From Thermocrinis sp. (GTDB lineage Bacteria; Aquificota; Aquificia; Aquificales; Aquificaceae), in the NCBI GenBank assembly GCA_020833645.1, contig JAJHRQ010000009.1, positions 313 through 32,312 on the forward strand: a DNA stretch of 32,000 nucleotides. The letters run 5' to 3'. The notes below the pieces were generated by a model. The model searched no databases and was not told where the DNA came from. It saw nothing but the letters and a program-made list of their open reading frames with translations. A program made the translations under genes and the position numbers. Position 1 is the first letter of the stretch; each line of letters opens with the position of its first letter. Positions 1 through 32,000 of this stretch are shown piece by piece.

Positions 1-21
1 ATCGGAAAAATCCACCCACTC
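1..21 (-). pseudogene. glgB: Distal continuation of the interrupted glgB frame (EWVDFSD...), running off the left edge
   Basis: The reverse complement of 1-21 reads GAG TGG GTG GAT TTT TCC GAT. It repeats the EWV codons found at 568-576 and continues as expected for GlgB after the GFEW(V/I)D motif. Confidence 0.7.
13..21. repeat. Left copy of the 9-bp target-site duplication CACCCACTC
   Basis: Identical 9-mer at 13-21 and 568-576, lying immediately outside the terminal inverted repeats. Confidence 0.8.
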
Positions 22-567
22 GAGGATGTCAACTTTTTAGGTTCATGATCGTATAAATGACAATAAAGGAGGCTAACCATCTATAGACGGTTTCATACTT
101 AGCATTCCAAGGAAACCTCATTCCTCTTCCCAAAAGTCTCATGTTCCCATTCCATTGGAAGCTTTTTGACTGCACTCACATACCAAGGTCCCTTGTCAGT
201 GGTGCATCCCTTTGCCTTTGCGTTGTAAAGAACCAACTTAGCTGTCCAAGAGTCCCTCCTTCCTGAAAGATGCACAAACACAGGCAAACCTTATAGACCC
301 AAATAGCAATCGTATATATTGCCTGAAGAGCTTTCCCTAATAACCCTTGTGAAGTAGGGACTCCCTTACTGCTCTTAGAGAAAGTCCCTTAAAGTAGAGG
401 AGCACAGCTTCTGCTTTTAGGCTTACGGGAAACCTATGTCGCTTAAAAGCTTTGCTTAGTATTTCTTCTATTACTTGTCTTGCCTTCATATTTCTAAGCT
501 TATCAGAACTGCTTCAGGTCCTAACCATCAACCACCCCAGTCTATGGATGCCAAAAGTTGACATCTT
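22..567 (-). mobile_element. Internally deleted, non-autonomous IS remnant (IS6-like transposase fragments) inserted in glgB
   Basis: Terminal inverted repeats GATGTCAACTTTT (25-37) and AAAAGTTGACATC (553-565). On the minus strand, a 50-aa N-terminal HTH-like fragment (340-489, MKARQVIEEILSKAFKRHRFPVSLKAEAVLLYFKGLSLRAVRE) ends in a stop. A frame-shifted C-terminal fragment (99-287) contains DKGPWYVSAVKKLPMEWEHETFGKRNEV, which resembles the C-terminal catalytic region of archaeal-type IS6-like transposases. The family assignment is from memory only. Confidence 0.7.
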
Positions 568-576
568 CACCCACTC
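568..576. repeat. Right copy of the 9-bp target-site duplication CACCCACTC
   Basis: Same 9-mer as 13-21. On the minus strand both copies encode EWV in the glgB frame. Confidence 0.8.
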
Positions 577-2151
577 AAAGCCTGCCGGATCGCAGTCTAA
601 CTTGTGAAGGGCTCTTTCTTTTCGGTAAAGCTCGTTTAAATCCTTCACGAGCCTCTGCACTCTTCTGTGAGGAAAGTATTCTAAAAGGTGCCAATCTAAG
701 CTTTGATTGTGGTCCCACTCCCTCCACTGTCCGAATTCTCCACCCATAAAGAGCAGTTTCTTTCCCAGAAAGGCATACATGTAAGAGAACAAAAGCCTAA
801 GGTTGGCAAACTTTTGCCAGTCATCCTTGGGCATCTTTCCTAGAAGGGAACCCTTGCCATGGACTACCTCATCATGGGAAAGAGGCAGGACAAAGTTCTC
901 AGAAAAGGCATACCAAACGCTAAAGGTTAGCTTGTCGTGATGGTATTTTCTGTATATGGGGTCCTTGGAAAAGTAAAAGAGGGTGTCGTTCATCCAACCC
1001 ATGTTCCACTTGTAGCCAAAGCCAAGCCCTCCCATGTATGTGGGTCTGCTAACCATGGGCCACGCGGTGGATTCCTCCGCGAAGGTGTGAATGTCCGGAA
1101 AGTCCCTGTATAAAGTTTCGTTTAGCTTTATCAAAAACTCTATGGCTTCCAAGTTTTCCTTTCCACCGTAAATATTGGGGACCCACTCGGTGCGGGAATA
1201 GTCCAAATACAGCATGGAAGCCACCGCATCCACCCTTAGCCCATCTGCATGATATACATCTATCCAAAAGTGGGCACTGCTAAGCAGAAAGGACCTAACC
1301 TCTCCCTTTGAGTAATCAAAGACAAAACTTTTCCAGTCGGGATGCCATCTTTTCCTCCAGTCCTCGTACTCATAAAGGTGGGTACCATCAAAAAAAGCCA
1401 AGCCGTGCTCGTCGGTAGGAAAGTGGGAGGGCACCCAATCAAGGATCACTCCAATGCCCCTTTGGTGGAGGCTGTCTATAAGATACATCAGGTCCTGAGG
1501 TGTTCCGTACCGAGAGGTGGGTGCAAAGTAGTTGGTAATCTGATAACCCCAGGAGCCATAAAAGGGATGTTCCATAATGGGCAAAAATTCCACGTGGCTA
1601 AAGCCCATCTCCTTCACATGCTCACCTAACCAATGGGCAAATTCCCGATAGTGCAAAGACCGATTTTGATCCTCGGGCACCCTCCTCCAAGAGCCCAAAT
1701 GCACTTCGTAAATGCTAACCGGTGCGTGATAGTCAATGTACCTTCCCCTCTCCCTCATCCATTTATCATCCTGCCAGTTATAGCTAAGGTCCCACACGAT
1801 GGACGCATTGCCGGGGGGTTGCTCGCAGAAGAAGGCAAAGGGGTCTGACTTTTCCCTGCCCACTCCGTCGGCACCCACCACAAAGTATTTGTATTTACAG
1901 CCCTTCCAAACACCGGGCACAAAGAGCTCCCATATGCCGGATGGGTCTGGACGCTTTTTCATTGGGTGGGAAAACTTGTCCCAACCGTTGAAGTCTCCAA
2001 AGACATAAACCTCCCTTGCAAAGGGAGCCCAGACTGCAAAATGGCACCCACCCTCTATCAGATGGGCTCCGAGCTTTCTGTAAAGCCTTGTGTGGGTGCC
2101 CTCTTTAAAGAGGTATACGTCGTAGTCAGTTATGGGAGAGTAAAGAGCCAT
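568..2151 (-). pseudogene. glgB: 1,4-alpha-glucan branching enzyme, N-terminal 528 codons, interrupted by an IS insertion
   Basis: GH13 branching-enzyme signatures are present ([39 protein letters not shown]). The tracked ORF 514-2151 reads 18 unrelated codons into the IS before stopping. Confidence 0.85.
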
Positions 2152-3815
2152 TAATCAGAGAGCACCGCCCCCTTTGACGCACTTTGGACGAGCTTTGCGT
2201 ACCTTCTGAGCCACCGGCTCTTTATCTCTTTCTGTTTGGGCACAAAGTTTTTGAGCCTCTCTTGGAGTTCCTCCTCAGAGATCAAGAGCTCTATCCTTCT
2301 GCCCGGTATGTCTATGAGAATTTCGTCGCCATCCTTGACTATACCTATGGGACCGCCAGCAGCTGCCTCTGGAGATATGTGTCCCACGCAGGCGCCGCGC
2401 GTACCACCGGAGAACCTTCCGTCGGTGATTAGGGCTACCTTATCTCCCAAGCCCATACCCATTATGGCGGAAGTGGGAGCTAGCATCTCCCTCATACCCG
2501 GACCACCCTTTGGACCTTCATACCTTATAACCACCACATGCCCTGGTTTGACCTTGCCGGACATGATACCCTCTATGGCGGACTCCTCCGAATCAAAGCA
2601 TATGGCTTTTCCTTTAAAGACAAGCATGCTTTCCACCACGCCCGCAGTCTTCACCACCGCACCCTCCGGTGCCAGATTGCCAAAGAGGATCGCAAGCCCG
2701 CCCTCTCTGGAGTATGGGTTCTCTATCCTTCTTATTACCTCTCCGTCTGCGTCCGGTGCAGATTCTGCAATCTCTCTAAGGGTCTTTCCGCTTACCGTCA
2801 TTTGGTCCGGATGGGGCAAATACCCGCCCCTGATCATCTCCTTGAGAAGGGCAGGAATACCACCCACTCTATCTAGATCTTCAATGTGATAGTGGGAAGC
2901 TGGGGATATTTTGCACAAGGTGGGTGTTCTCTTGGATATTTCGTTTATACGGTTCAGGTCGTAGTCTATGCCCGCTTCGTTGGCTATTGCCAGAAGGTGT
3001 AAAACTGTGTTGGTGGAACCGCCCATGGCTATATCCACCGCAAAGGCATTATCAAAGGCTTCTACGGTAAGAATATCCCTTGGCCTTATGTCCTTTTCCA
3101 ATAGCTCCATTATCTTCCTTGCGGCGGTTCTTGCCAGCAGTTCCCTCCTTGGGTCTACCGCAGGAATGGTGCCGTTGCCGGGCAATCCAAGACCCAAAAC
3201 CTCAGTTAAGCAGTTCATAGAGTTGGCAGTAAACATTCCCGAACAGCTACCACAGGTGGGGCACGCAGATTGCTCTATGAGCTTTAACTGTCCTTCGTCA
3301 ATCTTTCCGGCTTTTAGCTGTCCTATACCCTCAAAGACGCTTATTAGGTCTACCTTTTTGCCGTTGACCTCACCCGCCAGCATAGGACCACCGCTTATAA
3401 AAATGGTGGGAATGTTTAGCCTAGCGGCGGCCATGAGCATTCCGGGGACGATCTTGTCGCAGTTGGGTATGCATATTAATGCGTCAAGCTGATGGGCCTC
3501 TACCACCGTTTCTATAGAGTCTGCGATCAGTTCCCTTGAGGGCAAGGAGTAGTGCATGCCATAGTGCCCCATAGCGATGCCATCATCCACCCCGATCACG
3601 TTGAACTCTATGGGCACACCACCAGCCTTTCGCACCTCTTCCTTGATGGGTTCTACAAACTCCCTAAGATGCACATGACCGGGGATTATGTCTATGTATG
3701 AGTTTGCTATGCCAATGAGTGGCTTGTCAAAATCCTCATCGGTAAGCCCACAAGCCCTGAGCAGAGCCCTATGTGGAGCCCTCTCTATGCCCTTTTTAAT
3801 CTTGTCGCTTCTCAT
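2151..3815 (-). CDS. ilvD: Dihydroxy-acid dehydratase
   Basis: 554 aa with IlvD/Edd motifs ([23 protein letters not shown]). Its stop overlaps the glgB start as TAATG. Confidence 0.95.
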
Positions 3816-4170
3816 GGAGATAAGTATAAATTAACTCTTCAAGTTTGCAACCTTCCTTAACCCGAACCCTCTCTCCCTTTTCCGGCATCTCTAAAAAAAT
3901 TTCCAAGGCATGGCAGGGTTTGTGGCTTAGGGCTTCTTGGTAAAACTCTTGGGCTTGGCTTTCCTGCCCCAAGGCTAAGTTTGTTAGTGCGAGCAAAAGA
4001 TATTTTTCGTAGCAATCTTGGGCGAGCATGAGCCATTTGGTGGCCTCTAAGTATCTAAACTCGGTTATGTACCTAACTCCCACCCAAAAAGGGTCTTTTT
4101 CTCCCAAAAGGTCTCCTTTGCTCAGCTTTTTTCCATCCTTGTGTACAACAATCCGGAACTTTACCCGCAT
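3796..4170 (-). CDS. Hypothetical protein, TPR-like helical repeat
   Basis: 124-aa ORF packed tightly between dnaB and ilvD, with a helical-repeat-like stretch ([25 protein letters not shown]). Confidence 0.5.
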
Positions 4171-4171
4171 G

Positions 4172-5581
4172 TTAAAAATCTAAATCGTAGTCATCGGGAG
4201 AAAACTCATCTTCTTCTGTTTCTTCCGGCTCGTAGGGTTCCACCCTCTTTGTGCCAGAGTATGTGGGAGAAAGGGACTTAAACATAGTGGTGTCTTTTAT
4301 AAAGGCAAGCTTTACTATGCCAGTGGGACCTTGGCGCTGTTTTGCCACGATTATCTCCGCTATACCCTCCTCCTCTGGAGATGGGTTCTTCTTGTAATAC
4401 TCGGGTCTGTGGATGAAGATAATTAGGTCCGCGTCCTGTTCAATCTGTCCGCTTTCCCGCAGGTCCGCCAGCTGTGGGCGTTTGTCGCTTCTGTGCTCAA
4501 CCTGACGGGAAAGCTGGGCAAGGGCTACCACAGGAACCTCAAGTTCTTTCGCAAGGGCTTTCAGGTTCCTTGATATTTCCGCAACCTCCTCTTGACGGGA
4601 GCTTCTCCGGTGGGGTGGTCTGAGAAGTTGCAAGTAATCCACAAAGATTATCTCTACACCCTTCTCCTTCTTTAGCTTTCTGCTTTTTATTCTTAGCTCG
4701 GTAGTGGAGAGTGTTGGATTGTCGTCTATGTATATATCCCTTGAAGAGAGCTCCAAAGCTGCGTTTAGTAGCTTTCTCCAATCTTCCTCTGATATAAAAC
4801 CCTTCCTTATGTTTTGAAGTGGAACACCCGAAAGCATAGAAAGCATTCTCATTACAAGCTGTTCTTTACTCATCTCCAAGGAAAATATGGCCAACGGCAC
4901 CTTTTCTTCAAAGGCAAGGTTAAGAACCATAGAGAGCATAAAGCTACTTTTGCCCATCCCTGGTCTTGCAGCAACTATCACAAGGTCCGAGGGATGAAAG
5001 CCTGTGGTCAGCATATCAAGGTCTATAAAGCCTGAGGGTAGACCGGTGATCACTTTCTCTTCTTTCTTTCTCTTTTCAATGATCTCCAAAACTTCGTTGG
5101 CCACCTCTTTTATGTGATAGTATCCGCTTATCTGGGTCTTCTCGGATATTTCATAAAGCTTTTGGGTTGTCCTTTCCACCAAGAGATTGAGGTCGGGAGA
5201 TTCTTGGACATTCTTCAGGATCTCAATGGAAAGGTCTATCAGTCTCCTTAAGCCTGCCTTTTCCTTTACGCTGTTTATCGCTTCAAAAAGCAGTGGTCCC
5301 TCTGCCGCCTCTTGGGCTAAGGCATACACCAAATCCATACTAATCTTGTCATGAAGCCCAGACTTTATCAGGTAATTCCTTAGAACAATGTCATCCCAAT
5401 CTTTTCCTTTATCTTCCCACACCTTGTAAAGCAGAGAAAACAGTAGCCTGTGGGTTTCAAAGTAAAAGTCCTCCTCACGAAGATACTCAAGGACGGTGGG
5501 GATGTTGTCGGGGTCTTTGATCATAGCACCCAATACCGCCCTCTCTGCTAGCTCGTCGGTGGGGTATTCGGGTAGCTCCAT
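4172..5581 (-). CDS. dnaB: Replicative DNA helicase DnaB
   Basis: 469 aa with an N-terminal DnaB domain (AERAVLGAMI), Walker A ARPGMGKSSF, Walker B IIFVDYLQLL and an acidic tail. Confidence 0.95.
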   Translation of the reverse strand: MELPEYPTDELAERAVLGAMIKDPDNIPTVLEYLREEDFYFETHRLLFSLLYKVWEDKGKDWDDIVLRNYLIKSGLHDKISMDLVYALAQEAAEGPLLFEAINSVKEKAGLRRLIDLSIEILKNVQESPDLNLLVERTTQKLYEISEKTQISGYYHIKEVANEVLEIIEKRKKEEKVITGLPSGFIDLDMLTTGFHPSDLVIVAARPGMGKSSFMLSMVLNLAFEEKVPLAIFSLEMSKEQLVMRMLSMLSGVPLQNIRKGFISEEDWRKLLNAALELSSRDIYIDDNPTLSTTELRIKSRKLKKEKGVEIIFVDYLQLLRPPHRRSSRQEEVAEISRNLKALAKELEVPVVALAQLSRQVEHRSDKRPQLADLRESGQIEQDADLIIFIHRPEYYKKNPSPEEEGIAEIIVAKQRQGPTGIVKLAFIKDTTMFKSLSPTYSGTKRVEPYEPEETEEDEFSPDDYDLDF

Positions 5582-5605
5582 GGTGGAAGATATAAATATA
5601 ACCCC

Positions 5606-6709
5606 TCAATCAAAAATGGACCCACCCGCCAGCAGATGTCCCAATAGACCAGTCATGTTAAGATACACCCGATCAAATTCCAGTACCCAATAGTCTCCTT
5701 CTTTTTCCAACCGCCTTTGTAGTACTTGCACTTGTGAGGACGCATGCTTTATACTTTCGATAAAAAGTAGGGCATTCTCCCTTGTTTTAAACCTGCACCG
5801 GAAGGTCCTATAAACACGCCCATCCTTTTTAGACATTTCGATTGCCTTAAGAAGCCCTTCCAAAAAGGCTTTACCTACTTTTAAAAAGAGCTCTTGGTCT
5901 ACCTCTATGCCTTCCTCTTCCATAAAGAGGGCTAACCTCAATAGCCTGTTGGTAAAGTAATCAGAGGGCAAACCGAGAAGATTTACGGAAGTTATTTCTA
6001 TGTCCTTTAGGCTTGAATAAAAGGTTACATACTTTACCCTTTTGTCCCTCTCTGAGTCTTCCTTCATTACTACTCCCTCTCTACCCTCCTCGCTCAGCCT
6101 TTTCATCAATCTTTTTAGCTTATCCACATCCTCCACACTAAAGAGTCCATACCTTTCCACCGAAGGAAGCCCATACTTTTCAATAAGCTTCTCTTTTTCC
6201 CTGTATGGAAGAAACTTCTGGGAGTCTTTCTCCATTATGTCAAAGACAAAGAACTGGACATCCTCTTTGATGTAAGGGGGATGCTCATCCACGTAGGGGT
6301 TTTCTGGTCCTGCCACCTCTGCGCATAAAACGAGGTTAGGATGGTCTTCAAAAAACTTGAGGTTTATAAAGTCTTCAACCCTCTCGGTGGTAAAGGGGCA
6401 TACATAACCTCCTCTACTTAAGGCTAAGATCTGGTCCTCGTAAAGAAAGATCCGCGTGTTGTATCCGTCTACCTTTTCTTCTACAAAGAAAGGATGTGTA
6501 AATTGTTCCTTTAGCCCTGTGCTCAGCTGGAAAATCCTGCCTATGTGGGGGTACCCCCAAAGGGTAAAGGACTTAAAAAGGGCTGTGCCCCTTGGCACAT
6601 CCTTAAAGTCATCCACGAACCTTAGGTATTCTATGCCCTTGTAGTTTTCTATCTTTACTTTGTTCCTCTTGAGGGCTTCTCTTACGAGTTCTGGTGGTAG
6701 CTGTGTCAT
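5606..6709 (-). CDS. ATP-dependent RNA ligase, archaeal Pab1020/MthRnl-like (Rnl3-type)
   Basis: 367 aa with nucleotidyltransferase motif I EEKVDGYN (KxDG) and an upstream WGYPHIGR motif typical of this family. Confidence 0.75.
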   Translation of the reverse strand: MTQLPPELVREALKRNKVKIENYKGIEYLRFVDDFKDVPRGTALFKSFTLWGYPHIGRIFQLSTGLKEQFTHPFFVEEKVDGYNTRIFLYEDQILALSRGGYVCPFTTERVEDFINLKFFEDHPNLVLCAEVAGPENPYVDEHPPYIKEDVQFFVFDIMEKDSQKFLPYREKEKLIEKYGLPSVERYGLFSVEDVDKLKRLMKRLSEEGREGVVMKEDSERDKRVKYVTFYSSLKDIEITSVNLLGLPSDYFTNRLLRLALFMEEEGIEVDQELFLKVGKAFLEGLLKAIEMSKKDGRVYRTFRCRFKTRENALLFIESIKHASSQVQVLQRRLEKEGDYWVLEFDRVYLNMTGLLGHLLAGGSIFD

Positions 6710-6738
6710 TCAAAGGTATTATAATTAAAAGTACTGTA

Positions 6739-6811
6739 GGGCTGGTAGCTCAGCTGGCAGAGCAGCGGACTCTTAATCCGCGGGTCGCGGGTTCGAGTCC
6801 CGCCCAGCCCA
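6739..6811 (+). tRNA. tRNA-Lys (anticodon CTT)
   Basis: Acceptor stem GGGCTGG/CCAGCCC, D-arm TAGCTCAGCTGGCAGAGCA, anticodon stem-loop GCGGA-CTCTTAA-TCCGC and T-arm GCGGGTTCGAGTCCCGC. No CCA is encoded. Confidence 0.95.
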
Positions 6812-6820
6812 CTTTTCAAA

Positions 6821-7363
6821 ATGGAAGAGCAAGAACTTTCACATATACTGATCATACTTGCAGGACTTTTGAGGGCAGTAGGCATCGCCTGTATGATAGC
6901 CCTTATCTTCCTGGGTGCCCCGCTCAGATATATCTTTCTCATAGCCCTCCTAACGGTAGGCGGAATATTCACCGCCGTGCTTAGCTTTCTTTTGGGCATT
7001 CTCTCCTTTACCCATGCGGTAATTTACGAGGTAGTTGTAATATTTATCAATCTGTTGGTGTTTTTTTATGCCTACAGGGAAAAAAAGAACCTTCCACCAC
7101 CAAAGCCCTCGGAAACCACAAGGTGCGTGGTGTGCTCTGCGTACATAAAGCCAAACCAGGAGTATTTCGTGCTGAAGTGTGGTGAGAATTATCTCTACTT
7201 TGATACAGAGGAACACCTAAAGCGGTTCTTCCTTGAGAATATAGAGGAATACAAAAAGTTCAGAAATCTTCAGATAAAGGAGCCAGAATGCTATTACATA
7301 CACAGCAGAAAGCTTTGGGTTGACCTAAAGCAAGAAGAAGTAAGCGTAAGTAAGCCCAGCTAA
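6821..7363 (+). CDS. Membrane protein with a C-terminal Cys-containing (YHS/TRASH-like?) soluble domain
   Basis: 180 aa with about three N-terminal TM helices, followed by CVVCSAYIKPNQEYFVLKCGENYLYF. Confidence 0.55.
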   Translation: MEEQELSHILIILAGLLRAVGIACMIALIFLGAPLRYIFLIALLTVGGIFTAVLSFLLGILSFTHAVIYEVVVIFINLLVFFYAYREKKNLPPPKPSETTRCVVCSAYIKPNQEYFVLKCGENYLYFDTEEHLKRFFLENIEEYKKFRNLQIKEPECYYIHSRKLWVDLKQEEVSVSKPS

Positions 7364-8098
7364 TATTCTATAGACGCCAAAGGGTAAAAAGCTGTAGGTG
7401 GATATAAACTTCAAAAAGAGCTTGACAGATAACAGAGCAGTCAAAAAGGATGTGATAAAGCCCAATGCCAGAAGGTGAAACTCTTGGGTTGTAAATTGAG
7501 AGTGGGATTTGTAAAGGTCATAGCTCGTGGCGATCAACATGGTGGGAACTGCCAACAAGAAGGAAAACTCCGCGGACTGCTTTCTGTTTAATCCCATCAG
7601 CATACCACCGATGATAGTGCTGGCACTTCTGGAAACTCCCGGAACCATAGCCAAAGACTGAAATAAGCCTATTACAAAAGCCTTTTTTAGAGGTAGCTCT
7701 CTGATGTTCTGAAGATAGCAAAACCTCTCACAGAACCTGTCCGCAAAGAGTAGAAAAATTCCACCCAGAACCAAGCTAACTACCACCACCAGGTCGTTTC
7801 CGATAAGGTAGCCCTTAATAAACCTGTAAAGGGAAAATCCCAGCAGTCCAGTGGGCAAAAAGGCTACTATTATTCTCTCCCAAGTTTCTAAGTCTCTAAG
7901 CAAAGTCCCGAAATAGAGAAATACCACCGCAAGGATGGCACCAAGTTGGATGGAGATCTCAAAGCTCTTTGTGAATTCCGAATGGTCAAGTCCCAAAAGG
8001 TGGGCAACTAATATAAGATGTCCGGTGGAAGATACAGGCAAAAATTCAGTGAGTCCTTCCACAAAACCAAGGATTACTGCGTGCTTGACTTCCATCAC
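7325..8098 (-). CDS. uppP: Undecaprenyl-diphosphate phosphatase
   Basis: 257-aa polytopic protein with the BacA/UppP signature EGLTEFLPVSSTGHL. Confidence 0.95.
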   Translation of the reverse strand: MMEVKHAVILGFVEGLTEFLPVSSTGHLILVAHLLGLDHSEFTKSFEISIQLGAILAVVFLYFGTLLRDLETWERIIVAFLPTGLLGFSLYRFIKGYLIGNDLVVVVSLVLGGIFLLFADRFCERFCYLQNIRELPLKKAFVIGLFQSLAMVPGVSRSASTIIGGMLMGLNRKQSAEFSFLLAVPTMLIATSYDLYKSHSQFTTQEFHLLALGFITSFLTALLSVKLFLKFISTYSFLPFGVYRILAGLTYAYFFLL

Positions 8099-8838
8099 CC
8101 TTGCTCCAAAAGGACTTTCCTTAGGAGCTCCCGATCTCCTTTAACTTCCTCCAAAATAGCTCGGACGCTTCCTAACACAAAGAAGAGTTGCATCCTCACA
8201 GGGAAGAGGTTGTCCTTTTCTATCCAGAGCTTCCATCTTCCCTTTGGTCGCAGTAGCCCTTTAGTTTCTACATTGGGAGTTACGTCCACAACCCTTGCGT
8301 AGTAGTTGCCCGCGGGCACTTTAATTTCCTCTTCCCCAACCACTTTGTAGGGTATGTGATACTTTCTGTCGTCGTAGAACATTTTTATGACTCCTTCGTC
8401 ATTTTGGATAGAATTTTTGTAGAGCACAAGGCTTGCGGTGTATGGGTCTGGATAGCCATCAAAGGGATAAACCCTCTCCTCCTCCCTTTCCACCTTATCC
8501 GTTAGCTCCACATAGTGGGTTTCCTTTACATAGATCCTAGAGTTCTTAAAAATGTAGTGCTGTCTTCTTTTAAACTCTCCTTCTTCTTGATGGTAGAAAA
8601 ACTCCCTGGGCATCAGGTTCTTTGCAGATATGACCGCATATCCGTAGTTATACACCCTTTTTACGAGCCCTCCCACGTTTATAGTTTTGGCATAGCTGGA
8701 AACTACAAGGTCATCTCCCTGCAATTTGTAGGTTACGCAGGTTTGGGCCACGGGGAAAAATAGATAGTATGCTTTGTAGCACAGTGTTAGCTCTTTGGCA
8801 AGTAGGCTAAGAGGCAAAAGCAAAAGCAGTAAGAACAT
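8095..8838 (-). CDS. Secreted hypothetical protein (DUF3108-like)
   Basis: 247 aa with an N-terminal signal sequence and beta-rich composition. The family name is from recollection. Confidence 0.6.
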   Translation of the reverse strand: MFLLLLLLPLSLLAKELTLCYKAYYLFFPVAQTCVTYKLQGDDLVVSSYAKTINVGGLVKRVYNYGYAVISAKNLMPREFFYHQEEGEFKRRQHYIFKNSRIYVKETHYVELTDKVEREEERVYPFDGYPDPYTASLVLYKNSIQNDEGVIKMFYDDRKYHIPYKVVGEEEIKVPAGNYYARVVDVTPNVETKGLLRPKGRWKLWIEKDNLFPVRMQLFFVLGSVRAILEEVKGDRELLRKVLLEQG

Positions 8839-8904
8839 AGAAGAGCATTATAATATAGGCTATTCTTTTATATGTGATGAAATTTAAAGTCTTAGTGTTT
8901 TTGA

Positions 8905-9011
8905 TAAGCTTATTTGAGGGCTACCCATTACCTCTGATATAGGCGTGGGAACAGGCTAAGCCTGTATCCCTTCTCGCATTTTGGGGGGTGGGTAGCCCTC
9001 AAATAAGCTTA
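8905..9011. repeat. 23-bp perfect inverted repeat forming a long hairpin with a nested stem
   Basis: TAAGCTTATTTGAGGGCTACCCA (8905-8927) pairs perfectly with 8989-9011. The inner stem is ACAGGC/GCCTGT (8951-8965). The two internal loops are about 23 nt each. Confidence 0.9.
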
Positions 9012-9086
9012 AAGCGGTCATCCCTGATGGTGGTAATGGGGCAGGCTTTTGCCTGACCTCTCAAAGAATAGTGGGAGGCCGTATAA
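8905..9086 (+). ncRNA. Candidate IS110-type bridge/guide RNA, or structured 5' leader of the recombinase gene
   Basis: About 180 nt directly upstream of an IS110-family recombinase. It contains a long stem with large internal loops plus a second hairpin CAGGC-TTTT-GCCTG (9042-9055). Confidence 0.3.
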
Positions 9087-10205
9087 ATGCTATATGCAGG
9101 TGTAGATGTAAGTAAGGACAAGGTTAGTTTGGCTGTTTTAACGAGCGGAGGAACCAAGCTAACAAGCGGAGACTTTGACATCACAACGGAAGGACTAAAG
9201 CTTTTGGAACTGACCCTGAAACATCTAAAGGACGAGATAAGCATGGCTATTGAACAAACGGGAACCTATTCAATGCCTGTAATTCTCTATTTGATGGAAA
9301 GGGTGGAAGGGTTAAGGATTTACTTAGTGGATGGTCTGAACTTCAACAGGTTTATAAAGCTTGAAGGAAGGAAAAAGCAGGACAAGGCGGACGCAGTCAG
9401 TTTAGCAGAATACCTGAGGAGAGGGCTACCAGCAAGGCTAATAACAAGCAAGGACATAAAGGCATACGGGTTAAAGGTTCTGATAAGCGAAAGGGAACAC
9501 TTGCTGAAGGTAAAAAACCAGATAGAAAACAGGCTAAGGCAACTTGTGGAGACGATATTTCCAGACAGCAAGACATTAAGCAAGCCAGTTTTTTGGTCAG
9601 AGATAAGGAAGGGAAGGGCTATCCTTGACTGGAAAAGGCTAACGGACAAGGCAGAAGTGTTATCAACCATTCTAAGGGAGAGGAAAATATGGCTGGAAGT
9701 AGTCCATAGCTTGGAGGAGACGGAAAGGGAAATAAACGCATTCCTACGGGCATACTATCCTGAGGACTTAAACATCCTAAAAAGCTTTGGGTTCTCAGAG
9801 ACAACCATAGCATACTTCATAAGTGTTTATGTGGATATAGGAAGGTTCAAGGATGTTAAGGCTTTTAAAAGCTATATGGGCTTGGGCTTGAGAATATACC
9901 AGTCAGGGAAAAAGGAGAAAAACGTAGTCAATAGCTACACCAACAAATACATAAGGAAACTGCTTTATATGTATTTAGTCCAAGCGGTAAGGGAAAGAAG
10001 CAACCACAGGAGGGTTAAGGAATACTACCTTAGGCAAGTGGAAAAAAGCGGAAGCAAAAAGAAGGCAATATTAAAGACTGCTGGAAAGGTTATTGAATGG
10101 GTTTATTACTGTCTTAAGCATAAAGAACCTTTCAGATGGGAGGCTAACTATGAAACACAACAGGAAAACCTTAGCCAAGTTAATAGCGAACAGACTGAAG
10201 ATTAA
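9087..10205 (+). CDS. IS110-family DEDD transposase/recombinase (Piv-like), apparently intact
   Basis: 372 aa. The N-terminal RuvC-like DEDD motifs are YAGVDVSKD, AIEQTGTY and KKQDKADAVSLAEYL. The C-terminal Tnp domain is GFSETTIAYFISVYVDIGRFKDVKAFKSYMGLGLRIYQSGKK, including the conserved QSG serine. Confidence 0.9.
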   Translation: MLYAGVDVSKDKVSLAVLTSGGTKLTSGDFDITTEGLKLLELTLKHLKDEISMAIEQTGTYSMPVILYLMERVEGLRIYLVDGLNFNRFIKLEGRKKQDKADAVSLAEYLRRGLPARLITSKDIKAYGLKVLISEREHLLKVKNQIENRLRQLVETIFPDSKTLSKPVFWSEIRKGRAILDWKRLTDKAEVLSTILRERKIWLEVVHSLEETEREINAFLRAYYPEDLNILKSFGFSETTIAYFISVYVDIGRFKDVKAFKSYMGLGLRIYQSGKKEKNVVNSYTNKYIRKLLYMYLVQAVRERSNHRRVKEYYLRQVEKSGSKKKAILKTAGKVIEWVYYCLKHKEPFRWEANYETQQENLSQVNSEQTED

Positions 10206-10359
10206 AGAGGAAACGGTGGAAAGGGTGATAAAGGAGTTTGTGGAAACGGTGCGGGAGGAAGTAAGGAAGGGAGGAGTAATTGAAATCCGAGGGCTGGCAA
10301 GCTGGAAAAAGAACAAAAAGGGAAAAGTAAAGGTTAAGAACTTCATAAGGGAGGGTTAA
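10150..10359 (+). CDS. Truncated HU/IHF-like small DNA-binding protein
   Basis: The SD GGGAGG lies 6 nt upstream of the ATG at 10150. The 69-aa product has an HU-like helical N-terminal half (LAKLIANRLKIKEETVERVIKEFVETVREEVRKGGVIEIRGL) but lacks the long beta-arm. The ORF overlaps the recombinase 3' end. Confidence 0.55.
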   Translation: MKHNRKTLAKLIANRLKIKEETVERVIKEFVETVREEVRKGGVIEIRGLASWKKNKKGKVKVKNFIREG

Positions 10360-10361
10360 AG

Positions 10362-10592
10362 ATGGCATGGATGGACTTTAAACACATCCCAGCTAAGCAG
10401 GTTATGATTGCTAAGGTTATTGAAGTGTTAGAGGAAGTGGAACCGAACCTTTGGAGGGTCAGGGTAAAACACAACTGGATAGGAGTTCCTGAGATTATAG
10501 AAATAGCAGGAGAAAGACCACAGGAGGGAGAGATATTAGACCTTTACCCTGTGCCATACGAACAATGGAAAGAATGGACACAAGGGCAATAA
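10362..10592 (+). CDS. Hypothetical protein (prophage accessory/regulatory module)
   Basis: 76-aa ORF with the SD GGAGGG upstream, tightly following the HU-like ORF. Confidence 0.5.
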   Translation: MAWMDFKHIPAKQVMIAKVIEVLEEVEPNLWRVRVKHNWIGVPEIIEIAGERPQEGEILDLYPVPYEQWKEWTQGQ

Positions 10593-10915
10593 AGGAACAA
10601 CTCAGGGAAATAGAGGAAGAACTGAAGAGGGAAGTTCTCAGGCTGTGCGGAGAACTTGGGATTAAAGACAGAACCCTAAAGAACTTTGAATATAAAACAA
10701 TAAGCCTGTGCATGCTTGAAATCAGAACGGAGGGCGGGCGGGTCTATAGATACCAACAACTGAAGGGAGAACTGGAGAGAGGAAAGACAATAACCATAAA
10801 CAACTGGAGGCACGAGGAGACACCCTTTAGAACACTAAACAGACTTATTAACCTTTACAGGGCTACCAAGGGCGTAATGAAAGCCAACGAATACCTGAAG
10901 AGGGAACCCTGTTAG
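10565..10915 (+). CDS. Hypothetical coiled-coil protein (prophage accessory/regulatory module)
   Basis: 116-aa ORF overlapping the previous ORF, with a charged helical N-terminus (IKEQLREIEEELKREVLRL). Confidence 0.45.
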   Translation: MERMDTRAIKEQLREIEEELKREVLRLCGELGIKDRTLKNFEYKTISLCMLEIRTEGGRVYRYQQLKGELERGKTITINNWRHEETPFRTLNRLINLYRATKGVMKANEYLKREPC

Positions 10916-10919
10916 TTTC

Positions 10920-11123
10920 TCACGGGCGGACTAAAAGAAGGAAAGCCCAGAAGAGAATAGCAAGGGTCATAACAAACAGCCAAAGCCAGAAGGCAAAGGG
11001 CAAAGTAGGAGAGGGTTTATTTTGCCATGGAGGAGCTTTCTCAGGGTCTGGCAGTTTAGAATGCTGAACCTCTTCCGAGGGCTTCCTTTCCTTCCTCATA
11101 TAGTCCCTATCATACAGTCCCAT
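10920..11123 (-). CDS. Small membrane protein with a C-terminal TM helix
   Basis: 67 aa with a polar, Pro-rich N-terminus followed by FAFWLWLFVMTLAILFWAFLLLV. A GAGG SD lies 7 nt upstream. Confidence 0.45.
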   Translation of the reverse strand: MGLYDRDYMRKERKPSEEVQHSKLPDPEKAPPWQNKPSPTLPFAFWLWLFVMTLAILFWAFLLLVRP

Positions 11124-11297
11124 GGCAGAACCTCAACTTAGGGTGAAATTTTAACCCTTAAGTGTGGGACAGGTGCAAAGTTTAAAATTAGGTGATAAGT
11201 AATACAAGCCCACAGGCAGGCGGGCTTACGCCCCGCCCCTGCCCTGCTTGGCCTTGGTGGGAACGCTAACACATGGACAAAAATGGCCTTACGGCCA

Positions 11298-11357
11298 CTG
11301 GGAGAGGGGGAGGGTCTCCAAGGTCTAAGGCTCTGGCCGACCCTCCCCCTCTCCCAG
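11298..11357. repeat. Perfect 19-bp-stem hairpin
   Basis: CTGGGAGAGGGGGAGGGTC (11298-11316) is the exact reverse complement of GACCCTCCCCCTCTCCCAG (11339-11357). The loop is 22 nt. Confidence 0.95.
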
Positions 11358-11378
11358 ACCCTCACCCCCACCCGCCAG

Positions 11379-11499
11379 AGCCTTAACCGTGGCTGGCTGG
11401 CAGACCAGCCGCAAAGCTAACGCTTAGACAACACATAAACGCTTAAGTGCTAATGCTTAAGCTTGGTCCCACAAGCCAGCCAGCCACTGGGTTAAGGCT
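11379..11499. repeat. Long interrupted inverted repeat (10 + 12 bp stems) enclosing short direct repeats
   Basis: AGCCTTAACC-G-TGGCTGGCTGGC (11379-11401) pairs with GCCAGCCAGCCA-CTG-GGTTAAGGCT (11475-11499). Inside, AACGCTTA occurs twice (11419, 11438) and GCTTAAG twice (11441, 11455). Confidence 0.85.
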
Positions 11500-11599
11500 A
11501 AAGATTTCTAAAATTTGATTTACATAAACTTTCAGAAAGGTTTAAAACATCATTTTTAGAACCGATTTCAACGACGGGCGGGAAGGCGGGCGAGGGCAA

Positions 11600-12691
11600 C
11601 TAAGGAAGTTCAATAATCTTAGGGCCTGAAGACAGGTCTAAGCCAGAACTGGCGGGCGGGCGGGCGGAAGGGCGGGCAACCTCAATAACGATATAGCCAT
11701 AGCCACCAACGGAAGGAGAGGGAGAAGGAGAGGGCGAAGCAGAAGGAAAGGAAGAAACAGAAGGAGAAGAGGGAACTTCGGGAGAAGAGTAAGCTGAAGG
11801 ATAGGAATAGGAGGGAGAGGAACCAGAAACGGAGGAAGGAGGAGAGGAAAACCCAGAGGAACCAGAAGGAGGAGAGCCAAAGAAAGAAGGTCTTTTTTCA
11901 TTCTTTACTCCTTTCTCCTGAGCCTGAGAAACCTTAGGCTTGGGAATTATCCCACCGTGGGTTTTAACGTAGGAACCAAGCTGAATAATGGCAAAGAAGG
12001 CAACCGCAACAGCAACGAAAAGCATAACGGGAGGCCTACCCTTAACTCCTTTCATGTGTTCCACGAGGGCGGAACGATAAAGGACAAAGATTTTAGGGTC
12101 ATACTTAACAATGCTTTTTTTGACAGGGACACCACCGATTATGGTCTTCAAAACTGCCATATTGGAAATGCCAAAAACACGGAGGCTTACAAGGCGGAGT
12201 TCAATCTCAACAAGGTTTCTTATGGCTTTGTTCATCCTTTGAATGCTTTGGGTGATGATGAAGAAGTCAAGTCCTAAGTGTCTGTGATAGTCAAAGAAGA
12301 ATTTTTGAAGCTGGGTTAGTTCTGTGTCTTCATCAATAATAGACTGGAACTCATCCAGATAGAAAATAACCTTTCTATAGCCCAACTCACCAAAAAGCTT
12401 GGGAATTATGAACCTTTTCCAGTAATCCACATTGAGGATAGTCAGGAAAGCATTCCTGTAATTGCCATCATAATGCATATTGCAAAAGGAGAGGGCTGTG
12501 GCGAGGAATTCATCCAAAGTCCAAAGGTTATTAACCTCTTTGCCGAGGTAAAAGGAAAGCTTAGCCCTGTCCAAGCCGTCAATGTTGGAAACAACAAGGT
12601 TAGTATCCTTCTTCAGGTCTTCAACAATCCTTTTAACCGCATAGTAGGACTTACCAGCCCCAGGGCTACCTGTTATAAACACTATAGCCAT
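11600..12691 (-). CDS. Zot/pI-like filamentous-phage assembly ATPase
   Basis: 363 aa with Walker A at the extreme N-terminus (FITGSPGAGKSYYAV), Walker B-like VIFYLDEFQ, a single TM (VMLFVAVAVAFFAIIQLGSYV) and a Ser/Pro-rich periplasmic tail. It follows the pVI-like ORF as in Ff. Confidence 0.8.
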   Translation of the reverse strand: MAIVFITGSPGAGKSYYAVKRIVEDLKKDTNLVVSNIDGLDRAKLSFYLGKEVNNLWTLDEFLATALSFCNMHYDGNYRNAFLTILNVDYWKRFIIPKLFGELGYRKVIFYLDEFQSIIDEDTELTQLQKFFFDYHRHLGLDFFIITQSIQRMNKAIRNLVEIELRLVSLRVFGISNMAVLKTIIGGVPVKKSIVKYDPKIFVLYRSALVEHMKGVKGRPPVMLFVAVAVAFFAIIQLGSYVKTHGGIIPKPKVSQAQEKGVKNEKRPSFFGSPPSGSSGFSSPPSSVSGSSPSYSYPSAYSSPEVPSSPSVSSFPSASPSPSPSPSVGGYGYIVIEVARPSARPPASSGLDLSSGPKIIELP

Positions 12692-12694
12692 GGC

Positions 12695-12916
12695 TTAGAC
12701 CCTGAAGAAGGGAATAAGGTTAAGGACAAACCTAATAGTTAGGGCGGTTCCCAATATGCCTATAGCCTGAGGAATTCCAGAGTTAGCCAAAAACCAGTTA
12801 TCAATGGTAAGGGAAGCCAGAGGAGATATAGGGATAGACAAAGCAGACAGCAAGGAAAGGACAAAGGAAAAAATACCCTGAAGCAGAGAAACAAAAGCAC
12901 AATAAACGGCACACAT
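12695..12916 (-). CDS. pVI-like small polytopic membrane protein (minor virion protein candidate)
   Basis: The ATG at 12916 is preceded by the SD AAGGAGGG, 7 nt upstream. The 73-aa product is very hydrophobic and sits between the pIII-like and Zot-like genes. The tracked start at 12949 is probably too long. Confidence 0.6.
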   Translation of the reverse strand: MCAVYCAFVSLLQGIFSFVLSLLSALSIPISPLASLTIDNWFLANSGIPQAIGILGTALTIRFVLNLIPFFRV

Positions 12917-12918
12917 GG

Positions 12919-14946
12919 CTAAACCCTCCTTATTGGGATATTTTTCCAAAGTTCAAAGATTGACATGGAAACCAAAAGGGCAGAGATAAAGCCAAAGATA
13001 GAAGCAAGCCCGACAAAAGAGTAAAAGATTAAGTTCCTTAGTTCATCAAAATTAGCATAAAGCATTTGTTCCTGTTCCCTACACTTATCAGAGTTAGGAA
13101 GGGCATCCTGAAGAGTATTAGTCAGGCTAACCACGGAAACCACCTCTTGGGTTATAAGCCAGTTAATGGCAGGAATAAGTTCCTCTTCTGGAAAGATTTC
13201 AACAACAACCTCAACCGCAGGAATGGAAATAGTATCAGGAGAAACATAAGGAGAACACCGAGAAGGAAAAGGAGTAGAAGGGCGGACAATAAAACGCTGA
13301 GGAGAAGGAATAGGAAGAGGCTGGATTAAAGTATCAGGGTCAAGCTGAGGGAGAAGGTCAGGAGAAACCTCAATATAAGGAACATCTCCCAGAGGAAGAG
13401 GAAAAGGGTTTAAGTAAGGAGAAAGATCACGCAAAGGTAAAGTCTGAGAGACAGTCCGACAGATTTCTCCTTTCTCATCATCTGTTAAATCATCAAAGTT
13501 AGGAGGGAGAGGGTTATATTCAGGAACTGAAAGAGAAGGAGAGTCAGGAGGGCGGGCACGAGGGATATTAGGCCAAGGGAGAATAATCTCCTTGGGATAG
13601 GTGGCAGGATTATCCCAATCAAATTCACAGACCTTACGACATGAACATTGACCAGAAAGAACAGGTCCAAAATGTGTATGAAAACAATTATCAACAACAA
13701 AACTAACCACAGAACTACAATTACAAACATAGCAAGGGTCATAACTAAAATGCCATTGGCCACAATCAAAGGGAGGGATATATTCACACACGAGATAAGG
13801 ATTACCATCCTGTCCAAAGCACTTAGAATAATAACTATATAGTGATGAATCACACCACCAAGCATTAGTATCATTAGGCCCCCAGGGCGCATTTCCATTC
13901 CCAGCAATATAAACGGGAGCATCCGACTGGAAAGGAAGAGGAAACGCAGCATTAGCATAATGAAACTGATAAGAAACTAATACACCAGCCAAACTTGAAA
14001 CATAAAGAAATTTAGGAGAACGAGGATCATCTCCAGAAAGACCGTGAGGAACAGTAAGAAGATTACCGAAATGGTGAGGGTCAAAATAATCAGGATACCA
14101 ATGGTAAGGCGACCAATCGGAATTTGGAACGGTTTTATAACCTACTAAAAGACCTCTTTCACATACGGCGTAAATATCATAACAGGTAGAACTAACAAGG
14201 CGAGGAACTGGAGGGCAAGGCTGACCAATCTCAGGCAGGTTAGAAAGGTCAGGCAAAAGGGAAGGGTTAAACCCATTGGGAACAATAATCCCAAAACCAA
14301 GCCCTGAATGATTAACACTTTTCCACTGAAGGTATAAAAGGCGACGGATTAAAAGGGTTTGTTCCTCTACAAGATTAACATAGCCAAACTCCAAAAGAGG
14401 GTTAAAAAGCACATTGAACCCAAGCTTAACAATCTGAGAAACTGAGGAGAGAAAACCAGAGAGAAGGCGGTTAAAAAGCCTTGTATTATTAACAGAGTTC
14501 TTTAAATAGAAAAGGTCAGGGTATAAAGCCCTCAGGGCGGGAGCTATTACCTCTATGCTTTGTTTAAGCTCAACTTGACGGAGAACCAAATTCCTTAATT
14601 TTGTTTGTAAATCCGTAGCGGGCTGGAGTGTAGAATAGGAACGAGGATTTTGGATAAAGTCCGTATAAACATCCTTAGCAGAAGCAAACTCAGAAAGGGC
14701 AGACTGGTAGGCTTGCTTTTTCATGCGAAAATCTTCAAGCTGAACATAATCAACATTTTTAGACATTTCCCACATCCTTTCCAGAATTTCCAACGAGTCA
14801 GAGAGGGCGAGAGACCTTTCATAAAGATAGTTCAGATACTGAACGACGGCGTCATTATCCACCTTGGGCATCTGCAATTTAGCCTCATAGACCACAGAAG
14901 CAGGAAAGCCCAGACCAAAGAGAAAGAGAAGGAGAACCCACCGCAT
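12919..14946 (-). CDS. pIII-like adsorption / virion-cap protein candidate (675 aa)
   Basis: It has a signal peptide (MRWVLLLFLFGLGFPASVV), a helical N-terminal third, a central Cys/aromatic-rich domain, a Pro-rich linker (PLPPNF...PFPLPLG...PLPIPSP) and a C-terminal TM anchor (FVGLASIFGFISALLVSMSIF). Confidence 0.65.
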   Translation of the reverse strand: MRWVLLLFLFGLGFPASVVYEAKLQMPKVDNDAVVQYLNYLYERSLALSDSLEILERMWEMSKNVDYVQLEDFRMKKQAYQSALSEFASAKDVYTDFIQNPRSYSTLQPATDLQTKLRNLVLRQVELKQSIEVIAPALRALYPDLFYLKNSVNNTRLFNRLLSGFLSSVSQIVKLGFNVLFNPLLEFGYVNLVEEQTLLIRRLLYLQWKSVNHSGLGFGIIVPNGFNPSLLPDLSNLPEIGQPCPPVPRLVSSTCYDIYAVCERGLLVGYKTVPNSDWSPYHWYPDYFDPHHFGNLLTVPHGLSGDDPRSPKFLYVSSLAGVLVSYQFHYANAAFPLPFQSDAPVYIAGNGNAPWGPNDTNAWWCDSSLYSYYSKCFGQDGNPYLVCEYIPPFDCGQWHFSYDPCYVCNCSSVVSFVVDNCFHTHFGPVLSGQCSCRKVCEFDWDNPATYPKEIILPWPNIPRARPPDSPSLSVPEYNPLPPNFDDLTDDEKGEICRTVSQTLPLRDLSPYLNPFPLPLGDVPYIEVSPDLLPQLDPDTLIQPLPIPSPQRFIVRPSTPFPSRCSPYVSPDTISIPAVEVVVEIFPEEELIPAINWLITQEVVSVVSLTNTLQDALPNSDKCREQEQMLYANFDELRNLIFYSFVGLASIFGFISALLVSMSIFELWKNIPIRRV

Positions 14947-14948
14947 AG

Positions 14949-15368
14949 CTACCTACGAAAGATAATGAAGTAGCTAAGGATGGTGGCGAAGATAATCCAA
15001 GCAGTCTTAAGGGACATCAAAAGCAAACGCATAAGAGGGTGGTTTGCTATATCTATTGTGGTATGGATGAAGGGAGGGAGATTAACCACAATGGGCGGTG
15101 GGGGGTTATCTTCAACATTCAAACGGAAGGAGGAAAGGAAAAGGAAAAGGTCAGTGTTTTTAGCAGAGTTTATAAAGTCTTCCAGAACCCGAGAGATTGA
15201 AGGGCAAGAACAGGAAGAGGAACAATAAGAGTGATCAGCTATAAAAACGGAATTCCTTTCTCTACAAACGCAAGCCCGACCCTGTCCAGTGTTTTCAAAC
15301 CGACAGGTTAAGGCAAGGGCTGAATAGGAGGAAAGGAGGAAAAGGAGGAAAGCAATAACTGCCTTCAT
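14949..15368 (-). CDS. Secreted Cys-rich protein with a C-terminal membrane anchor (minor virion protein candidate)
   Basis: 139 aa with a signal peptide ending ALA, the motif GQGRACVCRERNSVFIADHSYCSSSCSC, a poly-Pro stretch and the TM AWIIFATILSYFIIF. Confidence 0.6.
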   Translation of the reverse strand: MKAVIAFLLFLLSSYSALALTCRFENTGQGRACVCRERNSVFIADHSYCSSSCSCPSISRVLEDFINSAKNTDLFLFLSSFRLNVEDNPPPPIVVNLPPFIHTTIDIANHPLMRLLLMSLKTAWIIFATILSYFIIFRR

Positions 15369-15580
15369 TTTGAAGACCTCTTAAGGGCTTTACCTACCAG
15401 AATGGCGGAGAAGGTTCCAAGAACGGTGGAAAGACCTAAGACCATCTTAAGGAAGTCCGATTTAAATTCCTGTATGGTTTGGTTTAATTGGTTAAGGGCA
15501 TTCACATAGTCCAAACACTCACACTGAGACTGAGCAAAGGCAAAGGCTAACAGACTAAAAAACAACCCTAAGAACCGCAT
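15365..15580 (-). CDS. Second coat-protein-like small protein
   Basis: Using the ATG at 15580, the product is 71 aa. It has a signal peptide MRFLGLFFSLLAFAFA, a polar segment, the TM MVLGLSTVLGTFSAILVG and a basic tail KALKRSSK. Confidence 0.55.
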   Translation of the reverse strand: MRFLGLFFSLLAFAFAQSQCECLDYVNALNQLNQTIQEFKSDFLKMVLGLSTVLGTFSAILVGKALKRSSK

Positions 15581-16094
15581 AGGCACCCCCCAGAAGACCG
15601 AAAGCAAAAGAGGAACCGATGAAAACCTTTAAAAAGCCTTCCTTTACACCCTGAAAAGTGTCTATAAGGTTATTAACGGACTGGCAGGCAAAACCTGAAC
15701 TTGAACCTGAACCTGAACCACCTAAAAATTCATCAGGAAAGCAAGGAGAAGAAGAACAGGAAAAAGAGGGAGGAATAGGAATGCCCTCAGAAGAGGAAGA
15801 AGAGGAGCAACTAATGGAACCATTGGAAGAAACACGACAGCTAAAGGACAAACCCTCACAGGAGCTAAACAATGAAGAGCAATAAGAATAATTATCATCA
15901 AAGTTAGGCTCTGAAGGGTCATATATGAAAAATAAACGGAGACCCCCATCATCAAGAACATAACAAACGCAACCATTACCAGCATATGGAGGAGAAGGTG
16001 AAAAAGTGGCAGGATAACAACACATTTTAGAAAAGGCGGGCAAGGAACCCGCCAGAACTAAAAAGAGGAACAGGACAACAGGAAGGACTGGCAT
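15555..16094 (-). CDS. Secreted Cys/Ser-rich protein with a C-terminal membrane anchor, paralogous N-domain to 14949-15368
   Basis: 179 aa with a signal peptide, the motif GNGCVCYVLDDGGLRLFFIYD...NYSYCSS, poly-Ser/Gly linkers and a C-terminal TM. Its start overlaps the upstream stop as TAATG. Confidence 0.6.
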   Translation of the reverse strand: MPVLPVVLFLFLVLAGSLPAFSKMCCYPATFSPSPPYAGNGCVCYVLDDGGLRLFFIYDPSEPNFDDNYSYCSSLFSSCEGLSFSCRVSSNGSISCSSSSSSEGIPIPPSFSCSSSPCFPDEFLGGSGSGSSSGFACQSVNNLIDTFQGVKEGFLKVFIGSSFAFGLLGGAYAVLRVVF

Positions 16095-16300
16095 TATGCC
16101 CTGTTTAGAGCCTTCTTTATTACCCTGTAGGTGAGGAAGAATATCAGGATGGAAGCTACCGCAGAGAGCAGTCCCTGAATACCAGAAACAAGGCTATTTA
16201 CCGCATTCATTGCATCCTCAAGTATTCCAGCGTGGGCAAAACCAGAAGAAGCAAGCAAAACCAAGCCAGAAACTGCCAACAAGCTAAAAAGTTTCCTCAT
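16094..16300 (-). CDS. Major coat protein (pVIII-like) candidate
   Basis: 68 aa with a signal peptide ending AHA. The mature product is about 44 aa, with an acidic N-terminus (GILEDAMNAV), a hydrophobic core and a basic C-terminus (YRVIKKALNRA). The SD AAGGAGGTG lies upstream, and there is an ATGA overlap with the preceding ORF. Confidence 0.7.
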   Translation of the reverse strand: MRKLFSLLAVSGLVLLASSGFAHAGILEDAMNAVNSLVSGIQGLLSAVASILIFFLTYRVIKKALNRA

Positions 16301-16596
16301 GATGGCACCTCCTTTAAGGATTCTTGGGTTTGGGTTTGGGACTGATTGATTGATTGGTTTAATTGATTGGTTAATTGGCTTTCATAGTGTTTAAGAACAA
16401 CATCATAAACGGAATGCCAGTAATAGCTGTCCTCCTTACCCTTAGACCAGTCTATAGGGAAAGGAAGCCTTTCCACCTCATCCAGAAAGGCAAGAACAAC
16501 CTTTTTAATGTGGGCTTTATCATCTTTGAAGAGGGAAAGGAAGGCATAAGGCGAAGAGTAGTATTTGAAGAAGTCCTTAATCTTTTTCTTTGCCAT
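16297..16596 (-). CDS. Hypothetical soluble protein with a Q/N/S/T-rich tail
   Basis: The ATG at 16596 is preceded by the SD AGGTGG. The 99-aa product has no TM segment. The tracked GTG at 16605 is the less likely start. Confidence 0.5.
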   Translation of the reverse strand: MAKKKIKDFFKYYSSPYAFLSLFKDDKAHIKKVVLAFLDEVERLPFPIDWSKGKEDSYYWHSVYDVVLKHYESQLTNQLNQSINQSQTQTQESLKEVPS

Positions 16597-16606
16597 GGTT
16601 TCCACC

Positions 16607-16738
16607 TCATAGCTTTTTTAAAATCCATATAGGAATGGTAAGCACCCAGATAAAGAAGAAAACACCGGTAAAGAAGGGCACGGTTCCAGTGAAAGCAGTA
16701 GAGAAGGCGGAAACTATCTGAGCCACTATATCATCCAT
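16607..16738 (-). CDS. Untracked 43-aa hydrophobic ORF (pVII/pIX-like candidate)
   Basis: My own translation is MDDIVAQIVSAFSTAFTGTVPFFTGVFFFIWVLTIPIWILKKL. Its ATG shares the A of the upstream TGA (TGATG). It lies between the ssDNA-binding candidate and the coat gene, as gVII/gIX do in Ff. Confidence 0.5.
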   Translation of the reverse strand: MDDIVAQIVSAFSTAFTGTVPFFTGVFFFIWVLTIPIWILKKL

Positions 16739-17055
16739 CACTTAGCCCCTTTCTTATCATCCATCACGGGAATAGGAGAAGAAAAGTCCTCAAAGACAGA
16801 AAAGCCACCCACCGATGGGAAGGTATCACCCAAAGAAATGGTCAAGCCTGAGATAGGGACATCAATAACCACTCCAGGAGCTATTGGGAGATTAACGGGA
16901 GCAGAGACAACAAGGTATAGCGGGAAATCAGGCTTTTCATTCCTTAGCCTACCGTAAAGCTGATAGATGGCACCCTGACGGCCATTCTTTTCCCAAGTTC
17001 TCCTTTTCTCCACAAGGAGAACCTGAAGCTTAAGAGGAGAACCAAAGCTTTCCAT
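16738..17055 (-). CDS. ssDNA-binding protein (gpV-like) candidate
   Basis: The ATG at 17055 is preceded by the SD AGGGGGTG. The product is 105 aa, sits directly after Rep, and has a beta-rich pattern reminiscent of Ff gpV (GRQGAIYQLYGRL...FPLYLVV...APGVVIDV). Confidence 0.45.
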   Translation of the reverse strand: MESFGSPLKLQVLLVEKRRTWEKNGRQGAIYQLYGRLRNEKPDFPLYLVVSAPVNLPIAPGVVIDVPISGLTISLGDTFPSVGGFSVFEDFSSPIPVMDDKKGAK

Positions 17056-17217
17056 ATTGCACCCCCTTTTTAGGGATTTCATTATTCAATGTAAGGGATG
17101 GGAAAAAGGGAAAGAAAAAACCAAGCCTTTTAAGTTTAAAGATAGCTGGAGAATAGGCAAAAGTTAGGAAAAAGGAGAGGGTTAAAGTGGAAAGTGTTTT
17201 TAACTTAATGCTAAGGT

Positions 17218-18165
17218 TTAGGAATACATATTCCTAAAGACCTTGGACAGGGAGAAGAGTAATCCGTCCTTCTCTAAGGCACCGCAATCATAAAAGCACC
17301 TGTAAAACTCACTAAAGGCTATGCCCAGAGGCTTGTAATAAGCCCTGTAAAGGGTGGAGATAGGGACAAAGCCATAGAGGGAAGCTTGGGAAGTCTGAAG
17401 GGCAACCCTCTTTAAAAGCCTTGACATGAAGAAAAGGCGAACCCTGAAATACCACATAAGGAGGGTAGAAAGGCGAACCCGAACCTGACCATCCGAGGAA
17501 ATGGAAAAAGACCAATATTTATGGTGGGACTTTACCAGATATTTTAAAAGGTAAGCTTTTATCTTCTCTGTGTCCCTTCCTATAAACTGGACATCCACTC
17601 CTTGGAAGGCTGAGAGGCTTTTTCCTGTCCTTGTATCCTTCCACCACTTATGAATTTGTTCCACCTTGACAAAGGGAAAGGAAACGAGAAGGTGAATGTG
17701 AGGGTAATCATCTTGATGAGGCTCAGGAACGGCAAAATAAAGGAACTGTTCTATTCCATATTTCTTTTTTAGATAGACACGGAAACGGCGGAGGAAGTCC
17801 GAGAGCCAAGTCCCAATATAAGCCCAAGCATCTTGGATAGATATATCCCTACTTAAGGTTAAGGTGATAAGAACCCAGTTAAGCTTTGGGATTTCCAGAT
17901 GCTTTAGCCAAGCGTAATGGTTCCTACGGAAATAACGAAGCTTTGGCATGCTTACGATTGCCTTTCCAGAAGAAGAGAAAACAGGAAGGGAGTTTAGTTT
18001 TTTGAGATACCAAAGGACATATAACTTAGCCAACTCTAAGGCATTATGGGAATTTCTCACATCACGGCCACCTTCCCAGTCCGAGAGGATTTCCAGAAGG
18101 TCAGGGTTTAGTTCATTAATGTTATAGGTGATGTAAGGCACAGGAATAAGATAACACAAGGGCAA
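17218..18165 (-). CDS. Rolling-circle replication initiator (HUH Rep, gpII-like)
   Basis: 315 aa carrying RCR motif 1 VLITLTLS, motif 2 YPHIHLLVSF (HUH) and motif 3 KAYLLKYLVK (YxxxY). The tracked start is TTG with no clear SD, so the N-terminus is uncertain. Confidence 0.75.
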   Translation of the reverse strand: MPLCYLIPVPYITYNINELNPDLLEILSDWEGGRDVRNSHNALELAKLYVLWYLKKLNSLPVFSSSGKAIVSMPKLRYFRRNHYAWLKHLEIPKLNWVLITLTLSRDISIQDAWAYIGTWLSDFLRRFRVYLKKKYGIEQFLYFAVPEPHQDDYPHIHLLVSFPFVKVEQIHKWWKDTRTGKSLSAFQGVDVQFIGRDTEKIKAYLLKYLVKSHHKYWSFSISSDGQVRVRLSTLLMWYFRVRLFFMSRLLKRVALQTSQASLYGFVPISTLYRAYYKPLGIAFSEFYRCFYDCGALEKDGLLFSLSKVFRNMYS

Positions 18166-18303
18166 GAAAAGAAAAAGACAAAGATAGAAGGAAGTAAGGG
18201 ACAGGTTAAGGGATTAAGTCCATAGGGCAGTAAGGGAAAGGAGAAAGTGAAAATATGATTTAGGTCATATTGGGAGGGCTTGACAAAGTCCTATAATGGT
18301 GGT

Positions 18304-18516
18304 ATGCGAGTTAGAGTTTTGATCACTCCCAAGGAGGGACTTTTGGACCCAGAGGGGAGGGCGGTAAAGGAGATCCTTGAGGATAACGGATACAAGGTTA
18401 AGAGTGTAAGGGTAGGCAAGGTGGTTGAGTTGGAGGTGGATGACCCATCCCAAGTTAAGGAGATGGTGGAAAAGTTCCTATACAACCCTCTCATAGAGGA
18501 GTACGTGATAGAATGA
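18304..18516 (+). CDS. purS: Phosphoribosylformylglycinamidine synthase subunit PurS
   Basis: 70 aa from the ATG at 18304 (MRVRVLITPKEGLLDPEGRAV), coupled to purQ. The tracked TTG at 18280 is probably too far upstream. Confidence 0.9.
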   Translation: MRVRVLITPKEGLLDPEGRAVKEILEDNGYKVKSVRVGKVVELEVDDPSQVKEMVEKFLYNPLIEEYVIE

Positions 18517-19196
18517 AGTTTGGTGTTTGTGTTTTTCCGGGTTCCAACTGTGATTACGACACTTACTATGTGCTCAGGGATGTGGTGGGGGCGGAGGTTA
18601 GGTTTCTGGACTTTAGGGAGACCAAGATACAGAACATAGACTGCGTAATTTTGCCCGGTGGCTTTTCCTTTGGAGATTACCTTAGGGCTGGTGCGCTGGC
18701 AAGCAAAACACCCATCGCAAAGGCTATAGTGGATTTTGCCCAAAAGGGTGGCCTTGTGGTGGGGATATGCAACGGCTTTCAAATCCTCACCGAGCTTCAC
18801 CTCCTGCCGGGTGCCCTGCTTAAGAACGAAAATCTAAGGTTTGTTTGCAAGGATGTTTATTTGAGGGTGGAAAGCAGTTCAACACCCTTCACAAAAAAGT
18901 TAGAAAAGGGAGAGGTTATCCGAATGCCCATAGCACACGGAGAGGGAAGGTTTTATGTGCCGGAGGATGAGTTAAAACGGTTGGAAGAGAGGGGACAGAT
19001 TCTCTTTAGATACTGCGAGGAGGACGGCTCTATTACAAAAGAAGCCAACCCGAACGGTTCTGTGGGCAACATTGCGGGCGTTTGCAACGAAACCTTTAAT
19101 GTCTTTGGTTTGATGCCACATCCCGAGAGGGCTTGTGAGGACCTTTTGGGCTATTACGATGGGTTATTGCTTTGGTATTCCTTGATCAGTGCCTGA
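18513..19196 (+). CDS. purQ: Phosphoribosylformylglycinamidine synthase glutaminase subunit PurQ
   Basis: 227 aa with class-I amidotransferase motifs GICNGFQ, HGEGRF and MPHPER. Confidence 0.95.
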   Translation: MKFGVCVFPGSNCDYDTYYVLRDVVGAEVRFLDFRETKIQNIDCVILPGGFSFGDYLRAGALASKTPIAKAIVDFAQKGGLVVGICNGFQILTELHLLPGALLKNENLRFVCKDVYLRVESSSTPFTKKLEKGEVIRMPIAHGEGRFYVPEDELKRLEERGQILFRYCEEDGSITKEANPNGSVGNIAGVCNETFNVFGLMPHPERACEDLLGYYDGLLLWYSLISA

Positions 19197-20703
19197 AGTG
19201 TCTTGTTCCCGTAAATATTAGAGCTAATCCATGCTCGTCGCAGGCGGATATGACCTCCTTGTCCCTTATACTTCCACCGGGTTGAACTATGGCGGTTATA
19301 CCCTCTTGGGCACAGATATCCACGCTGTCCCTGAAGGGCAAGAAGGCCTCCGAAGCCATGACTGCGCCCTTTAGGTCAAAGCCGAACCTTTTGGCCTTTG
19401 CGATAGCACACCTCAGACTATCCACCCTTGAGGTGTTGCCCGTGCCTATTCCCAAGGTCTGCCCATTTTTTGCAAGGACCACTGCGTTAGACTTGGCAAA
19501 CTTACACACCTTAAAGGCAAACTCCAAATCCTTTACTTCCCTCTCGGTGGGTGCCCTTTTGCTTACCACCTCCCACCTTTCCCAGTTTGTGGTGTCCTCC
19601 TCCTGCAAAAGATAGCCACCGGAGACCTTTTTTATGTCCCAGTAGTAGGAAAATCCTAAACTACGGATCACCTTAAGGTTCTTTTTGGTGCTTAGAATTT
19701 CAAGGGCTTTTGGCTCATACTCTGGGGCAACCACCACCTCCAAGAACATCTCCGTCAAAAGTTTGGCACATTCCTCATCCACTTTGCAGTTAAAGGCTAC
19801 AATGCCACCAAAGGCAGACTCCGGGTCTGCTTCTTTCGCCTTCAAAAAGGCTTCCGAGGGACTTTCTCCCAAGGCGGTTCCGCAGGGGTTGTTGTGCTTT
19901 ACGATCACGCAGGCGGGCTTTTCAAACTGAAATACAAGCTTTAAGGCGGAGTCCGCGTCCAGGTAGTTGTTAAAGGACATCTCCCTTCCTTGCAGGACCT
20001 CCGAGTTGGCAATTCCAAGGCTTTCCAAAGGATCGCTAAAAAGCCAGCCCCTTTGATGAGGATTTTCTCCATACATTAGACCCTTTACAAGCTTTAAGGG
20101 AATTGCCATGTGTGAAAACATCTCATAAATACCAAACAGGTTTGCCAGGGCGTTGGAAATTAAAGCATCGTAATAGGCTGTCAAAGAAAAGGCTTTTACC
20201 GCCAAGTATTTTCTGTCTTCCAAGGTAAGGCTTTTTTCTCTGAGTTTTTGGGCAACCCAGCGATAATCTGCAGGGTCGCAGACCACCAAGACCCTGTAAA
20301 AGTTCTTGGCGCTTGCCCTTATTAAGGCGGGGCCACCAATATCCACAAACTCCATGAGTTCCCTTTCTTCTAAGCCTTCTCTGAGCTTTTCCTCAAAGGG
20401 ATAAAGATTTACCACCACCACATCTATGGGCTCTATACCAAGCTCCTTAGCCTGTCTTTTATCCTCTTCCACCCAATCCCTCATGAGTATTCCACCGTGA
20501 ATGAAAGGATGCAAAGTCTTTACCCTCCCACCGAATATTTCGGGAAAGTTTGTGATCTGCTCTATCTCCTTTACCTTTAACCCTCTTTCCGTGAGGTATT
20601 TGGCTGTGCTTGAAGAGGATACGATTTCATAGCCAAGCTCCTGTAAAGTCTTTGCCAGCTCCTCTACACCCTCTTTGTAATAGACGGAGATTAGGGCTCT
20701 CAT
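19186..20703 (-). CDS. purH: Bifunctional AICAR transformylase / IMP cyclohydrolase
   Basis: 505 aa with an N-terminal MGS-like domain (ALISVYYKEG...GGRVKTLHP) and a C-terminal AICARFT domain. Confidence 0.95.
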   Translation of the reverse strand: MRALISVYYKEGVEELAKTLQELGYEIVSSSSTAKYLTERGLKVKEIEQITNFPEIFGGRVKTLHPFIHGGILMRDWVEEDKRQAKELGIEPIDVVVVNLYPFEEKLREGLEERELMEFVDIGGPALIRASAKNFYRVLVVCDPADYRWVAQKLREKSLTLEDRKYLAVKAFSLTAYYDALISNALANLFGIYEMFSHMAIPLKLVKGLMYGENPHQRGWLFSDPLESLGIANSEVLQGREMSFNNYLDADSALKLVFQFEKPACVIVKHNNPCGTALGESPSEAFLKAKEADPESAFGGIVAFNCKVDEECAKLLTEMFLEVVVAPEYEPKALEILSTKKNLKVIRSLGFSYYWDIKKVSGGYLLQEEDTTNWERWEVVSKRAPTEREVKDLEFAFKVCKFAKSNAVVLAKNGQTLGIGTGNTSRVDSLRCAIAKAKRFGFDLKGAVMASEAFLPFRDSVDICAQEGITAIVQPGGSIRDKEVISACDEHGLALIFTGTRHFRH

Positions 20704-20714
20704 GGAGTGTTTTA

Positions 20715-22070
20715 TTATACCTCTATCCCATAGAGCTTTATCTTTCTGTAAAGGTTGGAAAGGTCTATGCCTATCACCTCTGCCACCTTTTTTACGTCTC
20801 CGTTGTATTCCCTGAGCTTTTTCTGTATAAAGAGTTTTTCAAATTTCTGCTTTGCGGTTCTCAAGTCCTTCTCCTCAAAGAGTTCTCCCAGGTCTTCTTG
20901 ATATGTTATACCCAAAAATCTCTCCACGTCTACCTTTGAGACCTCTTCTCCCTCGTGAAGTATGCATAGCCTTTCTATAAAGTTTTTGAGTTCCCTCACA
21001 TTTCCTTTCCATTGGTGGGATTTCAAAAGTTTTAGGCTCTCTTCTGTGAAGTACTTTTTGCAGTGGTATTTTTTCAAAAAAAATTCTACCAAGAGGGGAA
21101 TGTCCTCCTTTCTTTCCCTCAAGGGTGGGACCTCTATGACCACACCCGCGATGCGGTGGTATAGGTCCTCCCTGAAGCTTCCTTCCTCTACCATAGCCTT
21201 TAGGTCCTTGTTGGAGGCGCTTATGAGCCGAAAGTTGGAGGTTATTACTTGGTTTCCACCTAGCCGGCTGAACTGTTTGGTCTCTAAAACCCTAAGTAGC
21301 TTTGCCTGTGCCTTTGGGCTGAGGTCTCCGATCTCGTCCAAAAATAGGGTGCCCTCGTGGGCAAGCTCCAACTTTCCTTCCTTCCTTGAATGGGCTGAAG
21401 TAAAAGCACCCTTTTCGTAGCCAAAGAGCTCCGCCTCAAAGAGCTCATCGGAAAGGTTGGCACAGTTCAAGTCAACAAAACGCTTCCTACCCGAGAGCCT
21501 GTGTATCTGCCTTGCTACAAGCTCCTTTCCTACCCCGCTCTCTCCGAGGATCAGCACGCTGAGTTCGCTTTTGGCTACCTTTCTTATGAGCTCCTTGACC
21601 GCCATTATTGCCCTGCTGTTTCCCACCATCTCCTCCCCTTCCTCTTCACCAAAGGAGAACTCTAAAGCTTTTTTTAGTGTTAAAAGCAACCTCTCTATAG
21701 AAAAAGGCTTTTCAAGGAAGTCGTAGGCACCTTCCTTTATGGACCTCACCGCATGCTCCGTCTTTCCGTGGGCAGTGATCACGATTATGGGTGAGAGGGG
21801 CAGTTGTTCCCTGAGTTCCTTTATAAAGTCCAAGCCGTTGCCGTCAGGTAGCCAAAGGTCCAAAAGAACTCCATGAAAATACTCCCTCTGAATTAGCTCC
21901 CTGGCTTTTGCTATGCTCTCTGCTATGCTCACCTCGTAGCCTTCCTCCGAAAGGATGGTTCGCAGGGTTTGGCTTACGCTTCTATCATCCTCCACCAAAA
22001 GGAGCTTGCTTTTAGGATTTAAAGTGGTCAAAGCCCTGTGCCTCCAAAGGAGCTCCGTCCAAAAACACAC
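20715..22070 (-). CDS. Sigma-54-dependent response regulator (NtrC family)
   Basis: It has a receiver domain (LLLVEDD), an AAA+ domain (GESGVGKE, GAFTSA, LFLDEIGDL) and a C-terminal Fis-type HTH. The more likely start is the TTG at 22031, which has a GGAGG SD 9 nt upstream, rather than the GTG at 22070. Confidence 0.9.
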   Translation of the reverse strand: MCFWTELLWRHRALTTLNPKSKLLLVEDDRSVSQTLRTILSEEGYEVSIAESIAKARELIQREYFHGVLLDLWLPDGNGLDFIKELREQLPLSPIIVITAHGKTEHAVRSIKEGAYDFLEKPFSIERLLLTLKKALEFSFGEEEGEEMVGNSRAIMAVKELIRKVAKSELSVLILGESGVGKELVARQIHRLSGRKRFVDLNCANLSDELFEAELFGYEKGAFTSAHSRKEGKLELAHEGTLFLDEIGDLSPKAQAKLLRVLETKQFSRLGGNQVITSNFRLISASNKDLKAMVEEGSFREDLYHRIAGVVIEVPPLRERKEDIPLLVEFFLKKYHCKKYFTEESLKLLKSHQWKGNVRELKNFIERLCILHEGEEVSKVDVERFLGITYQEDLGELFEEKDLRTAKQKFEKLFIQKKLREYNGDVKKVAEVIGIDLSNLYRKIKLYGIEV

Positions 22071-22935
22071 CCTCTCCCTCCTCCACGGTACCTATTTGGG
22101 TCATGTCCAAAAAAGGGTTTAGCCTGGAGGGAGGGTGTGTAAAAAGCAGTTGATAGTCCTCTCCGCCCCGGAGGGCATAGCTGTATGGGTCTTTGCCATG
22201 CCTTTTGGCATACTCCAAAAGCTCCCTTGAAAGTGGCAGTTTTTCCTTCTGTATAGAAAACCTTAAACCGCTTCTCTTTGCCATATGCTGGATGTCCGAA
22301 GAGAGCCCATCGCTTATGTCCATGCTGGCGTTGGCATACTTGGAAATGTGTGCGACGTAATCTATCCTTGCGGTAGGTCTTAGATGTCTTTCTATAAGCC
22401 TGAGCTCGAAGTCTTCGTAGTGTTTCTTTTCCATCAAAATTAGCTCTAAGCCCGCAAGGGAGTCCCCCAAGGTACCACTTACAAAGATGCCATCCCCCAC
22501 CTTGGCACCACCCCTTCCCACAAACCTTTCCGCCAAGCCTACCCCAAAAAAGTCTATGCCAAGGCGTTCCGATTTGACCACATTGCCACCCACGAGCTTT
22601 ACACCATAAAACTCACAAGCCCTTGTGATACCCTCATAAAGCTCATCCACCTTTTTTAACTCCACGTCGGGCAATAGAAGGGTAACCAGCAAATAAAGAG
22701 GCTTTCCACCGTTGGCTATGAGGTCGCTCACGCAGGCACTTACCCCCTTCCAACCCACCGCAGACATGGGATAAGAGCCTAAAAAGTGCCTTCCCTCCAA
22801 GAGGGTATCACAGGTCAAAAGCAAGAGGCTCTCCCCCACCTTCACACAGGCGGTATCATCTCCCACCTCTTCAAGGGAAAACCGACTTTTCAGATACTCT
22901 ATGAGCCCAAACTCACCAAGTTGGGAGACCTTCAT
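22012..22935 (-). CDS. thiL: Thiamine-monophosphate kinase
   Basis: 307 aa with the AIR-synthase-related fold and ThiL-type N-terminus (LGEFGLIEYLK...VGDDTA). Confidence 0.85.
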   Translation of the reverse strand: MKVSQLGEFGLIEYLKSRFSLEEVGDDTACVKVGESLLLLTCDTLLEGRHFLGSYPMSAVGWKGVSACVSDLIANGGKPLYLLVTLLLPDVELKKVDELYEGITRACEFYGVKLVGGNVVKSERLGIDFFGVGLAERFVGRGGAKVGDGIFVSGTLGDSLAGLELILMEKKHYEDFELRLIERHLRPTARIDYVAHISKYANASMDISDGLSSDIQHMAKRSGLRFSIQKEKLPLSRELLEYAKRHGKDPYSYALRGGEDYQLLFTHPPSRLNPFLDMTQIGTVEEGEGVFLDGAPLEAQGFDHFKS

Positions 22936-23174
22936 TCTGTGAATATCTGCCCCTCTATGGGTTGAACTATCACCCCTTTCTCTTCCAAGAACTTTATTGC
23001 CCTGTCTATTTCCTCTGCTTCTCCGTCAATTTCAACGGTTAGAATGCCCGTATCCTTTGACACCTTTACAGTCCTTATGTTTACCACCACATCAAAGTTC
23101 TTACACATGGCACAGAGCAAGGGCTCCTTTACCTTGTCTTCCGGATAGATAAGCTGAACCCTGATAAAGTTCAT
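22932..23174 (-). CDS. NIL/ACT-like small domain protein
   Basis: 80 aa with a ferredoxin-like beta-alpha-beta pattern, coupled to thiL. Confidence 0.55.
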   Translation of the reverse strand: MNFIRVQLIYPEDKVKEPLLCAMCKNFDVVVNIRTVKVSKDTGILTVEIDGEAEEIDRAIKFLEEKGVIVQPIEGQIFTE

Positions 23175-23181
23175 AAGAAGA

Positions 23182-23634
23182 TTATAACCTCTCCGCCTGA
23201 AGTTTATAACCGCCCTCCATCCAGCCTTCTGGGTAATACCAATCCCTAAAGTAGGTGTAGCCCAAACTTTTTAGCTTTTTACCGAGCCTGGTCTCTTGGG
23301 GTGGAATGTCACTTTTTAACTCTTTGGTAGTCTGTGGGTCGTTGTAGTACTCCACAAAGAGCCTTCTAAAGCATCTGCTGAAGAGCTCCAAAAGTAGGTC
23401 TTCCGCCTCTGTGCCAAAAAATCCCTCCTCTATGTTAAAAAGCTCCACCCACTCTTTGTAGTAAGGCTTCCTTCCGTAAAAGACTTTGGCAAAGAGCAGT
23501 CTCTTTCCGTTCAGGTGGATGGTGTAGTTCTCTTCCTCCAAAAAGCGCCCCTGACTTACTTTGGCCAAATGAAGTCTGCCCTGCCTAAGGTATATACCTT
23601 CCAAAAGCCTCCGCTTTAGTTCTTCAAAGCACAT
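23182..23634 (-). CDS. Hypothetical protein
   Basis: 150-aa ORF overlapping the hisS stop. I recognise no family. Confidence 0.5.
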   Translation of the reverse strand: MCFEELKRRLLEGIYLRQGRLHLAKVSQGRFLEEENYTIHLNGKRLLFAKVFYGRKPYYKEWVELFNIEEGFFGTEAEDLLLELFSRCFRRLFVEYYNDPQTTKELKSDIPPQETRLGKKLKSLGYTYFRDWYYPEGWMEGGYKLQAERL

Positions 23635-24853
23635 GGCTAAAAAGTTCCTTCAGGTTCAGCTTAACTTGCTCTCCTGTGTGCAAGTTCTTTATGGACACGC
23701 TCTCTTCCTTCATCTCATCCTCACCCACTATGACCGCATAATCAGCTTTTAGCTTGTTTGCCAGCTCCAACTGTTTTTTTAAACCTGCCCTTTTGTAAGA
23801 AAGTTCCACCCTCTTACCCTTTTCTCTCAAAAGCTCGCAGACCTTCAGGGCATAGCTTACCGTATCTTCTCCCAAGGGAATTACCATATAAAGGGGCTGT
23901 CTTTGCGGAAGCTCTTTAACCAACATTGCCACCCTTTCCACACCAACTGCAAAGCCTACCGCCGGCGTTGGCACTCCACCCATCTCCTCCACAAGATAAT
24001 CATACCTTCCACCCGCTATTATGGTTATACCCAGCTCCCGGGAGACTACCTCAAAGACGGTTTTTGTGTAGTAGTCCAATCCTCTTACCAGGTTAGGGTT
24101 TTCCACGTAGGGAATGCCCATGATGTTCAAATACTCAAGCAGTTTTTGATAGTGTTCCCTGCACTCTTCACACAGAAAATCCACCATCTTGGGCGCATCC
24201 TTAACTGCAGATTTGCAGGTGGGCACTTTGCAGTCTAAAACCCTGAGAGGATTTCTGTCCTTTCTGCCTATACAGTCCTCACACAGATGTCCAGCTACCT
24301 GTTCCAAGTATTGTACTAGGGCTTCCCTGTATGCGGGCCTACACACCTTACAGCCTATGGAATTGACCTCTACCACCGCCTCTATCTTTAGCTCTTTTAC
24401 CACCTTGTGGGCAATGCTTATTACCTCCGCATCCACGAGAGGGTCTAAGCTTCCAAAGACCTCGCCCCCTATCTGGTGGAACTGACGGTATCTTCCCGCC
24501 TGAGGTCTTTCATACCTGAACATGGGTCCTTCGTAAAAGAGTTTCGTGTAGGGCTTTAGGGCAAACATCCTGTTTTGAACAAAGGCTCTTACCACCCCCG
24601 CAGTGCCCTCAGGCCTAAGTGCCAACATCCTTCCCTTTTTATCAGGGAATACAAACATCTCCTTCTGGACAATGTCCGTCGCTTCTCCTATGCTCCTTTG
24701 AAAGACCTCCGCATACTCCACCACCGGCAGTATGATCTCCTCAAAGTTGTAGAGCTCAAGGATCCTTCTTACGGTCTGCCTTACCGCGTTGAACCTCTCA
24801 AGCTCCTCTCCAAAGATGTCGTGAAAACCCCTTACGCTTCTGAACTCTTCCAT
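23624..24853 (-). CDS. hisS: Histidine--tRNA ligase
   Basis: Class II aaRS motifs are present (RGFHDIF, MFRYERPQAGRYRQFHQ, GGRYD). The likely start is the ATG at 24853 (MEEFRSVRGFHD). The tracked 24916 start overlaps the upstream small ORF. Confidence 0.93.
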   Translation of the reverse strand: MEEFRSVRGFHDIFGEELERFNAVRQTVRRILELYNFEEIILPVVEYAEVFQRSIGEATDIVQKEMFVFPDKKGRMLALRPEGTAGVVRAFVQNRMFALKPYTKLFYEGPMFRYERPQAGRYRQFHQIGGEVFGSLDPLVDAEVISIAHKVVKELKIEAVVEVNSIGCKVCRPAYREALVQYLEQVAGHLCEDCIGRKDRNPLRVLDCKVPTCKSAVKDAPKMVDFLCEECREHYQKLLEYLNIMGIPYVENPNLVRGLDYYTKTVFEVVSRELGITIIAGGRYDYLVEEMGGVPTPAVGFAVGVERVAMLVKELPQRQPLYMVIPLGEDTVSYALKVCELLREKGKRVELSYKRAGLKKQLELANKLKADYAVIVGEDEMKEESVSIKNLHTGEQVKLNLKELFSHVL

Positions 24854-24860
24854 GCAAAAA

Positions 24861-25078
24861 TTATAAGTATATCTCCTGCGAAAACTCGCTCTCCCGCCCG
24901 ATCCTGAGCCTATCAAGGATCGCCTTTGCCCTCAGGGAGTCCTTTGGCAATACCACCTCCCTGCCACTGCCTATTACCTTTATTTCTCTGTCTGAGACCT
25001 CTATGCGAAGGGGCACCTCCCTTGTGTCAGAAAAAATATATTCTTATCCTTGAGTTGTTCCCTCTCAAAAACCATCAT
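24861..25078 (-). pseudogene. Small ORF with a strong SD, interrupted by a frame change at a T6 run (72 aa if read with a -1 shift)
   Basis: The SD AAGGAGGTGG is followed by ATGATG at 25078. Frame 0 stops after 25 codons, at 25001-25003. The -1 frame is open from the T6 run (25031-25036) to a TAA at 24861, 7 nt before the hisS ATG. Confidence 0.45.
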
Positions 25079-25119
25079 TTCTACCACCTCCTTAGGAAAA
25101 AACTTATACCTTATGTGAA

Positions 25120-25159
25120 TTGAGAGTATGATTTTCACCTCTGATATAATTGATATAAT
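25120..25159 (+). promoter_or_regulatory. Candidate sigma-70-type promoter for panC with a tandemly duplicated -10 element
   Basis: TTGAGA (25120-25125) is followed 19 bp later by TATAAT (25145-25150). The 9-mer TGATATAAT is duplicated in tandem (25142-25150 and 25151-25159). Confidence 0.3.
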
Positions 25160-25180
25160 TATTTAGCTTGGTGAAAAGCC

Positions 25181-26044
25181 ATGCCGAAACTCTTCAAGAA
25201 AATAAAGGAAATTAGAAACTTTTTGAAGGAATTGAGATGTAACGGGAGCAATCTGTCGGTGGGTTTCGTTCCCACGATGGGATACCTACACAAAGGCCAC
25301 ATGGAACTGATAAAGCTCTCAAAGCTCCAAAACGAGATTACCGTAGTTAGCATATACGTCAATCCCCTCCAGTTTGGGGCAGGTGAAGACTACGAAAGAT
25401 ATCCACGGGACTTGGAGAGGGACCTTGCCATGTGCGAAGAGGCGGGTGTGGATGTGGTGTTTGCCCCCGAAGACCAAGAGATGTACCCTGAGCTACCCAA
25501 GGTAAAAATAGACATACCCGGGCTCACCGATAGGTTAGAGGGTGCTTACAGACCCGGGCACTTCAACGGTGTAGCCATAGTGGTTCTAAAGTTGCTCCAT
25601 ATAGTCCAACCCGACAGGGCTTACTTTGGGGAAAAGGACTACCAACAGCTAAAGGTGGTGGAAAGGCTCGTAAAGGACCTCTCTTTACCGGTTGAGATTG
25701 TGCCTGTGCCCACCGTTAGGGAAGAGGACGGGCTCGCCTGCAGTTCAAGGAATGTGTATTTGAGCCCGGAGGAGAGGCAGAGCGCTTCGGCCATTTACAG
25801 GTCCTTTTTGCTTGCCCAGAAGCTCTTTCAATCCGGAAACACGGACGCAAACCTGCTAAAGGAAGCTATAAAGGATTTTCTTTTGAAGCAACCCCATGTT
25901 AGAAAGATTGATTATGTGGAAATAACGGATGAGGAGTTAAACCCGGTGGAGGAGGTAAAGGAGGGCGATAGAATTTTGGTTGCCCTTTATGTGGGCAGCA
26001 CGAGGCTAATAGACAACTGGAGGCTCAGTCATGAGAATTTATGA
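25181..26044 (+). CDS. panC: Pantoate--beta-alanine ligase
   Basis: 287 aa with the motif [14 protein letters not shown] and a typical PanC C-terminal region. Confidence 0.95.
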
Positions 26045-26495
26045 AGGAAAGCTAACCGCAAGGGGGCTAAAGATAGGCATTGTGGCGAGTAGGTTTAACC
26101 ATACCCTCGTGGAAAGGCTGGTGGAGGGTGCAATAGACTGCTTTCTAAGACACGAAGGAGAAGAGGAGAACCTTACCCTTGTTAGGGTGCCGGGTTCTTG
26201 GGAGATTCCCATGGCGGTTAAGGAGCTACTTGTAAAGGAAGAGATAGAGGGTGTGGTAGCTTTGGGTGTCCTCATAAGGGGTGCCACTCCTCACTTTGAA
26301 TACATAGCCAACGAGGTCTCAAAGGGTCTGGCAATGCTCAGCTTGGAGCACAGAAAGCCCGTTTCCTTTGGGATCATAACCGCAGACACCTTAGAACAGG
26401 CCATAGAGAGGGCTGGCACAAAGCACGGCAACAAAGGATGGGACGCCATGCTCTCCACCATAGAGATGGTCAATCTCTTTAGGACCCTTAGATGA
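26031..26495 (+). CDS. ribH: 6,7-dimethyl-8-ribityllumazine synthase
   Basis: 154 aa with the motifs [15 protein letters not shown] and THFEYI-like ([11 protein letters not shown]). Confidence 0.95.
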
Positions 26496-26896
26496 TATAC
26501 AAAACGAAAGCAAGAGAAGACGCCTTCTTGGTGCTCTATCAGTGGGACATAAGAGGGGGTAGTATAGAGGAGCTTATTGAGGAGTATCTTTCTATGAACA
26601 GGGTAAAAAACAGCGAGCAGAGAAGATACATGCGTAAGCTCATAAGAACATACTTTGAACACGCGGGTGATGTAGACAAAACCATATCCGATAACTTGGA
26701 AAACTGGGACTTTGACCGGCTTGGATACGTAGAAAGGGCAATCCTAAGGTTGGCAACTGCAGAGCTTTTATACGCAAAGGTTAAAAACCCAAAGGTGGTT
26801 ATCAAAGACTACATGAACGTAACTTACAAGTATGCGGGAAGCAAACCCAGCAAGTTTGTAAACGGAATAATTTCAAAGATCCTAAAGGCGCCTTAA
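26492..26896 (+). CDS. nusB: Transcription antitermination factor NusB
   Basis: 134 aa, all-helical, in the conserved ribH-nusB linkage. It contains the [11 protein letters not shown] motif. Confidence 0.9.
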
Positions 26897-27096
26897 ACCT
26901 TCTCCTTGTTTACCTCTTCGCCCTTAACTTCTTTTACTTTCTTTTCTTCTTCGGTCTCGCCAGCGAGGGCCTTCTTAAAGTTCCTTATGCCTTCTCCCAA
27001 ACCTCTGCCCACCTCGGGCAACCTTGACGCTCCAAAGAGTAAAAAGACTATGAGAAGTATTACCAACAGCTCCGTCAAATTGGGCATGTGAAGCAT
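26893..27096 (-). CDS. tatA: Twin-arginine translocase subunit TatA/E
   Basis: It contains [36 protein letters not shown]. The SD AAGGAGGT lies 7 nt before the ATG at 27096. The tracked 27213 start is an over-extension into the upstream gene. Confidence 0.85.
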
Positions 27097-27101
27097 ATTC
27101 C

Positions 27102-28043
27102 TTACCTCCTTAAGTATGATTTTAACCACTCTATGGTTTTTTTCAAGCCATCCCTTAGAGAGGTTTTTGGCTCCCAGCCTAAAAGGTTCTTTGCCTTTGT
27201 AATATCCGGACATCTTCTTTTTGGGTCATCCTCTCTTGCCTCCAGAATCTGTATAGGAGAGTTGGAATTGGTAAGTTCTACCACCAGCTTTGCGAGGTCA
27301 AGGATGCTTATCTCCTCCGGGCTACCCAGGTTTATTACCTCTCCCCCTATCCCATCCTTTATGGACGCCCTGAATATGCCCTCCACCATGTCCTCTATGT
27401 AGCAAAAGCTACGGGTTTGGGTGCCCCCTCCGTGGACGGGTATGGGCTCGCCCCTCAGGGCTTTGTACAGAAAGGTGGGCACCACCCTACCATCTCCGAT
27501 CCTCATCCTCTCACCGTAGGTGTTGAATATTCTCAAAATCCTAACGTCCACTCCATGCTCCCGGTGATAAGCCATGCACAGGGCCTCCGAAAATCTCTTG
27601 GCTTCCGCATAGACACTTCGAACTCCTACGGGGTTCACGTTGCCCCAGTAATCCTCCCTCTGTGGATGCACTAAAGGGTCCCCATATACCTCCGAAGAGG
27701 ATGCAAACACATAACGGGCGGACTTCAGCTTGGCAAGTCCCAAGGTGTTCAGCGTTCCCAAAGAATCCACCTTCATGGTATGTATAGGATGGTTGAGATA
27801 ATCCACCGGAGACGCAGGGCACGCAAAGTGAAGGATAATGTCCAGAGGACCTTCTATGTATATGTAATTGACCACGTTGTAGTGAATGAACTTAAACCTC
27901 GGGTGTCCCAAAAGATGGGCTATGTTGTCGGGACTGCCAGTGATGAAGTTGTCCATGCCTATAACTTCAAAGCCCTCTGCCAAGAACTTATCGCAAAGAT
28001 GAGAACCAATAAAGCCCGCGCACCCCGTTATCAAAACGCGCAT
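27102..28043 (-). CDS. NAD-dependent epimerase/dehydratase, UDP-glucuronate decarboxylase-like
   Basis: 313 aa with a Rossmann motif GCAGFIGSH and the extended-SDR YxxxK motif (YAEAKR). Confidence 0.85.
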
Positions 28044-28108
28044 CGGAGATATTTTAAATTCGTTTCTACCATTGAAAAGTAATGGGATAAGGTTAAAATC
28101 TCTACCTT

Positions 28109-29401
28109 GTGAGAGTTATTATCATTTTACTTTTGGAGGTGTTTCTGATGGCTTACGCCCTTGCGGTGCAAGATTTGGCAAAGTATAAACTCAAAAACGG
28201 TGCCACCTTGGTGGTAAAGCGTAGGGATGACACAGAGGCGGTTTCTTTGCAGGTTTGGTTCAAGGTGGGCTCCATAGAGGAAAACTACCAACAGAAGGGC
28301 ATGGCACACTTTTTGGAACACATGCTCTTTAACGGTTCTGAAAAGTATCCTTACGGGGAGATAGACAGGTTGGTGGAGGGCATGGGTGGGAGGATGAACG
28401 CGGGCACATCCAAAGAATACACCTTTTACTACATAACCGTAGCAAAGCCCTATTGGAAGCCTGCCCTTGAGGTTCTCTACCAACTCACCCAAAAGCCCTT
28501 GCTCTCTGAGGATATGGTGGAAAAGGAAAAGCCCATAGTTATAGAGGAGCTAAGAAGGGGCAAGGATGACCCTATAAACCTTCTTTGGGAAGAGTTTGAA
28601 AAGCTGGTCTATAAAGCTTCTCCCTACAGGCACCCCATCATAGGCTACGAAGAGACCATAAGCAAGTTCACAAGGGAGAGCCTTTCGGAGTTCTTTCGCA
28701 ACTATTATCAGCCCCAGAATATGGTGATCGTAGTGGTGGGCGATGTGGAGCCCTCGGAGGTTAAAAGCTTGGTGGAGGAGACCTTTGGTAAAGAGGCCGG
28801 AAAGCCCGTAAAAAGAGCCCAGTATGTGCCAGAGCCTGAGCAGTTGGAAAACCGCTTTAAGGAGATAAAAGATAAAAGGTTAGAGAGGGCATACTGGATC
28901 ATGGGTTGGAGGGTAATGCCTGTAGCGGTAAAAGACTACTACGCCCTTTTGGTGCTGGACCAGATCCTCGGAAACGGTAGGACATCCCTTTTCTACAAAG
29001 AACTGGTGGAAAAGGGGTTAGCGTATTCGGTATCCTCGGGAGACTTTGCAAGACCAAGGGATAACATTTTTGTTATATCCGCCAGCTTTGAGCCAAGCAG
29101 GTATAAAGAGGTAAAAGAAAGAGTAGTGCAGATTTTACAGGAGCTCCCTCAGACCCTGACCGACGAGGAGGTGCAAAAGGCAAAGCAAAGGATTATAAAC
29201 TCGGAGGTCTTTGCCCTTGAGAGAGCTCAAAGGGAAGCCTATTACATTGGATACTCCCTGACAGTGGTGGGACTTTTGGACTACTACCTTTACTTTGAAA
29301 GCAACATAAGGTCCGTCAGAAAAAAGGATGTTCTGAATGTGCTGGAAAAGTACATACTCAGCAAGCCTTACTCGGAAATTTTGATGGTACCAGAAAGATG
29401 A
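28109..29401 (+). CDS. M16 family zinc peptidase (active subunit)
   Basis: 430 aa with the inverted zinc motif HFLEHMLF (HxxEH). The start is GTG. Confidence 0.85.
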
Positions 29402-30654
29402 GCGTCTTTCTTCTTATAATTTTTTTCCTTTTTAGTTTAGCCTACGGAGGTGCAAAGTTGAAAGAGGTAAATCTAGAAAACGGCGTAAAGTTGATCATAA
29501 AGGAGACAAAGGGTAGGGGTATAGTGGCGGGTAGCATCTTCATAAAGTCTGGCACCCATGGGGAAGAGAAAAGGGGAATCACAAACCTTATGGCAAGCCT
29601 TTTGACAAAAGGGACAAAGACCTTCAGCTCCTACCATATTGCCAGTGCCTTTGAGGACTGGGGCGGTAGCATAGAAGCCTCCACCGCAGACGATTACATC
29701 TATATTAACTTCTCCACAAGACCGGAGGGGCTTGAGCAGGGGCTAAGGGTGATAGAGAGCATCCTTTTGGAGCCCACCTTTCCAGAGGAACAACTACAGG
29801 TGGAAAAAAGAAGGGTCATAGCAAGCATAAGGTCCCGGAGGGAAGACGGCTTTGAGCTTGCCATGGAAAGGCTCAGGCTGATAACCTACAGGGGAACATC
29901 TTACGAAGTAGCTCCCGAAGGAAGGGAGGAGGATGTGGAAAAGGTAGAGAGGGAGGACCTTATAAAAAGATGGCAACAGGTTCTGAAGGGTAAAAACGTT
30001 GTTGTAGCTGTGGTGGGAGATATGCCATTGGAAGAGTTAGAAAAAAGGCTTAGGGCTGTCTTTTCCAAGTTGCCCTCTGGCGAGTTCAACCTTAGGGCGG
30101 AGGACAAGCCCATAAAGGAGAGCTTAGTGGAAAGGGCTCAAAGGGAAGGTGCCCAGGCAACCATTTTATGTGCCTTTGAAGGCGTTCCACTGAATAGCCC
30201 GGACTTTTTCGCCCTTAGGGTTCTAAACAGCATACTGGGAGACGGCATGACTTCCAAACTCTTTAGCGAGCTCAGAGAAAAGAGGGGATACGCTTACGCT
30301 ACTTACTCTACGTTTCCCATAAGGCTGTACTCTCCAAGGGTCTTTGCATACATTGGCACTTCTCCGGACAAAAAAGAAAGTGCCCTAAAGGACCTGCTTT
30401 GGGTGGTGCAAGAGGCAGAGATAACCAATGAGGATTTAGAGCTCGCCAAGAAGAAGATCATAGGTGGCTATCTTTTGGACAGACAAACCAGAGGCAGACA
30501 AGCCTTCCAATTGGGCTTTTGGGAGGTAATGGGCTTTGGCTACAAAATGGACCAAGAGTACGTGAAATACATAGAAAATGTGCGCCTTGAGGATGTCTTA
30601 AGAGTAAGGGAGAGCCTAAAAAAAGCCTATCAGTGCGTGGTGGTGGAGCCGTAG
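29398..30654 (+). CDS. M16 family peptidase-like protein (lacks HxxEH)
   Basis: 418 aa, paralogous to the upstream ORF and joined to it by an ATGA overlap. The motif position reads NLMASLLTKGT. Confidence 0.8.
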   Translation: MSVFLLIIFFLFSLAYGGAKLKEVNLENGVKLIIKETKGRGIVAGSIFIKSGTHGEEKRGITNLMASLLTKGTKTFSSYHIASAFEDWGGSIEASTADDYIYINFSTRPEGLEQGLRVIESILLEPTFPEEQLQVEKRRVIASIRSRREDGFELAMERLRLITYRGTSYEVAPEGREEDVEKVEREDLIKRWQQVLKGKNVVVAVVGDMPLEELEKRLRAVFSKLPSGEFNLRAEDKPIKESLVERAQREGAQATILCAFEGVPLNSPDFFALRVLNSILGDGMTSKLFSELREKRGYAYATYSTFPIRLYSPRVFAYIGTSPDKKESALKDLLWVVQEAEITNEDLELAKKKIIGGYLLDRQTRGRQAFQLGFWEVMGFGYKMDQEYVKYIENVRLEDVLRVRESLKKAYQCVVVEP

Positions 30655-30703
30655 GTGAGCTTAATCACAGCATTGTCCGTTTGAGAAGCTATCTTTAATA
30701 GCA

Positions 30704-31867
30704 ATGGTTGAACTTCCTTTGGAGCTAATCCAAAAATGTGTGAAGTGCGCCTTGTGTAAGTCGGTATGCCCTACCTATCCCTACATCCAAGAGGAGGCAG
30801 GCTACGCAAGGGGAAGGCTCGTTTTGGCAGAAATGCTTCTCAGTGGTGAGCTAAAAGACGGAGAAGCATACAAGCACCTGGATCAGTGTGCCATGTGTAG
30901 AAGGTGCGAATGGGTCTGTCCCAACGGAGTGGAGTATAAAGAAATCGTAGCTACCGTCAGAAATACTCAAAGGAAATCCTTCGTTAAATCTGCCGGGTTA
31001 AAAAGCTTGGAGCTTTTGCAGTCGGAAGTAGGGCGAAAGGTAATCAAGCTAACGGGCAAGCTCATGGAAAAGTTGCCCTTTGAGGAGGTGAAGGTGCCCT
31101 TTCCTACCGGTGCGGTAAAGTTTATGCCAAAGCCAGACGGAAAAGCCTTTAGCCTGAGGGGAAAGACCTTTAAGGCTGAGCAAAAAAAGGGTGTGCTCTT
31201 GTTCTTCACAGGCTGTATGATAGACGCCTTTTACTCAAAGACAGGGGAGAACGTTATAAAGCTTATGAACAGGGCAGGCTGGACGGTGGTGGTGCCAGAG
31301 GATATTAAATGCTGTGGTGCTCCCCATTACTACTCGGGCGACAAAGAAGCCTTTGAAAGATTGAAAGAACACAACCTGAAGGAAATGGAAAAATACCAGT
31401 TTGATGCGGTGGTGGTAGCCTGTCCCACCTGCGGTGGTGCCCTTCAAGAGGACTATGGTCTGAAGAAAAAGGTATATGACTTTGCGGAGCTACTCTTTGA
31501 AAGCAACCTAACCTTTAAAGGTAAAGGAACAAAAACCACCTTTCATGTGCCCTGCCACTCTTACAGCGCCATGAAGGTAAGCGACAAAGTCTTCTATGGC
31601 TTGCTAAAAAGGGTAGAGGGCGACCAATTGATAAAGGGTGAAAAGGATAAATCCTGCTGTGGCTTTGCGGGGCTCTTTTCCATAACAAACCCTAAGCTAT
31701 CCAAGAGCATACAACAGGAGAAGATTGAAGACCTAAAAAAGACGGGTGCGGAGGTGGTGCTTACCTCTTGTCCCGGTTGTGTGCTAAACCTTAGGGATGG
31801 CACGAAGGCAAACAAAACCAACCAAAAGGTTATGCACCTTGCGGATTACCTGGCAGATTGTTTATAA
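30704..31867 (+). CDS. (Fe-S)-binding protein, GlcF / heterodisulfide-reductase-like
   Basis: 387 aa with two 4Fe-4S ferredoxin motifs (CVKCALCKSVCP, CAMCRRCEWVCP) and two CCG-type Cys-rich domains (CCGAP, CCGFAG). Confidence 0.8.
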   Translation: MVELPLELIQKCVKCALCKSVCPTYPYIQEEAGYARGRLVLAEMLLSGELKDGEAYKHLDQCAMCRRCEWVCPNGVEYKEIVATVRNTQRKSFVKSAGLKSLELLQSEVGRKVIKLTGKLMEKLPFEEVKVPFPTGAVKFMPKPDGKAFSLRGKTFKAEQKKGVLLFFTGCMIDAFYSKTGENVIKLMNRAGWTVVVPEDIKCCGAPHYYSGDKEAFERLKEHNLKEMEKYQFDAVVVACPTCGGALQEDYGLKKKVYDFAELLFESNLTFKGKGTKTTFHVPCHSYSAMKVSDKVFYGLLKRVEGDQLIKGEKDKSCCGFAGLFSITNPKLSKSIQQEKIEDLKKTGAEVVLTSCPGCVLNLRDGTKANKTNQKVMHLADYLADCL

Positions 31868-31876
31868 TGTTTGCCA

Positions 31877-32000
31877 ATGCTCAAGCAAGAGGATATAGTG
31901 GCAAGAAGCGTCTCCATTGAGGTAATTGGAGAAATCCACCGTTGCAACGAGGGGGAATATTCCAAGTTCTACTGCCTACCCGTAAAGATCATCTTTGACA
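31877..32000 (+). CDS. Partial ORF, unknown product, runs off the right edge
   Basis: My own translation from the ATG at 31877 is MLKQEDIVARSVSIEVIGEIHRCNEGEYSKFYCLPVKIIFD, open to the window end. Confidence 0.3.
   Translation, partial: MLKQEDIVARSVSIEVIGEIHRCNEGEYSKFYCLPVKIIFD

Follow-up and report, generated by a model that had tools for sequence, protein, structure and literature searches.

Several described systems resemble parts of the locus analysed here. IS621, of the IS110 group, uses a bridge recombinase together with a bridge RNA (Durrant et al., 2024; PMC11208160; structures 8wt6-8wt9). IS110-bearing thermophilic inoviruses have already been described as well, namely the Thermus phages phiOH16, Zuza8 and Zuza27 (Paulinoviridae; PMC11437467). 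Finally, expanded IS110 loci that carry cargo have been reported, in which a 9.2-kb element was validated and half-matched boundaries are common (bioRxiv 10.64898/2026.08.14.744561). IS110-bearing inoviruses and bridge RNAs are already known separately; our literature search retrieved no report of the two together serving as a phage integrase that is naturally retargeted and accompanied by promoter replacement. The window considered here, a stretch of 32,000 nucleotides from Thermocrinis sp., very probably contains such a combination of parts: a temperate filamentous phage, intact and probably active, whose integrase would be an IS110 bridge recombinase acting with a bridge RNA encoded in the left end of the phage.

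Limits and gene content of the prophage

Alignment with the empty site of related Thermocrinis genomes delimits a discrete insertion of 9,440 bp (8864-18303), located precisely at the purS start codon in this hot-spring chromosome. In four related Thermocrinis MAGs (L004-L007, 91-95% identity), position 8863 is joined directly to position 18304, the empty site reading ...ATAGGCT-AT-GCGAG..., and the recombinase gene and the phage genes are absent from it together. The empty site contains a single core AT, as does each of the two junctions (8862-8863 and 18304-18305), and there is no target-site duplication. The original prediction had foreseen both a discrete inserted block and an Aquificales-type thermophile as host, and the host is indeed Thermocrinis (Aquificaceae); its limits for the block, 8855-18291, are corrected by the empty site to those given above. 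The host flanks and the genes on the left side of the element are as follows.

8849..8863, plus strand: host side of attL, from the empty-site alignment, with the native purS -10 box TATAAT (8849-8854) and the 7-nt spacer after it; the left-target sequence ATATAGGC occupies 8853-8860, the core AT 8862-8863
9087..10205, plus strand: IS110-family DEDD/Ser RNA-guided recombinase, 372 aa (PF01548, 1e-24; PF02371, 2.5e-12)
10150..10359, plus strand: HU/IHF-like small DNA-binding protein, 69 aa (PF00216, 1.3e-8; weak IHF-beta match)
10362..10592 and 10565..10915, plus strand: two conserved ORFs of unassigned function, 76 and 116 aa (dN/dS 0.04-0.25)
10920..11123, minus strand: conserved small membrane protein, 67 aa (dN/dS 0.28-0.43)
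11124..11599, no strand: non-coding region, variable, containing a perfect G+C-rich hairpin of 19 bp (11298-11357)
18304..18516, plus strand: attR core AT (18304-18305, the first two bases of the purS start codon), then purS

The remainder of the element is occupied by eleven minus-strand ORFs, all present as originally described and listed here from first to eleventh.

17218..18165, minus strand: HUH rolling-circle Rep (PF23343 and phrog_3419; motifs PHIHLLV and YLLKYLVK)
16738..17082, minus strand: small all-beta protein in gene V position, 114 aa (AlphaFold2 model, position)
16607..16738, minus strand: 43-aa hydrophobic protein, pVII/pIX-like by position (dN/dS 0.03-0.40, together with the next ORF)
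16297..16605, minus strand: 102-aa soluble protein with no assigned function
16094..16300, minus strand: pVIII-like major coat protein, 68 aa (sequence features, weak profile matches)
15555..16094, 15365..15580 and 14949..15368, minus strand: three signal-peptide, C-anchored proteins of 179, about 71 and 139 aa, conserved in relatives
12919..14946, minus strand: 675-aa signal-peptide protein with C-terminal anchor, pIII-like by position
12695..12916, minus strand: 73-aa pVI-like minor coat protein (phrog_306, 6.6e-6; phrog_974, 1.7e-5; weak DUF2523 match)
11600..12691, minus strand: Zot/pI-type assembly ATPase with S/P-rich C-terminus, 363 aa (PF05707, phrog_197)

These co-oriented genes form a compact module (18165-11600) in the Ff order, which is the same in L063, L065 and L066-75. 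The tight packing noted in the original prediction holds, with overlaps of 1-4 nt or gaps of 1-3 nt everywhere, except that 135 nt separate Rep from the next ORF and that two ORFs share 26 nt at 15555-15580. Both of its key family assignments passed profile searches: Rep matches PF23343 (REP_ORF2-G2P) with 42.6 bits (cut-off 27.8), and the ATPase matches Pfam Zot PF05707 with 72.4 bits (cut-off 20.3) and phrog_197 at 1.3e-37. Besides Rep, Zot and the pVIII-like and pVI-like proteins, the module encodes seven further conserved small or membrane proteins. Together with the gene order, the precise empty site and the Aquificales host, this content bears out the identification of an inovirus-like prophage.

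The coat and ssDNA-binding assignments are weak, being drawn from faint profile matches and gene position. The putative pVIII-like protein carries a signal peptide ending in AHA and a transmembrane segment, and its N-terminus is acidic, its C-terminus basic; it matches phrog_1646 at 6.4e-4 and PF19199 with 16.6 bits, under the cut-off of 24.6 for that family. The protein in gene V position probably starts at the conserved ATG at 17055 (105 aa) and has homologues confined to Aquificaceae prophages. Its all-beta AlphaFold2 model (pLDDT 68) is suggestive of the OB-like fold first proposed for it, but the Foldseek match is not significant: the top matches are mostly OB/SSB/PriB proteins, all with E >= 0.077 and TM-scores of 0.3-0.4. 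As for the supposedly hairpin-rich non-coding region, it contains one very strong hairpin (11298-11357, z -5.9), the remaining segments being unremarkable. This hairpin shows a compensatory change in L048, is absent from several relatives, and may be a packaging signal, an origin or a terminator. The lineage has no close phage relative in GenBank, where the closest phage Zot shares only 27% identity; its contigs are already present in IMG/VR, uncharacterised.

The main alternative to an intact phage is an expanded IS110 element that has captured a defunct filamentous-phage remnant and moves as an RNA-guided insertion sequence with its cargo, producing no virions. Such an element is conceivable, since cargo-bearing IS110 loci reach about 100 kb and some carry phage-derived DNA (bioRxiv 10.64898/2026.08.14.744561), contig searches recovered no contig with an RE-LE (attP) junction, and deletion derivatives exist that keep the ends alone (L057-59) or have lost structural genes (L051). 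Nevertheless, we consider it unlikely. None of the eleven phage ORFs is disrupted, and all are under purifying selection across lineages that have diverged to dS > 1; for all 16 ORFs of the element, dN/dS is 0.03-0.53 in every computable comparison. Variation is mostly found in adsorption-type proteins (the 675-aa and 179-aa proteins), as expected of an infectious agent, the 675-aa protein being the most variable (29-100% identity to relatives, dN/dS 0.39-0.53). Moreover, the same gene set is retained in Hydrogenobacter and in L065.

The recombinase and its predicted bridge RNA

The recombinase matches the NCBIfam model NF033542, 'IS110 family RNA-guided transposase', with 149.9 bits (cut-off 140). 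Its alignment with IS621 (8wt6; E 1e-11) retains D6, E56, D98, D101 and the serine of YQSG, and its dN/dS is 0.10-0.13. The original prediction had mentioned a recombinase, overlooking its IS110 RNA-guided nature and the bridge RNA in the left end. The start of the HU/IHF-like gene overlaps the 3' end of the recombinase gene, and the two adjoin in all relatives, including L065; searches of family profiles with the 76-aa and 116-aa plus-strand products gave no match.

The exact point of integration can be explained by the predicted bridge RNA in the left end of the phage, whose features, with those of the right end, are listed here.

8864..9086, plus strand: left end (LE), 223 nt, encoding the predicted bridge RNA (fold, covariation, guide-flank matches)
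8905..9011, plus strand: target-binding hairpin, with the left target guide LTG AUAUAGGC (8937-8944) and the right target guide RTG CUCGCAU (8973-8979)
9014..9082, plus strand: donor-binding hairpin, with the left donor guide LDG AUGGUGGUA (9027-9035) and the right donor guide RDG AAAGAAUA (9063-9070)
18166..18303, plus strand: right end (RE), conserved in all relatives, with an ATA sub-terminal repeat (18293-18295) and the left-donor sequence ATGGTGGT (18296-18303)
18270..18297, plus strand: predicted outward RE promoter TTGGGA-16-TATAAT, the best promoter-like site in the region (10/12)

The left end folds into two hairpins with internal loops (z -7.2). Covariation supports this structure: double changes affect 12 pairs, as against 5.3+-1.5 in shuffles and 0-1 in slid controls, and 97.3% of cells are paired; a comparison of this RNA with Rfam matched no family. 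Each of the four guides corresponds to a junction sequence. The LTG equals window positions 8853-8860, the left purS target, and the RTG is the reverse complement of ATGCGAG at 18304-18310, the right purS target. The LDG equals positions 18296-18304, the right end of the phage 9.4 kb away from the left end, and the RDG is the reverse complement of TATTCTTT at 8861-8868. The left-donor sequence occurs once in the element, which has no internal right end. The right end recognised in this way lies 8.1 kb beyond the stop codon of the recombinase gene, so that the compact layout of an IS110 element, about 1.2-1.6 kb, is not found here.

These matches bear on a second alternative, according to which an independent IS110 insertion sequence sits at the edge of a prophage that integrates by other means, for example by XerCD/dif capture or through a host recombinase. 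Prophages often hold nested insertion sequences, and some contigs end at window position 10150 (L018, L022). We regard this explanation as very improbable: the donor loop reads the far end of the phage, present as a single copy, the recombinase gene and the phage are missing together from the empty site, and their linkage and both ends are conserved at at least 15 different sites. In addition, the element encodes no tyrosine or serine integrase and contains no dif-like repeat, and the phage genes always accompany the recombinase gene, at at least 40 loci and never apart. Least probable of all is a non-viral rolling-circle plasmid-like or integrative element that happens to carry a Zot-family ATPase, for although its structural proteins lack significant family matches apart from weak ones for pVIII and pVI and the gene-V-like fold match is not significant, an inovirus-diagnostic set stands in Ff order within 7 kb (Rep, small all-beta protein, small hydrophobic proteins, signal-peptide coat protein with acidic N- and basic C-terminus, large anchored proteins, pVI-like protein with phrog E ~1e-5, Zot) and IMG/VR already catalogues related contigs as viral.

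Guide variation and insertion at gene starts

Across more than 15 related prophages, the donor loop shows little or no variation, whereas the target loop is hypervariable: entropy reaches 1.44 bits in LTG columns and 1.19 bits in RTG columns, as against 0.19 elsewhere. The LE junction is A|TTCTTTT and the RE junction GGT|ATG throughout. Across 13 element/site pairs, 91 of the 117 positions compared between LTG and left flank agree; permuting the pairs gives 65.3+-4.3, and none of 200,000 permutations reaches 91 (p<5e-6); for the RTG and the right flank of the same pairs, p = 0.008. Further fully cognate pairs of guides and sites are found in L066, L068 and L074. In L065, a 53%-identical relative, the LDG and the right end are altered together, to AUAGUGGUA/ATAGTGGTA. 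Relative to the core, the LTG match shifts its register by +/-1 nt, and at about one third of the occupied sites the target loop is non-cognate (L032, L033, L037, L057-59, L065). Judged from these sequences, the guide segments of sister phages appear to differ so as to match different host genes.

For the ten distinct host genes whose right junction is available, insertion took place at the ATG of the gene, just after a -10-like box. The right flanks are full ORFs starting from the junction ATG: purS, ferredoxin, QueH, DnaC-like, thioredoxin-like, SDR, MtnA-like, gyrA, PRTase and amidohydrolase. The phage right end brings a putative replacement, TATAAT-N6-AT.

The most probable scheme for the phage is the following. 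The circular genome would comprise 9,442 bp, that is 8864-18303 plus one core AT. The recombinase would be guided by a bridge RNA of about 180 nt encoded just upstream, in the left end, whose donor-binding loop would read the junction of the phage itself, ATA-ATGGTGGT-AT-TCTTT-TAT, which would make the entire phage genome the 'cargo'. The LTG would read the last bases of the host -10 region on one strand, and the RTG, always ending in CAU, the ATG plus 4-6 coding bases on the opposite strand. Recombination at the shared AT would then place the phage between the promoter and the start codon of a leaderless gene. The TATAAT-GGTGGT-AT of the right end may rebuild promoter and start codon, and the host gene (purS here, gyrA elsewhere) would therefore stay expressed. 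The bridge RNA and the recombinase could be transcribed from the displaced host promoter, or from the RE promoter in the circular form, while Rep, Zot and the coat proteins would serve to make ssDNA virions.

We lean slightly towards a broader interpretation, in which these phages form a thermophilic filamentous lineage with a naturally reprogrammable bridge-RNA address. Sisters that are 85-95% identical would differ almost only in the two guides, each pair matching the stretch from the -10 box to ATG+6 of a different leaderless gene, including the essential gyrA. The surrogate promoter and two start-codon bases of the right end would keep the gene expressed, and the captured host promoter would drive the bridge RNA and the recombinase.

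Comparison with known systems

CTXphi-type inoviruses are likewise temperate filamentous phages with Rep and Zot that integrate site-specifically into the chromosome. They do so by XerCD/dif, whereas the Thermocrinis phage has no dif-like site, carries its own RNA-guided recombinase and would not depend on host Xer proteins; insertion at start codons of at least 15 different loci also rules against XerCD/dif-type integration.

The Thermus phages phiOH16, Zuza8 and Zuza27 and the Neisseria Nf/MDA prophages are, like the present phage, inoviruses with an IS110-family transposase, located at one end of the provirus with the Rep gene at the other, and the Thermus phages share a thermophilic host. 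In phiOH16, by contrast, the transposase gene is co-oriented with gene II and adjoins it. A quick match places the likely donor site of phiOH16 between the two, so that its cargo would lie upstream of the RNA, not downstream. Kinship with the Paulinoviridae (phiOH3/phiOH16 group) was considered and rejected, as Rep shows no similarity, Zot matches at E 4e-4 over 30 aa and the recombinases are 24% identical. For the Thermus phages and the Neisseria prophages, the literature searched mentions neither a bridge RNA nor diversification of a target loop nor targeting of start codons.

In the expanded IS110 loci, an IS110 recombinase and a bridge RNA also mobilise many kilobases. Their cargo is mainly resistance or plasmid DNA, whereas here a complete, conserved virus genome would use the system as a dedicated integrase.

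The closest parallel in mechanism is IS621 (PMC11208160). Both have a DEDD plus Ser recombinase and a non-coding RNA, in the phage a predicted one, in the left end, 5' of the gene, with the target loop preceding the donor loop. Guide polarity is the same, the 5' arm corresponding to the left half-site as read on the top strand and the 3' arm to the reverse complement of the right half-site, as are the shared core dinucleotide, the lack of target duplication and the ATA...TAT repeat around the donor. In contrast, homology between the recombinases is distant (11 bits-level; E 1e-11), the core is CT in IS621 and AT here, and the Thermocrinis element spans 9.4 kb, with a whole phage between recombinase and right end. 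The +/-1 nt LTG register, not described for IS621, and the HU-like gene coupled to the recombinase are further differences. Finally, IS621 targets REP sequences and splits its -35/-10 across the junction, whereas the Thermocrinis phage targets gene starts and carries a complete predicted promoter in its right end.

Insertion site and genes of the prophage

A search with the DUF3108 protein across species-representative genomes led to Thermocrinis MAGs, four of which (L004-L007, 91-95% identity) carry window position 8863 joined straight to 18304. The original prediction of a filamentous prophage was correct, with this empty site in four MAGs and with Rep and Zot/pI profiles above cut-off. The empty site reads CATTATAATATAGGCT-AT-GCGAGTTAG and the integrated junctions read ...ATAGGCT-AT|TCTTTTATATG (attL) and ...TATAATGGTGGT|AT-GCGAGTTAG (attR), which gives an insert of 9,440 bp (8864-18303) and an AT common to both junctions. 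The purS start codon (ATG, 18304-18306) begins with this AT, and the native TATAAT of purS lies at 8849-8854, 7 nt upstream of the AT; computationally, leaderless genes of Aquificae are marked by such an arrangement of TATAAT and start (PMC3160421). In uninfected relatives, the divergent start codons of DUF3108 and purS are only ~25 nt apart (equivalent to window 8839-8861), and both genes must therefore have very short or absent leaders.

Features of the prophage and its flank
8095-8838, minus strand: flanking gene DUF3108 (the other flank is purS)
9087-10205, plus strand: IS110-family recombinase (PF01548, PF02371)
10150-10359, plus strand: HU/IHF-like protein (profile search)
11600-12691, minus strand: Zot/pI ATPase (PF05707, 72.4 bits; phrog_197, 1e-37)
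12695-12916, minus strand: pVI/Ace-like protein (phrog_306 and phrog_974, E ~1e-5)
16094-16300, minus strand: major-coat-like protein, weak match (phrog_1646, 6e-4; PF19199 below cut-off)
17218-18165, minus strand: HUH Rep (profile search, PF23343, 42.6 bits, cut-off 27.8)

The ORF listing comprises eleven minus-strand ORFs in one orientation, from 18165 to 11600, whose junctions overlap or lie 1-3 nt apart, and a convergent plus-strand module at 9087-10915. All 16 ORFs (16/16) are kept in relatives, with dN/dS of 0.03-0.53 across every computable comparison and the maximum in the 675-aa and 179-aa anchored proteins. The product of 16094-16300 has pVIII features of the textbook type. The 114-aa protein after Rep has homologues solely in Aquificaceae prophages; its model is all-beta, and a structure search returned mostly OB/SSB/PriB neighbours, none significant. 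Exact-protein look-ups with the DUF3108 protein, Rep and the 114-aa protein gave no matches.

Several variants of this gene set were observed. The centre of the pIII-like 675-aa protein (window 13375-14214) is replaced by unrelated sequence in many relatives that are otherwise 84-87% identical (L014, L016, L021, L034, L041), and looks like a swapped receptor-binding domain. In many relatives (L013, L038, L041, L048), the plus-strand ORFs of 76 and 116 aa are separated by a further gene, ~500 nt long, at the equivalents of window 10596 and 10561, and locus L001 has a different module after Zot, including a 145-aa HU-domain protein. Deletion derivatives also occur. Locus L051 retains the recombinase module and Rep and has no structural genes. 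Three mini-elements of ~1 kb at an MtnA-like gene (L057, L058, L059) consist of the left end (LE), the bridge RNA and the first 78 recombinase codons fused to the 5' part of Rep and the right end (RE). In prophages L069 and L071, at an SDR site, the recombinase is split into ORFs of 78 and 283 aa; these are probably inactivated copies.

Outside the prophage, copies of the short sequence at window 419-568 are present in unrelated loci: one, 100% identical, ends L050 and is joined there to phage position 10786, and others, 87-91% identical, lie close to the insertions of L052 and L033. The sequence is probably a mobile or structured repeat. Its minus-strand reading resembles a transposase N-terminus and found no match in Pfam; an IS6-like fragment at window 300-500 was likewise unsupported by Pfam.

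A predicted bridge RNA and its guides

The integration machinery is a predicted bridge-RNA system. The recombinase matches the NCBIfam model 'IS110 family RNA-guided transposase' (149.9 bits vs a cut-off of 140) and aligns to IS621 (8wt6) with E 1e-11, the DEDD residues and the serine being kept. The 223-nt LE (8864-9086) folds much more strongly than its shuffles (z -7.2) into two hairpins, each with an internal loop. In hairpin 1 (8905-9011), AUAUAGGC in the 5' arm reproduces the top strand at 8853-8860, just to the left of the insertion, and the 3' arm carries CUCGCAU, the reverse complement of the target ATGCGAG (18304-18310). In hairpin 2 (9014-9082), the 5' arm carries AUGGUGGUA, which is the right end of the element (18296-18304), and the 3' arm carries AAAGAAUA, the reverse complement of TATTCTTT (8861-8868; core and left end). 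The polarity of the target (LTG/RTG) and donor (LDG/RDG) guides and the order of the loops are exactly those of IS621 (PMC11208160), and the donor is surrounded by an ATA...TAT repeat as in the IS110 group. The left-donor sequence occurs as a single copy in the element, at its far end, so that the RNA recognises the entire 9.4-kb phage as one unit. Rfam searches in evalue and gathering modes found no bridge-RNA family, only spurious miRNA-type matches on the G+C hairpin. The ribosome-binding site of the recombinase, GGGAGG (window 9073-9078, with the 9035-9040 region), sits within the outer stem of the donor hairpin, on its 3' strand, so that translation of the recombinase may be coupled to folding of the RNA.

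Among complete integrated copies at many sites, all left junctions read N-A|TTCTTTTATA and all right junctions TATAATGGTGGT|ATG. A core of CT (IS621-like) or of TA was rejected, as AT is the best fit to the conserved junctions, A|TTCTTTT and GGT|ATG, and to the RTGs, all of which end in CAU. The junction expected for the circular form (attP) is ...TATAATGGTGGT-AT-TCTTTTATA...; an exact search of IMG/VR gave three unrelated chance matches, and the RE-LE junction was found in none of the fetched loci. Loci L074 and L075, considered as circular genomes, have host flanks and are integrated copies.

Co-variation of target loops with insertion sites

Scans of IMG/VR and JGI metagenomes, together with exact-protein look-ups, yielded more than 40 related hot-spring loci, with phage genes 83-95% identical and the recombinase always linked to them. 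When 17 distinct left ends were aligned, pairing in the proposed helices was 97.3%, and 12 pairs had compensatory changes; shuffles gave 5.3+-1.5 such pairs and slid controls 0-1. The donor loop is near-invariant (0.21 and 0.03 bits) and the LTG/RTG columns are hypervariable (1.44/1.19 bits vs 0.19 elsewhere). The LTG is identical to the 8-10 nt of host DNA on the left side of the insertion in the window and in loci L034-36 (grouped with L038), L041, L044, L047, L048, L049, L052 (with L068), L066 (with L075) and L074, and is near-cognate in L040. At loci with a known right flank, the RTG matches ATG plus 2-4 more bases, the match reaching 7 nt in the window, L048, L066 and L068. The register of the RTG is fixed throughout; the LTG match is flush with the core at some sites, one base short at others, and one base further in L074. 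When loops were shuffled among sites for 13 element/site pairs, non-cognate pairs kept in, the observed LTG-flank score of 91/117 (65.3+-4.3 permuted) was reached in 0 of 200,000 permutations, and the RTG-flank p was 0.008.

Some occupied sites carry a non-matching loop (L037 at purS, L033, L032, L057-59 and L065), and cognate versions exist at the same sites in the window (purS) and in L074 (the L033 site). LTG and RTG halves also occur in varying combinations. Non-cognate loops could have arisen by exchange of loops between co-resident phages; guides could act in trans, recombination could proceed on a half-match, as in recent preprints, or assemblies could be chimeric. At its left junction (ATAGGC|TTCTTTT), the L037 prophage (~2960-2970) lacks the AT core, and its target loop is that of the L048-type phage. 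The more distant relative L065, a 6.5-kb phage that was binned with an Archaeoglobaceae MAG and whose recombinase is 53% identical, has the same architecture, with LDG and RE altered jointly to AUAGUGGUA/ATAGTGGTA; its left end is placed without confidence and its target loop is non-cognate.

Target genes and comparison with known systems

All RTGs end in CAU, and the ATG is therefore always part of the address; all LTGs start with (G/U)AUA, overlapping the end of a -10-like box. Each available right flank is a full-length ORF starting at the junction ATG.

Genes at the right flank
purS
4Fe-4S protein
QueH
DnaC-like ATPase
thioredoxin-like protein
SDR
MtnA-like protein
gyrA, essential (L072 8752-8915), prophage exactly at the start codon
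phosphoribosyltransferase (L063, cultured Hydrogenobacter hydrogenophilus)
amidohydrolase (L065)

The best promoter-like site found in a scan of the region, TTGGGA-16-TATAAT (18270-18297), is directed outward, and its TATAAT is followed by GGTGGT and then by the junction A at the usual start distance. A split promoter across the junction (TTGACA in RE plus TATTCT) was discarded, the scan's best being a complete promoter within RE. The phage end would substitute for the promoter that insertion displaces, which would explain a prophage tolerated at gyrA and suggests how the phage can occupy essential-gene starts without killing the host. In the integrated state, the displaced host promoter would read into the bridge RNA and recombinase; in the circular form, the RE promoter would do so.

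Related prophages occur in cultured Aquificaceae, H. hydrogenophilus GCA_900215655.1 (L063 8819-14649) and H. thermophilus (P0019), and their presence in cultured Hydrogenobacter makes the model testable. In L063, the right end GATAATGGTAGT|ATG adjoins the phosphoribosyltransferase start codon, and the recombinase side lies beyond the contig.

The use of bridge RNAs by IS110 elements is established. Recent work has described IS110 loci that bear cargo (bioRxiv 10.64898/2026.08.14.744561), and in the inoviruses Nf of Neisseria and phiOH16, Zuza8 and Zuza27 of Thermus, an IS110-family transposase and Rep occupy opposite ends (PMC11437467). A literature search found no paper on a bridge RNA in an inovirus, on guide diversification among phages or on start-codon/promoter targeting; GenBank phages, phiOH16 included, have no close sequence relationship to the Thermocrinis lineage. 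To the original prediction of a prophage, our analysis adds a putative mechanism: a phage integrase whose address is given by RNA and varies in nature. This would be a documented case of a virus with a chromosomal address that is encoded in RNA and changes visibly from one close relative to the next, and would provide natural evidence on the evolution of bridge-RNA target loops. For genome engineering, a bridge recombinase that is thermostable, uses an AT core and naturally moves >9 kb of cargo would be of practical interest too.

The Thermocrinis system also suggests that the IS110 'transposases' long known in Neisseria and Thermus inoviruses work in the same way. A brief inspection of phiOH16 (L062 1131-1144 and the non-coding region upstream of the transposase) pointed to a putative donor loop, GGUGUAGU...UUGUAAGA, which corresponds to the uninterrupted sequence GTGTAGT|TCTTACAA found between transposase and gene II. 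The known Thermus inoviruses may therefore use a bridge RNA too, with the phage genome on the opposite side of the RNA. If this donor loop is real, the principle is probably general, with a different cargo geometry.

Follow-up and report, generated by a model that had tools for sequence, protein, structure and literature searches.

A putative RNA-guided integration module, with an IS110-family recombinase and a predicted bridge RNA, in an inovirus-like prophage of Thermocrinis

Gene content of the prophage

The window, as we call the whole stretch of 32,000 nucleotides analysed here, carries an inovirus-like prophage at 8861-18305. Its net insert is 9,442 bp (both core copies lie in this span), within the range of 5-12 kb, and it encodes a Zot/pI ATPase, a rolling-circle Rep, and a coat-like protein that is assigned on weak matches. 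The genes and other main features are as follows.

9087-10205, + strand: presumed phage integrase of 372 aa, a DEDD/Ser recombinase of the IS110 family
10150-10359, + strand: HU/IHF-like DNA-binding protein, 69 aa (Pfam Bac_DNA_binding 1.3e-8, measured on the longer 88-aa ORF at 10093-10359; phrog_379; synteny)
10362-10915, + strand: two small conserved ORFs of 76 and 116 aa in an operon-like block with the HU-like gene; no family matches in Pfam and PHROG searches
11130-11600, - strand: highly structured intergenic region (ssDNA fold z=-9.5) with a perfect 19-bp inverted repeat (11298-11316/11339-11357); by analogy with inovirus biology, a candidate origin or packaging signal
11600-12691, - strand: Zot/pI-like assembly ATPase (Pfam Zot 4.5e-20)
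12919-14946, - strand: 675-aa ORF without a family match, at the position of the inovirus adsorption protein and assigned by position only
16094-16300, - strand: major-coat-like protein, 68 aa (weak: Phage_coatGP8 0.009; phrog_1646 6e-4)
17218-18165, - strand: rolling-circle replication initiator, G2P-type (Pfam REP_ORF2-G2P 7.8e-11; phrog_3419)

The recombinase gene lies at one prophage end, with the Zot, coat, and Rep genes on the other strand, as the initial annotation had noticed. That annotation also took it for the only recombinase of the element, and the scan of phage ORFs against Pfam and PHROG revealed no other integrase. The gene order recombinase-HU-...-Zot-...-Rep is kept in related loci with listed genes. 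In five others (L022, L026, L033, L037, and L041) the motif of the phage right end is found 9.1-10.2 kb downstream of the target loop described below. DDE transposases are present in the prophages of L005 and L006, which shows invasion of such prophages by insertion sequences.

The recombinase was described at the outset as an intact IS110/DEDD enzyme with its catalytic serine, and it is one. An N-terminal RuvC-like DEDD domain (Pfam DEDD_Tnp_IS110, PF01548, 1e-24, residues 4-159) is followed by a C-terminal Tnp domain (Transposase_20, PF02371, 2.5e-12, residues 233-314). In the alignment to the IS621 transposase (8wt6, E=1e-11), D7/E56/D99/D102/S273 stand opposite D11/E60/D102/D105/S241 of IS621, the roles of which are known from PMC11208158. 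These residues are invariant among relatives, save for D99, in place of which the truncated P0005 has Y. By tblastn only distant (24%) transposases of Bacillus phages are found among deposited phages, and no relative at E<=1e-5 is found among deposited filamentous phages.

The HU-like gene overlaps the 3' end of the recombinase gene by 56 nt. It is called after the recombinase in 9/9 loci with gene tables (including L001-L007 and L048), among which L001/L002 and L003/L004 are duplicate pairs. Its product may be a cofactor of the recombinase.

Insertion into the purS start codon

The prophage is inserted exactly at the start codon of purS. The junction features are listed here by coordinate.

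8849-8854, + strand: host TATAAT, a -10-like hexamer seen in the purS promoter region, of putative promoter function
8853-8860, + strand: LT, ATATAGGC, the left half of the host target and the same sequence as the 5' guide of loop 1
8861-8863, no strand: core TAT, attL copy (from attB compared with attL/attR)
8861-8868, + strand: RD, TATTCTTT, the left end of the phage, to which the 3' guide of loop 2 is complementary
18270-18297, + strand: TTGGGA-16-TATAAT, a promoter-like site that faces outward at the right end of the phage (promoter scan; putative function)
18296-18304, + strand: LD, ATGGTGGTA, the right end of the phage, with the same sequence as the left donor guide
18303-18305, no strand: core TAT, attR copy (same comparison)
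18304-18310, + strand: RT, right half of the target, i.e., the purS ATG and the next 4 nt (ATGCGAG)
18304-18516, + strand: host purS, 70 aa (protein look-up, empty-site comparison)

Empty sites were obtained by an exact-protein look-up with purS, while the same look-up with the DUF3108 neighbour gave no record. In eight contigs (L008, L010, L011, L013-L017) position 8860/8863 is joined straight to 18306. All 8/8 read GCATTATAATATAGGCTATGCGAGTTAG, an exact match to the predicted attB, TTATAATATAGGC-TAT-GCGAGTT; note that the comparison contigs are metagenomic and possibly chimeric. TAT is therefore duplicated by the insertion (GGC-TAT-GCG in the eight empty sites versus attL and attR of the window), and AT is the minimal core common to all loci. 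Empty sites of other targets were also sought among the fetched loci, where purS alone was found. The predicted attP is TAATGGTGG-TAT-TCTTTTATA and the junction of the circular form is expected to read TAATGGTGGTATTCTTTTATA. The free circular attP junction ATGGTGGTATTCTTTTATA has no match in IMG/VR or the fetched loci.

The empty sites have TATAAT 7 nt upstream of the purS ATG, and the stretch between the two contains no Shine-Dalgarno sequence. Displaced by the integration, this hexamer now points at the left end of the phage. The ATG adjoining the phage opens a real ORF at each of the right ends examined. These are purS, queH, argH-like, 174-aa, 218-aa, 239-aa, and 157-aa genes, and in L048 an amidohydrolase gene, the ORF of which runs off the contig end. 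The main clade occupies at least seven host genes, and the phage right-end motif is kept in all right ends found.

Promoter-like sequence is found on the phage side of this junction. In addition to the outward site of the list above, a conserved TTGACA at 18280-18285 was noticed by inspection of the sequence; in the circular form it would sit 17 nt before TAT|TCT. One consensus promoter made up of TTGACA...TATAAT in the right end was considered and rejected, since the spacer is only 6 nt. TTGACA fits solely a junction-spanning promoter of the circle.

Structure of the recombinase leader

The leader occupies the non-coding end between the phage left end and the recombinase ATG at 9087. The initial annotation pointed to it as a structured leader, and the fold that was asked for bears this out: 8880-9090 folds at -98.2 kcal/mol (z=-7.7), with 0/200 shuffles as good. 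The fold is also strand-specific. The opposite strand reaches only -79.8 kcal/mol, and several G-U pairs that are invariant in the leader stems become A-C mismatches on it. In the predicted RNA, an AU-rich 5' leader is followed by two stem-loops, the first target-binding and the second donor-binding, each with a symmetric internal loop of 12-13 nt.

8862-9086, + strand: predicted bridge RNA of ~225 nt, with its 5' end placed by promoter geometry (fold -99.2 kcal/mol, z=-7.4; consensus structure; covariation)
8905-9011, + strand: target-binding stem-loop, outer stem 8905-8934/8983-9011 (fold, consensus, covariation)
8935-8946, 8947-8970, and 8971-8982: its 5' internal loop, inner hairpin, and 3' internal loop
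8937-8944, + strand: left target guide (LTG), AUAUAGGC, in the same sense as host LT 8853-8860
8973-8979, + strand: right target guide (RTG), CUCGCAU, reverse complement of RT 18304-18310 (host ATGCGAG)
9014-9082, + strand: donor-binding stem-loop, outer stem 9014-9024/9073-9082
9025-9037, 9038-9060, and 9061-9072: its 5' loop, inner hairpin, and 3' loop
9027-9035, + strand: left donor guide (LDG), AUGGUGGUA, in the same sense as the phage right end 18296-18304
9063-9071, + strand: right donor guide (RDG), AAAGAAUAG, in which AAAGAAUA complements TATTCTTT, the left end of the phage

The perfect 23-bp repeat first noticed in the leader (8905-8927/8989-9011) is unique in the window, where 0 are expected by chance, and the second hairpin at 9042-9055 is present as well. 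The internal loops and the nested stem reported inside the repeat are also there, but the loops are not of about 23 nt: once CCUC/GGGG extends the outer stem, 12 nt are left per side. No conserved pairing is predicted in the AU-rich alignment columns 1-56, where a 5' stem-loop would precede the guide loops. Rfam 15 gave nothing at gathering score and chance-level matches only at E<=10, which is weak evidence either way. A Shine-Dalgarno-like GGGAGG (9073-9078) is found in the 3' arm of the donor outer stem, 9 nt before the recombinase ATG. Folding of this stem should therefore mask the Shine-Dalgarno sequence of the recombinase.

Guides and their matches at the junctions

In the published geometry the left target guide has the sense of the top strand, the right target guide is complementary to the top strand, and the donor loop is analogous (PMC11208160). 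All four guides of the Thermocrinis leader are matched within the window in this way (LTG with LT, RTG with RT, LDG with LD, and RDG with RD), RDG 9063-9070 being the reverse complement of RD 8861-8868. The complementarity of the loops to reconstructed attB and attP, which had been proposed as a check, has bridge-RNA geometry, with attB taken from the eight empty-site contigs. The (T)AT core is covered by RTG and RDG, half by LDG, and not at all by LTG, whose match is separated from the AT core by 0 nt at some sites and 1 nt at others. Handshake guides like those of IS621 were considered and set aside, as their pattern varies between sites; in the window, AG after the core-pairing AU of the donor loop is complementary to the CT preceding the target core.

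The observation that had raised the question of guides is the 8-mer ATATAGGC, which occurs both in the loop (8937-8944) and at 8853-8860. The second copy directly adjoins the left junction, as had been presumed. It was then regarded as a hint only, and this caution can be dropped, since the match recurs with other sequences in related prophages. We compared the loop with its own left flank in 16 distinct leader/flank combinations, i.e., related prophages at many different host genes. Exact matches of at least 8 nt are found in 10/16, a number that 0/20,000 permutations reach; only 1.3% of non-cognate leader/flank pairs reach 8 nt. The matching sequences are listed below.

Window: ATATAGGC
L001: ATGTGTTC
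L003: TATAATGCC, or TTATAATGCC if the U that closes the outer stem is counted
L018: ATTAGACCT
L030: ATATTCTC
L033: TACATGCTC
L036: TATAACACA
L037: ATAATACCA
L038: TATATTACC
L041: ATACAACC

A good left-guide match is absent in the other six (L005, L006, L021, L022, L026, and L029). L026 stands at the purS site with the guides of another lineage, and its attL core is lost. L005 has a right guide that matches over 9 nt. For the first 4 nt after the ATG, cognate right guides match 3.2/4 on average versus 1.25 for non-cognate ones (permutation 10/20,000), several right guides having 1-2 mismatches.

Variation in the leader is distributed accordingly. Guide columns have an entropy of ~1.05 bits, against 0.07-0.20 bits in stems and donor loops, and hypervariability is confined to the guide columns. 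Covariation in homologous loci, another check suggested at the start, is also seen. The 51 stem pairs are 99.6% paired, with double changes in 6 pairs versus 0 in all slid controls. When a clade with 43-55% protein identity is added, compensatory changes are found in 19/56 pairs. In this divergent clade (L045/L048) both the structure and the covariation of the donor guide hold: the donor loop of L048 has changed together with its phage end (guide AUAGUGGUA, right end ATAGTGGTA). A conserved ORF extends into the target stem-loop of this clade, its left end was not located, and its target guides are unmatched to the one right flank available for it.

Alternative explanations

Could the recombinase belong to an autonomous IS110-family insertion sequence that landed in or next to a prophage integrating by other means? 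The protein is a typical two-domain IS110 protein, and insertion sequences do enter such prophages, as L005 and L006 attest. This explanation is extremely improbable and already contradicted. The donor guides match prophage ends 9.4 kb apart and neither sequences beside the gene nor the borders of a 1.4-kb insertion sequence, the insert defined by the empty site is the whole 9,442-bp unit, and the scanned phage ORFs offer no second integrase. The initial annotation had named independent multi-copy occurrence as the observation that would speak against a phage role. In relatives with listed genes the HU-like gene follows the recombinase, with phage genes or the right-end motif after it where the contig reaches that far, and no solo copy is seen.

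The stem-loops might also work as DNA recognised by protein, either as a folded single-stranded attP (as in CTX/XerCD) or as an origin or packaging hairpin. Single-stranded DNA stages occur in inoviruses, some of which, such as CTXphi, integrate as folded ssDNA. The perfect 23-bp stem would form in DNA too, and according to the initial annotation Neisseria Nf phages integrate at hairpin-forming repeats. We nevertheless consider a DNA role very unlikely. The crossover lies at 8861-8863, 40-200 nt upstream of the hairpins, and the loops covary with the host half-sites, of which one is matched in sense and the other in antisense, the signature of a bridge RNA. The fold is 18 kcal/mol better on the recombinase-sense strand and depends on conserved G-U pairs. 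Inoviruses normally package the strand that has the sense of their structural genes, here expected to be the strand opposite to the leader. For an origin or packaging signal, the structured region at 11130-11600 is a better candidate. Just as slim is the chance that the leader is mainly a cis-regulatory 5' UTR which sequesters the Shine-Dalgarno sequence, with incidental matches to the flanks. The position of GGGAGG in the donor stem agrees with it, but ten independent exact guide/flank matches (0/20,000 permutations) are left unexplained, as are the antisense matches of the right guides and the covariation of the donor loop with the phage ends. A regulatory side-effect of the leader is compatible with a role as bridge RNA and does not compete with it.

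Proposed mechanism

The reading proposed at the start, a phage integrase with a bridge RNA in its upstream leader, is supported by the structure, the guides, and the linkage to phage genes. Very probably the element is a temperate filamentous phage that uses an IS110 bridge recombinase and a bridge RNA of ~225 nt as its integration module. As the two loops spell the host half-sites and the phage ends, the site appears to be chosen by RNA base-pairing and not by an att sequence read by protein. The leader would be transcribed and the RNA bound by the recombinase; its first loop would read the host target and its second, likewise, the phage attP. Strand exchange by a recombinase tetramer at the common (T)AT core would follow, with D, E, D, D, and Ser as the likely catalytic residues. 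Changes of guide nucleotides would retarget phage lineages to other genes.

The target appears always to be the start codon of a host gene with a TATAAT-like box a few nt upstream and no Shine-Dalgarno sequence. In the integrated state TATAAT-GGTGGT, a promoter-like site of the phage right end, adjoins the ATG. Since this site abuts the ATG, the host gene may stay expressed. The host promoter, once displaced, would face the genes of the bridge RNA and the recombinase. In the circle, the promoter or promoters of the right end could read through the junction into the bridge RNA.

These elements can be joined in one proposal, which is tentative and on balance doubtful: that a lineage of hyperthermophilic filamentous phages combines RNA-guided reading of att, a promoter swap, and an HU-like protein as the dedicated architectural cofactor of a bridge recombinase. 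Point changes in ~12 guide nt would shift the phage between start codons of leaderless-looking genes. By the swap, the phage promoter would drive the host gene, and the host promoter would drive the bridge RNA together with the genes of the recombinase and the HU-like protein. Control of lysogeny and excision would thus be tied to the regulation of the target gene.

Relation to known systems

Bridge RNAs and their recombinases are known from IS621 and the IS110 group (PMC11208160, Durrant et al. 2024; PMC11208158, Hiraizumi et al. 2024). Judged from sequence, the Thermocrinis locus has the IS110 bridge-RNA geometry, probably serving as a phage integration module. As in IS621, a two-domain DEDD and Ser recombinase (8wt6, E=1e-11) is preceded by a non-coding end that encodes the RNA, with two stem-loops that have internal loops. 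The left half-sites are read by 5' loop strands of the same sense, the right half-sites by 3' loop strands complementary to them. A short core is common to target and donor and included in the right guides, the guides covary with natural sites, and a promoter-like site of the right end would read across the circle junction. Unlike IS621, the mobile unit is a 9.4-kb inovirus and not a 1.3-kb insertion sequence, and the core is (T)AT in a start codon and not CT. LTG does not pair with the core, from which its spacing varies by 1 nt, and the predicted structure lacks a 5' stem-loop. The right end contains the whole of a complete -35/-10 promoter-like site, which would also feed the host gene. The HU-like gene is translationally overlapped with the recombinase, and the host is hyperthermophilic. 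The recombinase has low identity to IS621, and no similarity of RNA sequence was detected. What appears to be new is the AT core at start codons, the outward promoter-like site of the right end, and the linked HU-like gene.

IS110-family integrases are found in the filamentous phages Nf and MDA of Neisseria, according to PMC7058167, which cites Kawai 2005, and an IS110-family gene in the filamentous phages phiOH16, Zuza8, and Zuza27 of Thermus (PMC11437467). In these accounts the gene is the presumed agent of integration and excision, and the layout is shared with Thermocrinis: a replication endonuclease gene at one end, with the IS110-family gene at the other. Nf targets the dRS3 repeat, unlike the Thermocrinis prophage. 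No guide RNA for the Nf/MDA or Thermus phages is described in the literature searched. The leader of phiOH16 is structured, and a quick repeat search gave no convincing guide/att pairs in it. If our reading is correct, bridge RNAs, known since 2024 from small IS110 insertion sequences, meet the IS110-type enzymes that have been taken since 2005 to integrate filamentous phages of Neisseria, and later of Thermus, with no known means of site recognition. It would explain how a single phage lineage is found at many host genes and suggests that other IS110-bearing inoviruses be re-examined for guides. For a virus with its attachment-site specificity written in RNA, the comparative evidence is unusually clean.

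Expanded IS110 loci with cargo have also been reported (bioRxiv 10.64898/2026.08.14.744561). As in those loci, many kb are mobilised, and half-matches between guide and flank are common (compare L005). Their cargo is mostly resistance or plasmid-like DNA accreted on an insertion sequence, whereas the Thermocrinis unit is a complete virus genome of conserved architecture in which the bridge would be the lysogeny module. It would be a natural RNA-guided insertion of a genome of ~9.4 kb. A bridge recombinase from very hot springs, with an AT core and possibly an HU-like cofactor, could interest genome engineers.

Some temperate-phage integrases rebuild their target gene, e.g., at the 3' ends of tRNA genes. 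Like phages at tRNA sites, the Thermocrinis phage brings an end that would restore what is lost, here the promoter and A/T of the start codon. Unlike them, it would use RNA guides and not an att core read by protein, and it would restore a promoter/start-codon junction and not the 3' end of a gene. Targeting of this junction together with replacement of the promoter is a testable proposal for integration at low cost to the host.

Prophage boundaries and the empty site

The ends of the prophage were set by aligning the window with related prophages, which were retrieved through the recombinase protein. The conserved phage sequence starts as ...|(T)ATTCTTTTATA and ends as ...TATAATGGTGGT|ATG, and these ends predict the empty host site (attB) TTATAATATAGGC-TAT-GCGAGTT. 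Exact look-up of the PurS protein gave eight contigs in which DUF3108 is adjacent to purS, and all eight read GCATTATAATATAGGCTATGCGAGTTAGAG, which puts the insert at 9,442 bp. TAT is found at both junctions (8861-8863 and 18303-18305); since other loci have only AT in common, the minimal core is just these two bases, with which the purS start codon begins.

Genes and features of the prophage and its flanks
Left host flank: DUF3108
9087-10205, +: recombinase (372 aa)
10150-10359, +: HU/IHF-like gene, overlapping the 3' end of the recombinase gene by 56 nt
After the HU-like gene, before the intergenic region: two small ORFs
11130-11600, -: structured intergenic region (single-stranded DNA fold, z=-9.5)
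11600-12691, -: Zot-type assembly ATPase
Strand opposite to the recombinase: 675-aa ORF
Strand opposite to the recombinase: coat-like 68-aa protein
Strand opposite to the recombinase: G2P-type rolling-circle Rep
Right host flank: purS-purQ

Besides other long hairpins, the intergenic region has a G/C-rich inverted repeat that is perfect over 19 bp (11298-11316/11339-11357), and it is likely a packaging signal or replication origin of the filamentous phage. The 3' part of the Zot gene (11713-11842) carries imperfect purine-rich repeats (AAGGAGAGGGAGAAGG...) encoding a Lys/Glu-rich low-complexity tail.

Recombinase

The initial annotation had read the recombinase as an intact IS110-family DEDD enzyme with a serine, and this is borne out. 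The protein matches both IS110-family Pfam domains (DEDD_Tnp_IS110, 1e-24; Transposase_20, 2.5e-12) and aligns (E=1e-11) with the IS621 bridge recombinase, for which a structure exists (8wt6). Its D7, E56, D99, D102 and S273 fall on D11, E60, D102, D105 and S241, the catalytic residues of IS621 (PMC11208158).

An HU/IHF-like gene also directly follows the recombinase gene in two related loci, L001 (11064-11273) and L048 (1321-1533), and this order extends to the clade of about 53% identity. The HU/IHF-like protein may be an architectural cofactor or a directionality factor of the recombinase.

That the recombinase belongs to an independent IS is very unlikely. In all relatives with genes listed, the HU-like gene comes next after the recombinase, and Zot and Rep are present wherever the contig is long enough. 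In metagenome loci of greater length, 9.1-10.2 kb separate the target loop from the phage right-end motif downstream. The donor guides point to these distant prophage ends, and the empty site shows that the whole prophage unit is the insert.

Leader structure and predicted guides

The leader (folded over 8880-9090) reaches -98.2 kcal/mol (z=-7.7), far better than shuffles; the opposite strand gives no more than -79.8 kcal/mol. The inverted repeat noticed earlier (8905-8927/8989-9011), perfect over 23 bp, is present and unique. A consensus built from 18 non-identical leaders consists of two stem-loops, with 99.6% of cells paired over 51 consensus pairs. Two-sided changes occur at six pairs, compared with none in six slid controls or in 500 shuffles. 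When the leaders of the divergent clade (L045 and L048; recombinase 43-55% identical) are added, the fold is kept and compensatory pairs rise to 19 of 56. The proposed structured leader is thus conserved and covaries in homologous loci.

Leader elements and guides in the window
8905-8934/8983-9011: target stem-loop, outer stem; 12-nt loops 8935-8946 and 8971-8982; inner hairpin 8947-8970
9014-9024/9073-9082: donor stem-loop, outer stem; loops 9025-9037 and 9061-9072; inner hairpin 9038-9060
8937-8944: left target guide (LTG; loop 1, 5' strand) AUAUAGGC; same sense as host left half-site 8853-8860
8973-8979: right target guide (RTG; loop 1, 3' strand) CUCGCAU; complement of ATGCGAG, 18304-18310
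9027-9035: left donor guide (LDG; loop 2, 5' strand) AUGGUGGUA; same sense as phage right end 18296-18304
9063-9070: right donor guide (RDG; loop 2, 3' strand) AAAGAAUA; complement of phage left end TATTCTTT, 8861-8868

The 8-mer ATATAGGC is found at both 8937-8944 and 8853-8860, as had been pointed out. All four window guides fit host half-sites and phage ends. In IS621, target and donor are each read by one of the two loops; left guides pair with the bottom strand and right guides with the top strand (PMC11208160). The window guides show the same geometry. Unlike in IS621, the left target guide of the prophage family does not cover the core; depending on the site, 0 or 1 nt separates it from the AT core.

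A Shine-Dalgarno-like GGGAGG of the recombinase gene (9073-9078) belongs to the outer stem of the donor loop, on its 3' arm. Guide RNA folding should therefore mask the recombinase translation start, suggesting that folding and translation would compete.

Covariation of guides and host flanks

Related prophages at many different host genes were collected from a metagenome scan and other look-ups. In 10 of 16 distinct leader/flank combinations, the 11-nt loop segment and the left flank of its own locus agree exactly over at least 8 nt, every matching sequence being different. Among non-cognate combinations 1.3% have an 8-nt match, and of 20,000 permutations none gave ten matches. On the right side, the four variable positions that follow ATG agree with the right guide at 3.2 of 4 in cognate and 1.25 of 4 in non-cognate combinations (10 of 20,000 permutations). 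Guide columns have an entropy of about 1.05 bits, against 0.07-0.20 in stems and donor loops.

queH is the common target of L001 and L033 in different hosts, and their left guides (ATGTGTTC and ACATGCTC) track the host sequence difference. Similarly, purS is targeted by both the window and L003 lineages, with left guides fitting the differing upstream sequences. In L048 the donor guide AUAGUGGUA agrees with the right end ATAGTGGTA, indicating that the donor loop covaries too.

The empty site, the guide/flank and structural covariation and the IS621-like recombinase support the initial reading of a phage integrase with a bridge RNA. The locus is very probably a phage integration module guided by a bridge RNA, either still functional or functional until recently. 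IS110-family integrases have already been described in filamentous phages of Neisseria and Thermus (PMC7058167, PMC11437467), IS110 elements are established carriers of bridge RNAs (PMC11208160, PMC11208158), and a 2026 report covers large IS110 loci that bear cargo (10.64898/2026.08.14.744561). No description of a bridge RNA as a phage integration guide was found in full-text literature searches or in a recent review; this coverage is incomplete and absence is not proof. The mechanism would be that of IS110 elements, here serving a virus. The prophage differs from IS110 elements in its start-codon AT core, a right end with a promoter-like site, linked HU-like gene and hyperthermophilic host.

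Target choice and possible promoters

In every case the phage right end is directly followed by the A of an ATG opening a real ORF. Main-clade target ORFs are 70-457 aa and represent seven different genes; the eighth (L048) runs off the contig. Native sequences upstream of targets (left flanks of the window, L001, L003, L018, L030, L033, L036, L037, L038 and L041) are AT-rich, with a TATAAT-like box a few nt before ATG and no Shine-Dalgarno. This sequence pattern suggests that target genes are leaderless. No variation occurs in the first guide bases (-AU-), as would be expected if the guide had to overlap a -10 box.

The phage right end terminates in TATAAT-GGTGGT abutting ATG and scores as promoter-like (TTGGGA-16-TATAAT). 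It could restore host gene expression after integration. Once the phage is integrated, the displaced host -10 box points towards the phage left end at the same spacing and may drive transcription of the bridge RNA and the recombinase. In the circle, a conserved TTGACA would sit 17 nt before TAT|TCT across the junction, an arrangement resembling the IS621 junction promoter (PMC11208160).

Exceptions among relatives

Left guides mismatch their own flanks in L005 and L006, although the L005 right guide matches across 9 nt. Both recombinases are shortened to 328 aa, and these prophages look like decaying copies. They are full of DDE transposase genes (DDE_Tnp_1, IS240-like; L005 8800-15000, L006 4700-8500; sample 3300071268). 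The L021 left flank fits neither of its own guides, and L022 and L029 have partial guide matches only. L026 (2990-3050, 12550-12600) occupies the window's purS site with guides of the L037 lineage (ATAATACC / ATGGCAG), and the core at its left junction (attL) is missing its TA (GGC|TTCTTTT). This prophage may be locked in or recombinant, or may stem from a trans-guided event. For mismatched loci in general, chimeric assemblies, recombination between related prophages, trans-acting guides or decay are possible causes. According to a 2026 preprint (10.64898/2026.08.14.744561), expanded IS110 loci commonly show half-matches.

The left end of the element was not found in the L045/L048 clade, where a conserved ORF continues into the target stem-loop at its 5' arm (L045 1-880; L048 1-90). 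The L048 contig is labelled an Archaeoglobaceae MAG; its gene set is nevertheless of the same inovirus type. The nearest genome match comes from a Thermocrinis MAG, which identifies Thermocrinis as the host. Some samples originate from Yellowstone springs according to contig names (YNPsite11). In the window, a Pab1020-type RNA ligase gene (5606-6709, -) adjoins tRNA-Lys(CTT) (6739-6812, +), both unrelated to the prophage.
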